Shown: positions 1 through 64,000 of the stretch, piece by piece
Layout: each line of letters begins with the position of its first letter
Position numbering within the stretch: the stretch's first letter is position 1
Assembly: GCA_001949185.1 (NCBI GenBank)
Contig: BDGG01000003.1
Span: 4,523,092-4,587,091, forward strand
Direction: 5' to 3'
Origin: Ramazzottius varieornatus
Taxonomy: Eukaryota > Animalia > Tardigrada
DNA: 64,000 bases
Translations under genes and position numbers: made by a program
Notes under the pieces: generated by a model
What the model saw: the letters and a program-made list of their open reading frames with translations, nothing else
What the model was told of the DNA's origin: nothing
The model's database searches: none

Positions 1-299
1 AATCGGATCTCTTTTGGTTAGGCTGGGATTGAAGTGTTTATGACCGAAAATCTTGATGTATGGCTTCAGATCGGTTCTAGCCCGCTCCAATAATCTAGCT
101 TCCAGGGGACTGCGCTTCTTAGGTGTTCTCGTGGTGTGGTTGTCAATGAAACCGTTCATCGGGCCCAGCGGTAGCATGCGGTTCATGCAGTGCGTGTCAG
201 TTAGGCGTGCATGGCACGATTTTGCTTATGCGACCGTTATGTACTGTAGTGAGAAGGGGACGTTTATGATTTCCTGGACTGTTACCACTTTTGTGAACG

Positions 300-3200
300 A
301 TGGCGGTCGCACTGACCGCGCAAAAGAGTCGGTTGTCACAACGCAGTCGGAAGAGTGCCAGTAAGTTCCGACCTGTTGAAAAGACATGGATGGAAGGCTG
401 TGGTGAGGTATTCAAGCTCGACGATCCCGACCAGTGGCAGCCGCCCGATGGCGCTACCGTTGTGGCTCCACCTCATATCGAGAAGACCATACGACATAAG
501 AAACATCGGCCCACAGCAGGCAAGAATACTCATGAAATACACCCTCATCAGCTGTGGTTTTTCCTGAATGCTTTTCCATTGAATTTCTTGGTAGGGAGAA
601 AGAATATGTCGGCACCGCCAGCCGGGAGTTTGCCCGCGGCAGTGCAGAGTGAAATTCAGGTTCGGCAGGATTTCTACAAGCTCCTGGACAAGAAGAACCT
701 GACGCATGTTGGTCGTTCGCATATTGGCGACTACCTATGGAACGAGCACTTTGAGCACAAGATGGGTGGAACGAGGAAGTTTCTGGGAGACCGAAAGAAA
801 GGGTGGTTTGTGCTGAAGCGAATATATAATTTGGACGTGTACGAATGCATGGCGGAATACATTGTCCCTTTTGAGAACTTCGAATTTTATTCTGCCTTCG
901 AGGTCTTGCTGTCGCATCTACATAACTCCCAGTTGGTCATTCGCATGACAGCCCAGGGTACGAAAAACATCAATGTGTAAATCTTCTAAATTTACAAGCC
1001 TTACCAGCTTTTTCTCCACTATAAAAGAGTTACGGAATGGAACTAGGGAAAGAATCTCTAAAAGATAGTTTTCAAATACTTTGGAAATGTGCGCCACGTG
1101 AGAAAGCGATCTTGTCGAGTTGCCTACCCAAATGGCGCACATTTCCAGTCCATGACACTGATAATGTGTGCCACTTGGAAAGGCTCTCTTGTCGAGTTTT
1201 TTTTCCGAGCTCCCAGATTATCTTCGCAATATTTTCAGCTTTTTGTTGTTCCTTTTACAGTTTCACATTTTTCTAGATGAATGCGTGGAGTTTTGGTCAC
1301 GAAAGTTCGCCAAGAAGCTCCAAAGTCTCATCCACTACCGCCCCAGCACCTTCCACACCGTGGTGATCCCCATGATAGTTAAGCCTGTATCACAAGAAGT
1401 GGCACTTCGTATGATTCACGAAGAATGGAACCGCATAGCCTGCTTAGCCTCCCTCGTAATCCCTCCGGCGTCTATTTACGCTCGCTGCGTAAACCGATGG
1501 ATCATTCCTCTGGCCGAACCTCCCCATGAAGGGCCTGACGGTGTGATGAGGAAATCCGAGAACCGCCAAGTACGCCTCGACATGGGTTTCCTCATGTCCC
1601 AAAGGCGAAAGTTCGCTTTGAAGGCTAGAGAAAAAGCTGCGGCTGTGGAACGAAGCAAGACTGCCGTCGATAGTTACTACAAGGTCGAGCGAAGGAAACA
1701 TCCGGGTAGAAGGTAAGAGTCTGTCGACTTTCGAGCACGTGCATACACTGGTGTGAAATTAAAGTGATCTAGATAGATGCATGCAGGTGAATGACAGAAA
1801 GGCACTTTTACCGCCCTCTGCGATTTTTCCTCTCGCACGGGATTTCCCTTTTTGATGAGGTGGTGTTCTTTGCCGTAGGTTGTCGGATCATAGAAGGTTG
1901 ATACCTTTCGGTACAGCGTCAGCAGGGAAGATGCGGTCGTCGGCTGGGGCCGGAACCGCCAGGTCTTCGCTGGCTGTTTCAAATAAGGTTCGTTCGGGAC
2001 CGATACAAGGTCCTGGAACGACCACTAGTAAGGTGGAATCAACCCCGAAGATGGATGGAGCTCGGGGATTGTCGATCGCTTCAAAGCGAGGTACCTTCCG
2101 GAATTCGCAGAGACCCGGAAGTAACTTGATGGTTGGAGTCAAGAAACCAAAGTTCAATCTGGACAGACTACTGACTGCGAACAGTAAGCAAATCTGAAGA
2201 CTGAAAGAAATTTTCAGTGAAGTCTCATCGATTTGCGAAACTACTGTAATGCTTCATGAACTTGGCGAACTGACGTCAGTGTAAGCGTACAGTTTACGGG
2301 TACGATGACGCATACAGCATGCGCTTACAATGACGCCATTCGCCAAGTTCATGAAGCATTAGAGTAGGGTTTGGAATTTCAGTATTCTTGGAGACCGAAT
2401 CACGTGGGAGACCGGCAAACGAAACGTGCACGATTATGACTTAAGTGGCGCAGCTTCCAGCCTGTAACGATGATAACGCGCGCCACTTGAGATAATGATC
2501 TTGTACGTTCCGTTTGCCGACCTTCCAGTTTTCCAAATCTATGTCTAGAGAATAAACCGCCTCACGAGAAGATCTACTGGCTGTATCCGATGCGCGCCGG
2601 TCGTCAGCGACCACCGAAAACTTTCGCTAAGCTGGTCAAAATCAACCAGACCGATGATGAGAAAGCCATCCTCGATATGCGGACTGAGTTCCTCAACATG
2701 TACTACCCAGTAGCCAACCGGGAAAAGTTCAGAGAGGCCGAACTAGACCAGTCCTTACTCTACCCTCAGTACGATCAGAATATCATCCGTGGCATGGTCC
2801 ACGACGAGATCTTCTGGACGTACTCACAAGCGCAAGAAGCCATCCGGAACTCCAAGGAAGACATGAAGGAGACTCGCCAGCCGTTCGAGGAGCAGAAGCG
2901 GAAGCTGAAGGATGCCATTGCGGACATGGATATGAAGCTACGTCCGAACGGGTCGGAGACGAGGATCTCGACAGGGCTGGAAGACCCGGCGGATGCGCTG
3001 AAAAGTGCCAACGCGGCGGACCGAAGAGAGTACTTGAGGATCTTGGATCACAAGTCGGTCTTGCCGGAATCCGATGAGGAAGACGAGGTGGAAGAGATAC
3101 TACCCAACGGCTTCCCTTCGAGAGCGTTGAAGAGGAACCAGCTAGTTGGGAACAATGAACTGAACGTTGTAAAGAACTGGGCAGTAAGAATTGCAAAGAA

Positions 3201-6050
3201 TGCGCCCACTGTCGCGTGCCTGCATACAATGCTTGCTGCTTTATAAATGTTGTTTCTGTGTGCAGGTGTGCAATTTTTGACGCATATTGTTTGCTTGTGT
3301 TCCTCATTAGTTCTTCCATTCATCTTGTACCGGTCTTCGGCTCATTAGGTTCTCTCCAAGTTTACGCTTGCGGAAGAGCAAGCAGCGAAAGCTAAGCATG
3401 CCGGTGGGACGTCATCTTCCACAGGAGACAAAGGTGGCGCCACACTAGGTGTTCCTGGACGGGAAGGCAAAAGCCACCTGTCCATTCCTGTCTTCGGACC
3501 AAGAGGTACTACAAGCGGAGAAGACACATTCTCCTCGAAGTCCGTGACTTTTCAAGAACAGGATGCAAGTCCGCCGACGTTGACTATACGGCAGCTGCTG
3601 TTGAACCAGGAAGAAGACCCGTCGGACGCGGACTGCATCTTCATGAAGCTGTGCGTGGACAGCGGCCACAGTAACTTCTACTTCGATATTGGCGGGGACT
3701 CTGAAGACGAGGAGGACGAGAAACCGTTGGCTATGCCTCCGGGTGTGGATGGACACGAGGAAGAAGACAAGACGCGACGAAGACGCCAGTCCTCTTTGGT
3801 CGCCGAAGGTAACAAAATAAGGAGCTCGGCTAAGATTCAGCACGACCGTTTTTCCAAGTGGCGCACTCTGTCAGCTGGTAACAGAGAAAACGTGCGTCAC
3901 TTGGTTAGCATGAAGAATTTGTTTTCCGTGCTCCCAGTTGATACGGAAATGAACTGAAAAATAAGTGATAACAAATCTTGCTCTTGCATGGAATAGTTTT
4001 TCGACAGGTATGAGTAAGTCGCAGTTTGGTTACCTGGACCGGGATGAACTCTTCAAGTCTCTGAAGAGCTTCCGCCATATGAACGGTAACTTGAGCGAAA
4101 AAGACAGAAACTTTTTTATCGATCAAGAGAAAGAACGGAAGAGGGAAATTGAACGGCAGAAAGAGCTGGCAAGACAGCAGGAGCTCGAACGTAGAAGACT
4201 GGAGGAGCTGGAAAGACTGCGATTGATTGAATTGGAGAAACAAAGGCTGGCCGGGGTCGATCGCCAGAGGTTAGCCGAATTGGGACGACAGAGGCTGGCT
4301 GAGCTGGAATGGAAACGACTGGAGGAACTCGAACGTCAGCGACTAGCTGAACTCGAAAGACAAAGGTGGGTATATTTCGAGGACTAGAACAGACAACAGA
4401 GTGAGATGATATAAATAGGATCCTCTGCGAGTGAACTCACTTAAACGGTTTTCTCAAGTGGCGCACGCGCTCAGCTAATAACATGGAGCACGTGCACCAC
4501 TTGAATTGATCTGGGTGAAATCGATTGCGGGTGTATCAAATAAACAGGTTGCCCGATTGACGTCCTCTGACGTTTCACTTCAGGCTGGAGAAGTTACAAC
4601 TGGAAGAACTTGAAAGACAACGCTTAGCTGAGCTCGAGCGGAAGCGTCTGGCCGAGCTTGAACGTCAACGACTGGAAAAGCTTCGACTGGAAGAACTGGA
4701 AAGGCAGCGGTTGGCCGAGTTAGAGCGTAAACGACTAGAGGAACTCGAAAGACAACGTCTGGAAAGGATTCGCCTGGAAGAAATCGAAAGGAAACGGCTG
4801 GAAGCAGAACGACTGGAGAAGCTTCGGCAAGAGGAACTGGAAAGACAAAGATTAGCTCAGCTGGAACGCCAACGCCTGGCGGAAGAGGAACGTCAACGTT
4901 TAGAGAAGATTCGGCGGGAAGAACTGGAACGTCAGCGTCTGGCTGAACTTGAACGACAACGACTGGAGAAGATTCGGCTGGCTGAAGAAGAAAAGAAGCG
5001 ACTGGAAGCTGCGCGGTTGGAGAGGCTTCGCTTGGCGGAAGAAGAACGGAAACGTGTGGAAGCTGAACGACTTCGTCGTGAAGAGGAAGAACGACGAAGA
5101 AAAGAAGAGGAAGAACGAAAGAGACAGGAGGAGCTTGAAAGGCAACGTTTGGCTGAGGCTGAGCGACAGCGTCTAGCCGAGATTGAACGTCAAAGGCTAG
5201 CTGAAATAGAACGTTTGAGGCAGGAAGAGATCGAACGGCAGCGGCAAGCTGAGCTGGAGAGGAAGAGGCTGGAAGAACTGGAACGGCGAAGGATGTTGGA
5301 CGCTGAACGAACACGGTTGGAAGAGATCGAACGGCAAAGGTTGGCCGAATTGGAGAGGATCAGGCTGGAGGAAGAAGAAGCAAAGAGGAAAGAGGAGGAA
5401 GAAAAGCGGAGTTTGGCGGAAATTGAAAGGGCGAAGAAGGAGGAAGCGGACAAGAAGAGGCAACTGGAAATCGCTCGACAAGCGGCGTTGGAACGACAAC
5501 GAGCGGCGCTTCGGGACGCCAAGAAGAAGAAAATTGCGAAGTATCAGGCGGAGGAGGAAGAAGTCGTTCCTGAAATACCGGAGGTACTTTATGATTTTTA
5601 TTTAAGTCGGCTAACATATTCGACAAGATCGTTTTCTGTGAGGGGCGCAAGCTTACAGCCAGGTACACAAGTAACGTGCGCCACTTGAAAAAGAGTAACC
5701 TTGGATCTTGTATGCCGAGGTCCCGTTTGTGTACTTCTCGTACTTTATTTGATCAATGCTCTTCCTACAGGATCAACCGGCCGACGACAGCGGAGGACAA
5801 CCATTCAGAGCTCGGCTCTTCAAACCGCATAGTGCGGTTGAGTTGGCGGCAGAAGACGAAGAAGACGTTGGCGAAGCTTTATTGGATAAAATTAACGAGA
5901 AACTGCATAAAGGTAATCAATTCAATTTAAAGCTTTGTCCATCGACCGAATTTTCATCTCGAATGTGTCGTTCTAGAGGGTAAGAAACCTGGCGCTGGGC
6001 CTCGCGGTCCTCCAAACAAGGATCCTGGCCCGAGTTCCAAAGCGCCTTGA
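300..6050 (+). CDS. Large (~1330 aa) uncharacterised protein with long Glu/Arg/Leu-rich charged helical repeat region; 10 exons
   Basis: Exons 300-519, 595-957, 1277-1712, 1879-2183, 2549-3183, 3349-3808, 4008-4365, 4584-5583, 5771-5912, 5977-6050 splice in compatible phases and sum to 3993 nt. The first intron is GC-AG and in frame. No family recognised; start codon uncertain. Confidence 0.75.
2244..2364. mobile_element. ~121-bp MITE with long TIRs and TA target-site duplication, intronic
   Basis: TA|CTGTAATGCTTCATGAACTTGGCGAA...TTCGCCAAGTTCATGAAGCATTAGAG|TA; ~44-bp imperfect inverted arms. Confidence 0.75.
2408..2526. repeat. Palindromic AAGTGGCGCAC-N25-GTGCGCCACTT element, single core, intronic
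   Basis: ggagaccggcaaac...ttaagtggcgcag...gcgcgccacttga...gtttgccgaccttcc. Confidence 0.85.
3821..3934. repeat. Palindromic element, single core, intronic
   Basis: ggagctcggc...caagtggcgcac-N25-gtgcgtcacttg...ccgtgctccc; begins ~12 nt after the 5' splice site. Confidence 0.85.
4130..5500 (+). repeat. Coding repeat (LAELERQR / LEELERKR / LEKIRLEE units), interrupted by intron 4366-4583
   Basis: Translations of ORFs 3965..4387 and 4711..5688; protein units conserved, codons diverged. Confidence 0.9.
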
Positions 6051-6120
6051 AACCGTGGATGAATATTACTTTCTTTTCTTCCGGACTCTTTCGTTCCGTT
6101 TTTTTGTTTATTTTCCAAGT

Positions 6121-7406
6121 TCACACTTTTGAAGTCTTTTTTGCATGTGTGTTTTGCTGGATGTCTTCAAACCTCTCCTGTACTTTTCTACAGGCTAAAT
6201 ACGTGTCTTTTATATTGGGCAGATTCTCCACTGCCCTCAGATGGGTCACTACTGCAGCCAAGAGCTGCATGACAGACTCTATGCTTTCTCTGCAGTACGT
6301 TTCTGTCAATGCCTGTCTTTCCTTCAAATCGCCAATCTCATCCCTTAAAGAATAAACTACGTTTTCTTGTTCGTATTGTCTCTTCTTCGTTTCCTCTTCC
6401 GTCCTGCGCATGTCCGTGTGGAATCCGTCGCTTAGTCCTTTTACCTTGTAGGCCATTGCACGCTTCCAGTCTTGGAAGTCGCTGTCGGTTGATTTGAGCA
6501 CACCTAACATTTCCTTGATTGCTTCCTCGTTGAGGATAATCTTCCTATTCGTTTCTTCCATGACAGATCTCATGTAGACATGCTGGCTTTTCTCTACGAG
6601 CTCCATGTCGGCAATGCGTCTCTCCACGTCGTTCACTCGGTCACCCGTCTTCGTACACCTGGCGCGAATGCCTTCCACACCCGTCTTTACTTCGATGTTC
6701 TCGGCTCGTTCCTTCTCAAGATGAATGCTGATGTCTTCTCGCAGAAGACTGACTTCATTCGCGTAAGACTGATTTTTCCTCGTCACATCATCTTGCATAA
6801 CTCTCAGTTCACGAATTTGATCATCTTTGCTTCTTCCCTCATTTTGCACATTTTCCATGTTGTTTCTCAGTTTGCTCATTTCAGCGAAGAACGACGAAGA
6901 CAGTTCCTGGATTCTGGATTCCATTCGGCCTTCCACGGACTTTTCGACGTCGTTGCGGAATACCTGAATGTCCCTGGAAACGTCATCGTGTACTTTGGTA
7001 AGCTCATTTCCCATTGTGTTCCGGACGATCTCGACCTGAGCTTGCATATCTTGTCGAAGGCTCTCCTGACTGTCAGCGTATTTCTTTACAGTTTGGTCCA
7101 TAGTCCGCATCCAGTTGGACAGGTCGTCGAAGAGCTTGCTTTCGGCCGGCATGTCGGCGATGCTATGGGCGGCTCGTACGGCCATCTCGTTGAAACACTA
7201 CGGTTGGACTCCGGGTTAGCATGTAAGAAAATCTTCCGAGTCCATGAGACAATATTTCGAACGCGGAAGTAATTCTGTGTTCGTGTTTGACTTACCTCTA
7301 ATGTTTCTTTTGCATTTTTAGCGATGACTCGCATACAGGCGCTCATGTTGCTGACTAGCTCATCCGTCTGTACTGACAACTGGGGTGATCCGCGGTACAT
7401 TGCCAT
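6121..7406 (-). CDS. Coiled-coil protein (~395 aa), 2 exons
   Basis: Exon 7406-7296 (GTAAG donor, phase 0) joins 7197-6121 in frame; heptad-rich sequence. CCGGAAGTG and CCGCCATTTT motifs lie upstream at ~7471-7533. Confidence 0.75.
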
Positions 7407-7645
7407 ACAGGAGCTCGAATTCGAGTGCAGTAGTTGATCTTCAGTTTCGAAAAATAACGGTACGTTTCAGCCGGAAGTGATGACGGAATCTTGCCAGTAG
7501 TCGGCAATAGCGTAACGCAGTTCCCGCCATTTTGTTTCCAGGTGATGTCGTAGGAAATTAAGGACGCGTCACTGCTGTGGCATAATAATGTGAGCGAAGG
7601 AGCCGCTAAAGTTCTAGGCGAGAAAACCTAGAAACTCTTTAAATG

Positions 7646-7770
7646 GCAGCTCGGCAAACGAACTCGATAAGATCTGCTTTTCCAAGTGGCGCACTTTTTC
7701 AGCAGTTAACACTGGAAAAGTGCGCCATTTCGGAACAGTGTCTTTCGAGTGTACCTGCCGACGAGCTCCT
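7646..7770. repeat. Palindromic element, full-length single core, intergenic
   Basis: gcagctcggcaaacgaactcgataagatc...ccaagtggcgcac-N25-gtgcgccattt...tcgagtg...gccgacgagctcc. Confidence 0.9.
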
Positions 7771-8434
7771 GGGTGAATTACCCTTCAGTAAAACGATATT
7801 TCGATCGAAATACAGTGCGCTGAAATTAACACAGTACTGCACTTTCGAAGTCGGCACGTTTGTCGCTAATGAGCCAGGGTTACTCTGTATCACCGGAAAA
7901 CATCCATAAGTTTTCCCGCCGCACGTGGCAAACTTGGCAGAAGGCAATCATGCCTCCCCATGGTGGAGCGATTGCAACACCATACATGTGGCACTTGTTT
8001 TCAAAAATATTTTTTTGGCGAACCCTGAAATCCTTAGCCTACACGTGTAGCAGTTCGCCAGAGGCGACGTGACTAATGAAAATACCAATGTGCAGGGAAG
8101 TTGCATTAATCAATCTCCTCACACGCTATCGCCGCTTAAATTACAGTAGGTCTTGAGACCGAGTTCCGCCGCGTTTCTCGGTTCTTCGCACGCGACTGTC
8201 TGCATGCGCACAATGCAAAGAACCGATAGAAGATTCATTAAATTATGCAGAACTCTGCAAACATTTGTAGTTAAGTATGCAATATGGAAACGTGAGTGTA
8301 CAACTGACGTTCTGGAATTTCCAAAGAAATGATTTATAAGCATGGTCTTTCAACAACCGCCGGTAGTTCTAGGTTCAAGGTTAACTAGTTTGTTAGTAAT
8401 AGGATCTCTTCAGCCAAATTCGAAAGACGAAAAT

Positions 8435-10377
8435 ATGATGGATAATCGCCAATATCGTATCGCTTTTCAACTTGTGGTTTCTGTGGTATGTTAGTTAATA
8501 ACCCACGAACTATATCAAAGTGAAATTTTCCGTTAAAATATCTTGATTGGTTATTTGAGAGACGTCTAGGACCGTTGTCTCAAGTGGCGCATGCGTTGAG
8601 TTTTTGACAATGACAAAGTGCGCCACTGGAGGTGACGATCTTGTACGTTACGTTTGCCAACCTCCCATTTCCTTTTTGATCTCTCTTGGTTTTTAGGGTC
8701 TTCTCATCGCTTCGGTTCTCTGTCAAGGCCCAGCAGTAACCGCTCCCACTACAAGGAACCCGGTCGAGAATACAACTCAAGCTTCCAACACGACCCAAAG
8801 ACCCAGCTCGAACGCAATAGATACTGCGAAGGATGTGGTGGCTAACTCGAGCATGACCGGACAAGTCAAGACCTCGGGAAACGGCGCGTTGATTCTCAGA
8901 TCGAGCAACGACGGGGAAAACAAGACCGAGATCGTGCTAGCCAATGTCACGGCCGTACCTATCCTGGCGCCGAACGGTACGCTGGTCAAGTCCAACACTA
9001 CCGGTCTCAACGCCACGGACTTGGCCGACGATGTCATCCTTACACGAAACAAGACGTCGAAAGTAGTGGTGGTCCCTGTGGACACCAACAACAAGACCAA
9101 TCGAGTCAACCAAGTCATCGTCCAGCTGAATCACAGGTCAGTTCAAAGTATACTTTCCACATGGATACTCGGCGGACAAAAGTCTATATGGCTGTTCTCC
9201 CAAGTGACGCACGTTTTCAGTATACTGGCTCAAAACGTGCGTCTCTTGGAAAAGGAATCTTATCGATGTTTCCCGAGTGGCGCACGTTTACAGTATTTCT
9301 GGCTGGGAACGTGGGCCAAACGGAAGAACGATCATGTCGAGGTTGTTTGCCTAGGCCCAAATATTCGGAATGGCTTGATGGTCTTGTTTTGTAGGATCGA
9401 ACTAGAGCCGATTGACTTCCAAATGAATTATACGAAGAAACCGAAGTTGAACTTGAATATCGTCATCACAACGCTGATCACAGCGTGAGTCGCTTCTTTT
9501 TTTCATAACACCAGTCTCTTGTGTTGGTTGTCCAACTTTTCTACACTGCAGTGGTTCCATCCCGGTGGCATCCATCGCAAGGCGGAAGCAGACGCTTGGA
9601 GCCAGGGCGGCAACAGGGGCTGTGACGGACATAGCGATGGATTTGGACAACGGTGACATCGTGATGGCACATCCAGAGACCACCACCGGTGTTCAGCTTC
9701 TCTTCAACGGGACCTACAGGAATGTGGCAGATGACAACAGTGATAACAAAGTGCCGGTTCCGCGAACCTTCTTTCTCGATCTCTGCGGATCCATCAGTGA
9801 CGTACGTACACCAAATACTCCATCTATCGCTTTGGCATTTGGCTCATCCGTCTTTCTTGCTTTTCCAGAAAGCATTCATGCAAATCGTCATAGGAGGCCA
9901 GAGAAACGACACCTTCATATGCGCCGTCAATCTAGGTAGTACATAAGTATTCAACAGGCTGAAAAGCTGTTCCCAGTCGCTCTTTGATCGTTGAGACGCG
10001 TTTCCTAATAGCTTTTCCCACGGCTGCACGCGACACGGAGGCAGAGTGGACTGAACCTCTGCAGTGTGAAAACACGAACGGGGACTGGAGCTACAGGTAT
10101 CGATTAGTAATTGTATCAGGCAAATGTGTCAGTCAGGCCCGATTTGAGCCGCTTTGATTGCGGACAAACATGCCAAAATTTACTAACGTGTTTTTTGCCT
10201 TTGTAGGCTGTGGTACAAGCTGAGACAGGTAGGCCTTAGTTGCTTAACTATCCCGAACGTACGGTACCGTCTAGAGATGGCGAGTAACCTGGGTTCCGTT
10301 TGCTCGAACAGTACAACATCAACTGGAGCCAGTGCCAGCAAAACCGACCTGTTATCCTGGCGGACTCACAAGAATAA
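8435..10377 (+). CDS. Secreted protein, paralog 1 of an unrecognised family (Thr/Asn-rich N-region plus conserved C-terminal domain)
   Basis: Exons 8435-8485, 8697-9136, 9395-9484, 9552-9801, 9869-9935, 10012-10096, 10207-10228, 10312-10377. Signal-like AFQLVVSVGLLIASVLC; motifs RIELEPIDFQMNYT, LDLCG, WTEPLQC, YRLWYKLRQYNINW shared with three other genes in the window. Confidence 0.85.
9165..9370. repeat. Palindromic element, double core, intronic
   Basis: Cores at 9202 and 9275 (73-bp period). Confidence 0.8.
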
Positions 10378-10896
10378 GCGCAAAACCTCTGCGGGCACAG
10401 TTCCTCGTATTGTGTAGGTGCCGTCGAAGACTGATCATAAGCGCGGAAACGCTCTATTGTCAACACTTGCCCGTCAAGTTGATATTTATTGCTGTTTTGT
10501 TGTAAGGACAAGGACGTTGAAAAGCCCCGATATAAATTTCCTAATGACCGAAAGATGATTCGATTATCTTGATTTCAACACCAAAACGTTTCTACTAATA
10601 GGGTATATAAAGTTACATAGACTACTTCGGTATCAAAATCACTCTCGTCAGGCATGTTATGTGCACTGGCTAAAGTCACCGCCTCCGAACGCCGATTTTT
10701 TTTTTGTCCGATTACCTCGGGGGCATTCTCAGTTCCGACAACAATGTTTTTTCCATCGATAGTCATTTTTCCATCTGTTAGTAATGTATGTTATTAGTGT
10801 GACAAATGCTCTCACCAACGCGTCGAAATTTCTAGGCTGAATACTTTCTGCGCTTTCTGATTTTGAAACAAGCTCAACGTACACCTCGTTACACAA

Positions 10897-13800
10897 ATGT
10901 TGGACCTAGGCAAAATCGTCAATTTAACGGCCAACGGGACCTTGGAGGACCTTGAAGAGACGACGACGCAGCTACCGTATATTCCTGTGGGTCTTGAGGT
11001 CACGCATCTGCCCGTGGACAATGGGTCCGCCTCTACGGGCTTCATGATCCTGGCTGGATGCATGGTCTGGTTCATGGTCCCTGGCTTGGCTCTCTTCTAT
11101 TCGGGGCTGTCCCGGCATACCAATGCCCTCTCGTTGATGATGCTGTGTATGCAAGGGATGGCCGTGGTGATTGTCCAATACTTCCTCTTTGGATTCAGTT
11201 TGGCCTGGGGCTTGAAAGGAAGAACTTTCGTTGGGGATTTCTACAGTGGAGCCTATAATAATCTGTATACCCACTCGTTTCCCAATACTTCACCCCAAAT
11301 TCCGGCCATCTGTACGTCATAAGTCATGCATCTCTTTCGTCGGTTGTTTCTATCCAGTGACCTATAGTCTCTCTTTTTCTTGCAGCCTTTGCCTTTTTTC
11401 AGATGATGGCGGCCAATATTGCCGCTGCTCTGATTTTCGGCTCGGTCCCCGAACGAGCGCGGTTCGCTCCTGCCATGGCAAGTCAGACGTTTGGTTTCGT
11501 CTCTGGGCAAAATTAGCGAGCTTTGATTGTTCCAGGTTTTCGTTTTCTGCTGGACAACATTCGTCTACGACTTTACGAGTTTCTGGGAATGGGCAGGTAA
11601 GCTATACAACTCTCCTACAGGATCCCGGCAAGCCAAGTTTTTCCAAGTGACGCACGTTCCTGGTGTTTTTGGTCGGAAGCCCGCGCCTTTTGGGAGAAAA
11701 ACTTTCTTGTCGAATTCCTTTGAACTTTACAAGAAAATTCAACTTTCAGATATTTTGATTTTTTGCAGATTACGGGTAAGTTCTAACCGAAGAGTTGATC
11801 GCGGTTCCTTCGTCTACTTTGGTTCGCTTTGCCAAGAAAAAAAATTTGTCGTGATGAAGAAACAATGCGGAGACCCAGAGGGCAAATGTCACTTTGACAG
11901 CTCTGCACGTGTGGGTTCGGTCAGGTGCACCTAATGAATGTAATTCATAAGAAAATTGGACGTTTTGCAGATGGCTGCGAAATATCGGCTGTCTCAGTCT
12001 GATCAACTCCAAGGAGGTTCCCTGTTTCAACGGAGTGTACGATTGGGCCGGTAACTCCATTCTATGCTTCTTTCAAACTTCCAAGATGCAACAGTCAAGT
12101 CTGCCTTTTCTATCGCAACCTCTTCATAGGAGGAGGACCAATTCACATCGCTTCGGGTTTCAGCGGCCTCGTCTACTGTTGGCTCCTGGGTAAACGCAAG
12201 CGCCTCCACGTCGAGAGGCACAACCTCGTCAATGTCTTCCTCGGCACGGGAATCATGTGGTTCGGGTGGCTGGCCGCCGCTGCCGGGTCAGCGGGTTCGT
12301 CCAACACCCGAGCGGCAATGGCGGCAATGGTGACGGCGATCGCTGCTGCAGTCGGTGGTCTTTCCTGGGTGTGGTTCGATTTCATCTTTACCCGGAAACT
12401 GGGCTGCCTGGGCTTCTGCTCTGGAGTCATAGCTGGCTTGGTGGGAATCTCTCCGGGCGCTGGCTTCGTCGCTCCTTGGTAAGGCAAGCCATTGTCAACT
12501 TGAAGCCCGCACACAATTCGACATGATTGCTTTTTTCCCAAGCGGCGCGCTCGTTCAGGCAGTTTAAAGGAAAGCATGCGCCACTTGGACAAACTCGGCA
12601 AAATTCCTTATCCAAGTGGCGCACCTTTGCAGTGTTATCGGCTGTAAGCGTGCGCCACTTGGGAAACAGGCTTGTCGAGTTTGATCGCCGAGCTCCCACC
12701 TTGTAATTGATATTAGATAGCAGAATATGGTTCATAAAGTTCTGGGTTTGACCTTTCGCAGGGCCGCAGTCGTCATTGGATTTTTGTCCAGTGTCCTTTG
12801 CAACTTATGGTGTCGCTTCCGCAGGGTGGGTAATTCCTTATAGATTCCCCCACATGACTTAAAACTCACGAGCCGTGGTTTTCAGAATACTCACATTGAT
12901 GATACGTTCGAAACATTCACGGTGCATGGATGCGCCGGTGTGCTAGGTATGATCTTCACGGGAATTTTCGCGCAGAAATGGATTGGTCAACTGGATGGAA
13001 CCACACTTCGGGGTATGAAAAATATTCGACAATCGTAAATACAATATTGAGGGACACTAAATTATTATACTGTGGTTTAAGCATGTCATATTTTTTTAGG
13101 TGGCTGGGTCGACCATCACTGGATGCAAGTTCCGTATCAACTGGTCGCTGCAGCTTCTGTTGTGAGCATATAGGGGATATGGGAACGAGCCATTCTGTGC
13201 TTTTCCATACGGTCTGCAGTATAAGGTTTTCTTTTTTAGGCAGCATGGTCGGCGGCAGTTACTTTCATATTACTGTTCGTCATAAATAAAATACCGGGTC
13301 TGCATCTTCGAGAGAGCGCGGAGGAGGAAGAAAAGGGCGGGGACTTCTCCGAAATGGGAGAGGTAAGCTAGCATGTCGGGAGACAAAACGTACAAGAGCA
13401 TTGTCTCAAGTGGCGCACCGTCTCATTGTTAGTGACCGGAAGCGTGCGCCACTTAAGACGTTTGTTTTCCGGTCTGGCTTTTTTTTCAGTTTTTCCGGCT
13501 TGATACCATCTCGCTGAACACAGTACTTTGCGTGCTGAACCTAAACTTGCTTGATAGGTTGCCTACATGCTGCTTATCTCCGAAGAAGGTAATGCGCCTG
13601 CCAATGAAGGAACTATTGAAACGCTGGGCGAACGCAGCGACGGTAAAGTCATCTCCACGGCCTCGGCTACCCGCACAGCAGACGAACCCGTTCCCTTCCA
13701 CAAGGAAACGCCCTTCCTGGACAACCTGACTCTGGGCCACCTTACAAAGAAATTTTACGAGCTCAATACAGACAACGAGGGTGGGAGGTTTGCCGTCACG

Positions 13801-14040
13801 GTTCACAAGATACCTCACGGCGCCACGGTGGTACAACCTGCAGGAACGACGCGTGGAACTGTGAAGAGGGACTCAAGCGGACAACTGGACGAAGTTAACG
13901 TAACCAAATCCAACAGGTCGAAAGTCCGGATGAACCCACTGGCAAGCGTCTTAGCGCCAAACAACAAGGACGATGAAGAAAGCAGAGATAAGAAAGAAAG
14001 TAATGGCACTGTGAAAGACGGGCAGACTGACCAGATTTAA
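10897..14040 (+). CDS. Ammonium transporter, Mep/AmtB (Amt2) type; ~11 exons including a 7-nt micro-exon
   Basis: Motifs MVPGLALFYSGL, FFQMM..I...LIFGSVPER, DWAGGGPIHIASG, HN...FLGTGIMWFGW, GVIAGLVGISPGAG, IDDTFETFTVHG, GWVDHHWMQ, LR....EEKGGD..EMGE. Confidence 0.95.
12500..12697. repeat. Palindromic element, double core, intronic
   Basis: Cores at ~12540 and 12614; ends cttgtcgagtttgatcgccgagctccc. Confidence 0.85.
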
Positions 14041-14596
14041 AAGTTTGCTGTAAAATATTCGCTGCGGTCGTGCAGTACCTTATCGTACGCGTGAAGTACA
14101 TCCTCGGTCCGGTATCACTTGCTGCGCAACCCCCCACGGGGGTGTTGTCGTCAAAGACATGTACGTACTGCGCGGACGTAGCGAATATTTACAGTATTTC
14201 AAGCTGCACTTGTGAGGTACGTTACGATGTCTGGTATATATACCCTGTGCATAATTTTTCTGTTATTTTTGCTAACATTTCTGACTCTTGCTGTGGTACC
14301 CAACGCAGTATTACCTGGCTTCTGTACATTTCTTCTCATCACGTATACTCTTACAAACAGCAAATTTCGGAAGAAACACAACAAGCAGGTATACACTATA
14401 CGAGTACTATAGAACAGGTTAGAAGCGCCTGTGCCCGAGGGCGTTCCGCATGAGCATTGGTGGCGCCACCATCAGTGCAAAGAGTTCCCGGTTGTGTCCA
14501 AGTGACCACGATGGCTCGTTCGATCACGGATCACTCAATCTTAGATCTGGGTTTTTGGCTCTGTTTGTGCGCAGTAAAAAAAGATATCTGTTGACC

Positions 14597-16735
14597 ATGG
14601 CTCTTCGATCGGAAGCCAGCGAGGAAAAGCCGGACCTCTCAAAGACAGGATATGCTGCTGGTGACCAAGTCATGGTCAACTCTCCATGGGTTTGGGCACT
14701 GGATGCCGAAAATTCCGGCTTGCATTGCGAACATTGCTTCAAACGGTAAGCGTCATCCTTTCTTAGAGGCAATTATCCAAATCTTTTGTTCGCGTTCTTT
14801 CTCGCCTACAGGTTTGACATGGAGAACTCCGTCCCACCCGTGAAATGTCGAGCATGTCAGCGAGTCACGTATTGCTCCTTGTCTTGCCTGGTTAGACTTA
14901 CTGGGAAGGAACATTAGCCCTCGTGTAGTCTGGCTGTGACGGGTCATTTTGTAGGTTGCCTCCTACAAAAAGCTTCATCGTTTCGAATGCGTCTTCTTGA
15001 AAGGAGCTTCCCCGCAAACAATGCGAAACATGACACGTCGTAACCGCTGTGTTTTACTGGCCCTTCTTATGGCGGAAGTGAGTCTTATGAGAGAGATCCA
15101 GCGTTGGTTTGTGTCATATTATAGTGGCGTCGCATCACCGAATGTTTTTTCCCTTTCAGGAACAGGGCGATGAAAACAGGGAAATGCTATGCGAACCGAG
15201 GATACCAGGACGGACATGGAAGCGTTTATTATCACGTTGGTACTTTTGGAAAGTTCATTATGCGATTGCCCCACATATTGAAGGATACGACAGTAGTTGT
15301 AACGACAGTTTTGAGTAAGAATTGGTTTGTAGACTGGAGTGAGTTCAAGAAGCGTCCGGATGTTGTACTGGCTGTGCGGCAGCTACTCCAGTTCCTTCGG
15401 GGCTTCGTGGGCGAAGCAGAATTCGAGAAACGGCGTGATGGTGTCTTCAGCTTTGACCATGTCGGTGAAGCTTTTGGCAAATTTGCCATCAATTCTTTCA
15501 CCGTTACCGATGATGACTTCAACGAAGTGGGATGCGGCATCTACTTGGCGGGATCCGTCTTTGATCATTCTTGCTGGCCGAATGCTAGCAAGTACTTTGT
15601 TGGAAAGGACCTTCACATATACGCAACACGCTCAGTTCGTTCCATTGAGGAAGTACGGTGCGTAGATTTGTTGGCTGTTACAGCTTTACTGTACAACGAA
15701 CAAGTGCAGAACTGCAAAATACAATTACCTTTAGGTGACGATCACGTACAAATTTATGTATCAACGGCCAGCTGCCCGAAGAGCTGAGCTGAAGAACCAG
15801 TACTTCTTTGACTGCATGTGCGAGGTCTGTGGGTCATCCGACAAAGTACTTAGACAGGTGGGGCCGCCCCAAAGTTGGGAAAACGAAGCTTAACCGGGGA
15901 AGATTGCTAACCCAAGTGGCGCATATCTTTGTTGATATTGGCTGCGAATGTGCGCCACTTTTGAATAATGGTCGAGTACGTTCGCGTTTGCCGGATCCCA
16001 CCTTTGCTTTGAGTCTGACTTGAACCTTTTCAATACATTACAGGAGCGATTTTTTGATGGTCAATTCATGGATGGACATTGTCACTATGCGGTAGAGGAA
16101 ACCAGTCGGAAATCTGGCGAAGCTTTGACGACGCTAGCTGGCGCTATGAACTTGCCCGATAAAAGTACGCATAACCACGACCAAATTCATAATTTTATTT
16201 TCTTAAGCATTTGCAATTGACATCTGTTTCGTTAGGAAAGTTGAAAGGCATTGTGAAATGCACGGCCAGCACCGTACTCGAAGCATGCGGTACACTGAGC
16301 GTCACCAACGCGGAAGTGAACGAGTACCTGGACCGCTGTGGGTTCCTGATGGACACCCTTCTCAATCAATCGGGAATCGCAGCTGTCATGTACGAACTTA
16401 CAGTCGTGGGTTACAGAAAGATCTTCCCCGAAGGTAGCTTTGAACTGTTGGTGCAGTTAAGACGATGGCTGGACTGCGCGATCAAGTCAAATAAAGGTCT
16501 GACTGGGAAGAAAGACTGGACTGAGACATCCAAACGAGCTATCGTTGCCTACGTCACTTCCGTTCGACCTTACCTGACCAATCCTCCGAAACTGCGATGT
16601 GACGAACAGATTAACTGGAATACTTTACTCAGTCTATCGGAAGAAATTCTTCGAATCGATCCAATGTTTTCTTGTTGGATCGACGACGAGAAAGAACTTA
16701 CTGAACAGTTGAAAAATTCGATTCGGAATTTATGA
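14597..16735 (+). CDS. SET and MYND domain lysine methyltransferase (SMYD family)
   Basis: MYND CEHC...CRAC..VTYCSLSC...LHRFEC; SET motif GCGIYLAGSVFDHSCWPNA; post-SET QYFFDCMCEVC; multi-exon. Confidence 0.9.
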
Positions 16736-16813
16736 TTTTTCAATATATTTATTTACAAATATCTTTTTTTAAGTTTATCTGTGCATTCTTTTACGGCTGG
16801 TCTAGAATAGAAT

Positions 16814-17747
16814 CTATCGGTATTCGCCAGCAGATGTGGTGGCTTCAGCCACGTGTCTTTGCGGGCTACCTAAGTCCGAGTTTCCTTCTTTACCCTTCTG
16901 CTTGTCTTGTACAGCGGGAAGTTCCATCCTGTATGGTGGAGGAGTACTGCCGTCGTCTCCGTAATTCTTTCCGTATTTCTCTTCCGCGATATGCTCGACG
17001 GTTTGAATGGCTTGAGCCTTAGCTTTCTGGGCATCGATCAAATCGAGACCCTTGGTTTCGACCAAACGTTCCACGGCAGCTGCCGCGAGACCCGCGAGAA
17101 TGTTCTTCATAATGCTGTGGTTGACGGGTTGTCCAGTCTGCTTGGCCTGATGTCTCTCGTACCTGTTTTTGATAAAGTTGAAGGTATAGAACTGAAAACG
17201 TGGATGGGTTATACGGCAGGCCGGTCAAAGACGTCGGGATGATCGTCGTCTCGAGTGGCGCACGGCTCTATCTAATCACTATGGTAACGTCACTAATGTG
17301 CGCCACTTGTGCTGACAATCATCCCGAGATGGCTTACCAGCCTTCCATACAGTACTGTACTCACATTCTCATCGCTTCAAAACCAGCAGCTGCAGCAATC
17401 AGCTCCCGGGTGTGTGAGCCGGTGTTCTTCGATGGCGTAACTGGAGTTCCTGAAGCTGGACTGATGTCAGTGTCGCTTACTCCCGACGAGGTCTTGCCGG
17501 AGTTGTTCTCTCCAAAGACCGCGCTATGGGCATCTTTGGCTTGACTGGTGCTGAAGTAACCTTGGACGTTCTTCAGTTGATCGAGAAGCCAAGGGAGGCT
17601 GATTTCTGCAGCCTGAAGTAAAACGGACGCGTGTACTTCTGTATCATTTTGACTCGACCTACAGTACAGCAGCGGACTTACGGTGCTTCGTTCTTGGAAT
17701 GAGAGGAGAACGGCCAAGGCAAGGAATATTCCGGTGTGAAACTGCAT
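16814..17747 (-). CDS. CipC-like / DUF3759 family protein with N-terminal signal peptide; 3 exons
   Basis: Exons 17747-17682, 17612-17365, 17162-16814 give HTRELIAAAAGFEAMRMYERHQAKQTGQPVNHSIMKNILAGLAAAAVERLVETKGLDLIDAQKAK, matching the CipC signature as I recall it. Confidence 0.85.
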
Positions 17748-18583
17748 TTTTCCTCTAACAGTATGCAACTGAGTAGCGAACTCAGTTGAGAAGGATGATG
17801 GAAAGTAGATGCGGGAAACCTGAGGAACTCGCTGCAACGTTTGAAAACAGCAGTTGCTGAAGCCGATGCTGAACCCTCGCTGCAAACCCGATCATTCATT
17901 CTGATCAGACTGCGCAGGTCTTATGTTCAGTCGAAGTTTCTTTCGACGTTGCGATATCCATCGCCCAGGTTAGAACCTTTGATCAACAGGACATTTTCCC
18001 TGTTTTCTGGAGATAACGATGAAAAGATTGGAATCGCCACTGGGCGGAAGTGACTAAGCCTAGCCCATTTGGTAAACCGTGGAAAAACTCCGATATTTGA
18101 GGTTCGAGCCCAGGACCTCCCAAGCAGAAACGCCCGTTCATGGCAGGGCAAATGGTGAACCCGTACTGAGCTTCCTGTGACGTAAAGCGTATGACATGAT
18201 TCATCAAATTCCACTGGTATTGCCGTCATTTTTTTCCAGCGAGCAGCTTCTTTTCGAGTTAACGTTTGACCCACTTTCTTATCAAACTGGCCATTTTCTT
18301 GGAGTTGAATCTGTAAAGAGCACTGTAAACTTGAGCTGCCCCCGAGCACCATCTCTCGTAGACGACCCTTGCGAAGGCTGAGGAATCGAGGGTTTCTTCC
18401 GATTGCTGATAACCATCTGCTGAGCTGGTTCAACTGTATGACATCACTGGAATGACAACATGTGAAGTTCTGGCTGAAGTAAGTTCCCACTTCGACAGTA
18501 GTCCATTCGATACCTACATTAATGAGTTCTGATTAGTTGTTTACAGCTTGGGATTGAATTGCCTCAAAGCAAGAGATCGCAGG

Positions 18584-20101
18584 ATGGAGTACGCCTCCAC
18601 AACGGCATGGAGTGCAGGAGCGTCGACATCACAGAGCGGATTCTCCTCATCTTCTTCAGCGGGAGGACACGTGGCAGAGCAGGCAAAGCTGGACTTTGAT
18701 CAAGCTATGCAGGACTTCCAGACAATGTTTCCCGATATGGATAGAGACTTGATCGAGCAAATCTTACGAGCTAACAACGGTGCAGTGGAGAGGACAATTG
18801 ATGAACTGCTCGCGCTGAACTCCCAACCTGGCGCATCCCTCACGGTGAATGTCAGCACTTCTTCTTCCGAAACTGCTCCCGCAGTTCCACCTAGACCTAT
18901 TCGACGAAAACGGTGGTATCCTCCACTGGTGGGCCCGTTGCCCGAGGGATTTCTACGGTAAGGAGTTGATCATCGAGAATAATTGCTTGTTTACCATGTA
19001 AATCAGTTCGTGACGTTGTTAGCACGTGAACTGGCGTGATGTCATAGGCCTCATGACTGTGATTACGACTGACGTGAGTTATTCGTCACGTGATCAGTTA
19101 CGTATTACCGCTTGCTCCTCTTGTATTGCTGCGCTGGCTTCTTGTGTGTGATCATGTTATGGTATGTCATGTCATGTCATGTCATGTCAGAGCTTACTGT
19201 TATACTGTAACACGTGTTTCCCGTCCTTTCTGGAAGTTTTGACTCTTAAACTTTGTTGTTCTTCGTCCAGTCTTTCACTGTCACAACCTGTCAGAATGCC
19301 GCATCAAGCATACAACCCACCTCGCAGCAACGAAATCATGAGCTCAGTGGGACCTGTCATCGATCCAAAGAAGACTTCCAGTTCGAGCTCGATTAGTCTC
19401 CGAGGAAAGTTCACATCGAAGAAGAAGAGTCTTAGTCCTGCTACTCCCGCACTTTCTACCAGTCCCGAGACCGCTAGTCACTTCAACGAAGAGAACTTTA
19501 ATAACCTCATGCAGGACGAAGACTTCTTGACAGAACTACAGAAGGACGAAGAGTTCATGCAGGCTCTTCAAAAAGACGCCAAAGCTAGAGCTGTCGCTGG
19601 ACGCGAGAACTCGGCCTTCTTACCAGGTGTTGACAATTCGCCGAATAGCGGAGCTGCTCCACACGAAGACGCAACAGACTTCCAGAGCAAATTGAAAAAG
19701 AACATGGGAATGTGTAAGCATTCTGGACGTCGACAGATGAATCGCGCGTGATCGTTTTATAAGTGGCGCACCTCCCCATTGTTGGTGGCTAAAGTGTGCG
19801 CCACTTGGGAAAATCATTATGTTCAAGTCATCTGCAGACCTCCCGTTGCTAATTTCCTCCGGAGATCGAAGCTTACCGATTGGTTTTTATTGTAGCATCA
19901 AAGCAAAGGCTTAGTATGTTCACCAAGCAGCTCTCCCTGGGCAAGAAGAAGTCAGCCAAGAATATCATGAATAAAGCTAACCCGTCGTCATATGACCATC
20001 TGATTGAAGATAGCAACAGTCTGGTTTCCGATGATGACGATGATCACCTAGCCGAAGGAACTTCTCATGTGCGCCTGGAAAAGAAAAACTCACAGATATG
20101 A
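18584..20101 (+). CDS. CUEDC1: CUE domain-containing protein 1-like; 3 coding exons
   Basis: LDFDQAMQDFQTMFPDMDRDLIEQILRANNGAVERTIDELL (CUE); WYPPLVGPLPEGFLR; QDEEFMQALQKD; KNMG..SKQR. Confidence 0.9.
19164..19188. repeat. (ATGTC)5 microsatellite, intronic
   Basis: Read directly from the sequence. Confidence 0.9.
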
Positions 20102-20648
20102 GACTTGTTCTAGCTTGAGCTCTATGTAGTTGGGTACAATGTTGCGAAGAGCTCCTATTTTTTGATTTGCATTGCTGTTGCTGTTACTGTACTGTATGTT
20201 TTGTTTCAATTTTGACCAGGAAGTGTTTGAGTGTCATTAATTGTTGAATGCTCCATTGGCTAGCAAGGCTTCCCTTTATGTTTCAATAGAATCTGCTTTT
20301 CTAATTTAGTTTTATTTTTTAACTATATCGGGTTGGTGGGTTTTGTGCTCTCTGAAGAAGAGTCTAGCCGTTTTTTTGTCTTTTTTATTGTGGTTGTTTT
20401 CGTTTTATCGCTGTTCTGAACGATCATTTCTTCCTCAATAAAGAATTATGAGATTATGAGTGTGAAAAAGGTCCTTCGAAATTCGGGTCTGCTTTCTCCG
20501 GGTCTCCGACCATGACGATGGGGCCTCGGCAAATGAATCCAACCTTATCGTTACGCCAAATGGCGCACGTTTACATTGTTATTGGCTGAAAATCTGCGCC
20601 ACTTGAGAAAACGTTCGTCCTCAAGTAATCTACCGACGTTCTAAACTA

Positions 20649-21428
20649 CATAGGGGGTTCAAGAAGTTTTAAAGCTGCGTTCACCAGAAATTCTGTCGTC
20701 GTTCGATCTCGCCAAATTTTTGCCTTAAGTGAAAGCTACTTATGGGAAATACTGCAAAATTGGAGACTAGGCTGAAAAGTCATTGGTTGAAAACTTTGTA
20801 AGGTATATGAAGGGAAGGTCTTTTTAGGGCTCCACGTTCTAGAAAACGTTTCGTAGTTTCTTCCCCATTGCACGTTTGAATTTGGCTTCAGCTCTGAATG
20901 AAAGAGGGATGTCTGGTGGCTAATTTCGGAAGAAGGAATACATGCCGGACCGCTGTCAAGGCTCGGAAAAAAATTTCATTTTCGCACCAGGTGAAAATGC
21001 GCAAGTGAAACGGGGAAAACCAGCTGGTGCATCACCTGATCACCAGCCGAATTTTGCAAACTTTTCTGTTTCAACGCCAGGTTTCCACTCCTGATGAAAG
21101 CTAGTTTTCACTCTGTCTTCCCTTCACACTCCATTTGCTTTTTGTCGAAGCGCTTGAAATCATCTATCTCAGATATTCGAGAAACAACATTTCCACCATC
21201 GGCGCGCATAGCGTAAGGATAACAATGCAAAATGCGCGATTTTACGAAGAAAATTGAAAAACAGTTTTTCTCATCTTTTCAAAAAATTATTTCTCCTTCT
21301 GTGCGAGTGCCAGGTACCTCGTCTTTTGAGGATAGTGGTTATAAGGGATGGTCTATCTCTGAAAAGCGTGCTCTGGAAATTAGCAGTTTCAGGTGGGCCA
21401 TGCCTTAAAACTTATTGAACCCTCTATG
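20649..21428. mobile_element. 780-bp non-autonomous TIR DNA transposon with TA TSD (Tc1/mariner-like)
   Basis: TA|CATAGGGGGTTCAAGAAGTTTTAA ... TTAAAACTTATTGAACCCTCTATG|TA; 24-bp TIR with 2 mismatches; AT-richer interior with no ORF of 60 aa or more. Confidence 0.8.
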
Positions 21429-22005
21429 TATGTGGGGAAAAATTAAAGTCGGTCGATCTGAATCAGTTTCATGCTTGAAGATCATGCGCTTTTATTGGCG
21501 GAAATTTTTAGTTTTCTACAATGTCGTCATTACGACTAAGAATCCGGTGTCAAGGTGTTTACAAGGGTTTTACGTTTGATGTTTCTCCCGCCAACTTGCA
21601 TAAGACTTGGTAGCATAATTATTTCTTTTAACGTGCCATCTTGTTCTCCAACGAGTCAATTTATTCTATTTATTCTTCTATCGTCATTCCGCCGATTCTA
21701 TTGACAACGTGACAATATCGGCGCCGGTAGAACCGACAAACAAAGGAGGAGCTATCGATTTGTCTCAGTAATGGTTGCTGAATGATTTTACCAATTTTCT
21801 ACAAGCAACGCCGCCAACAAGTACCAATGCGGTGAACTGCTGCCTTTTGATTTCCGAAAGTAACTACTCGACGATCAATTAAACTAGCCACAGGGAACAT
21901 TTGTCACACCAGAAGATCGATGCGTATGGCTGGCAGCTTCTGTATGCCATAACAGTGGAACCGTGTACCGGAACTGCATTCTGAGGACCAAAACAACGTC
22001 TTAGG

Positions 22006-22046
22006 TATAAAAGCCCCACCAGTATGCGTTTTTATCATTATCAGTT
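22006..22046 (+). promoter_or_regulatory. TATA box plus arthropod-type Inr upstream of secreted paralog 2
   Basis: TATAAAA at 22006; TCATT/TCAGTT at 22035-22046; ATG at 22117. Confidence 0.55.
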
Positions 22047-22116
22047 TTTCCCCAACTGAGTTCCTCAGTCATTTAGCTGATCTCTTTCTTCCCAGCGAAA
22101 CCTGCGCGCAATTAAA

Positions 22117-24970
22117 ATGAAGGGATTTTCGGCAGTCTGCCTTCTTTTAGTGGTAAGTCCTGCCACTACCGCTTCGTATTCCCGAGACATTCCTGGAATA
22201 CCATTTTGGGAATTTTCCAAGTATTTTTCGAAGCTTTCTTGAAAATCGTTTGGGAGATGTACCACAATGTTTTCAAATCTTTTTTTAGGGAGCCACAGCG
22301 GTTCTTTCCGCACCCACCGCCCATTCCGGCGCGAACGCCAGCGGTAGCGTCTTCGTGAGTCCTTCGCCCATAGACGCTTCCCGCGACACCAAAGTCAACG
22401 CAAACATGCCCGGTACCGAGAACGGCGCTTGGGTTCTTCAGAACGCCGGTGGAGTCGTCGGGGACCACCGTGACCAGCCTCTGGGATCCACCAGCACCAA
22501 CGACATGTCCTCGAACTCTGCCTCTTCCAGCTCCTCCGAATCGTCCACCAGTGCCTCGTCGGACGCTGCGGCTGCCCCCACCGTACTTATCGAGACCTCC
22601 GATGCCAGCACCGCCATGGCTGGAAGCCAGCATCAACCAGTGGTCGGTACGGCTGTGATGGGCGCGAACCCCACCGTCGAGTCATCGGCTGCTTCCCACG
22701 GTAGCGCAATGAACGCCTCGCAGAATAGTGCGGGAAGCGACGCGCACACAGTCAACGTGAGCCAGTTGTTCGGTACCACCGGTACTTCCGGGGCCGTGGC
22801 TGCGGTGCCCGTCGTTGCCGTCCAAGCTTCGAATGTCCAACCTGTAGAAGTGCGATCTGCTAGTATCCAACCCGTAGCAGTACAATCCGCTAGTGTCCAA
22901 CCAGTGGCAGTTCACCCCGTGGTACTTCAAAATGTTAGTGTGCAACCCGTGGCTGTTGCCGCCGTCCCTGCGGAGCTCGTCGCAGTCCATGGTGCCACTG
23001 CTGCCCCATCCGCCCTTCAAGGCTCCGACACCGCTGTTGTAAGTAGAAAATTAACTTCAGACTCTGTTCATATACCAATTCAATAATTTCGTTGGCATAT
23101 GGAAGGCCTGCCAACAATCTCCGGATAATCGTTACCTCAAAAGGCGCAGCTTTCTCTGTTATTGGCAAAGAACGTGCGCAACGTGAGATAGTGATCACCA
23201 CAAAATTAGTACCGGAGTACTTCCATTCATGAAACTTCTCATCAGCCCTCTCTGTGTTTCAGGTTTCCGCGCAAGTCAACAACCAGCGATCCAGCCAGGC
23301 CTTTCAGGTGGGTGATGGCCCCATTGTCGCAGTCCTTCCCGCTGGCTCGAACCTGTCCGCAACCTGGGACACCAGCTCGGGACAACAGCCCGTCATCGGG
23401 TTCGCCAACTTGCCCACCACAAGTACCCAAGCCACTCTCCTCGCTGTGCCCGTCGCAGTAGCTGCCGTCCCGGTGGCCACCGTTGAGGCGCCATCTGTTG
23501 CCACTACCCAAGCAACCGCTGCCACCGTTGTTGTCAGTTCCTCCACCGCGACTCTCGTGGCGGTCACTGACTCCTCAGTTGTCAGTGTCATCGAGAGCTC
23601 GCCGGCCAGCGTTGTCTCGGGTGTCGACCTCTCCCAAGGTACCGGTGTTGCCAGTGGTGCTTCCAGCAGCAGCGCATCGGGAGTCAACAATGTTCCGGTG
23701 ATCTTGCCCGTTGGAGTGACTCTAAGCCAAGCTAACATGGCCAACCACGGCAACATGGGCGCCACTGGAGCTGCTGTTCCAGTCCGTGTTGGTAGTGCCG
23801 GAAGTAACACGATCGGTATGGTCAACCAAGCCGGAAATCCCCTTGTTCAACAGGTGCCTTACTCCTTCTTGCATGTCGGCTAACTGGGAGCTCGGCAAAA
23901 GTAGCGCACGCTCTCAGCGAGATGGGCTGGAAGCGTGCGCAACTTGGGAAAATCATCTTCCTAAGTTCGATTGTTTTCCCAAGTGGCGCACAGTTTCGGT
24001 GTGACTGGCTGGAAGCGTGCGCCGCTTGGGAAAAGGATTCGGTCAAGTTTGTTCGCTGAGCTTTCCAATGACTATCAAATTTTATAGCTAAGAAAAGTAC
24101 CGTTTTTGGTCTGTTTCTAGAACCATCGAGTCGAGTTCGAACTGGTCGATTTCCAAATGAACAGCAGCACCAACTCCAACCTGAACCAAGCCATCAATAT
24201 CACAGTGCAAATTACTGCCGGGGCTCTTCCTCCTGCTGTTGCCATCAACCAGAACATGGCTTTGGGTACAAATGCCGGAGCTACTGGTAAGTTTAATTCA
24301 TCCAGAAAGGAGAGACCCTAAGTTACTTCTCGTTTGGCTAACTCGTGATCATTCGTTTACAGTCAATGGCCAACCCGCCATTGTGATGCATATGCCTGAG
24401 ACTACTTCCGGTGTCCAGAATGTTTTCAACGGAAACTATGTTTCAAGCAACAATAACAAAGTCAGCGTTTCGAAGACCATCACTCTCGACCTCTGCGGTG
24501 CCATCTCAGACGTAAGCAGAGCTTTCTGTCACCTTCCTTGACGGAAATAACAGACTTCTTTTCGGTTTCAGAAAGCCTTCATGCAAGTAACTGTGAACCC
24601 CATCACCGGTTTCACTTGCGCAGTTAATATCAGTAAGCCCATATTCGCAGTGTCTGCATTTGATTTTACTTTAAATTTTGTAATATTTCCGTGTCTTTCA
24701 GACTTCCCAACTGCTGCCAGAAGTACCGAGGCTTTCTGGTCAGATCCTCTGCAGTGCAACTCCGGTGACATGCAAGGATACTCTTTCCGGTACGCATCTT
24801 TATCCATGTCTAACGATGTCATAACAGTCTTTACTTATGCCAAGAAAGCTTTCGTGTGTAACAAATGATGTCTTTCTTACAGGTTGTGGTACCGTGTCAG
24901 GAACTATAACATTGATTGGGCTCAGTGCCAGCAGAACCGACCAGCTGCAGCTGGAACTGCCACTGCCTAA
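22117..24970 (+). CDS. Secreted protein, paralog 2 (long Ser/Thr/Ala/Val-rich region plus conserved C-terminal domain)
   Basis: Signal MKGFSAVCLLLV|GATAVLSA; exons 22117-22152, 22289-23038, 23263-23853, 24121-24286, 24363-24511, 24572-24632, 24702-24789, 24883-24970; RVEFELVDFQMN, LDLCG, FWSDPLQC, FRLWYRVRNYNIDW. Confidence 0.85.
23886..24067. repeat. Palindromic element, double core, intronic
   Basis: gggagctcggcaaa...cores at 23899 and 23981...gctgagctttcc. Confidence 0.85.
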
Positions 24971-25284
24971 ACCAAAATGAAAAGCTCCTAGATGTGAATA
25001 ATGATCGTGTGATGCTGTTACGACATAGTTAAAGCTTTACATTCCAATTTTACTACTTTTAAAGTCTGCTAACGATTTTTTTTGTTCCGCATCAGGACTG
25101 CTGTTCGATTGAGTGGTTACTCAAATTTACTCCCAGGTTGATTTTGTTGGACGATGTAGATGGTTATTCCCACCCCACAATTTTAAGCAACGCTTAGGGA
25201 TTTCAAAACTGCCTGATATATTCAACTGTTAAAAGAAAACAATAAAAGTTGCTGCCCCATACTGATATATCTAATTCACACGGA

Positions 25285-25481
25285 ACCTCGGCAAGCAAAA
25301 TGGACTATCTTTCTTTTCCCAAGTGGCGCACGTTCTCAGTTCAAACCGCGAGAGCGCGCGCCGCTCGCACTGACAATCCTGTTGACTTTGTCCAAGTGGC
25401 GCATGGTTTCCGTGTAATTGGCTGGAAGAATGCGCCGCTCGGGAAAGCGGTCTGGTCGAGTTTTTGCCGAGCGGCGAGCTC
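25285..25481. repeat. Palindromic element, double core, intergenic
   Basis: Cores at 25321 and 25394; ends gtcgagtttttgccgagcggcgagctc. Confidence 0.85.
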
Positions 25482-26159
25482 ATATAGAATCATACAGTAG
25501 AAAGACTTGGTGATAACCACCCTGGAAGCGGGACGGCCTTTCGCAGAAAGAGCGAAAACTAATAAACAAGTTTGTGATGCGCATAATTGAGGGACTGTCT
25601 CCATCTCTGCTGATCTGGTAACTTGAGCTGATGTTAACAGCTGAGCAATGCCGTTGAAACCCTCGTTGAGACCTGAATGGTGTTTACGAGTTCGAATACA
25701 ATGACCCATAGGATCGGCGCTAATCTGTTACGCCGACAGGGTCTTTTTCTTCGGATTTTCCACTTCAAGTGAAGGTACGCCGCTTTGAACATGAGAGGTG
25801 AACTTACATGTCGAGCGTGATGCTGATCGACACCTGAGCCTTGTAAACAGGGTATTACTCTGTCGCACAAGTGTTGTCTTCACTGAATACCGAGTACTCG
25901 GTGGAAAACCCCGGCCACAGGTGGGCCCAACATGTCGAGAGCTTGAGCGATCTGCATAAAAGCCTTGAGCTATATTCTTGTCACTCTTCACTTTAAAATT
26001 TGCCCATTGTCGGCGTGACAATTCTCCATCACTTGCTTCTCGAGTTGATTTTTCCTTTTGTTGTACTGACGGTATATAAGACCTCATTATGGAGTCATAC
26101 CGTGTAAGTGTCTTTAGTTTCTCTCCAGACTGAACCAAGACATGTTTTTCACTGTGAAG

Positions 26160-28377
26160 ATGTCGTCGATATGCGGACTTCTACTCCTAACTGCAACGGT
26201 AAGAAACGCCGACACAATATAATCCAAAACAAGTAATACTAAAACGCGTCAGACTGAGTAGTTTTCCAAGTGGCGTACTGACTCTGTATTAGTGGTCGAC
26301 AGCGCGCTCGAATTGTCCGGTTTGTTTTCAGACCTATCGAATGGATGAAATTGCGATGACTGAAATGCCGAAACTGAAATTGAAATATGAAACTGGTTAA
26401 ATTTCGTTGATCTTAGAAGCGTCTCGACGATGGTTTTCATTTTACAGGGAGCACTGGGTGCGCCGGCCAGCACCATGCCAAACCAGTCGGTGGTCCTACA
26501 ACCCGGAAGACCAGTGGTCGTTGAAATCCCGCCAAATTCCAGCGTCAACGTCACCGTTCAGCAAAACCCTCCATCCATAATTCAGAACAATGGTCCAGTT
26601 CCTAATCCCGACAAAGTAGCCATCACACCTTCGTCGACTAGCAGTCTTAGCACCACCATGGTCTCCACCACTATGCCGACAGTCACGCCTTCGTCGGCCT
26701 CCATGGCCGGAGGGGATTTCGATATGTATGGAGGCGCCGTGGATTCCCTGGTGAACCGAACCACAATGATGGCGCCAAGCATCATGGGAACTCCTTCTCC
26801 TATAAACAATGAGCGCAATTACATCCCCGCTGTTATGCTGCCACTGGGCTCAGAAGGGCCGAATGCTAATCGCGAGACACCCTTGAATGCCGTTCTGCCT
26901 TTTGGAGCCACGCTGGATTCGGCGGTATCACCACCGTCTATTATGTCATCGGAACGACGCCCCATTGTTAACCAGAACCGGCGCGTCGAAATCAAGTTCC
27001 TGGATTTCCAAATGAATTACACGGCTATCACCAGCCAGGCCATCAATCAGCCCATCCTTATAGCTGTCAAGTTTATTGCGTAAGTCTAATCGATATTACT
27101 AGACCCAAGGTCTCTCGAATATACGAGCCAATAGCACATTCCTGGATCGAATTTCAAAACTCGGTTGAATAATAATCGATGAAGGTTACGATCACATGGC
27201 GCACCTACCTGACAGTAGTGACACTGGTTTCTGATTTTGCTTGCAGCGGGACTGTTCCTCTCTTGGCTGCCAATGAAGATATTGCAGTGGTTCCCAGTGT
27301 ATCCATCCCAAACGCCTCTACGATATTCCGTAAAGAATTATTCAGCTGATTTTTTCGGAATTTTTTTTATCGGAAAAAAAACTAATTTAGTTGCTTGCAT
27401 ACACGCAGATGGAAATTCGAGCGACACGATCCATCCCAACACGACCATCGTTGCTCAGAATACTGCCGGGTTCCAAGAGATTTACAACGGGAGCTACCAA
27501 ACTGAGGGGACCGGGAACAAAGCAACAGTTAACCGCGTGGTATCCGTAGAACTGTGTGGTCAGTTCAACGAGGTAAGTTGATATGGAATATAGGCCAACG
27601 AGCCCAAAATGGTCACTTTTCCAAGTGGCGCACCCTTTCAGCCAATAACACCAGAAACGTGCGCCATCTGGGAAAATGATGTAGTCCAGATTGTTAGCCG
27701 ATCTCTCAGATCATTTGGGTGTTTTTCGTTTCAAAGCCCAAAATCTGTCATGGAATATCCGAGGCTATTTTGTTTCTTGTAGTTCGACCGAGGGTACCTT
27801 GAAGTATCCATCAAGGCGGCGTCGATCAATGGCACCAGCTCTTCAGCAGGTACACCCATGTCACCGCTGGACGTGGCACGACCATAGGTCATTTCGGAGA
27901 GTATCTCGTGTCACATAAGCTTTACCATATTTTGTTTCAGCGAACCAATTCCCCGATGGATACTACAAGTGTGTGGTCAACCTTGCTTATGCACCTGCAG
28001 CTCGCGAGTCTGAAGGTATGAATTCGAAGAAAACTTTTCAGTGCCTCTTATGACTTGCACGATTCCTGTATTGTGTATTCATCTGCTGTTTTCCAACTAT
28101 AGGCTACTGGTCTGACATCAATCAATGTAATGGCGTCATTTCCGCCACCGGTACGAGTCACCCATTTTTTCCGTAAGTTTCGGTTATTCATGTCAATCTT
28201 TTGAATTTCAGCTTACAGCTACCGGCTTTGGTTCCGCACAAGGTACGTACAATCCTACTGACTCGAGCGTCGAAAATTCAAAAGCCTGTCTAATACTACA
28301 ACACGTTTTGCAGGCAGTACATCGTGGACGGAGGTACATGTCTCCGCAGTAAACCAGTCCTGGATGAACACAACTAA
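26160..28377 (+). CDS. Secreted protein, paralog 3
   Basis: Signal MSSICGLLLLTAT|GALGAP; RRVEIKFLDFQMNYT, VELCG, YKCVVNL, YWSDINQC, YSYRLWFRTRQYIVD; ~9 exons; TATATAA at 26073. Confidence 0.85.
27592..27705. repeat. Palindromic element, single core, intronic
   Basis: caagtggcgcac-cctttcagccaataacaccagaaac-gtgcgccatctg (25-nt spacer). Confidence 0.85.
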
Positions 28378-29254
28378 AACAGTCCCTTCAGAAACCAAAT
28401 ATTCAACCTCGCACACGCCCTTCTCATCGCGCCGCATACAGAGGTCTAACCCCGCGTCCTGAAGAAATATTGCAGTAAAAGAAGCTCCTCCTGTAGCTAA
28501 AAAGAATAGAACAGGGCTGGAGTTTGTCAAAGACATTAGCCCGTTCAGCTCAAGAACCAGCGAATGTGATGGAGAAACGAAAGACTTGTTTTTCCAACGT
28601 TCTTTCCCAGCATGTAAGCGAGCTTTGTTCCCGCGTCTCGTACTCGAATATCGAATATTAGAGCATACAAAGAAAGAACGTGTTTCCTTTCTACCTTTTT
28701 TTTAAATCAGTTTTGTCAGTATTTTGTGCTTCTTTTCTCCTCCTGACTTTTCTTCAGACCTGTACGTGCGCAAAAGTGATGAAAATCCCCGCTGGAAATA
28801 AAATACCAATTCTTCTTCCGTATAACTTTCTTCAGATCTCGTCAGCTGACATTTTGCCCCAGAATACCGTACAGGACAAAGAAAGCTTGCTCTCTGCGTT
28901 ATTCTGAAATTTTTGGGGTATATTCCATCTTGATTCCATTCTGCTGTGGGACAAAGGGTGATAAAATTAGAGTACGCCCAGGATACGCCTTAAGTACGCC
29001 CACTTGTTTCGAACAAAGACATCTTCCTCCCTGCTCTCTAACCGTAACAAAGGATCCTACGCTTGGCCAGAGACAGCCCTGAGAAGACTGCTGATAACTT
29101 CGATGAGTCTTATCGCGATACCGACGTCCTTTCGGATTTCGCTGAACTTTAGTTGAATATTTCCAGCTCTTTGGCTCAAAGTTGTCCTTTTTATTCAATA
29201 AATTCTCCACTTTTGTCGTTTTCATTACAGAGGTTTTCGCGCTACAAGGCCAAC

Positions 29255-30524
29255 ATGTGGCAGTTCTTCGCCCTCCTCATCACGGTAGGTCATCAGGAGC
29301 ATCTCATGTGGCGCACGTATCCATTGTTACTGACTGCTGGCGTGCGCCACTTGTGAAAACGATCTGGGAAATCGTTTGTCAACATCCCAGTTTAGAATAA
29401 CATTTCTGAGCGTTGTTTGAACCATAGGGAGCAGTGGCTCTGCCGACCCCAGAGCCCGGGATGGTCGCCATTTTGCCGCCTGGCTCGAACATGAGCGTCA
29501 CTTGGAACGAAGGATCGAGGCCTCCCGTCATCCTGGCCGGAGGGAACAAGATGGTGCAAGGCACTCCCACTCCCGTTCTTTTGGGTCGGGAGCACCTCTT
29601 CCGACGTGTGGAGTTCAACTTCTTGGACTTCCAGTTCAATCAGACTGCCCCACTTGCCACCAACCTCATCCAGAACCTGGAGATCTACGTCAACGTCACC
29701 CTGTAAGTACCCAACGACCAGTTTTGCCTACGCCGAACTCCCACCTCAAACGTCCACGTTTCATGTTCGTTCAACGCGGTTTCTAGTATTCCGTTTTGTA
29801 TTTTAGTGGACCTTACCGCGGAATGGTAAGAACCGAGAACATCACCGAACCTGGCAGCGGCACTTTCAGTGAGTTCAAAATGGCTGACTTGTTTTGCTTC
29901 CATTATGATACTGTAACATGGTGGCGCCACCTGGCAATCGTGGTGCGTGTAAGGTGGCGCCACCCGAGGAGCCAAAACTCGTTCTGTGTTGTTTCTTATG
30001 GGCCTTGATTCCCAACAAGTTTCGGTTTACTCCTACAGCATCTCCATTCCCCGAATCGACTGAAGGCTTCACCCAGATTTTCACGGGTGTGTACAACGGA
30101 GCTACCACCGACAACAAAGTCAACATCGACCGCAAAATCACCCGCGATATGTGCGGAATCATCTTCAACAAGGTTAGTGTTTTGTCTGTTGCTCCCTTGA
30201 GATCAAATACACAGGGTTCTAAGTAATTTTTCATTGATTATGGCTAACGATCGGAATACTCTAAAGGGTTTCATCGAAGTCTGGGTTCGACCCGTCGATG
30301 GCGAGAAGGCCGGTCTCTTCACCCAGGGATTCTACACCTGCTTCTTCAACCTCGACATCGAGAACACCATCGTCCAACAGTCGGAAGCTCGCTGGAACAC
30401 CATGCCCATGCAGTGCAACTCTGGAAACCTCAACAACTACAGCCACCGTCTGTGGTTCCAGACTCGCTACTACAACATCGATGAAAAAATCTGCTCCTTC
30501 GGCGGACTCCGTTCCAACAACTAA
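29255..30524 (+). CDS. Secreted protein, paralog 4 (shortest; almost only the conserved domain)
   Basis: Exons 29255-29284, 29428-29702, 29807-29868, 30039-30172, 30267-30524; MWQFFALLIT|GAVA; RRVEFNFLDFQFNQT, RDMCG, YTCFFNL, WNTMPMQC, YSHRLWFQTRYYNID. Confidence 0.88.
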
Positions 30525-31189
30525 CTCGTAATCGTGTGACGAAACACGACTGCTGCCATTTTAGCACTTCGCGCTGGAAACCACGTATCTGAATTCATTC
30601 TCTCTTTGACTTTTTTCCCCTAGACATTGTGCATGCGCGTCTTAGTTTGTCTTAGCTGTACGGAAAACTGGCCTTCTGCAATGAAAAAAATTCAAATAAA
30701 ATTGAAATGTACATGAAGGTCGTCTCACTGTAAAAAGGATAACAAAGTTTAGGTAACAAACCCTGCAGGAAAACAGTAGTGATCATACTCAGAGACAGGT
30801 ATGCTGTGATCGTGGCTTGTCTTCGCAGCCTGATCGAGGCGCCACTTTCGGTAGGTGACCACTTAAAGAAGCTTCCCGGCTAGCAGTGAGCACAGGATCA
30901 TCTGAATTTCGGCATGAATGGCGCCTTCTCGATACGGAACGGAATGAACTGGGTCTATAAATGAGAACAAAATCAAATAAATGAAACAACCAGGTTCTTG
31001 AGAGAGCCGAAAGCAGGCGGAGATCGGCAAACGGAGACCGCAAGATCGCTTTGTTAAGTAGCACATGCTTCCAGCTCATGCTAATAAAAAGGTGCGCCGC
31101 TTGGGACAACGACTTTATCCGTTTTGTTTACCGGTCTCCCGCATATTTTTGATGAATTCGATTGTATAGTTATGCTTTATTTTATTACA

Positions 31190-31993
31190 TCATACACAGC
31201 ATTTCTTTCTGTAGTTGGTTTTCTCCACATGAGCCGTAGTTCCTTCCAGCAAGGTGTAACTGTTTGTATGGTCAAAAGCTTTGGCATTCACCTCCAGCTC
31301 ATACTTCCTCCTGTCTATTATTTTCCTCATCAAATCCAGAAAGGCCTTTTCAATATGCACGTTACTCTGCGCTGAAATCTCGTACAATATCAGGCCGTTC
31401 TTTTTGGCGAAAGTCTGTCCTTCTTCCCGCGTTACCTTCCTCTCCGACTCGCGATCCACCTTATTGGCCAACAGCATGATCTCCACATTAGCCTGCCCTT
31501 TCTGCCGTATCTCATGCATCCATTTATCGAGGCTCTTAAATGTCCGTTCATTGGTGATGTCGTATACTAAGAAGAATCCATGAGCTCGGTTGAAATACTG
31601 CGTGGTGATGGACTGAAAGCGTTCTTGTCCCGCCGTATCCCATATCTGTAGGCGCACTTGTGTGTTGTCCACCAACATCCGCCTTATCTTGAAGTCGAGG
31701 CCCACTGTGGCGTTTTCTTGATATGAAAAAGCGTCTTCCACTATCCGTCGAACGATACTGGTCTTGCCGACTGCAGTGTCGCCCACCATCATAATTTTCA
31801 TGTGGATCTCCTCGGAGGGAAGAGGGAAGTGACCACCGACGGGAAGTATGGAGGTGGACTTCTTGGGTTCCACAGGATTGTCCAAGGGACTAACGGGGTG
31901 TACGGAGGCGGCAGCGCGGATAGTGTCAATAGCAGGCTTGGGATTTGGCGCTATAGCGCTAGTTGGCTTTGGTGTCGACGCTGTAGATGGCAT
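31190..31993 (-). CDS. Rab small GTPase (Rab8/10/13/15-like clade), intronless, with Pro-rich N-extension
   Basis: GDTAVGKT, TVGLDFKI, WDTAGQERF, NKVD, EISA; C-terminal KKCCV prenylation motif. Confidence 0.92.
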   Translation of the reverse strand: MPSTASTPKPTSAIAPNPKPAIDTIRAAASVHPVSPLDNPVEPKKSTSILPVGGHFPLPSEEIHMKIMMVGDTAVGKTSIVRRIVEDAFSYQENATVGLDFKIRRMLVDNTQVRLQIWDTAGQERFQSITTQYFNRAHGFFLVYDITNERTFKSLDKWMHEIRQKGQANVEIMLLANKVDRESERKVTREEGQTFAKKNGLILYEISAQSNVHIEKAFLDLMRKIIDRRKYELEVNAKAFDHTNSYTLLEGTTAHVEKTNYRKKCCV

Positions 31994-32665
31994 GGCGGAA
32001 GCCAAGAACGGCGAAAATTATACGCGAGAATTATTGCTGAAGTTCACCAGAATAACCATTCAAAACTTGCGAAAAACACAAGTTAAACTACTGTTGATGA
32101 ATTCCTCGATACCGAAATGCGATTCAGACAACATGGCAGTCATGCAGGGTTATTGGAGAGCAGTGTTTCCGGATGAAATAACGTTCGTCCGAAAGAGTCC
32201 GTTTCTGGTAGCATAACAGCTCGAAATGGTAGAAATTGCTAATACAAGTGTTCACGAAGATACAGAAAAATTGCTCTATAAGTGATCTGGATTTTGGCCT
32301 GAAAAGTCTGGCTGGGGTCGAGCTGTGCCCTAGCTTTAGCGAACAAATGCTTTGGGACGTTTAAAATAAGCAGTACTAAATTGGAAGCTTTCTTGACTGA
32401 TGGCCGATTCTTTTGCATGTCTCCGTGCGACACTTATGATCAGATGCGCGACTACGTCACCTACCCGACTGTATGCAGGAGTTATGTTTGAGTCTTCGGC
32501 TGGGACCGGCATCTTACTCAGCGGAAGGGTGCGATTCCCTGCCAATCTCTATCAAAAATCTACACTCGCAAGTGACGGAGCGGAAGATTGTTGCCTAGCA
32601 AATTTATATTCCGTCAAAACCACCGTGCCCATGGTAAGTAATGTAACAAGGAAGATCCAGCTAAC

Positions 32666-34863
32666 TTAGCTGTACTGCAAGACACCGGGTTCCACAATAA
32701 AGCAATTCCACAAAACTGCGGCAAGAACAGAGGCAAAATAGATAGACAAAGCTATCCACCAGGTAACGGTGGACGAGAAGCGCTGGTCAAAGTTCTTGAG
32801 CGCTACCAGTCCGACGCACAGTCCAGCTAGTGCTCCCATGAGATGTGCGGTGTAGGACACCGGCAAAGGTGTCGGTTCTGCCGCGTAACGATCCCATATG
32901 GCCACTCCGACATCACAGCTGGCTATGAGCAGCACGCCGACTATCCTGAGCATGCCCAACTCCATCTGAGTGCGGTTCTGAAAAAGACGAACCAAGATTA
33001 ACATTCAATACTCGAGTAAAAGAAGTCGGCAAAGGGAATGCGCGAGTTTTCAGAACCTGCGTACACACACGCTTACTATGTGTACAGTATAATATATGCA
33101 GGCCTGCGAAATGCATCAGTTTTCACAAGCCTGCATACACACAAGTGTGCCAAATGCACGAACAGTTGTATCCAGTTTCATGATACACGACTGATTTTGT
33201 TCGCAACTCTGTACATGTGTTTTAGTAGTAAAGCAGAACAAAGAAATGTGTGGTTATGGTCAACAGGAAGTGTCTGGATTAAGGAATGACATACCAGAAG
33301 GACATTGGCTAGATGGGCGGATAGTAGTGCGTAGACGCCACCGGAGGCTCCGACTAGATACACATCCTGATCAAATACGGAGGTGCCTAGCGAGCCTGAA
33401 ACACGAAACACAACCCCATTATACACAAACTGTCATGCCCAAATGTCCAAAACGTGCCAGGAAATGCGAAACGTCACGCACTGACTGTCTCGAACCGAAT
33501 GGGATTTGAATAGCTGAATTGGTTGCTTTTGAGCACAGTCGATATTCCTCGCGTGGACCAGGAAGTGCATGAACTGACCTGCTATCACACCGGAAAAGTA
33601 TATAACGGCTGTTCGGAAGCTCCCATGGACCATCTCGAGCGGAAGACCCACGAAGACTTGGACGAGTAGGTTGAAGGCGAGGTGGAACCATCTGGGAAAA
33701 AATGACTGTAAACTAGGCGAAAATATACACTGGGAGTTTTGTTTTGCCGAGCGGCGCAATTGTCCAGCTAGTAAAAGTGATAATGTGCGCCCCTGAAAAA
33801 ACCAATCTTGTCGAGTTCTTCCTTGTCGAGCTTTCTATTATCAAAATTAGAGAAATTCCATGGAAGTTGTTCACGTACCCGGCGTGGATAAGAACGTAGG
33901 ACAGAAACCTCCACACTTGTATCCGCTGGTCAGGACGGTAGATGAGGACGCTGTCGACGGGAACAGGACCGATTGTGGACAGCTCTCCCACCGTTATCCA
34001 ATGGTAGACAAAGACCGTCAGCTGCAACAGAGAGAAGTTATGATTACTTAACTCAAAGGCATTCAGTGAAACGAGAAAATTGATTTATGGATCAGTGGAT
34101 GATTCATGCCCAAGCTGTGACATTTCGTGAGTTCTGACCAACGGCCAGCCGATGAAGCCATGTTCCTATCGACCTAATGAGCCTTACGGGCTTCTAGCTC
34201 GCTTCAATCGATGAAATTTCATATCGCGTGTCCGTGTTGATAGTCATAACTTATTTGGAAATCAAGAATGGCCTTCTTTGTCTGGGATGTCCGAATTTCT
34301 ATGCGGTAAAGTCCAGCAAACAAGAACGCCAACTCGGCAAAATCGGTCGAACGGATGAGCCTAAATCATCTCGTACCTGCATACATCAAGCCGCACTTCT
34401 ATCGTGCAGTACAGTATGCAGGTCCCTGGAATTTTTCTTGGCGAATACCTGCATACGCACGCGCACTGTACAAACGAAACACAAACTTGTTGTATGCAGG
34501 TGGGTGAAAGTCTGCAGTTTTCGGCTCACTTCGTTTAGTTTGCTCAAATGCGAAGACTGTTAAAGCAAAAAGGTCAATCTAAGGTTATACCTCTGCGAGA
34601 GTAATAAAGATGATGAAGATTGGAGGCGGCCAGCAGCGGTAATTATCAGCATGGTATCCTCCCAGTCCGTCCTCGATCAAGACCTCCTTGACGGCTTTCT
34701 TGAATATCTTGGGGACCATTGTCTGGTGGCTTGCAGGGACACTGGTCGGCTTGATAAAGCCAAACTCACTCAAGCTACTTTGGTTGTCTTCGGAGCTGCG
34801 GTCACCGTCAGTACTCGAGCTTTGTTTTCGCCACAGTAAGTAGCTATACAAGCCATTATCCAT
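32666..34863 (-). CDS. Rhomboid intramembrane serine protease (Drosophila rho-like); 5 exons
   Basis: Exons 34863-34591, 34021-33879, 33691-33579, 33395-33295, 32977-32666; WR motif, [18 protein letters not shown], catalytic GASGG and SYTAHLMG. Further 5' exons are possible. Confidence 0.95.
33023..33208. repeat. Sister palindromic element, CCTGCATAC-N29-GTATGCAGG, double core, intronic
   Basis: Cores at 33056-33102 and 33130-33176 (74-bp period); flank agtcggcaaa. Confidence 0.7.
34331..34525. repeat. Sister palindromic element, double core, intronic
   Basis: Cores at 34376-34422 (N29) and 34448-34500 (N35); flank aactcggcaaaa. Confidence 0.7.
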
Positions 34864-37332
34864 GATGTCGCCGTAAAGCCTGAATCAATGCCGCACGTTT
34901 CATAGACATATTCATACCAAATATTATGTAGTGCACCCGTCTTAGACAAATTCCCAGACAGTACACAAAAGGTCGAGCGACAACAGAAGACCCTTCTTGA
35001 TCTGTCTTTACAGTAATCACAATCAACACATCAATAAAATATTCCAAATTAATTTTTTCATTCAGCTTTGAAAAATACTGTAACTTTCTGTTTACCTGTT
35101 CTGAATCGGCGAACAAAGCGAAGTCTCATACGTCCACTGTGAATCGAAGAAGCGGCTATAATATCATGACACCGTGAACGAAGAAAAGGTTGCACTCAAC
35201 GAAACCTTTGGAGTTGAATATTATTCTTCCCGTATGAGAGAGTTCGCACATTGATTAAGCCATTGCTGGACTGACGGAAATGAGATGATGGCGTTTGGGG
35301 GCTCTGGCGATAATGGCTAGTGTCAGTGGAAGCATAACAGCATCATATTTATGGAGAGGACAGCAGATGTGCGGTAGAGGATCACAGTTGGCTACGCCCT
35401 GTGTCCACTCTCTCGTCGATAGGTTAACAAGGAAGAGAAGCTAACCCCCATCAGAAGAAGTGTACATGTACCGCTCCGCGCGGTCCGAAAGAGAAATTAG
35501 AGCTTGCTTGATCATCCGCAGCGAGCAGCTGGCCCCATCCATGGCCTTCAATTTCGGCAATCATGCATACCCCCAAAATCGTGTTTCGATAATAACACCC
35601 GTGAGCCCCTTCCGACAACTGTCCATTGTTTTAGATCGAAATAACCTCGCGAAAAAAAACGTCATTCGAGGTTTCCGATCTCGGTTTGTTTTCTGGCGTG
35701 CTGGAGAATACTTTTCCTTCTCCAAGTCAGTTTCCCGTCATGGTTCATCAAGTTGTGACTCGTAACTTTAACGGAACAAAATTGTGAACAAAACCCGGAA
35801 GCAACAGGCATGAGCCAAAACTGGTAAGTTGGCCACTCCAGCTTTCGCTCCGGTGACGTCATCGCGTTCGGTATTTACGGGGGACCGACTTAACCTACTT
35901 GGCCCAACCAATTAGTTTCTTGGTTGGCCAGATCCATCCGAATGACTGTTTGTAAAAAGACTGACGAATACTTTATGCGATATTTCGCGAGTTACTAAAG
36001 GTCCCGTTCATTGTTGTTGTGGACTTTGTCGGGTCGGTGGATAAACTGGGAAAGATTTTCGAGCATGGCTTTTTCGCTTTGCTTTGCGTTTATACGTTCT
36101 TGCATGATCACTTTCGGCATGTTACTTGCCCTCTTCCGCTGGGCAGAGAGGCATACGCTATTCGTTCTACATCAGTTGATATCCTTGTCAAAATTGGGCA
36201 CGAAATTAGCCACTTTACAACAAGAAGCCATTGAGCCATTCCGACTGACCCGACAAGGTATACGACCAGGACAAATACACACCCGATATTCTGTCAATAT
36301 GCCCCACTATTCACTACACACCTTATCATGCTAATTAAGTGGCCGTATATGCACTAAAAGTCTAAAGTATCCCTTTTGAATTCCAAAAGTCATAAATCCA
36401 TAACTGACTGCTTTCGTAAAATATGCCTGTCTAGCCTCTCTTTCTGCTCTTCCGACTTTCTCAGTCCGCAGCTTGAATAACCGGTCAATAAAATTCTTTT
36501 CCGGGTCGGAATGTATGGATGACTTTCTTCGAAAACTTGCCTAAAATCAAAACAGTAGCTAAATAGAAAATTACAAGTTAAACGCCTAAGCAGATTGTAA
36601 GGCGGTTTCGGTAATCCTTTCTCTGTTTCTGGCCCTTATTTACACCCGCAAAACCAGTCAATAAGGCGCTCAGAAATCTGTCAGTACATCGGTATCGCAG
36701 ATTCATTGCAGCTGTCAGCGGGACCACCTTCCGTGCTTCGAATGAAGACGCGCCGGTGGTCAAGATGTCATGTAGTGTCAAGATTAGTGAGTTGCCAACA
36801 AACGACCAAAAATGTTCAGCTGAAAAATTGAAAGAGGGTCTTCCGTTAGCCTAGGAGGAACTACATAGTATATGTCCGAAAACGACTTACGCGTCTAAAG
36901 AATGAAAAGGGTGCGCATACTGATATGGGATGTAGACAAATGATCTGAACCAGATCGGTATACAAGTGGCGCACATTATCAATGTCAGCGGCTGGAAGTG
37001 TGCGCCACTTGAGAAACGGCCTGGCTCAGTCATTTGTCCAGGTTTTATATGATGCGTAAGAATCGGATCGACGTATTAGTAATGAAGGAACAGCTTCCTG
37101 TCGAAACTTTCAAGTGTCCGTCAGAACATGAAGTTCATATGTTGAGTCAGATCGGATTACAATCAAATCAGATTTGTTCATCGAGGTTTTTCGGGCCTAA
37201 TTTCCACAATGCTAGACACTGGTTCCAAAAAGAAGCGTTATCGGACTTGTCAGCTTCGAGAGGAAGGTTTTCTCAGAAAGTGCCTCAGGCATCTAGCTGG
37301 AGTCTCATTGTTTCTGTGCTATTGTGTCAAGC

Positions 37333-40231
37333 ATGAAAGTACTAACCTTCGTGTTTCTTTGCCTGCTGTACTCCTGCCAGTGCTTCCTGCTCAATCATCG
37401 TCCTCCGTCATCCGGTGGATCCGTTGCTCGTCAGAGAACTGCATCGAGCCAAGGAGGGTCACAGCAGGATGACGACCGGAAGTGCTGGTGTGACCCACGG
37501 ATTACCACCTACAATCATACGAATGCCATACAAGTTGGTTTCCAATTCCATATTTGTAAAAAATTTGGACGAATACCAGCTAACAGCAACCTTTGTTGTC
37601 TGCTGCAGATCGCATCGGTGAACAACGACGGGACACTAGACTTCTCGGGTACGGAAGACTTACTTACGACCTTACGATCCGAGAACTACGCTGGAACTCG
37701 GAATGTCGCCATCGTCGGTATCGTAGGAGCTCATCGAAGTGGTAAGTTCGCCGCTCACAGTTCCCAAAATCTTCAGTAGACGCCTTCTGTTATTTCAGGA
37801 AAATCCACCTTATTGAACATGCTCCACAGATATATGGCTTGCCAGGTACGGCAAGAGATTCCACATGGAAAGCAAAAAACATTTGGGGCGACGCCAAACG
37901 ATTTCACCCAGATCGTCAACTCAAGTAGTGCACGTTTCCATTGTTATTAACTGAGAGAGCGCGCCACTTAGAAAAACGATTTCAAAAGTCGACAGGGCTG
38001 CTTCGTCAAGCGGTGTGTGCTTTCGGTGTTATTGGCGGGAAGTCTGCGCTACTTGGGAAGACGATCTGGTGAATTGGTTTGACGGCTTGTCATTTTCCGC
38101 CAGTAACGGAAGTGTCCTTTCAGGCGCAACCGAGTTCTAACTGGGAAAACCTTGGGCATAGCGAATGGTTACACGAAGATTCGAACATACCTGGCTGTCC
38201 ACGAACCTTCCAAGTATCGTCTCAGCAGTCTCTGTGCACGAAAGGGGCGTGGATATCGAAGTACCCGTACATATTCGGCGAGCAGAACCTGGCTGTCTAC
38301 TTGATGGACACGCAGGGCTTCTTCGACAACAGCCCTCACAGCAAGACTACCGACTCATCCGTCTTCTACCTGGCCAGTCTTCTGTCCTCCACACTGGTAC
38401 TTTCCGATGTCCTGAAACAGGAAAAAGCCAACTGGACGCATGACTCTTGCAGATTTTCAACGTGAAAGGCCATCTGGAAAAACCCCTTACCGAGCACATT
38501 GGAGCTATTACACTTCATCTTGGACGCGGTGTACATAATGAATCGGACCTGGAATCAAGTAACTGAATAACTTTGGAAAACGATTTTGAAGTATTTTCAA
38601 GCGGACAATTTAGCTTGTCGAGCTTACTAACAATGTATAATAATCAACAGGTATTCCCGCCCAGGGTAAACCTCTTCAGCAACTGCTGTTGCTTATCCGC
38701 GACTATCACCTTCAGGCCAAGAGTGGGAAGGAGTACCTGAGGGAGTACCACAATGGTCATCACCGCGGGGCAGTGGAGCAAATTCGGCAAACGTGGACGG
38801 ACACTGAAGCATTCCTACTGCCGATCGTTGCCTTGAATCCGGAACAGCTGCCTACCCATCCAAACGGTAAGTTGCAGTTTCCTGCTGGAGCACTCAAAGT
38901 CATTGGGTCATTCAAAGTCTTGGACAAGGTTTACTGTGCGATATCCGCCATCAACTTACCATACTTCGACCCAGCTCCGCGGCGCAGGACGCGTCCCATC
39001 CTCCTTTCGGTGTTGCACAGTTCGCAGTCTTGGATGGCACGATCCTCGAAGCTCAGAAGTCATACAGATGACGAAAGGCGAAGCAGGGAGTAATCATGAT
39101 CTCCGAGTTTCCAACAGATGATCGTCGTCGACGATGACGACGAAACTATAAAAACGCATAACGAAAGCGCGCGCCGCGCGAGAAAATCGACAACATTGCA
39201 TTACAGACATTATATATCATGTTATGTCATACGTTTTGATACTGTCCCCGTGTACCGTACAGTGTACACGTACCTGTTCCTTACAAGTTACAGTGCAACC
39301 GGAAATGGCGTTCTTTCACTCTAGATTTAAACCCCGCCTTTGAAACCGCGGTCGCTCAGTTGTTCCACACACACTTTTCAAGAAGGTCCCTTCTCAGAAA
39401 AACCGTTTTCAAACATGTGCTGAAAGGAGTGGACCTTGCAGCGCGGCTGGAGGTTTGTGTTCCACACTAGGTCATGACGGACCGGAAATTGCATTACATC
39501 ACTAACCTTACAGGCCTACCTCAAGCACTTGGGAACCGGAAGGCTGCCTGCTGTTCAAGACCTATACGAAGTTAGTTGTGCTTTCCACTTACCCGATTGT
39601 CTGCACACATCGCAGATCGAGGAACTTCAGTCATTCTTGGTTTGCAGACAGAGTGCAAAATCATTGCGGAGTCAGACGCTGCGGAAGCATTCCGTCACTT
39701 CGAAACCGATCTACGAGCAGAGATCGGCTCGCAATGTTCGCTGGTCCCCGAAGACACAATATGCATCATCACGTTGCACCAGAGACTGATACAAAACCGT
39801 ACGTCAAAATTAAAACGTCGGAACCAGAAGAATAATCACCATCTGTTTGGAAACTCGGAGGAGCTGCTCACGCAGAAGGCTGGCATTTTGCTAGAGCGGA
39901 TATTGTTGGAAAGAGCCAATGCGCGCACTGAGATTGCGCTGGCGAATGTGACAAAAGCACTTTCGGTGAGTTCGGTCGTCGTATTTTACCAACTGGCTGC
40001 CAAACTAAAGAATATGTCTTGCCTTTATAGCATGAAAGGGACGACCACAAGATGGTGCTACAAGCTGTTCAAACAGCTCAACAAAATAACGTCCTGCATT
40101 ATTTAATGAACCATCCATTCACAGAGTTCGTTATAGGAATATTCGCAGCAGTCGTTTCACTGTATCTGCTTTACTCCATAGTGGTATGTCTCATCAACAG
40201 GGCCCGTAAACGGAAGGTTGAAGCACTGTAG
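37333..40231 (+). CDS. Atlastin/GBP-family (GB1/RHD3) GTPase with signal peptide and single C-terminal TM; 10 exons
   Basis: Exons 37333-37533, 37609-37741, 37799-37845, 38124-38396, 38453-38558, 38651-38866, 39325-39452, 39514-39570, 39648-39965, 40031-40231; G1 GAHRSGKS, G2 CTKG.W, G3 LMDTQG, G4 LLIRD. Confidence 0.88.
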
Positions 40232-40806
40232 AAGTTAGAAGAGATAAGAAACGAAGTCTTGTCAAACTTTGAAGTTTGAACATACCTTGAAGTACATAGC
40301 ACAGTGTAAAAATCTAGAACGATCAGAGGTCGCACTCAACTTCTGGAATCTTCACAGTGACGCTAAAACGAAAATCCTTCAAACGAAAACGAAAAATTTG
40401 TAAAACTTTAAATTACAATGTGGAAATCATCGACTATAGACTCAAAACCTTGAGACCGCGCCGTCGAAAAACTCTAAGAGTCCTCGACCTGCATGTGAAA
40501 ACAACAGCGAAAACGCTACGAGTACAGGGAAGAACATTGTGGTCTGCCAAAGGACACTTAAGCTGAACGAGTGCGTCCAATTCGAGCCTTCTTCACAGAC
40601 TAAAGTAAAGAGAACACAGCCGTTAAGGTTTCATACGAAGAAAGGGATAATAAAAGAGAGGTAGGACGTTGGCAGATAATTCCACCCGAACAGTATTTCG
40701 GGTGGCGCACTTTTCCATTATCAGTTACTGACAGGGTGCGCCACTTAGTGAAACGATCTCGAAACTCGACAAGATTGCTTCCTCAAGTGGAGAATAAATT
40801 TTTGTG

Positions 40807-42167
40807 TTATCGGGGGAAGAGTGCGCCACTTGGAAAAACGATCTGGAGAGAATCCATCTGCCGACGTCGCAAACACCCACGTTGGTAGCGGTGTGCTTCT
40901 TCGCGTTGTACAACGGGTCGTTGGCCAAGAATCCGCTCCAAGTCTCGTGGCCACTGTCTGAGTTCCCATTTCCGCCCAACTTCCTCCTCACCCTGTTCCG
41001 AGAAGTACTCTTGTTCCAGCAGGTTCCCCAACAGTACGATCATCGTTAAGTCCAACTGAGCTCCCAAGCTAAGAATCCCTACAATCCCTTGCATATCCTT
41101 GCCGGTCAGAGCATCTAAAGCCGACTGCGCCATCATGACTTCCCCTATGGCCACCAACTCAAGGAACTGCTTTCCGTGGACGAATCGCATAAAACCTTTC
41201 AAGTTCTCTTCCAGCTTGACCTTCTCAATGCGACCTGTGGTCAAATATGTCTGAATGATCTCTCCGACTTCCGGGTCGAAGTCGCTCTTCATGTACCCTT
41301 GGTCGTGCTCTTTGAAGGAAAAGCAGGACGAGAAGAAGCACCGGAAGAACTGAGAGTGTTCCTCGAGGGTGACACGGTCTGTGACGAAGGGAGTGTCCCT
41401 GAATCGAAGCTTGAAAGTGTCGGCTTCATCGGTGGAGGCTTCGGACCTTCGCTCTTTCAGGCGGACTAGCGTGTCAATGGCATTGCGAGTAATCTTCCGC
41501 ATAGCCGGAAGTAGATCCGTAGTCGGTGTACCGACAGGCAGTTGGACTTCCGCTTCGACGACCGTTCCTTCGAAAGTCGATCCAAAACTGAGCGTACCTA
41601 AACAACAGTAAACCTGAAAAAAATGAAGTACAGAACAGAAGTTGGATACTTACGGAAAGTCGGCAAACAAATTCGGCAAGGTCGTTTTCGCAAGCGGCAC
41701 ACATTCCAAGCCATTAGCACTGGCACCATGCGCCACTCAATCAGACTCGACAAGATTGTTTTCCCAAGTAGCGCACGCTTTTGGTCGATACGACCTAGAA
41801 CGTGCGCCAGCTGGGAAAAAATCTTGTCGAGTCTGCTTGCTGAGCTTCCATTTTTCATCTAATTTCAGTGAACGATTTGCTCACCAATGAGTCGACGAGC
41901 GTTGGTCTTTTCGTCCACAGTCTGTTCCAGTTTTGAGTGAATAGTTTCGTACGCGCCAATCTTTAGCTTGTCCAGTGTGAACGGATGTACTCCCCGCCCA
42001 GTGGCGATGATTTCGCCGCTACAGAACGACGGGACGAGCACATTGCGGACTTCGTTCGATTCCTCATCTGCATAAAATATACACACGTAGGATCATTACG
42101 CAGAACGGCAGACTTTAAAAGTTGAGGAACAAGCACATTGCCAGCTGACGATGACGGTTGCCTCCAT
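40807..42167 (-). CDS. BTB/POZ-like domain protein; 3' end uncertain (may splice at ~40880 to an exon ending ~40442)
   Basis: Exons 42167-42137, 42067-41885, 41597-; DTFKLRFRDTPFVTDRVTLEEHSQFFRCFF...FKE....FDPEVGEIIQTYLTTG resembles a BTB domain. Confidence 0.65.
41657..41850. repeat. Palindromic element, double core, intronic
   Basis: Cores at 41692 and 41766 (74-bp period). Confidence 0.85.
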
Positions 42168-43810
42168 TCCAGTTAGGAAGGCCTTTGATTCTTCGTCGAG
42201 ATGGCAGCGAACGGTGATCAAGTTCGATAGGCTTCGAGGCCTGAATGTCCACGGCTGGTCCAAGACTCAGCGCACGATGCCAGACCTGGAGCGTGATCGT
42301 CTGAAAGTACTGATAATCAAGAACCGAATCACAATTTGCTAAAATCAAGATGGCTGAATTCTCACCTGCTGGTGCTGGCAGTGTAATTGTGAATCAAGGA
42401 AGACAGCTGATCCTTCTGCTCGCAGAATATACCCAGATCCTACAGGAAAACGAAGCGCAAAATGTCAGGTTAGAGGCATGAAGAACTTCAGTCCTTCGTT
42501 AGCGCAATGGTATCAGGAGGCCAGGAAGAACTCATACCGCGAAGACGTTGATTTCTTACCGTCATCTAGCCGCACTTTATGTACCAAGGAAGGCGCAGGA
42601 ACTCATCGAACCTCACTGCTATAGCTTGTCTTGAAACGAGCTCTTGTGGACCTGTAATGATAAGAGGCTCCGTCCGGAAATGCAAGTTCGAGGTGAGTGG
42701 TATACTCAGCTTTCCGGGAAGAGAGAAGGTTTCATGGCAGAAAGAAACGCGTATTATGGCGGATTTTCATAATAACGGATTTGGATTCTGGAGTGGCATT
42801 TCGAACAAAATAAAGCCCGGACGCTGTTTTCGCCTCAGGGGCGATCCTATAAGCCTACGGGTGCAACTCAGAACGGCATCGGCCCCGGCTCGGGTGGAGC
42901 TTTTGATACTTTCCCGCCTGACCCCGCCGGGAGCTTTTGGAATTTGCCACGAAAGTTGGACCATAGCGGATCGCACACAGCGCATTGTTATCGTGGGCGT
43001 GGACAAAAGAGACGTCTTGCAGCGGATTTTCGAACTCTTCCTTTGCACCGGAAGTCTGAATGCATGTCGAAGTCGATCTCCCCTCCTTTGGTCTTCTTCA
43101 GCTTATTTCTTTTTTGCACGTAAAGTGAAGCATTTGAAGGGCATATGGCGAGGATGGCAGCTCGCGATTAGGCATAAAAACTATGTTCGAATCAATCGGA
43201 TGGGAACCTTCGTTCTTGATGGGCGTTCATGTTGCTGGGTAAGTCACCTTAATCCTACCTCTGCATCGGTCATTCCGTACCACACTACACATCCATCAGG
43301 CATTTGCTACATGCAAAGCCGGCGGGAATACTTCAGCGGAGTTTCAGGCTTTTAGCTAATTTAGACCGCTAGCGTTTCAGCTGCTTTTAAAGTTGTTGCT
43401 TGCAGAGTTTACGTCTACGCTCCGAGTGTGGGAGAATTCAAGGTGATGCACGCCGTTTTCCAAGGCCAGAACTTTCTTCAGGTACGTTATTCAAATGGAT
43501 GCCTTGGAGCTGTAGAAGGCCAAAGTTCTCATCAATATGAGACCACTGGCGTACTTGTTTCGTCACCTGACTCTTTGCCGCCGGTTATTTAGGCTTGTGC
43601 TATTTTGTTTGGTTTAGATTGTTTTCCGCTGCCTTCGGTATTACAATGGAGAGCTCGCTAACCACTTGAGAAAGGAGCAAGCCGCGAGCAACCTGTCTCT
43701 ATGTCATTGTCCCGAGAACCGTCAGAACTTCTACCTTATCGGGTGCGGAAAAACGAACATGGACCGCAACAAGTTCTGCTAGCTCGCTCCTGCTGTTTGG
43801 CGCAGCTATC

Positions 43811-45713
43811 ATGGCAGCAAACAGTTCCGGAGAAGATGTGGACTCACTCTTCCCCTATGTTGGCGACGACGATATGGATATCGTTGCCGCGGACCATCGT
43901 TCGACGACCACCACAGTCGTGACTGTCATCTTTTACGTCTGCGTTCATGCCGTATGTTTAGTCGGTAAGAAATTCAATCTACAAATTCATATCGATTCCA
44001 GGGGATACTTATGGATGTTGGTTCTTTCCTTTCAGGGAATTCCCTCGTCTTGGTCGTACAGTGCAGAGACAAACGACGGCGCAGTATCACGGGATTCTTC
44101 CTCTGCAACCTAGCAGTGGCGGACTTAGCGGTGGGAATCTTCTGTATGGCTCAGCATCTGATACTGGTTCTGCTGGTCGAAGACTGGGTTTTCGGCGTAG
44201 GACCACTCGGACTAATTCTGTGCAAGCTGTACGGATTCACGCGAAGTTTGTCCTATCTGGCCACCATTAGCATCTTGATGGTACGGTGAAATCCGCCAGG
44301 AAGAGAACATTGTAAAAAATTAGGACATCGATTAAAATCTCCACAACGTTTGTTAAAATGTGACGACCTGGTTGACCTTCAACCGTATCAAAGTGCGACC
44401 TAATTCCTAGCGGGAGAAAAATTGTAGAAAATCAGAGCAAAGGTCGACCGCACACGTGTAATGGAAATTACACGTGTGCGGGACAGAGTGCGAATTCCAC
44501 GCAAGATCCGTCGAACAGTTTTCGAAAACCTTTCAGGTGCATCACCGGTCACAGTTCGATATATCGGACGTAGAAAACTTTATTGAGCGAGATCGTATTC
44601 TTAAGTGACGCACACGTTCATCCGATATCAACGACAATGTGCGCCACCTAATACGACAATATGGTTCAGTTCGCTCGCCATTTTTTCATATGGTGCACAC
44701 GCTGAGCTAATTGCAACGTAAATGTGCGCCCCTTGAGATAACATTCGGTGCAGTTCATCTGCCCACGTCCCATATACAGCCCGTTCTATCTACGGAATTT
44801 TTAGTGACTGAAGGATCTGTTGGACTGAAGGATCTGTTTTCAGCTGGTAGCGGTTGAGCGGTTCTTGGCCATTGTCCACCCATTCTCCACTCGGATCATC
44901 CTGCTGTCGCCCACGACGTTGAAATGGACGGCCTGTGGAGCGTGGCTGTTGAGCGGTATAATGAGCGCCCCTGCTCTCCTCTCCTTCGAAGTCTTCCACC
45001 ACGAGTTCAACATGACAAACCCGGTGACCAAAGAGCTGGAAGAGCACGGACAGACCATCTGCCATCGCGACTATCGAGCGCATCGCGATATTGACTGGGG
45101 TGCCTACGAAGTAGTCGCCTTCGTTCTGTGGTATTTTATACCATGTGTAGTTTTGATTGTCTTGTACTCCATAATTGGCCGGAAACTGTGGCGGTCCAGC
45201 TTGGATTTCAAGATTGCAAACTCTAGCCGGCATGTCTGTAGGTCTCAGCAAAGGTCGACTTCCATCAGTGCCAGCATGAACAGTTGGTCAAGTCGCCTGT
45301 CGCAGTCTTTCCTACTACGTCCACTCTTTCACAGAAGGTCGCAGAAGTCCTCACTCTCTTCTGAGCAATCAGACCAAAGCCACATTGTACAGAATCGCAG
45401 GAAGGTCATCAAGATGCTAGTGGTCATTGTAGTACTTTTCATGGTTTGCTGGTTCCCAGTCCAGATGCGCAAGTTGCTTACGTATAACTACTGGAACAAG
45501 CCATTCGGGGTGGAAGATGAGCATATGCTATACATGTTGAGACACTATCTCGTCCCCATCGGCGACTGGATGATCAACTTGCATAGCGCTTGCAATCCGA
45601 TGGTCTATATGCTCTTGTCGGACAGCTTTCGTGCTGGCGTCAAGGACCTGTTCTGTCGAAGCCGGAAACCAGCTCTCCAACCGTCACTTCATCTACCAGC
45701 CATACCATTGTGA
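43811..45713 (+). CDS. Rhodopsin-class neuropeptide GPCR, trissin receptor-like; 3 exons
   Basis: Exons 43811-43964, 44036-44280, 44844-45713; GN, SITGFFLCNLAVADLAVGIFC, LCKLY.F..SLSY.A.I.IL, ERFLAIVHP, NRRKVIKML, CWFP, SACNPMVY. Confidence 0.85.
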
Positions 45714-46187
45714 CACTCGGAAAGAAACGAACATCCTCGTGCGGGACTGCGGAACGCAGTCTCCATTGTGCAGCTCTGTCGATTTATGATACTCGAAGTT
45801 TAGTTTTAGTCGTGATAGGTGGCAAAGTTATGAGAGATTTGGGTGTTTGATGGGCTGAAGAAATGCGGGACTTTCCAAAGTCTGGACTTTAATCTTCCCG
45901 GTTTAACACGCGCACTGTAATTTTATGCTTTCTCCCTTTCATAGTTTCTTGATCTGACCGTTTGAGCTATTGTGAAACAACTTTGCATTGTGTGACGCTT
46001 TTCCCGAGTGGATTTTGGACCTGTCCATTTTGTAAGTTAGCAACGATCCATCAGGGAACCGAGCTTCCGTCTAGGATGCAGCGCCATGACATACTCACAA
46101 CTGATCATCAAGAAGCGCCCAACAGTCTTTGCCTGGTTGAGCACGCGTACTAATCACACTATCTGAAAGTTTCCCCCGTATTTCACA

Positions 46188-46918
46188 ATGCCGTTTTGGC
46201 ATCATGCCGGTAAGAGCGAATCCGATTGTGTGGAATGTCCTGTAATAAAGAGTCAACTGGCTGATTTATTAAACGCAGTGACCGATCTTCAGTCCGAGCT
46301 GGGGCGAATGCGCCACGAACGGAATGTTTTCGGTGAATCTGATACTGCTTCCCAGATGGATATCAAAAACATTAATTTGAAGTTCTTGGAACAAAAGCAA
46401 CAGATCAACGAACTGACGGAAAAAGTCAGGCTGTACCAGGAAGCAAACCAGGTAAGCCGTTTGGCAGATGAGGCAAGACGGACGAGTCGGTCACTGTTAA
46501 ACGCATAAGCCGCGATGACGTCACGCGATGTAATGGGACAGGTGGCCGACTTAGCCGTCATGGTCGACTCATTCTTTGATAATAACTGGTTCATTTACGT
46601 GATTGTTGACTCCGTTTTCGATCATTTTAGGTTTTGTTTGAGAAATGCGCGAGTGCCAACGACTTGGAAGGTCAGATCAAGGTTCTGAAAGCACGAATAT
46701 CAGAGCTGGAGAAGACCAACTGGCATGAAGGCGTAAGCGAGAACAGAAGTAGCCATCCTGAAAGCGACGACCACCATCATCATGTAGATGGTGCCGCTGA
46801 ACCGCACATAAACCACAAACTTCCTGATCGAGAGAAGGCTTTGAAATATCTTGCACAGCATATTCAAGAACTGCCCGACTTTCTCAGAGCTAGATATACA
46901 AATTCCAGCACCTCATAG
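46188..46918 (+). CDS. Small coiled-coil protein; 2 exons
   Basis: 46188-46451 joins 46631-46918 (phase 0, GTAAG...TTTTAG); no family recognised. Confidence 0.65.
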
Positions 46919-47057
46919 ACTTCGATGGCTTGTTGGTTTTGTTGCACTTCGTTCTGGTCCGAAATTCAACTCAGTAACACTAAAGATCAGGTCTGTTAAA
47001 CATCTTGATCCGTTATTTCTTCTTGGAATAAAAAAGAAATTCTGGACATAATCTTCA

Positions 47058-50688
<3,631 letters not shown>

Positions 50689-51042
50689 CTGTTCTTATGT
50701 CGCGAGATGTCGAGAGCTGGAACGGGGTTCCTACGAGGATCCGAAAGGGACCGAAACTGCGAACAAGCATAAGTCATCAGAGCGCACCGGAAGTGGAAAC
50801 AACTGACAAGTCGATGAAGTATATAGCAAATCAACATGTCCATCTCCAATCAAGACCAGGTTTCATGACATGACGTAGTATAGTATAACATAAGCCAGTG
50901 TCATACAGATGGTGGGCTATAAGGTGCAGACACTTTCACCTGAGAGCTTTTCTCTGCTGCCACATTTTCTCCGTTTTGGGAGTCATGTCCTCCTGTTTCC
51001 GTCGAGCCCGATCCCTTTGATGCGTATTCTTCCCTGTCCAAG

Positions 51043-51807
51043 ATGTTAGGGCGTACGGGAGTCGCAGTCCTGACCTCGCCTGGCCGGATTGCATCGTCGC
51101 TGGCGCTATCATCCGCACTGCGCAACGGGAGGCTAGCACAGCTGACTGGAGCATGCTTGCAGAAGAGGGAGACGTCGAACACATCGGCGCAAAGCCCGGG
51201 GGAAGCTACCCATGGACTACATGGAACGGAAGCTGAACATGCCAAGAAGGACAAATATGAAACATGGTATGAATATCCACCTCACGTCGAAGTAACACGT
51301 CATTCACGGATGAAGATCCCTTTCTACATTGGCCAGAACCCAACGTGAGTACTAGTTCTACTTGCTTCCTTCTCGAAGTGGATACGACTGCGGCCCTGTG
51401 GACAGAGGCTCGTAGCATCCACTGCTCAGTAGTGGCCAAGATCAATATTGCTGGTGTGCAAAATTAACCAAGTCTGGCTTCCTTACAGAGCCGTCTATCG
51501 AGAACCCGACAAGAACGACTTTTGGTTCATGCGATGGCAGGCTGTTGCGATGGCCACTTTTATGTGGTCTTGGATTTTTTGGTGGTGGTTTTGGGAGCCC
51601 GGTCATGTAACGGTGAGTTGCGACGGGAGTCCCGAAAAGGCTTGATGGAAGGTGGTAGTAACTGGATGATTGCAGGGTGAATGGTTCGTGCCTGATCGAT
51701 ACCTGTGGACGGACACGGAACTAGGAATTCCTCCTCTCGAAGCTGGCCCTGCGCCCAAAGTTGTCCCCGATCATGCCACTCTGCTATCCTTGAGCACAAA
51801 GTACTGA
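51043..51807 (+). CDS. NDUFB2: NADH:ubiquinone oxidoreductase subunit B2 (AGGG); 3 exons
   Basis: Exons 51043-51344, 51489-51612, 51676-51807; mitochondrial presequence-like N-terminus; YR.P...FMWSWIFWWWFWEPGHVTGEW.VPD...WTDTELGIPP. Confidence 0.9.
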
Positions 51808-51963
51808 ATGCCACATGCAACTGCGGAGAGAAGTTCGACTTGTAGATAACGATTCATCAGGAAAGCTTATTGGAGGCATATATTCGTGTTTCATTTCATA
51901 CATGTCCGTGCGTGAAGTTGTGTTTGCTGCGAAATTACGAACTTGTACAATTAGAGATATCTT

Positions 51964-52383
51964 CTATCGAGATCGGAATACGTTGAGAACAAGAATGATG
52001 AAAAGAGGAGCCATAGTTTCTGGATGAGAATACTGGGAGGCAGCGGGGATTAAGTCCGACTCGAGTTTTTGAACAACTAAGACGTAATACACTGTCCATA
52101 ACAGAAGCTGGATAAGGGTCCATCCCGTCCTTTGGATAGCTTTCTTCACTTCGCCATTCAGTACGCTCCGAACAAGGACAATCACGGAGAAGTAGGCGTT
52201 GAAACAGTTGACCGCGAACAAAGGGATGAATATCTTCAGCCAGCTGATCTGATAATATCCTTCGACTTGCTCGACTTTTAGCACGGCCACGACGCTGAAA
52301 CAGGTGAAGGCGATCACTTGCCATAGTAGCTCAAATGGGGACAGTCCGGTCCATATCGACACTTCTTTGAGTGAGAAGAACAT
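51964..52383 (-). CDS. TMEM203: Transmembrane protein 203
   Basis: 139 aa, single exon; MFFSLKEV..WTGLSPFE, SW..IFIPLF....NAYF..IVLVR, PLFIIL. Confidence 0.9.
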   Translation of the reverse strand: MFFSLKEVSIWTGLSPFELLWQVIAFTCFSVVAVLKVEQVEGYYQISWLKIFIPLFAVNCFNAYFSVIVLVRSVLNGEVKKAIQRTGWTLIQLLLWTVYYVLVVQKLESDLIPAASQYSHPETMAPLFIILVLNVFRSR

Positions 52384-52572
52384 GATGAGAACATAAGGAA
52401 ACTAGTCAAATTACCGCGCGCTGTTCCCAAACTTCAACCGGAAGTAATTCAAGTGTGTTCGAAATTCGAAACTTGAGTTCGAACGTTGTCCACACGACCA
52501 CAGAGAACACGAGTCACTCCTACGGGGTTACAACCCGAAGGGGCGCAGTAGTAGACACTTTGACACTGCCTA

Positions 52573-52741
52573 CAGTTTACGACAAAATAAACCGTTTAAA
52601 ATGGGTGTTGGTTGGAGCCAGATGGACACAGCCAATGAAGTTTGCTCATGTAGAAAACTATAATTCTCATTGGCTAAGTTCTAAATAAGCTCTAGCTGCA
52701 GGGTTACGCCCATTTTTAACGGCTAATTTTGTCGTACACTG
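52573..52741. mobile_element. 169-bp Tc1/mariner-type MITE with TA TSD
   Basis: TA|CAGTTTACGACAAAATAAACCGTTTAAAATGGG ... CCCATTTTTAACGGCTAATTTTGTCGTACACTG|TA. Confidence 0.8.
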
Positions 52742-53018
52742 TACCATGGCTTTGGGCATTGACCTCACCGTCACGAACAAGGTGGGTTTCGACGTTAGAC
52801 CGTCACATTGATCCCTTGATTGCTATCTGACACCGTTAACGAAGACTCCACATGGAGAAAGTGGACATTCATGGATCAACATGGCGACGGGAGCAGTCTT
52901 CAACGTGAACCCGTCGTGAAACTGAATATTTACGTTTTCCTTAGAGCCTAATCTGCTCTGGTACTTTTGCAGGTAGCAGCAGTCGGGCCTCAGCTCCTTA
53001 GACCTCGAAAGCAGTATC

Positions 53019-56000
53019 ATGAAACGTCAGCGGACATCCACCAAGTTCTTCGCAGCAGAGACAAAGGCTGCGGTAGACGCAGCGTCAGCGGAAGAAGAAG
53101 AAACCCCGGAGAAGTCGGACAGTGAATTAGAGAAAAAGCTTCTCTCATCCCGCCGGAAGTCTGCAAAGAAGAAGAGCAAGCGAGCAGAGGATGATACTTC
53201 TGATTCCGACGGTCAGTCTGAGCCAGCAACACCTGCATCTTCATCTACAACGCACCTACCTACCGTCTCTTCTCCCGTCCCGTCCACTTCGTCTGCGGTC
53301 GATCTCCCCACATCCATCATGACATTTCGCGAAGTGGCCGACTACGTTAAGTCAAAGTGCTCGTCGTGGAAGTCCGACGTCGACCATGCCAAAGAAATAG
53401 CTTTGCTGTATCGTCTAGAGATAGACAACCCAATTCCAACAGTCACACGAAGTGTACAGATCCGGTTTGTCCCCCGCGAGAACAGCGCTACTTTTTTCCT
53501 CCCGCATAAGAAAATAATAGCGAATGTCTGCGTGGGGAAGAAGCAAGTGAACAATGGATTCGTCATATCGGCCATCAAGAAGTCAGAGATACGTACCGAA
53601 GACGATATCGGACAGTTACTGACACACGTCGAACTACTTTACGATAACGTTCCTAAAACTTTGCAATTGCAACCTTCAACTTCGATTCGGAGAAGTTCTT
53701 CCACACGTCTGCCTGTCCAACCAGCTCAAAGCCTTCCTTCGTTCTCCCCTCGAGGTCGTTCTGACGCTCCAAGGATTTCTAACAGATATACAAGTTCTTC
53801 CGGCGGTGTGCTGCAGTCGATTTGCGCAGACCTGCGTCGTGAAAAGTACCGCAATGAACTATTGTTCAATACGAAGAACCCTCAAGCTGGTTTCCGGCTG
53901 GATTTACGTGGTTCCGCTTCGAAGAAAGCGAGGCAGCAGGCTGGAAGAATAGCTAAAGAATCTGCAAATGGGGATGTGGATGATAGTCCAGGAGAAGGCG
54001 TGGATGATAGTCCAGGAGAAGGCGTGGCTGAAGACAACTACCTTCCGCAGGATGGAAATGAAGGACCAAGCCTACGTTCTTCAGTGACAGGTGCGGAAGG
54101 TGGTTTACTTTGTGAGCTCGACCAACCCAACTCCACAAGTTCGCTTTCCCAAGTAGCGCACGCTTTCGATCTGATTGACCAAAAGCGTACGCCACTTTGG
54201 AAACTGGACAAGATTGCTTTCCGCAGTGGCGCACGTTCTCAGTGCCGTTGGCTGAAGTTGTGCGCCGCTTGGAAAAATGGTTTTATTGTGTTGGTTTGAC
54301 GAGCTTCCGCTCGGTATCTTGGAGATGCCGTGATTAAACGAACTTATTTGCAGGCTCGGATTCCGAGACGTCGGAAGAGGAAGCCGAGCCTCAGCAGTTC
54401 TTCTGGCTGCAACCAGCAGAGAACCGCGCGAAGGTGATACCACATGAGCTGTACGTGAACGCTTGGCAGTTAAATTACCTTCAGAGAAACTATAGCCTTA
54501 AGACTAGTCAACTACGAACCATGGCTCAAGCAATCCACTACGGATGGGACTTGATCTGTCACATGCTTGGCGGACCTGCCGTAATCTGCCGAAGACTGAA
54601 GAAGGCGGTGAGCGACGAGGAGAGAACGGCAGGCGGAATGCTGGGACCTGACATTTACAAGATGGTTCTCGGTAAGCTTCTGAAACTTCTCTCAGAGTTG
54701 GACACTTTCAGCACGATCGCTTTCACGTTTGCAGAATACGACCGTCCTCTTTGTGTATACAGGAATTTCATTGGCTGGTACCGTGTTGCAGAGGCTGGTC
54801 CAACCAACAGGCAATTTTCGAAATTTCAAAATTCCAAAATTCGGATAATCGGCAGGCCATGAACGCCAAATCTCAAAAGGGAGAACTAGTCGTCTTGATT
54901 TTCTTCTGACCGCACTGATGACTACAAAATTTATCCCAGGTTCAGCTTCGATAGAAAAGACTGTCCCCAGTGCCCCAGTTTTTTCTAAGCGAATACCGTG
55001 CACGATTCTCGCACGAAGAGACGAAACACCAAATTTCCAGCGTGCTGGGGTTTTGCTGAGCGCTGGTCATTAGTGTTGCTTTGGTAAGAAGACCGAAGTA
55101 CATGCAAACAAGAAGACCCAGACCCGAAAGACCAAAAGCCAGAACTGGGAGGTGAATAAAACTGACTGATTGTATACACAAAGAGCCGCTCGTACGCAAA
55201 GTGTCAACTTAGGGTAATCTAAACATGGAGACTCGGCAAACAAGCTCGTCCATATCGTCCCCCCCCCCAGTGGCGCACTTTTCCAGCCACTAACTCCGGA
55301 AACGTGCGCCAACGTTGCAAACGTTGTCGAGTCTTCAAAGTCGCGCACGTTTCCAGTCAGTGACACTGGAAACGATCTGGTGGAGTGTGTTTGTCGAGAT
55401 ATTGCTAATCGAACCGATGTATTTTTCAGAGCACGTCCAGCACTGTTTCTTCTCGAAGAAAGAACGCGCGAAAGAAACGTTCTCTCCGGAAGACTTCACT
55501 GGAGCCATGAACAAGCGTCTTGTTGACGTTCCAGCAGCTCGTACTCTCCAGCGAGTCACGAAGAAGATAGCGAGGGAGAATGTCCGAGAACAGCCGCGAG
55601 TATCCGACAGTGACAGTGATACGGACAGCGACACCGGCAGCGCGAAACGGAAACAGATTATCGAGGATGGTCTAATGTACGATGTCCACTCCAAGAATAC
55701 ATACAAGGCACCTGGTCGAGTCCAGCTGTGTTGGAAGCACCCAGAATACTACATTGACAAGAACAAGCTTGAGGAGATACAACGTGTACATGGCTACGGA
55801 GTGAACAACCGGGAAGGCGTTAAAGGAGTGGGATGGTATGGGTGGAAAGTCATAGAGTGCCTGCTTGGAGGTGAGGAGCAGATCAGGCAGGTGCGAATGA
55901 GACTGGAGAAACGACACAGCGGAATCGTACGGATTGCTGGGAAGAGAATATTCCAGATAGTTTTAGGTGGGTTTAAAATGGAAGGCCGTCAAACGAGACG

Positions 56001-57572
56001 TACAGCATCGTTATCCCAAGTGGCGCACGTTTCCAGCTGATAAGAATGATAACGTGCGCCACTTCGGAAGACAGTCCGACCGAGTATGTCCCAGCGGTGC
56101 AAGTTGTCAGTGTTTTTGGACGGAAGCGTGCGCCACTTGGGAAAGAATCTTTTATCTCCCATTTTATCCCAAACGGTTAAGTCACGCTCTCGCATGTTGG
56201 AGCTCATGCTGTAGGCATTGCTACCAAAATAGCTTTTTGATCGGGCTTAATGTTTGCAGATCACTGCCACGAGAAATACCCGACAAATCCTCAGCTACAA
56301 TTGCAGCACTTCAAGGCCCTCTGTTCAAACCACACAAAGTACACGGCTGAGCGTGACGAACAACTAACGAACCGAAACGCCCTTGCTTCAGTTCTGTTCG
56401 TTGGGGACGTTCCAGATGCCGCGCCACCATCCACGGACCCTCCATGTCGGCCTCTGGTCAGGTTCTGGTCGACTTACCACCCGAGTCGTATCCAGCTCCA
56501 CAAAGACCATAGGTACTTCGTGGACAAGCTCGCGATCGCTGGATACCAGCGGTATTTCGGGCCAGAGTCCGCGTTAGGTGAGGTTGCGTTTACGGAGTAT
56601 ACCTACTTGGTATTCCAGTTCCTCGTCGGTGGGGAAGAACTCGTGATGGGGGAGTTCCGTGCGCATCAAGGCACGGCGATGACTTGGGTCAACAAGCAGG
56701 AAAAAGAGTTCATGAAAGCTTACTATGGTAAGTCTGAATTAGCTTTGCGTTAGAGATATTTGGAGCGTTAGAGATATTTGGACATACTCGAGAAGACTGC
56801 TTCTTCAAGTGGCGCACGTTGTCAGTGTTTCGGGCTGTAATCATGCGCCAGTTGAAGAGCGGTCTGTTCGAGTTCAATTGTTTCCCATCTGGCGCACCTA
56901 TTCAGTGTTTTTGACTAATGCGCGTGTCACTTGAAAACGATCTTGTCGAGTTGATTGGCCTTGGCTGATTCCGAATCTCATGCAGCGCATGTGGTCCAAC
57001 TGTTTCCGGCGGCGAACCTGAACGAACGGCGAGTGCGAGACTCACTGGAAAAGAGTGTCGACTCGAAGCTGAAGCTCGTTCGGAAAGGCAAGCTTCGGCT
57101 TCCCAAAGGTGTCCCCTACGCCGACGGCAAGATTCCCGAACAAGTGACGCTCCTCGACCAACAAGAATACTGGCGAACTCCAGCCGAAGACCGGACGCAG
57201 CTTCGCATAGGCCATGATGTCTACATCAACACCATGTTCCTCTGCACCACACAAGCCTCGTACGGTCCGCTGTCCAAGGACGCCGTGGGTAAGAAGTACG
57301 CCTTCGCCATTATGGAGCACATGTTAGGCGGACCGGAAGTGATAGAGAAAGCCAGGAACGATTACGTTTTCTTCCAGTCTGTCAGATCCATGACTAGAAT
57401 AGACGATGCGTTGGCTGTCATTCTCCATACAGATGAGACGTTCCATTTGACAGAGTCACTTCATCCTGATAAGTTGTTTTACTACGCCAGACACAGGGTT
57501 CAGGATAGACGGCGAAATCGTAGCGATCGAAAACAACGCTATACTCAGAAATATTCATTGCACAAGGCTTAA
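53019..57572 (+). CDS. Nuclear protein with four divergent BEN-like repeats; 5 exons (possible extra 5' exon from 52880)
   Basis: Exons 53019-54090, 54354-54671, 55430-55966, 56260-56727, 56986-57572, all phase-1 joins; repeats YGWDLICHMLGG / YGWKVIECLLGG / YTYLVFQFLVGG / YAFAIMEHMLGG. Gene model firm; BEN call is by eye. Confidence 0.75.
54114..54308. repeat. Palindromic element, double core, intronic
   Basis: gagctcgaccaac...cores at 54151 and 54224...gacgagcttcc. Confidence 0.85.
54702..55139. repeat. 438-bp truncated copy of the element at 58731-59186, inside a BEN-gene intron
   Basis: Identical by eye to 58730-59167; the shared ORF translations match; lacks TTAA and the right terminus. 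Confidence 0.9.
55982..56180. repeat. Palindromic element, double core, intronic
   Basis: Cores at 56018 and 56092 (74-bp period). Confidence 0.85.
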
Positions 57573-58730
57573 GATAGACCGAAACCAGTAAAATTATTTT
57601 CCATGTATCTAAAATTTGGTTTCATTTTTACTGTTCTCTTCTTCGTGCATCGAGGCATAGTTTTGAGCAAAATGGTTACTCTGAATTGAATATGTCAATT
57701 CTCTCGAATAAAGCTTTGCTGCAGTATTTCTTTTCCGTAATGTTGTAATAAAAGTCAACGGTATCTCGGTACTCCGGGAAAAGATCTCCAAGTGGTCCGA
57801 GCTGGACAAGGGCGACCACTTCCTTGACGTCGCTATCCACCATGGGCACCCGAATGATGCTCACTTCCAGCATCAGCCGGATTCCAGAAGACACCTTCCA
57901 ACCAAGCACAAACATGTGTTTAGATTGCAGTGGATAATCTAGTTGGGAGAAAATGTGATGGTCATAATCGTTGTCTTAAGTGGCGCACATTTTCCTTTAC
58001 AGTTGGCTGTAATCGTGCGCCAATTGAGATAACGGTATGGAACGCTGATACTGCACCGCGCAACGTGAGAGGTTCGGTCCATCGAAAGTTTCTCCCTTGT
58101 TCCAGCGCTCCCATAGTGCGTTTCCAATGGAGCCTGTCTTTGCCCACTTTGCGAAGGTAGCCATCAACTTGGTAAATTTTGATCTGACAAGAATGGGCGC
58201 TAAGAGCTCCTCGGAGAGGTTTCCTCAAGCTTTTCACCTCAACCAGCGTGACGCGAAGGAAACTATCCCGGAATTCGTGTGCAACTCGAACATGCACCAC
58301 GCACGGAGGAAGTCGTTTATTTCTGCCTTCAATTCATTTGATTAGAGTATGCAACACTCATGATGGTGATGCGAAAAGATGGCCTCTCGATTACGTTGGA
58401 TAGTTTTGGCAGTACAGATTGCACAGTTCAGGAAGCGGCATCACGTCTAGTACTTTAGATGCGACATGCTCCTCGCCAGGCTCGGTCTCCTTTTTGTCCA
58501 CCATCTTCAAACAAGAACCACAAATCGACATTGATCTCGCAGAAAAACCGACGACCAGTTAAGAACTTACAGCACTATGACACCAGGAAAACAACAAAAC
58601 CGATATTTCAAACTGATCAGAGAAAATTAGCGCAGCCAGCCAACATATTTCTGTACAAAAAGGTTGACTCCATTTAGACAGAAGAAAACTTTCCTAAGTT
58701 TCAATAGTTTTCCATTGACTATGAATTTAA

Positions 58731-59186
58731 CACTTTCAGCACGATCGCTTTCACGTTTGCAGAATACGACCGTCCTCTTTGTGTATACAGGAATTTCATT
58801 GGCTGGTACCGTGTTGCAGAGGCTGGTCCAACCAACAGGCAATTTTCGAAATTTCAAAATTCCAAAATTCGGATAATCGGCAGGCCATGAACGCCAAATC
58901 TCAAAAGGGAGAACTAGTCGTCTTGATTTTCTTCTGACCGCACTGATGACTACAAAATTTATCCCAGGTTCAGCTTCGATAGAAAAGACTGTCCCCAGTG
59001 CCCCAGTTTTTTCTAAGCGAATACCGTGCACGATTCTCGCACGAAGAGACGAAACACCAAATTTCCAGCGTGCTGGGGTTTTGCTGAGCGCTGGTCATTA
59101 GTGTTGCTTTGGTAAGAAGACCGAAGTACATGCAAACAAGAAGACCCAGACCCGAAAGACCAAAAGCTAGAGTCGTACACAGAGTG
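58731..59186. mobile_element. 456-bp non-autonomous piggyBac-like element with TTAA TSD
   Basis: TTAA|CACTTTCAGCACGAT ... GTCGTACACAGAGTG|TTAA; imperfect ~15-bp TIR. Confidence 0.7.
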
Positions 59187-59211
59187 TTAATCGGAAAGAA
59201 AACAAGAGCCT

Positions 59212-61328
59212 TCAAAAGCAAATCTGGTCGGCCAAAACCATCTTTGAAGCGGCAGTTTTCGGTCGCAAGTGCGTCGCATGAAGACTTCCGGGTCGACGAC
59301 TGGAAACGATCGTGCCAGTACCGATCGCAGTGGACGGGCATGGAGTGGACCTCGGCTGGAGATGGTGCAGAGCCTGAAAACGTCTTCTTAGACACGAGGA
59401 AGTATCCTTCTTGATTACAGGCCAACATAAACTGTAGCCAAATGAACTGCACCGGATCGCTGTCTCACGTGGCGCACATTCTCATTATTATCGGCTAAAA
59501 TCGTGCGCCAGTTGAAAACAGGTCAAAGTCTTACGTACCACTGCAAGTCGATATTTGGTTTGCCATTTTCTTAGTTCGTGTTTGCAGCTCTCGACGTCTT
59601 TCTCAATCCGGACATAACTGTCCACGGTGGGAATGAGGGAAACGTCGATTGTCTTAGCCAACTTATCATTACTCTTTTCCAGCTTATCCGCTTCCTCATT
59701 CAACGTCACTGTTTCCTCTTTCATGCAGTCAATATGGGCGTTTTTCACTTTGATCTGAGCATGCAAGTGAGGAAGGTGCTCTTGCCACTTCGACAAACCT
59801 TCCTACAACGCAAACCTTTACTGAAGCACTAACCATTAAATCAGTAACAAAGAAGCTATCCAGTTAGTTCCACCCACCGAAATTTCAACGTTCTTATGGG
59901 TGATCACATTGAACTGTTTTTTCATCTTTTCGAAGGACTTCGTGTGATTCTGCAGTTCTTCTGTGGCCATCTTGCATTTTATCTCCAGCGTGAAGAAGTC
60001 CACCTGGAAAAGATTGAAAGAATACAATAAAAGAAGATGCGGTTAAACAAGACAGTCGGCTGCAGTGCGGATAACGCCGGTTTGCCTTTGTCAGAGGCTC
60101 GAATGGTTGTTCCATGTGATTCCGTATGGCTTCCATTGTCTTCACGTTGGCTCCTCGATTCAGAGTAGCTTTTAGTCGCATGCTTTCTGTTGCGATGATC
60201 AAATGCTGCAAGAAAACGAATGACTGCCATGAATAACCAGAAGGATACGTAACACGTCCGAGCAAGGAGTTCGACAAGATGAGCGAGTCTAGATCGTAAT
60301 GTACCCGGAACCAGAGCATCATTTTTTCACTGGTAATCAACCGTCCGTGGTTAGGCTGTGGGTTTCTGGTATTGTCCAGGATCTTCCGCTCGAACTCCTC
60401 CTTCAGTTCACGGATATGATCCAAGTACATCTCGGCATCACGAACTGTACTCTGTATAGAAACAAAAGATTAAAAAAGATCGCTTTCATAAACTATAGGA
60501 CCTAAGTGAAAAAACACTTGATCAGATCATTTTGCAAGTGGCGCACGCTTTCGACCAATATCACTGAGACGTGCGCCACTTGGCAGGAAACACAACATTG
60601 CCGAGCTGGTTTACCGAGCTATGGCTGAAGTAACCGTCTAGACGGTCCAGCTATAATATCATACCTCGAACTGGTCGTGGACATCTATAAGTTCTTGCTG
60701 AATGGAGATGAAATGTCGAAAGTTAAACTGCCTTTGCTGGAGACAGACAAGGGTCTTTTGCTTCTCGGTTAGGAACAACGGCCGGTCTTTCTGGTGGTGC
60801 GGTACAAATTCTCTGGAAAAAGAAGTATTGTTAAACACATCGTAAATCGTTGTTCACAGACACTCTCCGTACACAGCTCACGCGTCATGCGCGACCCTAT
60901 CCACTTCTGACTGCGGATAGTAGGACAAGAATTTGCCCCGATGAATGGACAAGTCCCGGACAATCTTGGCCAAGTTGGGAGGTTCGTGCGCCTTGCCATG
61001 GACCATCTTGGGGAAGGCCTTCAGGTCCACAGAATAACGAACCTCATGCATGCGAATCAGGAATGCGCAAAACATGGCAGTCTCTTCCTTGGTTCGAGCC
61101 GTCTCTACCCTGTACAACGAAACAGATGACTCTACCTTCGTAGATTGCAATCAGGAAGAAAAGTAGGAAAACAACTTGCGTCAGTTTCTCGATCCGGCTT
61201 TGAAGCTCATCATCGGTCAGGTTCTCTTCCTTATCGTCGAAGCCAATGAAACGAGCACGTTTAGGTGTCTGAGATGGACTGCTAGAAATCTTCGGGTTTT
61301 CTTGTGGAGAAAGGGATGATGGGTGCAT
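59212..61328 (-). CDS. CCDC113/CCDC96-like (DUF4201) ciliary coiled-coil protein
   Basis: VDFFTLEIK, IPTVDSYVRIEK...LRKWQTKYRLA, EEFERKIL...ITSEKMM.W resemble CCDC113; multi-exon; tandem CACTTCCG motifs upstream at ~61363-61383. Confidence 0.7.
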
Positions 61329-63066
61329 CTTCGCGGGAGAGGTACACTTATAGTAGTGCCATCACTTCCGCGTCCACTTCCGGTGCCTCTTCGTAAATGC
61401 TTACTGGACTAGAATAGCGACTTTGTCACTCCGCCAAAAGGGTATACAGACTTCGTCGTCGCTGCTAGTCGGATCAGCATGTGGATCACACCTCACTTGG
61501 AGAAAAAACCAGGAGTACGCATCACCGAGGACGCGGTAGCAGAGGCTGTAGTCTCCTGCGAAACGTTCCTATGAGAACACCAAGTCCAGTATCGCTGTGG
61601 CTTCGGTGATGCATCGCGGCATGCTCGTAAAGAACTGCAATACTGGACCCCCGTACAATTTTCCCATGGACCCATGGCTTCGTACCCAAATGTTAGACAC
61701 AGAATCTGTTAAGCGTGTTCACCAGACCATTGAATTGAATTCTCTAAGTTATGAACAGGGCCTTCATTAACGGTTTCACGGGGAGTTTCACCTCCTTGCG
61801 GTTTCTGTTGTGATAGGACTATCTGCATACGAGAATGCGTCCAAAGTGTTTTTCCTCCGAATCGGTTTTTTGTAACATCAGGTTCTTTTGATCATTAAAC
61901 TGTACCATCAGTTGAATTTTCTGCCATTTGCTACCAAAATGAACGTTGTACCAATGTCGGAAAATTTGAGGGTTTAAGTTAAATTCGCGGGGCGGCACCC
62001 TAACGGGTACTGTTGCCGCCAAGGGAGGCTAAAAGGGAAGAAAACGGGAACTGCGATGATGGCAGCGCGTATCCCAAGTTCCCAACCATTGAATTACTCC
62101 CTGTGACTCAGAATACAATGCTATAGCCTTATCACCTTCTTTTGTGACCTACTTTCGCTTCTCCTCAGTCACATTCGATTCACAAGCTTTTCTCCACTAA
62201 TGTTGTAATTTGCCCAGTGAAGGGCAAAGTTCAGCAGAGGGGTTCAAACACAAACTTACGAACAAAACCAGCTTCGCAACGACAGCTCGTGCCCAAAAAT
62301 ATTAGACCACCTGAAGTGGTTTGACATGGGGTATCAAGTCGCATGCAAGGTTGTATTACTTACTAAGCTCTGCGAGCATTACGTAATAGCCTCACACTGT
62401 ATCGGCGGCAACAAGATGCAGACCAGCCAAGCCAGTCTTGGCGTTAGCAGCGTGCGATGTCTGGAGACACGCACCTGCAGCCGTCTTTACAGTAGCTTGT
62501 TTCCGACAACTCTCGCTTGATTGATTGATTAAAAGCAGCTGTGCAGTACGCTACAGAGCGTGTATGTGCGGATCAGCCCCATGGCTGCCACTTTCGAAGC
62601 TTTCAGGGATATGTACATAATTTCTCCATCATTGGGCGGATAAGCTTTTTGCCAACGAGTTCAGGTTCAGGGATGTCTGTTTGATGAAGGTAGATACGCA
62701 CTTCGAAAACTTGTTCGGGTGGTAAAACGCAAAACCTCGTTTCCTGAATAATTTGGTCTCACACCCCTTGGAGTTTGGACGCATTCTCGTATTCAGATAC
62801 CCATATACGGTTAGTTGGTATGTCATGTCACGCCCTATAACATACGATGGCATGGGTCACAGGCGGGTTGATTGATTGATTCGCGGTACCTCTAAATCTT
62901 ATCGCAAATTCGCCATACACTTTCCAGAAATGTCCAGAAAATAATCTTATTCCGGATTTTCTTCTCTTCTGGAGCTCAATTCTCCGTTTCTCGTTTCTGC
63001 TAGGTCACATTACATCCGGGATTTTTCCAAGGCTGGCCTACGGGACAGGCAAAAGAGTAACGTCGA

Positions 63067-64000
63067 ATGGCAACTACCATGTCTGACGCGGAAATGGAGC
63101 CCCAGGAGCAAAGCGAGCAGCTACCGGTCGACTTCAAGCTGGACGATGCAGACTTGATCGATGTCACGGAGCAGAAAGACAGAGGATGCCTGAAGAAGAT
63201 CCTCAGAGAAGGCACCGGATCCGACACCCCATTTACTGGCTCCAAAGTGACGGTACACTATGTGGGTCGCCTTCTGGACGGAAGCGTCTTCGACTCTAGC
63301 CGTCGACGCAATGAACCCTTTGTGTTCGAGCTTGGAAGACGTAGGTCACGGCCTTCTCTTCGACCCTTCGTCAGAGCAATAGTTGCGGCTGTGTTGCAGG
63401 CAAAGTCATCAAAGGATGGGACGCAGGAGTGGCGACCATGAAGAAGGGAGAGCTTTGCGAGTTGGTTTGCACTCCTGAGTATGCTTATGGCAAACAAGGA
63501 TCAGGTGCTAAGATTCCTCCGGACTCTACGCTAGTCTTCCAAGTTGAGCTAATATCGTGGGAGGTAGATTATTCGATAATATTCTCACTTGCACTTTAGG
63601 GACTTCTCTGCGATCAATTTTTCAAGATGGTTGTAGGTCTTCGGACAACCGGAAGTTGACCCAAGCTTTTGCAAAAGTATGTTGCCGCAGAAGGTTCCAC
63701 TGTATTTTTTGATGTTTTTAGGATGAAGATGTTAGCCCGATTTCTTTCAAGAAGGGTCGGATCATGCGTCGCATCAGGAAAGAAGGCACGGGTTATTCTA
63801 CGCCAAATGACGGCGCAAAGTGTCACGGTACGATTTATAGTTAGAATGAGGCACCGTGCACTGGGTTACTGTTGTTGTCTTTCCAGTGAAAATTGTTGGG
63901 CAGTACGAAGGCAAGACATTCGACGAGCGCGAGGTCGAGTTCATCCTGGGCGAGTGCGAAGAGAGCGGCCTGATTTCTGCGTTTGACCATTTTGTCAAGA
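63067..64000 (+). CDS. FKBP4: Large immunophilin FKBP4/FKBP59 (5' part; runs off the window)
   Basis: [71 protein letters not shown], then a second FKBP domain ([20 protein letters not shown]). Confidence 0.92.

What the first reader, a model, noticed from the sequence alone, without database searches (positions are those of the whole stretch)
37333..40231. Atlastin/GBP-type GTPase with apparently inverted topology (signal peptide plus single TM)
Seen: N-terminus MKVLTFVFLCLLYSCQC looks like a cleavable signal peptide. G1-G4 are intact (GAHRSGKS with the Arg finger, CTKG, DTQG, RD). There is one hydrophobic stretch, FVIGIFAAVVSLYLLYSIVVCLI, followed by a short basic tail NRARKRKVEAL. Extra cysteines and sequons (NHT, NES, NRT, NVT) lie before the TM. 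Established: atlastins, GBPs and RHD3/Sey1 have cytosolic GTPase domains, and atlastin anchors by a two-helix hairpin. Inference: this is a type I membrane protein with a dynamin-superfamily GTPase in the lumen or on the cell surface, perhaps for trans-tethering, cell adhesion or fusion, or nucleotide sensing. I know of no described example.
Basis: partly seen in the sequence, partly recalled or inferred. Interest (0 to 1): 0.85.

Follow-up and report, generated by a model that had tools for sequence, protein, structure and literature searches.

The report
Tardigrade atlastin-like GTPase with signal peptide
This is a real, transcribed tardigrade gene for an atlastin-like GTPase whose sequence predicts that the enzyme faces the inside of the secretory pathway or the cell surface, not the cytosol; that would be unprecedented if shown, but the same predicted layout is already described in amoeba and plant relatives and is unproven here.

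Summary
Observation confirmed. Window 37333-40231 (+) holds a 10-exon gene. My exon model equals the deposited 559-aa protein RvY_08075-1 of Ramazzottius varieornatus letter for letter. Eight of nine introns appear as GT..AG joints in RNA-like runs.

The protein has:
- a 13-residue N-terminal hydrophobic run;
- an intact GBP/atlastin G domain (GAHRSGKS, T166, DTQG, RD);
- an atlastin-like helical stalk;
- one 23-residue C-terminal TM helix and a +4 tail.

It belongs to a clade seen only in tardigrades, with at least 7 proteins in 3 genera. All 7 carry the N-terminal hydrophobic run, an invariant CWC motif and an extra invariant Cys. Cytosolic tardigrade relatives lack all of these. A canonical atlastin sits elsewhere in the genome.

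Sequence rules favour a type I topology with the GTPase outside the cytosol. I put this at about 0.55. No tool here can prove it.

Dictyostelium GBP and the plant GBPL2 clade are published with a predicted signal peptide plus C-terminal TM. The Dictyostelium authors concluded that the GTPase faces the cytosol.

The scan had already flagged a GBP-like gene with a signal peptide on another piece of this genome (s1-790173), presumably the paralogue RvY_01899.

Verdict: new variant of a known kind, moderately interesting.

The parts
37333..37533 (+). Exon 1 (aa 1-67): start codon, N-terminal hydrophobic segment, a low-complexity linker, the CWC motif and sequon N61
   Evidence: Frames. An in-frame stop lies 13 codons upstream. 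The donor at 37533|37534 is seen as joint 37533->37609 in X4 and X15. Exon 1 of the paralogue likewise ends in ..IQ.
37333..37383 (+). Predicted signal peptide (aa 1-17): K2, then the uncharged run V3-C15, then C-Q-C before a possible cleavage site
   Evidence: Equivalent runs of 13-17 residues occur in all 7 clade members. They are absent from the cytosolic relatives.
37483..37491 (+). CWC motif (aa 51-53), invariant in the clade
   Evidence: Invariant columns C51, W52 and C53 in alignment A3. The relatives without the N-terminal segment do not have this stretch at all.
37609..37741 (+). Exon 2 (aa 68-112, first base of codon 112): beta-1 strand and the start of the P-loop (GAHRSG)
   Evidence: Joints 37533->37609 and 37740->37798 (cut +1); translation.
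37799..37845 (+). Exon 3: the rest of G1 (G112 K113 S114 T115) and helix 1, ending in the invariant Cys126
   Evidence: Joints. C126 is invariant in the clade and is Q in the cytosolic relatives.
38124..38396 (+). Exon 4 (aa 128-218): a loop with C152, switch I CTKG (T166, 38238-38240) and switch II DTQG (38307-38318)
   Evidence: Pfam GBP hit on this ORF, 4.8e-8. phmmer against PDB finds GBP5. Joints 37842->38121 (cut +3) and 38395->38452 (cut +1).
38453..38558 (+). Exon 5 (aa 219-254, first base of codon 254)
   Evidence: Joints 38395->38452 and 38558->38651 in X4 and X15. The codon phases are consistent.
38651..38866 (+). Exon 6, including the G4 motif RD (R270 at 38698-38700, D271 at 38701-38703)
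   Evidence: X4 contig 9 covers 38121-38395, 38452-38558 and 38651-38868 in one piece. R270 is invariant in the clade.
39325..39452 (+). Exon 7: end of the G domain and start of the middle domain (DLNPAFE...)
   Evidence: The acceptor is inferred from codon phase 1 and from the alignment to Drosophila atlastin 3x1d through aa 384. It is identical to the deposited model. This joint is not among those listed.
39514..39570 (+). Exon 8 (19 aa)
   Evidence: Joints 39450->39512 (cut +2) and 39570->39648 in X4 and X15.
39648..39965 (+). Exon 9: helical stalk, with sequons N437 and N487
   Evidence: Joints 39570->39648 and 39964->40030 (cut +1) in X4, X5 and X6.
40031..40231 (+). Exon 10: end of the stalk, TM helix (aa 526-548, 40127-40195), basic tail NRARKRKVEAL (40196-40228) and stop codon
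   Evidence: The TM is 23 residues and the tail has net charge +4. An RxR motif follows the TM in this protein and in both H. exemplaris orthologues.

Best explanation
RvY_08075 encodes a member of a tardigrade-specific branch of the GBP/atlastin large-GTPase family that has been rebuilt as a secretory-pathway protein.

Shown:
- The gene is transcribed and spliced.
- The G domain and the first helical bundle are atlastin-like.
- All nucleotide-binding and catalytic motifs are kept.
- A short N-terminal hydrophobic segment, an invariant CWC motif and a further invariant Cys were added in this branch.
- The atlastin two-helix hairpin is replaced by a single C-terminal TM helix with a short Arg-rich tail.

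Inferred:
- The N-terminal segment is a cleavable signal peptide, so the G domain and stalk are translocated. The helix at aa 526-548 then stops transfer, and the 11-residue tail stays in the cytosol (type I).
- The added cysteines form disulfides in the oxidising lumen.
- The RxR-type tail suggests retention in the ER or early secretory pathway rather than the cell surface.
- The protein most likely still works as atlastin does, by nucleotide-dependent head-to-head dimerisation of G domains. Here that would link molecules on the lumenal (or outer) face, so it would tether or shape membranes from the other side.
- Clade members without a TM (H. exemplaris BV898_17541, the 1116-aa Paramacrobiotus protein) would be soluble lumenal or secreted forms.
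For: Identity and fold:
- Pfam GBP scores 79.7 bits against a cut-off of 21.1.
- Atlastins are the best PDB sequence matches, 8.6e-13, with the alignment running into the middle domain.
- Foldseek on the orthologue model gives atlastin-1 at 5.9e-19.
- The Atlas model of this protein has TM-score 0.65 to an atlastin-1 cluster.

Transcription: GT..AG joints for 8 of 9 introns in two studies. The model is identical to GAU96657.1.

Topology:
- N-terminal uncharged runs of 13-17 residues occur in 7 of 7 clade members, shorter than their own 19-23-residue C-terminal TMs.
- The stretch before the run has a net charge (counting the free N-terminus) of +1 to +3, and it exceeds the charge of the 15 residues after the run in 5 of 7 members.
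- The C-terminal tails are net +2 to +4.

Cysteines: C51, C53 and C126 are invariant. C152 or a neighbouring Cys is present in 6 of 7. RvY_01899 lacks it but has CCWC, which keeps the count even. The cytosolic tardigrade relatives (P0015, P0018, P0024) have none of these, no N-terminal extension and no TM.

Sequons: one after switch II aligns in 4 of 7 members. RvY_01899 has a fifth, one column off. The cytosolic relatives have none there.

Other:
- G1, T166, DTQG and R270 are invariant in the clade, so nucleotide binding is under selection.
- A canonical atlastin is present elsewhere in the genome, so this gene is not the housekeeping ER fusogen.
Against: - No GTP supply to the ER or Golgi lumen or to the cell surface is established (general knowledge), yet the catalytic motifs are conserved.
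- The one relative with the same predicted layout that has been tested, Dictyostelium GBP, was reported to face the cytosol (PMC12040241).
- No dedicated signal-peptide or topology predictor could be run; the call rests on my own heuristics.
- The orthologue He17230 has more positive charge after its hydrophobic run than before it.
- Four conserved Cys could equally form a cytosolic zinc site.
- The CWC segment is poorly modelled (pLDDT about 40), and no coordinates were available to measure Cys distances.
- The transcription start is not mapped, and an out-of-frame ATG lies at 37209.
Confidence: 0.55

Rival explanations
1. The GTPase domain is cytosolic. The N-terminal hydrophobic segment is an uncleaved membrane anchor, inserted N-out or as a shallow hairpin, and the C-terminal helix is a tail anchor. 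The protein is then an atlastin-like organelle tether or fusogen whose two membrane anchors sit at opposite ends of the chain rather than side by side. The CWC motif, C126 and C152 form a zinc site or are acylated.
For: GTP is abundant in the cytosol, and every catalytic motif is conserved. Dictyostelium GBP has the same predicted layout and was reported as ER-anchored with a cytosol-facing GTPase. Plant GBPL2, also predicted to have a signal peptide, is treated as an atlastin counterpart and interacts with nuclear-pore proteins. The TM lies within 11 residues of the C-terminus, as in tail-anchored proteins, and basic tails are common in tail anchors of mitochondria and peroxisomes (general knowledge). 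A Cys4 cluster is typical of cytosolic zinc sites.
Against: Hydrophobic runs of 13-17 residues at the very N-terminus, preceded by a net positive charge in most members, are what SRP reads as signal peptides, not N-out anchors. An N-out insertion would have to carry up to three positive charges across the membrane in Pm1116, Pm299 and Rv01899. The basic C-terminal tail would then lie in the lumen, against the positive-inside rule. In the Dictyostelium assay the N-terminal GFP masks the signal peptide. Also, a single-pass protein cannot have both ends on one side; the accessible C-terminal GFP actually fits a cytosolic tail (my inference). Clade members with no TM at all would be held by a 14-16-residue segment alone.
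Confidence: 0.35
2. The protein is translocated as in the best explanation, but the G domain no longer cycles GTP. It is loaded once, or not at all, and serves as a structural or ligand-binding ectodomain, for example binding microbial surfaces as cytosolic GBPs bind LPS.
For: No lumenal or extracellular GTP pool is known. Two H. exemplaris orthologues have RN in place of the guanine-specifying RD in G4, and BV898_17541 has Lys in place of the arginine finger. This suggests relaxed or altered nucleotide use in part of the clade.
Against: The P-loop GKS, switch I Thr, DTQG and R270 are invariant in all 7 members despite only 27-40% overall identity. That is not expected for a dead enzyme. The window's own protein keeps both RD and the Arg finger.
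Confidence: 0.07
3. The signal-peptide-like start is an artefact of the gene model; the true protein begins elsewhere.
For: The transcription start is not mapped. An out-of-frame ATG at 37209 opens an 87-codon ORF across the start. A spliced antisense RNA overlaps exon 1, so unstranded contigs over the 5' end are ambiguous.
Against: An in-frame stop lies 13 codons upstream. The hydrophobic start and the invariant CWC share one exon, here and in the paralogue. Seven homologues in three genera, from three annotation pipelines, all begin with such a segment.
Confidence: 0.03

Closest known systems
Atlastins (human ATL1-3, Drosophila atlastin; PDB 3x1d, 3qof, 3q5d)
   Same: They are the best sequence and fold matches. 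They share the GBP-type G domain with an arginine finger in the P-loop (GxxRxGKS), DTQG and RD, followed by a helical bundle, and they are membrane-anchored near the C-terminus.
   Different: Atlastins have no N-terminal hydrophobic segment, two adjacent TM helices forming a hairpin, and a C-terminal amphipathic helix, with both ends cytosolic. This protein has an N-terminal signal-like segment, a CWC motif plus extra conserved Cys, one TM and an 11-residue tail. A canonical atlastin is encoded elsewhere in the same genome.
Dictyostelium discoideum GBP (gnbp, Q54TN9; PMC12040241)
   Same: [quoted passage not shown]
   Different: It is 796 aa with a longer helical domain. Its authors conclude from proteinase K digestion of GFP fusions that the GTPase faces the cytosol. 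I could not test its relationship to the tardigrade clade because its sequence was not at hand. No CWC motif is reported for it.
Plant GBPL2 clade (AtGBPL2, SlGBP3/4; PMC12489281, PMC12034427)
   Same: [quoted passage not shown] They are found at the ER and tonoplast.
   Different: They have three TM helices rather than one, and a GBP_C helical domain. Their topology has not been determined, and they are treated as cytosolic atlastin counterparts.
Cytosolic tardigrade 'atlastin-like' proteins (Paramacrobiotus XP_055342674, XP_055350859, XP_055350860)
   Same: They fall in the same well-supported tardigrade clade in the G-domain tree (97/95) and share the GKSTLLN, YL[YF]E and DTQGLFD signatures.
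   Different: They have no N-terminal extension, no CWC, Gln in place of C126, no TM, and a charged coiled-coil C-terminus.
Interferon-inducible GBPs (GBP1/2/5)
   Same: They match the same Pfam G domain.
   Different: They are weaker matches than the atlastins. They are soluble, some carry a CaaX lipid anchor, and they have a GBP_C domain. This protein has no CaaX, and Pfam finds no GBP_C.

Membership tests
GBP/atlastin large GTPases (Pfam PF02263, GB1/RHD3-type G domain) | Match to the family profile above the curated cut-off | tested here: met
   79.7 bits against a cut-off of 21.1, aa 94-344. Exon 4 alone gives 32.9 bits.
GBP/atlastin large GTPases (Pfam PF02263, GB1/RHD3-type G domain) | G1 GxxxxGKS with an internal arginine finger, switch I Thr, DxxG, and an RD motif in place of NKxD | tested here: met
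   GAHRSGKS (R110), T166, DTQG at 189-192 and RD at 270-271. G107, G112-T115, T166, D189-G192 and R270 are invariant in the clade. Arg110 is Lys in BV898_17541.
GBP/atlastin large GTPases (Pfam PF02263, GB1/RHD3-type G domain) | Large G-domain fold followed by a helical domain | tested here: met
   The orthologue model (pLDDT 68) matches atlastin-1 at E 5.9e-19, TMt up to 0.76. The Atlas model of this protein has TM 0.65 to an atlastin-1 cluster.
GBP/atlastin large GTPases (Pfam PF02263, GB1/RHD3-type G domain) | GTP binding and dimerisation-stimulated hydrolysis | not testable with these tools
   This needs recombinant protein.
Atlastin proper (ER membrane fusogen) | Two closely spaced TM helices forming a hairpin, with both termini cytosolic | tested here: not met
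   There is only one hydrophobic segment in the C-terminal part, aa 526-548.
Atlastin proper (ER membrane fusogen) | C-terminal amphipathic helix after the TM region | tested here: not met
   Only 11 residues follow the TM.
Atlastin proper (ER membrane fusogen) | Cytosolic N-terminus without a signal sequence | tested here: not met
   A hydrophobic run V3-C15 sits at the N-terminus. The true atlastin of this genome is at G000:C4, about 3.507 Mb.
Interferon-type GBPs | GBP_C helical domain (PF02841) and, in some, a CaaX box | tested here: not met
   No PF02841 hit at E <= 0.01. The C-terminus is ..KVEAL.
Type I (signal peptide plus stop-transfer) membrane proteins | Cleavable N-terminal signal peptide | tested here: inconclusive
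   By my heuristics there is a 13-residue h-region after K2, with small residues (C-Q-C) behind it, and this pattern is conserved in 7 of 7 homologues. No SignalP or DeepTMHMM was available, and cleavage is not shown.
Type I (signal peptide plus stop-transfer) membrane proteins | Single TM with the positive flank on the C-terminal (cytosolic) side | tested here: met
   The tail is net +4 and the preceding flank is net -1. Orthologue tails are +3 and +2, and the paralogue tail is +2.
Type I (signal peptide plus stop-transfer) membrane proteins | Ectodomain shown to be lumenal or extracellular (glycosylation, disulfides, protease protection) | not testable with these tools
   Only indirect signs are available: clade-specific invariant Cys and a partly conserved sequon.
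GBPs with a predicted signal peptide and C-terminal TM (Dictyostelium GBP, plant GBPL2 clade) | Predicted signal peptide, GBP G domain and C-terminal TM helix or helices | tested here: met
   Architecture.
GBPs with a predicted signal peptide and C-terminal TM (Dictyostelium GBP, plant GBPL2 clade) | Common descent with those proteins, rather than independent gain of the layout | not tested
The closest relatives of the tardigrade clade are all tardigrade proteins, which hints at an independent origin.

The most novel reading that the evidence does not exclude
Tardigrades evolved a clade of dynamin-superfamily (atlastin-like) GTPases that fold and act on the extracytosolic side of membranes. 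They would be disulfide-stabilised through the CWC motif, some anchored as type I proteins and some secreted. This implies that usable guanine nucleotide exists in the lumen of the secretory pathway, and it would provide a membrane-tethering or remodelling machine acting from the lumenal or outer face.
Probability: 0.5. Interest if true: 0.85.

Novelty: new variant of a known kind. Interest (0 to 1): 0.6.

Why it matters
All characterised atlastins, GBPs and Sey1/RHD3 act from the cytosol, where GTP is available. A large GTPase working in the lumen or outside the cell would change two things. It would raise the question of how guanine nucleotides reach that space. It would also add a new way to tether or shape membranes.

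Dictyostelium GBP and plant GBPL2 raise the same question, and it is not cleanly settled for either. The tardigrade clade may be the best test case, for three reasons:
- It has clade-specific invariant cysteines.
- It has both soluble and TM-anchored members.
- Close cytosolic relatives are available as built-in controls.

If the domain proves cytosolic instead, the finding is a modest variant of atlastin anchoring. It would also be a useful warning that signal-peptide predictions in this family mislead.

Tried and rejected
- Frameshift in exon 5. A second reading frame (..LPSTLELLHFILDAV..) looked atlastin-like and suggested a frameshift or pseudogene. The splice phases and the joints 38395->38452 and 38558->38651 show that the other frame is used and the ORF is intact. 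Rejected.
- Coding gene on the minus strand. CT..AC joints cross the locus, but the spliced antisense RNA has no ATG ORF longer than 56 codons. Rejected as coding.
- The search for homologous proteins with the orthologue and with the clade alignment returned only 3 proteins and 1 protein. The word prefilter cut off at 8000 candidates, so this says nothing about the clade's distribution.
- Paper searches for the locus tags, for tardigrade plus atlastin, and for tardigrade plus guanylate-binding found nothing relevant.
- The Atlas search with the C-terminal half gave only sub-threshold GBP_C and Sey1-3HB leads.
- The AlphaFold model of the orthologue does not resolve the CWC segment (pLDDT about 40), and the tool returns no coordinates, so I could not test disulfide against zinc geometry.
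- The tree does not resolve whether the signal-bearing proteins are monophyletic relative to the cytosolic trio; that part is a polytomy.
Full report
**What is there**

The window is eukaryotic, with introns of 56-458 bases. Its genome, G000, is 55.8 Mb in 200 contigs. Database hits identify it as Ramazzottius varieornatus, a tardigrade.

I derived a 10-exon model on the + strand from three-frame translation and from contigs of public RNA-like runs laid on 35500-41400. The exons are 37333-37533, 37609-37741, 37799-37845, 38124-38396, 38453-38558, 38651-38866, 39325-39452, 39514-39570, 39648-39965 and 40031-40231. All splice sites are GT..AG and all codon phases fit.

Introns 1-5 and 7-9 appear as GT..AG joints in X4 and X15, which come from two studies. 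Intron 9 also appears in X5 and X6. Intron 6 (38867-39324) is not among the listed joints; seven joints were not shown. I placed it from codon phase and from the atlastin-like sequence that follows it.

**How the spliced model was searched**

The exon-4 search returned the deposited isoform RvY_08075-2 (P0001). Its cluster holds RvY_08075-1 (P0025, GAU96657.1, 559 aa), which is identical to my join letter for letter. All later whole-protein searches used that database id.

**Check of the observation**

An in-frame stop lies 13 codons before the ATG. Only two segments are hydrophobic enough for a membrane: aa 1-21 and aa 522-551.

**What family it is**

- Pfam GBP (PF02263) matches aa 94-344 at 79.7 bits against a cut-off of 21.1.
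- Against solved structures the best sequence matches are atlastins: Drosophila 3x1d at 8.6e-13, with the alignment running to aa 384 in the middle domain. Interferon-type GBPs match more weakly.
- An AlphaFold model of the full-length H. exemplaris orthologue (pLDDT 68) finds atlastin-1 first, at 5.9e-19.
- The Atlas model of this very protein aligns to an atlastin-1 cluster with TM-score 0.65.

The protein is not an atlastin in the strict sense, because it fails three defining features. It lacks the TM hairpin, the C-terminal amphipathic helix and the plain cytosolic N-terminus. The same genome carries a canonical atlastin at contig C4, about 3.507 Mb, with GAFRKGKS, GFHWRGGSERDTTG and VRDWS.

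**The clade**

A phmmer search with exon 4 against 1.84 billion representatives gave only 20 hits at E <= 0.001. All the best ones are tardigrade proteins:
- H. exemplaris BV898_17230, BV898_17229 and BV898_17541;
- Paramacrobiotus metropolitanus XP_055354347/XP_055336562 and XP_055343784;
- the R. varieornatus paralogue RvY_01899, at locus L003 on contig C1.

Seven of these begin with an uncharged run of 13-17 residues. A variable linker follows, then an invariant C-W-C, and then the G domain.

Three members end in a 23-residue TM plus a basic tail: ours and the two tandem H. exemplaris genes. The RvY_01899 locus also has a terminal ORF with a 19-residue TM and a short basic tail. The deposited models of that gene miss this ORF. 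BV898_17541 (691 aa) and the 1116-aa Paramacrobiotus protein have the N-terminal segment but no TM.

Three Paramacrobiotus "atlastin-like" proteins belong to the same well-supported tardigrade clade (97/95 in the G-domain tree). They start directly at the G domain, have Gln where the others have Cys126, and have no CWC and no TM. They end in charged coiled coil. The tree does not resolve whether the signal-bearing members form one group.

**Topology**

Evidence for a type I layout, with the G domain outside the cytosol:
1. The N-terminal hydrophobic runs are short (13-17 residues) and sit at the extreme N-terminus. In 5 of 7 members the net charge before the run exceeds that of the 15 residues after it. 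Residues allowed at -3/-1 follow in most members. Their own C-terminal TMs are 19-23 residues.
2. The C-terminal tails are net +2 to +4, and an RxR motif directly follows the TM in ours and in both orthologues. Such motifs act from the cytosolic side (general knowledge).
3. C51, C53 and C126 are invariant in the signal-bearing members only.
4. A fourth Cys at or next to position 152 is present in 6 of 7. The member that lacks it has CCWC, which keeps the number even.
5. A sequon after switch II aligns in 4 of 7 members. RvY_01899 has one more, a column away. The cytosolic relatives have none there.

Evidence against:
1. The G motifs are invariant across proteins that share only 27-40% identity, so nucleotide use is under selection. 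No GTP supply on the far side of the membrane is known.
2. Four cysteines could equally be a zinc site.
3. I had no trained signal-peptide predictor and no model coordinates.

**What is already published**

[quoted passage not shown] It localises to the ER. In a proteinase K assay both GFP-GBP and GBP-GFP were degraded, and the authors conclude that the GTPase faces the cytosol (PMC12040241).

My reading of that assay is an inference. An N-terminal GFP masks a signal peptide. A single-pass protein cannot have both ends on one side. The accessible C-terminal tag is what a type I protein would show. So I do not think the question is settled even there.

[quoted passage not shown] It is treated as an atlastin counterpart, and its topology has not been tested (PMC12489281; PMC12034427).

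I found no paper on the tardigrade genes.

**Verdict**

Type I topology is the best reading of the sequence (about 0.55), and a cytosolic G domain anchored at both ends is a serious rival (about 0.35). The layout itself is not new to the family.

What is new is a clade, seen only in tardigrades, that has conserved extra cysteines, both soluble and anchored members, and cytosolic sister proteins. That makes it a good system for settling whether large GTPases can work outside the cytosol.

The scan had already noted a GBP-like gene with a signal peptide on another piece of this genome (s1-790173). It is presumably the paralogue I examined as L003, though I did not check the coordinates.

Noticed in passing
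window 36141-39869, minus strand: A spliced antisense RNA crosses most of the gene. CT..AC joints give introns at 36541-37346, 37509-37663, 38412-38490, 38549-38631 and 38882-38959 in X5, X6 and X15. The joined antisense sequence has no ATG ORF above 56 codons. It may be a non-coding antisense RNA, or long 5' exons of an upstream minus-strand gene. X5 and X6 show mostly antisense joints, while X4 and X15 show mostly sense joints.
   Followed up: partly
window 37865-38190: One antisense joint, seen only in X5 with a 28-base side, has AT..AC ends on the + strand. That reads GT..AT on the minus strand, which is non-canonical. It may be an artefact.
   Followed up: no
window 38866/38929: The deposited isoform RvY_08075-2 (372 aa) uses an alternative acceptor (AG at 38927-38928). 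It reads into intron 6 and stops after 47 further codons, giving the signal segment plus G domain with no stalk or TM. X4 contig 10 starts at 38928 and runs unbroken to 39450, which fits this form. The antisense exon overlaps the same stretch, so unstranded contigs cannot settle which it is.
   Followed up: partly
window 37209-37472: An out-of-frame ATG 124 bases upstream of the start opens an 87-codon ORF across the start codon. It matters only if transcription starts upstream of 37209, and the transcription start is not mapped.
   Followed up: no
window 40136-41400, minus strand: A convergent neighbour gene has an intron at 40600-40880 (CT..AC) and an ORF at 40807-41502. Its 3' exon reaches back to about 40136, so it overlaps the last exon and 3' end of the GTPase gene. 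Contigs of X4 and X15 join the two genes.
   Followed up: no
L003 (G000:C1:5394385-5397666): The paralogue RvY_01899 is deposited only as truncated models of 290 and 328 aa. The locus has further homologous exons and a terminal ORF (L003:3039-3215) with a TM helix and a short basic tail. The true protein is probably a full-length type-I-like member with CCWC.
   Followed up: partly
P0002 and P0021 (H. exemplaris BV898_17230 and BV898_17229); P0009 (BV898_17541): The two tandem orthologues have RN in place of the guanine-specifying RD in G4. BV898_17541 has Lys in place of the P-loop arginine finger. Nucleotide specificity or catalysis may differ within the clade.
   Followed up: no
P0006 (Paramacrobiotus XP_055343784, 1116 aa): This clade member has the signal segment, the CWC motif and the G domain, plus about 600 extra C-terminal residues. 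It has no TM and 13 N-glycosylation sequons (11.6 per 1000 residues). It looks like a large secreted form.
   Followed up: no
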